Source: a virus
Lineage: Duplodnaviria; Heunggongvirae; Uroviricota; Caudoviricetes
DNA length: 6,219 nucleotides
IMG/VR virus record: IMGVR_UViG_2534681831_000018
Reading direction: 5' to 3' (one strand)
Shown: piece by piece, positions 1 to 6,219 of the stretch
Position numbering within the stretch: the first letter of the stretch is position 1
Layout of the letters: each line of letters starts with the position of its first letter
Made by a program: the position numbers and the translations under genes
The notes under the pieces: generated by a model
What the model was told of the DNA's origin: nothing
The model's input: the letters and a program-made list of their open reading frames with translations, nothing else
Database searches by the model: none

Positions 1-1
1 G

Positions 2-334
2 GATTTTGTGCGTGAGGATGACTGGTGGCGCAACGGTCAGAACCTTTACCTGGACAATATGGCGGCGACTGGTTTTTACAGGATTTCCCTGCCTTCCGCA
101 CAGCCTGGCGATATCCTGCTATGCTGCTTTGGCGCATCGGTGGCCAATCATGCCGCCATTTACTGCGGCAACGGTGAACTGCTTCACCATCTGCCTGAAC
201 AACTGAGTAAACGGGAGAGGTATTCTGAAAAATGGCAACGACGAACGCATTCTGTCTGGCGTCACCGCCACTGGCACGCATCTGCCTTCACGGGGATTTG
301 CAACGATTTGGCCGCCGCCTCAGCCTGTACGTGA
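2..334 (+). CDS. K: Tail tip assembly protein K (lambda gpK-like), C-terminal part; 5' end lies upstream of the window
   Basis: Frame-2 reading frame is open from the window start to TGA 332-334. Translation (..REDDWWRNGQNLYLDN..GDILLCCFGASVANHAAIYCG..LSKRERYSEKWQRRTHSVWRHR..) matches my memory of the C-terminal half of lambda gpK. It overlaps the next gene by 103 nt in a different frame, the same arrangement I recall for lambda K/I. Confidence 0.8.
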   Translation, partial: DFVREDDWWRNGQNLYLDNMAATGFYRISLPSAQPGDILLCCFGASVANHAAIYCGNGELLHHLPEQLSKRERYSEKWQRRTHSVWRHRHWHASAFTGICNDLAAASACT

Positions 335-909
335 ACACGGCAGCGGAAGCCATCCGTGCCCTGTCGCTGCAGATGCCGGGATTCCGCCGTCAGATGAACG
401 AAGGCTGGTACCAGATACGTATTCGCGGTGAGGACACGGCACCGGAGGCGGTGTACGCCCGTCTTCACGAACAGCTGGGTGAGGGAACGGTCATCCACAT
501 TGTGCCGCGACTGGCCGGAGCCGGAAAGGGCGGACTGCAGATTGTGCTGGGGGCAGCAGCCATCGTGGGCTCTTTCTTCACCGCCGGCGCAACGATGGCG
601 TTATGGGGCGCAGCCCTGACAGCCGGAGGGCTGACTGCCACCACGATGCTGTTTTCACTGGGTGCCAGCATGATACTGGGTGGTGTGGCACAGATGCTGG
701 CCCCGAAGCCAAAAACACCAGAATACAGGGCAACGGATAACGGTAAACAGAACACGTACTTTTCGTCGCTGGATAACATGATTGCCCAGGGGAACCCGAT
801 GCCGGTGCCTTACGGTGAAATGCTGGTTGGCTCACGGCGAATCTCCCAGGACATCAGTACCCGTGATGAAGGCGGTGACGGGAAGGTGGTGGTTATCGGG
901 CGGGGATGA
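232..909 (+). CDS. I: Tail tip assembly protein I (lambda gpI-like)
   Basis: ATG 232 to TGA 907-909, 225 codons; GGAGAGG at 214-220 upstream. N-terminus MATTNAFCLASPPLARICLHGDLQRFGRR and C-terminus NGKQNTYFSSLDNMIAQGN..YGEM.VGSR..SQDIST.DEG closely parallel lambda gpI (223 aa) as I recall it, including the Gly/Ala-rich hydrophobic central segment. Confidence 0.85.
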   Translation: MATTNAFCLASPPLARICLHGDLQRFGRRLSLYVNTAAEAIRALSLQMPGFRRQMNEGWYQIRIRGEDTAPEAVYARLHEQLGEGTVIHIVPRLAGAGKGGLQIVLGAAAIVGSFFTAGATMALWGAALTAGGLTATTMLFSLGASMILGGVAQMLAPKPKTPEYRATDNGKQNTYFSSLDNMIAQGNPMPVPYGEMLVGSRRISQDISTRDEGGDGKVVVIGRG

Positions 910-920
910 AAATAAAAAAA

Positions 921-947
921 TCCCGCAGAGTTAGCGGAGCTGCGGGA
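921..947. other. GC-rich inverted repeat (8-bp stem TCCCGCAG / CTGCGGGA, 11-nt loop) just after the I stop; on the minus strand it is followed by a T-tract and so looks like an intrinsic terminator for leftward transcription, on the plus strand its 3' arm overlaps the Shine-Dalgarno of the small ORF
   Basis: Read directly: 921-928 tcccgcag pairs with 940-947 ctgcggga. The A-run 910-920 lies on the 5' side (+ strand), which is a T-run 3' of the hairpin on the - strand. Confidence 0.35.
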
Positions 948-954
948 GAGAACG

Positions 955-1074
955 ATGAAGATTAACGTTATGGAGTTATTTTTCAGGCATCAAAAAAGTA
1001 ATGCAGCGTCATTATTGCGGCTACAGGCAATTGCCGGAAATGTGAAGAGTTTCAGAAATTTTATTCCGTCATGA
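955..1074 (+). CDS. Hypothetical small protein (39 aa) in the I-J spacer; candidate moron ORF
   Basis: ATG 955 to TGA 1072-1074, translation MKINVMELFFRHQKSNAASLLRLQAIAGNVKSFRNFIPS. GGGAGAG at 944-950 sits 4-6 nt upstream of the ATG. An intrinsic-terminator-like hairpin starts 4 nt after the stop. The region is AT-rich (about 37% G+C by hand count) against GC-rich flanking tail genes. No homolog recognised; too short for the supplied ORF track. Confidence 0.25.
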   Translation: MKINVMELFFRHQKSNAASLLRLQAIAGNVKSFRNFIPS

Positions 1075-1077
1075 CAC

Positions 1078-1107
1078 AGGCACCCTCCGGGGTGCCTGTT
1101 GTTTTCT
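1078..1107 (+). terminator. Putative rho-independent terminator (8-bp GC-rich stem AGGCACCC / GGGTGCCT, 4-nt loop TCCG, then T-rich tract TGTTGTTTTCT)
   Basis: Read directly: 1078-1085 pairs with 1090-1097, loop 1086-1089, T-rich tract 1098-1107. It lies between the small ORF and the J start. Confidence 0.5.
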
Positions 1108-1216
1108 GGCATAAACAGATTCAGACATCAGACAGGAGAGGGGGACAGAGTGGGTAAAGGGGGCGGCGAAGGGGCACACGCCGGTAGAGGCAAAGGACAA
1201 TCTTAAGTCCACGCAG

Positions 1217-1774
1217 ATGATGAGCGTGATTGATGCGATTGGTGAGGGACCGATAGAAGGCCCGGTGAAGGGACTGCAGAGTATCCTGGTGAACAAAACC
1301 CCGCTGACGGACACGGACGGTAATCCCGTGATACACGGTGTGACTGCGGTCTGGCGTGCCGGGGAGCAGGAGCAGACACCACCGGAAGGCTTTGAGTCCT
1401 CCGGAGCTGAAACCGGACTGGGCGTGGATGTGACGAAGGCAAAGCCGGTGACGCGCACCATTACGTCCGCGAACATTGACCGCCTGCGGGTTACCTTCGG
1501 GGTGCAGTCACTGGTGGAGACCACCTCAAAGGGTGACCGTAACCCGGCATCCGTCCGCCTGCTGATTCAGTTACAGCGTAACGGTAACTGGGTGACAGAA
1601 AAGGATGTCACCATTAACGGCAAGACCACCTCACAGTTCCTCGCTTCGGTGATTCTGGATAATCTGCCTCCCCGTCCCTTTAACATCCGGATGGTCAGGG
1701 AGACGGCGGACAGCACCACGGACCAGCTGCAGAACAGACGCTGTGGTCGTCATACACCGAAATCATCGATGTGA
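1217..1774 (+). CDS. J: Host specificity / tip attachment protein J (central tail fibre), N-terminal segment in frame 2; part of a frame-disrupted J locus spanning 1150-4629
   Basis: Translation [81 protein letters not shown] matches lambda gpJ residues ~23-207 from memory. The homology extends upstream of ATG 1217 in the same frame (KGAAKGHTPVEAKDNLKSTQ) with no in-frame start codon; the likely native start is GTG 1150 (AGGAG at 1134-1138) in a different frame. The C-terminal tail of this ORF (..[12 protein letters not shown]) is out-of-frame sequence after the indel at 1736-1737. Confidence 0.7.
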
Positions 1775-4629
1775 AACAGTGCTACCCGAACACGGCCATT
1801 GTGGGGCTGCAGGTGGATGCGGAGCAGTTTGGCGGTCAGCAGATGACGGTGAACTACCATATCCGCGGTCGCATCATCCAGGTACCGTCAAACTATGACC
1901 CGGAAAAACGCACGTACAGCGGCATCTGGGACGGCAGCCTGAAACCGGCATACAGCAACAACCCGGCCTGGTGCCTGTGGGACATGCTGACTCACCCGCG
2001 CTACGGCATGGGAAAACGTCTGGGGGCGGCGGATGTGGACAAGTGGGCGCTGTATGCCATCGGGCAGTACTGCGACCAGACGGTCCCGGATGGTTTCGGG
2101 GGCACAGAGCCGCGGATGACCTTTAATGCGTACCTGTCACAACAGCGTAAGGCGTGGGACGTTCTCAGTGATTTCTGCTCGGCGATGCGCTGTATGCCGG
2201 TATGGAACGGCCAGACGCTGACGTTCGTTCAGGACCGCCCGTCGGATGTGGTGTGGCCGTACACCAACTGCGATGTGGTGGTGGATGATAACGGCGTGGG
2301 GTTTCGCTACAGCTTCAGCGCCCTGAAGGACCGCCACACGGCGGTGGAGGTGAATTACACCGACCCGCAGAACGGCTGGCAGACCTCCACGGAACTGGTG
2401 GAAGACCCGGAAGCCATACTGCGCTACGGGCGCAACCTGCTGAAGATGGATGCGTTCGGTTGCACCAGTCGCGGTCAGGCCCACCGTGCCGGGCTGTGGG
2501 TGATAAAGACCGGACTGCTGGAAACGCAGACGGTGGATTTCACGCTCGGGTCACAGGGGCTGCGTCACACACCCGGTGACATTATTGAAATCTGTGATAA
2601 CGACTATGCCGGGACCATGACCGGCGGACGTGTCCTGTCCATTGATGCCGCCAGCCGCACCCTGACACTGGACCGTGAGGTGACCCTGCCGGAGACAGGT
2701 GCCGCCACGGTGAACCTGATTAACGGCAGCGGTAAGCCGGTGAGCGTGGCCATCACTGCACACCCCGCGCCGGACCGGATACAGGTCAGCACCCTGCCTG
2801 ATGGTGTGGAGACATACGGTGTATGGGGACTCTCCCTGCCGTCACTGCGTCGTCGCCTGTTCCGCTGTGTCTCCATCCGGGAAAACACGGACGGCACCTT
2901 TGCCATCACGGCGGTGCAGCACGTACCGGAAAAAGAAGCCATCGTGGATAACGGAGCGCACTTTGACGGCGACCAGAGCGGCACCCTGAACAGCGTTATT
3001 CCACCGGCAGTGCAGCACCTCACGGTGGAGGTGAGCGCGGCTGACGGCCAGTATCTGGCACAGGCGAAATGGGACACGCCGCGGGTGGTGAAGGGGGTGC
3101 GCTTCAGTCTGCGACTGACCAGCGGAAGCGGAGAAGGCAGCCGTCTGGTGACCACCGCCATCACCGCGGATACAGAGCATCGTTCCAGTGGTCTGCCGCT
3201 CGGGGAATACACCCTGACAGTCAGGGCAATTAACAGCTATGGCCAGCAGGGCGAACCGGCCACCACCACCTTCCGGATTAACGCGCCAGCAAAACCCGCC
3301 ACCATTGAACTGACGCCGGGGTATTTTCAGATAACGGCGGTCCCGCGTCTTGCGGTGTATGACCCGACGGTACAGTTTGAGTTCTGGTTTTCGGAGACAA
3401 AAATCGCAGACACATCTCAGGTGGAAACCTCTGCCCGTTATCTGGGGACCGGCAGTCAGTGGAGTGTATCCGGCCCGCACATTAAGCCCGGGAAGGATTT
3501 CTGGTTTTACGTGCGCAGCGTCAACCTGGTGGGGAAATCTGCGTTTGTGGAAGTCAGCGGGCAGCCCAGCAATGATGGTGAAGGGTATCTGGAATTTTTC
3601 CGGGAAAAAATAGGAAAACTGCATCTGGCTCAGGGGCTGTGGGAGCTGATAGACAACAGCCAGCTTGCGGATGAGATGGCGGAGATGAAGACCACCATCA
3701 CCGAAACCCGCAATGAAATCACACAGACGGTCAGTAAAACGCTGGAAGACCAGAGCGCCACCATTCAGCAGATACAGCGCGTGCAGAAGGACACAAATGA
3801 TGACCTGGCTGCGCTGTACATGCTGAAGGTTCAAAAAACGAAAGACGGCATTCCCTATGTGGCCGGGATTGGTGCAGGGATTGAGGATACTGATGGCCAG
3901 CCACTGAGCAACATACTGCTGCTGGCTGACCGTATCGCGATGATAAATCCGGAGAGCGGCAACAGCACGCCGTTATTTGTGGCGCAGGGGAATCAGCTGT
4001 TCATGAACGACGTGTTCCTGAAACGACTGTTTGCGGTGAGCATCACGTCATCCGGCAATCCTCCGGCATTTTCCCTGACGCCGGACGGGCGACTGACGGC
4101 GAAAAATGCGGATATCAGTGGCAGTGTGAATGCGAACTCAGGGACGCTCAACAACGTCACGATTAATGAGAACTGTCAGATTAAGGGGAAACTGTCAGCC
4201 AACCAGATTGAAGGCGATATTGTCAAAACGGTCAGCAAGTCTTTCCCCCGCACGAGCACTTATGCCAGTGGCACTATCACGGTAAGAATCAGTGATGATC
4301 AGAAGTTTGACCGGCAGGTCATGATACCGCCAGTGTTATTCCGCGGTGGTAAGCATGAGAATTTCAACAGTAATAACCAACAGTCATACTGGTATTCAAC
4401 CTGCCGGTTAAGAGTGACCCGCAATGGTCAGGAGATTTTTAATCAGTCCACGACGGATGCTCAGGGCGTATTTTCCTCAGTTATAGATATGCCTGCCGGA
4501 CAGGGGACGCTGACACTGACATTCACCGTATCTTCATCAGGAGCGAATAACTGGACACCAACAACCAGTATCAGCGATCTGCTGGTTGTGGTGATGAAAA
4601 AATCCACAGCAGGTATCAGTATCAGCTGA
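1771..4629 (+). CDS. J: Host specificity / tip attachment protein J (central tail fibre), main body and C-terminal receptor-binding region, in frame 1
   Basis: 952-codon ORF ending TGA 4627-4629. Translation is collinear with lambda gpJ from ..[19 protein letters not shown] through ..[53 protein letters not shown].. and ..[40 protein letters not shown].. to ..[34 protein letters not shown].. and the end ..KK...GIS. The frame-1 homology actually begins at 1738 ([10 protein letters not shown]), upstream of the first start codon of this ORF. Confidence 0.85.
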
Positions 4630-4647
4630 ATTTTATAACCCAGAACG

Positions 4648-4671
4648 GGCGCCAGAAATGGCGCCTTTTTT
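4648..4671 (+). terminator. Putative rho-independent terminator between J and lom (palindromic stem GGCGCC / GGCGCC, loop AGAAAT, then TTTTTT)
   Basis: Read directly: 4648-4653 ggcgcc, loop 4654-4659, 4660-4665 ggcgcc, T-run 4666-4671. Confidence 0.6.
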
Positions 4672-4695
4672 ATTGCAGAAAAGCGAGAGGTAATT

Positions 4696-5295
4696 ATGCG
4701 TAAACTTTATGCCGCCATTTTGTCCGCAGCCATCTGTCTGGCCGTATCCGGTGCGCCTGCATGGGCGTCTGAACATCAGTCCACGCTGAGCGCGGGGTAT
4801 CTTCATGTCTCGACGAACGTTCCTGGCAGCGATGAACTGAACGGGATTAACGTGAAATACCGTTATGAGTTTACGGACACACTGGGAATGGTGACGTCAT
4901 TCAGCTATGCAGGAGACAGGAATCGCCAGCTGACCCGTTACAGCGATACCCGCTGGCATGAAGATTCCGTGCGTAACCGCTGGTTCAGCGTGATGGCGGG
5001 GCCGTCTGTGCGCGTGAATGAATGGTTCAGCGCGTATGCGATGGCGGGTGTGTCTTACAGCCGTGTGTCGACTTTCTCCGGGGATTATCTCCGCGTAACT
5101 GACAACAAGGGGAAAACGCACGATGTGCTGACCGGAAGTGATGACGGTCGCCACAGCAACACGTCTCTGGCGTGGGGGGCTGGCGTGCAGTTTAACCCGA
5201 CCGAATCCGTGGCCATTGATATTGCTTATGAAGGCTCCGGCAGTGGCGACTGGCGCACTGACGGTTTCATCGTGGGTGTCGGTTATAAGTTCTGA
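4696..5295 (+). CDS. lom: Outer membrane beta-barrel protein Lom (Ail/Lom/PagC/Rck family); lysogenic-conversion moron
   Basis: ATG 4696 to TGA 5293-5295, 199 codons, GAGAGG 6 nt upstream. N-terminal signal peptide MRKLYAAILSAAICLAVSGAPAWA with an AxA cleavage motif. Shared blocks with lambda Lom as I recall it: GINVKYRYE.TD, SVMAGP, SAYAMAGV, and the C-terminus IAYEGSGSGDWRTDGFIVGVGYKF ending in Phe. Position between J and stf is the same as in lambda. Confidence 0.85.
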   Translation: MRKLYAAILSAAICLAVSGAPAWASEHQSTLSAGYLHVSTNVPGSDELNGINVKYRYEFTDTLGMVTSFSYAGDRNRQLTRYSDTRWHEDSVRNRWFSVMAGPSVRVNEWFSAYAMAGVSYSRVSTFSGDYLRVTDNKGKTHDVLTGSDDGRHSNTSLAWGAGVQFNPTESVAIDIAYEGSGSGDWRTDGFIVGVGYKF

Positions 5296-5321
5296 TTAGC
5301 CAGGTAACACAGTGTTATGAC

Positions 5322-5349
5322 AGCCCGCCGGTTCAGGCGGGCTTTTTTG
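5322..5349 (+). terminator. Putative rho-independent terminator between lom and stf (stem AGCCCGCC / GGCGGGCT, loop GGTTCA, then TTTTTT)
   Basis: Read directly: 5322-5329 pairs with 5336-5343, T-run 5343-5348. Confidence 0.6.
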
Positions 5350-5359
5350 TGGGGTGAAT

Positions 5360-6219
5360 ATGGCAGTAAAGATTTCAGGTGTACTGAAAGACGGCACAGG
5401 AAAACCGGTAGAGAACTGCACCATTCAACTGAAAGCCAGACGGACCAGCAGCACGGTGGTGGTGAACACGGTGGCCTCTGAAAATCCGGATGAAGCCGGT
5501 CGTTACAGCATGGACGTTGAGTACGGTCAGTACAGAGTCATTCTGTTGGTGGAAGGATTCCCGCCGTCACATGCCGGGACCATCACCGTGTATGAAGATT
5601 CTCAACCCGGTACGCTGAATGATTTTCTCGGTGCCATGTCGGAGGATGACGTCCGGCCGGAGGCACTGCGCCGTTTTGAACTGATGGTGGAAGAGGTGGC
5701 GCGTCACGCTGAGGAGGCGAAGAAGAATGCCGGAGAGGCGGAGACGTCAGCGAGGAATGCCGGCATATCAGCCAGTCAGGCAGAAGAGAGCGCGGCAAAT
5801 GCTGACACTTCAGCAGGGGAGGCATCGGAGTCAGCCCGGCAGGCGGCAGAAAGTGCAGCCGCTGCAAAGCAGTCAGAGGAGGCGTCCTCGTCCTCGGCTT
5901 CTGCGGCCGCTCAAAAAGCCAGTGAGTCATCACAAAGTGCAGCAGAAGCTGAATTGTCAAGAAAGACGGCAGAAAGTGCAGCCGGTAATGCAGCCAGGGA
6001 TGCGACGACCGCAACAGAAAAAAGCCCGGGAGTCAGCAGAAAGCGCACAGTCAGCGGAACAAAGCAGGATAGCGGCGGAAGAGGCCGTAAACCGAATCCC
6101 CACCGTGGTGGGACCTCCGGGCCAAAGGGGGAACAGGGGCCCGCGGGTCCTCAGGGGCCGAAGGGTGATAAGGGAGAGCGCGGTGACACCGGCCCTGTCG
6201 GGGCAACCGGACCTCAGGG
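5360..6219 (+). CDS. stf: Side tail fibre protein Stf, N-terminal part; continues beyond the window end; includes an Ala/Ser/Glu-rich low-complexity region and the start of a collagen-like Gly-X-Y repeat
   Basis: ATG 5360, frame 2, no stop to the window end. N-terminus MAVKISGVLKDGTGKPVENCTIQLKARRTSSTVVVNTVASENPDEAGRYSMDVEYGQY.VIL.V.GFPPSHAGTITVYEDSQPGTLNDFL is near-identical to the lambda Stf / E. coli prophage StfR N-terminus as I recall it. It is followed by A/S/E-rich low complexity and then GPKGEQGPAGPQGPKGDKGERGDTGPVGATGPQG. Confidence 0.8.
   Translation, partial: MAVKISGVLKDGTGKPVENCTIQLKARRTSSTVVVNTVASENPDEAGRYSMDVEYGQYRVILLVEGFPPSHAGTITVYEDSQPGTLNDFLGAMSEDDVRPEALRRFELMVEEVARHAEEAKKNAGEAETSARNAGISASQAEESAANADTSAGEASESARQAAESAAAAKQSEEASSSSASAAAQKASESSQSAAEAELSRKTAESAAGNAARDATTATEKSPGVSRKRTVSGTKQDSGGRGRKPNPHRGGTSGPKGEQGPAGPQGPKGDKGERGDTGPVGATGPQ

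Follow-up and report, generated by a model that had tools for sequence, protein, structure and literature searches.

A probable small RNA gene of the EcOnc22/PasB type, antisense to the tail operon, in the extra DNA between genes I and J of a lambdoid prophage

The stretch of DNA analysed here (the window, 6,219 nucleotides) belongs to a lambdoid, Stx-phage-like prophage and contains its tail end, as its ORF map and database matches demonstrate. The end of K is followed by I (232-909), whose TGA stop codon occupies 907-909 on the plus strand, and by J, which is read from a GTG start (1150-1152) on the same strand. Further downstream are a 199-codon ORF (4696-5295) in the position held by lom in lambda and the first part of a side tail fibre gene. 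Over 880-1180 the closest match is the Stx1 phage VT1-Sakai (99.3%), with O111:H8, O103:H2 and O157:H7 chromosomes among the other closest matches, and the window flanks find their best match in O111:H8 (99.7%).

I and J are separated by an intergenic spacer of 240 nt (910-1149). An earlier, sequence-only reading of this DNA had set that length against a spacer of about 60 nt in lambda and had concluded that about 180 nt of AT-rich DNA are additional. Computed gene ends bear out both points: the lambda spacer, between the end of I at 15444 and the start of J at 15505, measures 60 nt, and the segment 955-1074 has a G+C content of 36.7%, with 44.6% for the entire spacer, 60.5% for I and 57.3% for J. 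A terminator scan of the surrounding region (700-1400) returned three terminator-like sites where shuffled sequences predict 0.6.

All 240 positions of the spacer agree with the I-J spacers of prophages Sp15, Sp14 and Sp11 of E. coli O157 Sakai and with that of VT1-Sakai (AP000400), which is Sp15. For these three prophages, respectively, Tree et al. (2014, PMC4104026, Table S2) reported the Hfq-bound RNAs EcOnc22, EcOnc23 and EcOnc24, homologues of one another that give a Northern band of about 85 nt and are 'destabilised' in a delta-hfq strain (PMC4104026). The corresponding Hfq-CRAC peaks (2902714-774, 2676643-704 and 2166694-753, plus strand) all lie inside J...I intergenic regions and, as the Sakai I and J genes are on the minus strand, on the strand antisense to both. 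One of these regions, ECs2161...ECs2162 (J...I), holds rank 48 in the list of Hfq-bound intergenic regions, and one strand accounts for about 99% of its reads (PMC4104026, Table S1B). EcOnc22 targets are listed as unknown in a later review of the subject by Sy & Tree (2021, PMC7873438). The element is already known, having been described experimentally for exactly the same sequence, and its novelty is therefore low.

We consider it highly probable (about 0.88) that the extra I-J DNA is an sRNA gene cassette of lambdoid, mostly Stx-type, prophages, transcribed antisense to the tail operon; the experimental support derives from loci that are identical (Sakai) or homologous (EPEC) to the one studied here. 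The sequence-only reading had envisaged a self-contained unit, embedded in the late tail operon and expressed from the prophage, and in this it was right as regards both the unit and its expression in lysogens. Its fallback product, a small RNA, was also of the right type, as EcOnc22/23/24 have been reported for the identical sequence. What has to be given up is the plus-strand assignment, since the documented RNA comes from the minus strand.

The CRAC coordinates of Tree et al. refer to an older Sakai record (NC_002695.1), and the shift between it and the current one (NC_002695.2) had to be estimated. From the 3' end of AgvB1, located by Rfam in the current record, the shift at 1.94 Mb comes to +137 bp; at 2.93 Mb, a terminator fitting EcOnc15 indicates +124 to +128. 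A shift of +128 also suits EcOnc51, whose end then coincides exactly with a second PasA-like terminator, although about -24 could suit it too. Because the three I-J peaks are equally offset from their spacers (21-23 nt), a single shift applies to all of them. With +128, the EcOnc22 peak would run from about 998 to 938 on the minus strand of the window, inside the predicted RNA, a placement that depends on the estimate; with zero shift it would run from 1126 to 1066, still within the spacer and still antisense. The former position is much more likely than the latter, if short of proven.

The predicted primary transcript, an EcOnc22-type sRNA of the PasB family, would extend over about 91 nt on the minus strand (1004 to 914), its 5' end being placed from the -10 hexamer. 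This start is a G at 1004, giving GCAUUAC..., and the annotated 5' end of PasB corresponds to 989. The length calculated in this way can be compared with the reported lengths of about 85 nt in Sakai and 83 nt in EPEC. The body of the sRNA consists of a U-run, a variable 5' part, a conserved core (977-955) and a terminator hairpin (947-921), and its predicted fold (z = -3.9) contains a clean terminator. In the intrinsic terminator as a whole (910-947, minus strand), the stem 940-947/921-928 (UCCCGCAG/CUGCGGGA) encloses a loop of 11 nt and is followed by a U-tract (U7) encoded by the A-run at 910-920; the terminator scan likewise identified a minus-strand site, with a stem (938-922) and then ATTTTTTTAT leftwards. 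The hairpin at 921-947 thus exists as the sequence-only reading had described it, and it functions as the terminator of the minus-strand sRNA rather than as the upstream boundary of a plus-strand unit. The core is single-stranded and CU-rich (955-977, minus strand, AACUCCAUAACGUUAAUCUUCAU); its family consensus, AACUCCUUAAC..UAAUCUUC, is anti-Shine-Dalgarno-like, and we regard it as the putative seed of the sRNA.

Comparisons between spacers were made on a set drawn from annotated phages and from IMG/VR contigs that carry an almost invariant block located upstream of the sRNA promoter, comprising 130 copies and 80 distinct sequences. Across the 80 variants the terminator stem, the -10 hexamer and the central core are kept and the 5' part varies. 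The terminator stem is maintained by a compensatory change in one variant (CCCACAG/CTGTGGG) and by shifted stems of the CTCCCG...CGGGAG type in others. RNAalifold, applied to 18 diverse members in which the variable part aligns poorly, recovered the terminator alone and no conserved 5' structure. A scan of the whole window with Rfam 15 returned nothing in 900-1150 even at E <= 1, and a full-text literature search with the hairpin sequences gave chance matches only.

The sRNA has a counterpart in enteropathogenic E. coli. PasB of EPEC E2348/69 is an RNA of 83 nt encoded on the minus strand (NC_011601, 1466343->1466261; Pearl Mizrahi et al. 2021, PMC8550237, Table S6) in prophage PP6 (PMC8550237). 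We located it between E2348C_1436, which is I (end 1466255), and E2348C_1437, which is J (start 1466496). In a delta-hfq background PasB drops strongly, with log2 fold changes of -6.8 and -2.4, and RIL-seq assigns it 37 partners (PMC8550237). The PasB Northern probe, AATCCCGCAGTGATCGCGGAGCT (PMC8550237, Table S6), corresponds to the hairpin adjoining the I stop, at 919-941 of the window, where three loop positions differ, and it matches relatives in our spacer alignment exactly. Overall, a global alignment gives the window sRNA and PasB 72.5% identity; their 7-bp stem is identical, and they share the core AACUCC..UAAUCUUCAU. Judged by position and by sequence, the spacer sRNA is a homologue of PasB.

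This relationship bears on how PasB itself is viewed. A recent survey, which used blastn with a word size of 28 and a query cover of >75%, described PasB as the least diverse of the Pas sRNAs and mostly single-copy, and located its seed immediately ahead of the terminator (Zhu, Shabalina & Storz 2026 preprint). The longest exact word common to the window variant and E2348/69 PasB is 15 nt, short of the exact word of at least 28 nt on which that survey depends, and together with the 72.5% identity this put the window variant outside its net. Table S6 of PMC8550237 gives EHEC homologues for PasA and PasD and none for PasB, EcOnc names are absent from the 2026 preprint, and the link between PasB and EcOnc22 seems to be unstated in either the 2021 PasB paper or the preprint. 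Joining PasB with EcOnc22-24 makes PasB one branch of a diverse, multi-copy family, not a low-diversity, single-copy sRNA. Our additions to what has been published are modest: the PasB-EcOnc22 link, the breadth of the family, and a lead concerning CRP.

For the sRNA promoter, homology puts the -10 hexamer at minus-strand positions 1016-1011, where the window has AATAAT and relatives have TATAAT, GATAAT or TATCAT; positions 2, 3, 5 and 6 of the hexamer are invariant in the BLAST-derived set. The -35 region of the window is poor (TCCGGC/TTCCGG at about 1033-1039), and it is this, in combination with AATAAT as the -10 hexamer, that explains why a promoter scan of the window did not find a sigma-70 site. 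In the E2348/69 copy the promoter scan detected a minus-strand TTCACA-16-TATAAT, a match at 11 of 12 positions, and the promoter of the window sRNA is assigned, as a candidate, by homology to this strong promoter.

Upstream of the sRNA promoter lies the almost invariant block (1037-1075). It hardly varies among relatives whose overall identity is only 72-85%, and its invariance in the larger spacer set is partly due to ascertainment. The block includes a CRP-like site, AAATGTGA-N6-TCAGAAAT (1038-1059, with AGAGTT as N6), which is the sole match in the window, against 0.01 expected, and is invariant in the BLAST relatives. The centre of this site is 32.5 bp upstream of the -10 hexamer, and the spacing between block and hexamer is constant. 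If transcription starts 7 nt after the -10 hexamer, the centre falls at about -44.5 and not at the canonical -41.5, so the site does not have the position of a class II CRP promoter. DMEM, one of two media in which PasB levels have been compared, contains glucose. PasB levels in LB ('non-activating') exceed those in DMEM (PMC8550237), a pattern that would fit catabolite control, with the reservation that the conditions may differ beyond the medium. Control of the sRNA promoter by CRP is accordingly offered as a lead, not a finding, suggested by the sequence of the site; an invariant CRP-like site would nevertheless provide a cheap, testable handle on the timing of sRNA synthesis.

Taken together, these features suggest a model for how the element operates. 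In a lysogen, RNA polymerase would start at the minus-strand promoter with its -10 hexamer at 1016-1011, and the invariant upstream block, possibly via CRP, may help initiation despite the weak -35. Transcription would proceed leftward for about 85-90 nt and halt at the hairpin 947-921 and its U-tract, a few bases before the I stop codon. The sRNA would then be bound by Hfq and would need it for stability, as reported for the identical Sakai sequence (PMC4104026). By analogy with other Hfq sRNAs, the most likely mode of action would be pairing of the CU-rich core (977-955), in trans, with mRNAs of the host or of the prophage. During lytic growth, Q-modified polymerase would be expected, from the biology of the lambda late operon, to read through the plus-strand terminator at 1076-1107.

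The alternative favoured by the sequence-only reading was a protein-coding moron, in which the plus-strand ORF of 39 codons at 955-1074 is translated from its own Shine-Dalgarno sequence in a unit bounded by terminators. The ORF is present, with the peptide as quoted, and it has GGGAG upstream and a terminator downstream. In addition, about 16 of the 80 variants have an intact homologous ORF, some of them sharing a C-terminal ...NVK.FRNFIPS, and in one phage record the equivalent position carries an annotated 'hypothetical protein' of 33 codons. As a gene for a small protein, however, the ORF does not hold up. Related spacers show it broken by stops and indels, the very pattern that the sequence-only reading had named as counting against a coding function: the homologous ATG is kept in 46/80 distinct spacers and replaced by ACG, ACA, AAG or AAA in 34/80; the first stop is encountered after 5-43 codons; only 16/80 variants stay open all the way between the homologous ATG and its stop counterpart; and indels ignore the frame, with the length of the segment modulo 3 equal to 0, 1 and 2 in 36, 20 and 24 variants. 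The stretches that are conserved are the sRNA core and the promoter block, which are unrelated to codon structure, and the start of the ORF seemed conserved because ATGAAGATTAAC..GGAGTT is the reverse complement of the conserved sRNA core. The supposed Shine-Dalgarno sequence, GGGAGAG (944-950), is mostly the 3' arm of the hairpin at 921-947, which leaves GGGAG inside a stem. The promoter scan of the window found no plus-strand promoter, neither Pfam nor PHROG offers a significant match to the peptide (one PHROG hit has E = 0.26), and about 99% of Hfq-bound reads come from the opposite strand (Tree et al. 2014, PMC4104026). We therefore judge the ORF to be non-coding and a protein-coding moron to be very improbable. 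A minus-strand ORF of 40 codons (990-1112) was also considered and rejected, its start codon and length being unconserved.

The second hairpin of the spacer calls for separate treatment. It forms a plus-strand intrinsic terminator (1076-1107) just upstream of the J ribosome-binding site, with a stem of 10 pairs, 7 of them G-C (1076-1085/1090-1099), a TCCG loop and the tail TGTTTTCT, so that the sequence-only reading was correct in calling it a terminator on that strand. Its inclusion in the inserted unit does not stand, because lambda has a hairpin in the same place: the 60-nt lambda spacer contains a GC-rich hairpin followed by UUUUGUCAUUU (z = -2.8) that aligns with the one at 1076-1107. The plus-strand terminator is probably an old, ancestral feature of the I-J junction. 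Since the lambda hairpin occurs without the invariant block, the block arrived together with the sRNA gene, and the DNA inserted here but missing from lambda comprises the sRNA gene and its control block, placed between the I stop and the plus-strand hairpin. It is also conceivable that the block and the hairpin act as plus-strand RNA, besides or instead of the block's role at the minus-strand promoter, for example as an sRNA derived from the I message at its 3' end, or as an element by which the late transcript is stabilised or processed. Conservation of the block exceeds that of the flanking coding sequence, a conserved stretch right before a terminator is the layout of many Hfq sRNAs, the T-tract is confined to the plus strand, and lambda has its hairpin in the same position. 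Pairing within 1076-1099 is kept in 98.9% of cells over 18 distinct versions, with one compensatory pair (C:G to U:A), and single-sided changes over the 80 spacers leave 11 non-pairs when read as plus-strand RNA versus 27 as minus-strand RNA, so that the G-U intermediates fit plus-strand RNA only. Against this, the Hfq-CRAC (PMC4104026) and RIL-seq (PMC8550237) tables report no plus-strand sRNA here, late genes are silent in lysogens, the lambda hairpin lacks the block, and the constant spacing between block and -10 hexamer fits a promoter element, all of which leads us to regard a plus-strand function as rather improbable. A different possibility accepts the minus-strand RNA and makes cis action its main role, the late transcript directly beyond the I stop being the partner to which it is antisense. 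Cleavage, or uncoupled or dampened J expression, could follow in its own prophage or, with imperfect pairing, in co-resident ones, and late transcription could in turn mop up the sRNA. Lambda has antisense RNAs such as OOP, which are textbook precedents; across 914-1004 the RNA lies opposite the late operon and is perfectly complementary to its transcript, and a genome may contain up to 10 copies of different variants. The overlap stops short of the J ribosome-binding site, however, which is 140 nt away, and PasB has its 37 partners in trans along with classic Hfq-sRNA features. Action mainly in cis is in our estimation unlikely, and an Hfq-dependent sRNA made from the minus strand and probably pairing in trans is the reading that we carry forward.

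The spacer element is widespread. Segment 910-1110 matches 1842 of 5426 complete E. coli genomes (34%) at 5584 places, with a median of 2 and a maximum of 10 copies per genome. The best copy is at least 99% identical in 437 records and only 60-80% identical in 1275, and at least 5 sequence types of the element are visible. Scanning one genome per bacterial species for the invariant block returned only two tiny contigs, in Asaia and Parendozoicomonas assemblies, which are probably contaminating E. coli DNA; with no credible match outside E. coli, the family seems confined to E. coli/Shigella at this stringency. Among the matches listed for RefSeq complete E. coli genomes none carries an annotation of the element. 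Since these matches are unannotated and Rfam has no model of the element, naive readers and gene callers will go on proposing a spurious small ORF in its place, and one phage record already annotates such an ORF in the spacer. The extra DNA needs no new biology to account for it, as it corresponds to a published prophage sRNA gene.

We speculate that PasB and EcOnc22/23/24 may belong to one large, fast-diversifying family of I-J sRNAs that have a CRP-responsive block in common, differ in their seeds and constitute a nutrient-gated set, a proposal that we hold, as a whole, to be unlikely. If it were true, a cell harbouring as many as ten prophage copies would express related sRNAs with distinct targets, and their antisense position might tune the expression of J, the host-range protein, or the cross-talk between co-resident prophages.

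Among known systems, EcOnc22/23/24 of Sakai agree with the element in spacer sequence, in I-J position and in strand, and are compatible with it in size. There is no difference in the spacer sequence; the window comes from another genome, in which J has other frameshifts, and the published boundaries of the EcOnc RNAs are CRAC peaks in old coordinates rather than mapped ends. PasB resembles the element in abutting the I stop, antisense between I and J, in its dependence on Hfq, and in having the same terminator stem (CCCGCAG/CUGCGGG) with a U-tract, the central core and the upstream invariant block. The two differ by a 6-nt indel and smaller ones, in the 5' third and part of the core, and in promoter strength, with a consensus -35/-10 in PasB versus a weak promoter in the window variant. 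Like the element, the EHEC prophage 'anti-sRNAs' AgvB and AsxR are short Hfq-binding RNAs at a fixed position in lambdoid prophages, with a conserved 3' part, a variable 5' part and several variants per genome. Identity with them was considered and rejected: they lie at the PR' site, downstream of PR' beside the lysis genes, in contrast to the tail-operon position described here, and they show no sequence similarity to the spacer, in which Rfam detects no AgvB or AsxR match. Like protein-coding lambdoid morons of the lom or bor type, finally, the element is lower-G+C extra DNA inserted between conserved late genes, with a promoter and terminator of its own and expression from the prophage; it departs from them in that its product is an RNA made from the opposite strand and that its ORF is unconserved.

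The I-J spacer of phage lambda (15445-15504; 246-305 of compared locus L139) contains a GC-rich hairpin, AAACCGCC-UGCG-GGCGGUUU followed by UGUCAUUU, with a fold z of -2.8. It occupies the same position as the plus-strand terminator of the window and was not called by a simple terminator scan. To our knowledge, no function has been described for it. Further rearrangement is exemplified by some I-J spacers in other phages. The spacer of phage ASU11 (L011, 401-810) carries approximately 55 nt of additional sequence 3′ of the invariant block, its downstream hairpin differs, and an annotated 66-codon ORF precedes J; in Stx2a_1447 (L009, 650-1053), an IS66-family transposase replaces J 3′ of the plus-strand terminator.

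Relative to its Sp15 counterpart, the J gene of the window (1150-4629) is disrupted at two points: one extra nucleotide is present at 1168, and one is missing at 1737. Read from the GTG at 1150, the gene runs into a stop after 18 codons, and only past 1737 is its frame regained. The Sp15 J gene has a separate 1-nt deletion, at the position equivalent to window 2259. The disruption of J in the window reflects either prophage decay or sequencing errors. Beyond J, strong terminator-like hairpins with T-tracts are located 3′ of the gene itself (4630-4680; GGCGCC..GGCGCCTTTTTT) and 3′ of a 199-codon ORF at 4696-5295 (5300-5350; AGCCCGCC..GGCGGGCTTTTTT), and near the window end (6100-6219) the side tail fibre frame, judged by eye, becomes a series of collagen-like Gly-X-Y repeats.

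In a one-genome-per-species collection, the invariant block matched only Asaia platycodi (L017, a 546-bp contig) and Parendozoicomonas haliclonae (L018, a 460-bp contig). Since the contigs are tiny and the hosts are unrelated bacteria, contamination of these assemblies with E. coli or phage DNA is the most likely explanation.

Between Q and stx1A of Sp15 lies a minus-strand sRNA-like unit (L142 ~2081-2151, corresponding to NC_002695.2 ~2926080-2926150) with the 3′ terminator GCCAGCC-N9-GGCTGGCTTTTTT. The unit fits EcOnc15, designated StxS in a 2021 review (Sy & Tree, PMC7873438), when the older coordinates are moved by approximately +126. Just upstream (locus 2371-2286) is a second, shorter PR′-like unit with its own terminator.

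A PasA homologue adjoins an esterase gene in Sakai prophage Sp12 (L140, 263-336), and its terminator is repeated ~125 nt further downstream (463-484), a duplication that renders the older EcOnc51 coordinates ambiguous. For PasA in EPEC, forms of 85 nt and 236 nt have been reported, and the two-terminator layout of Sp12 agrees with both.
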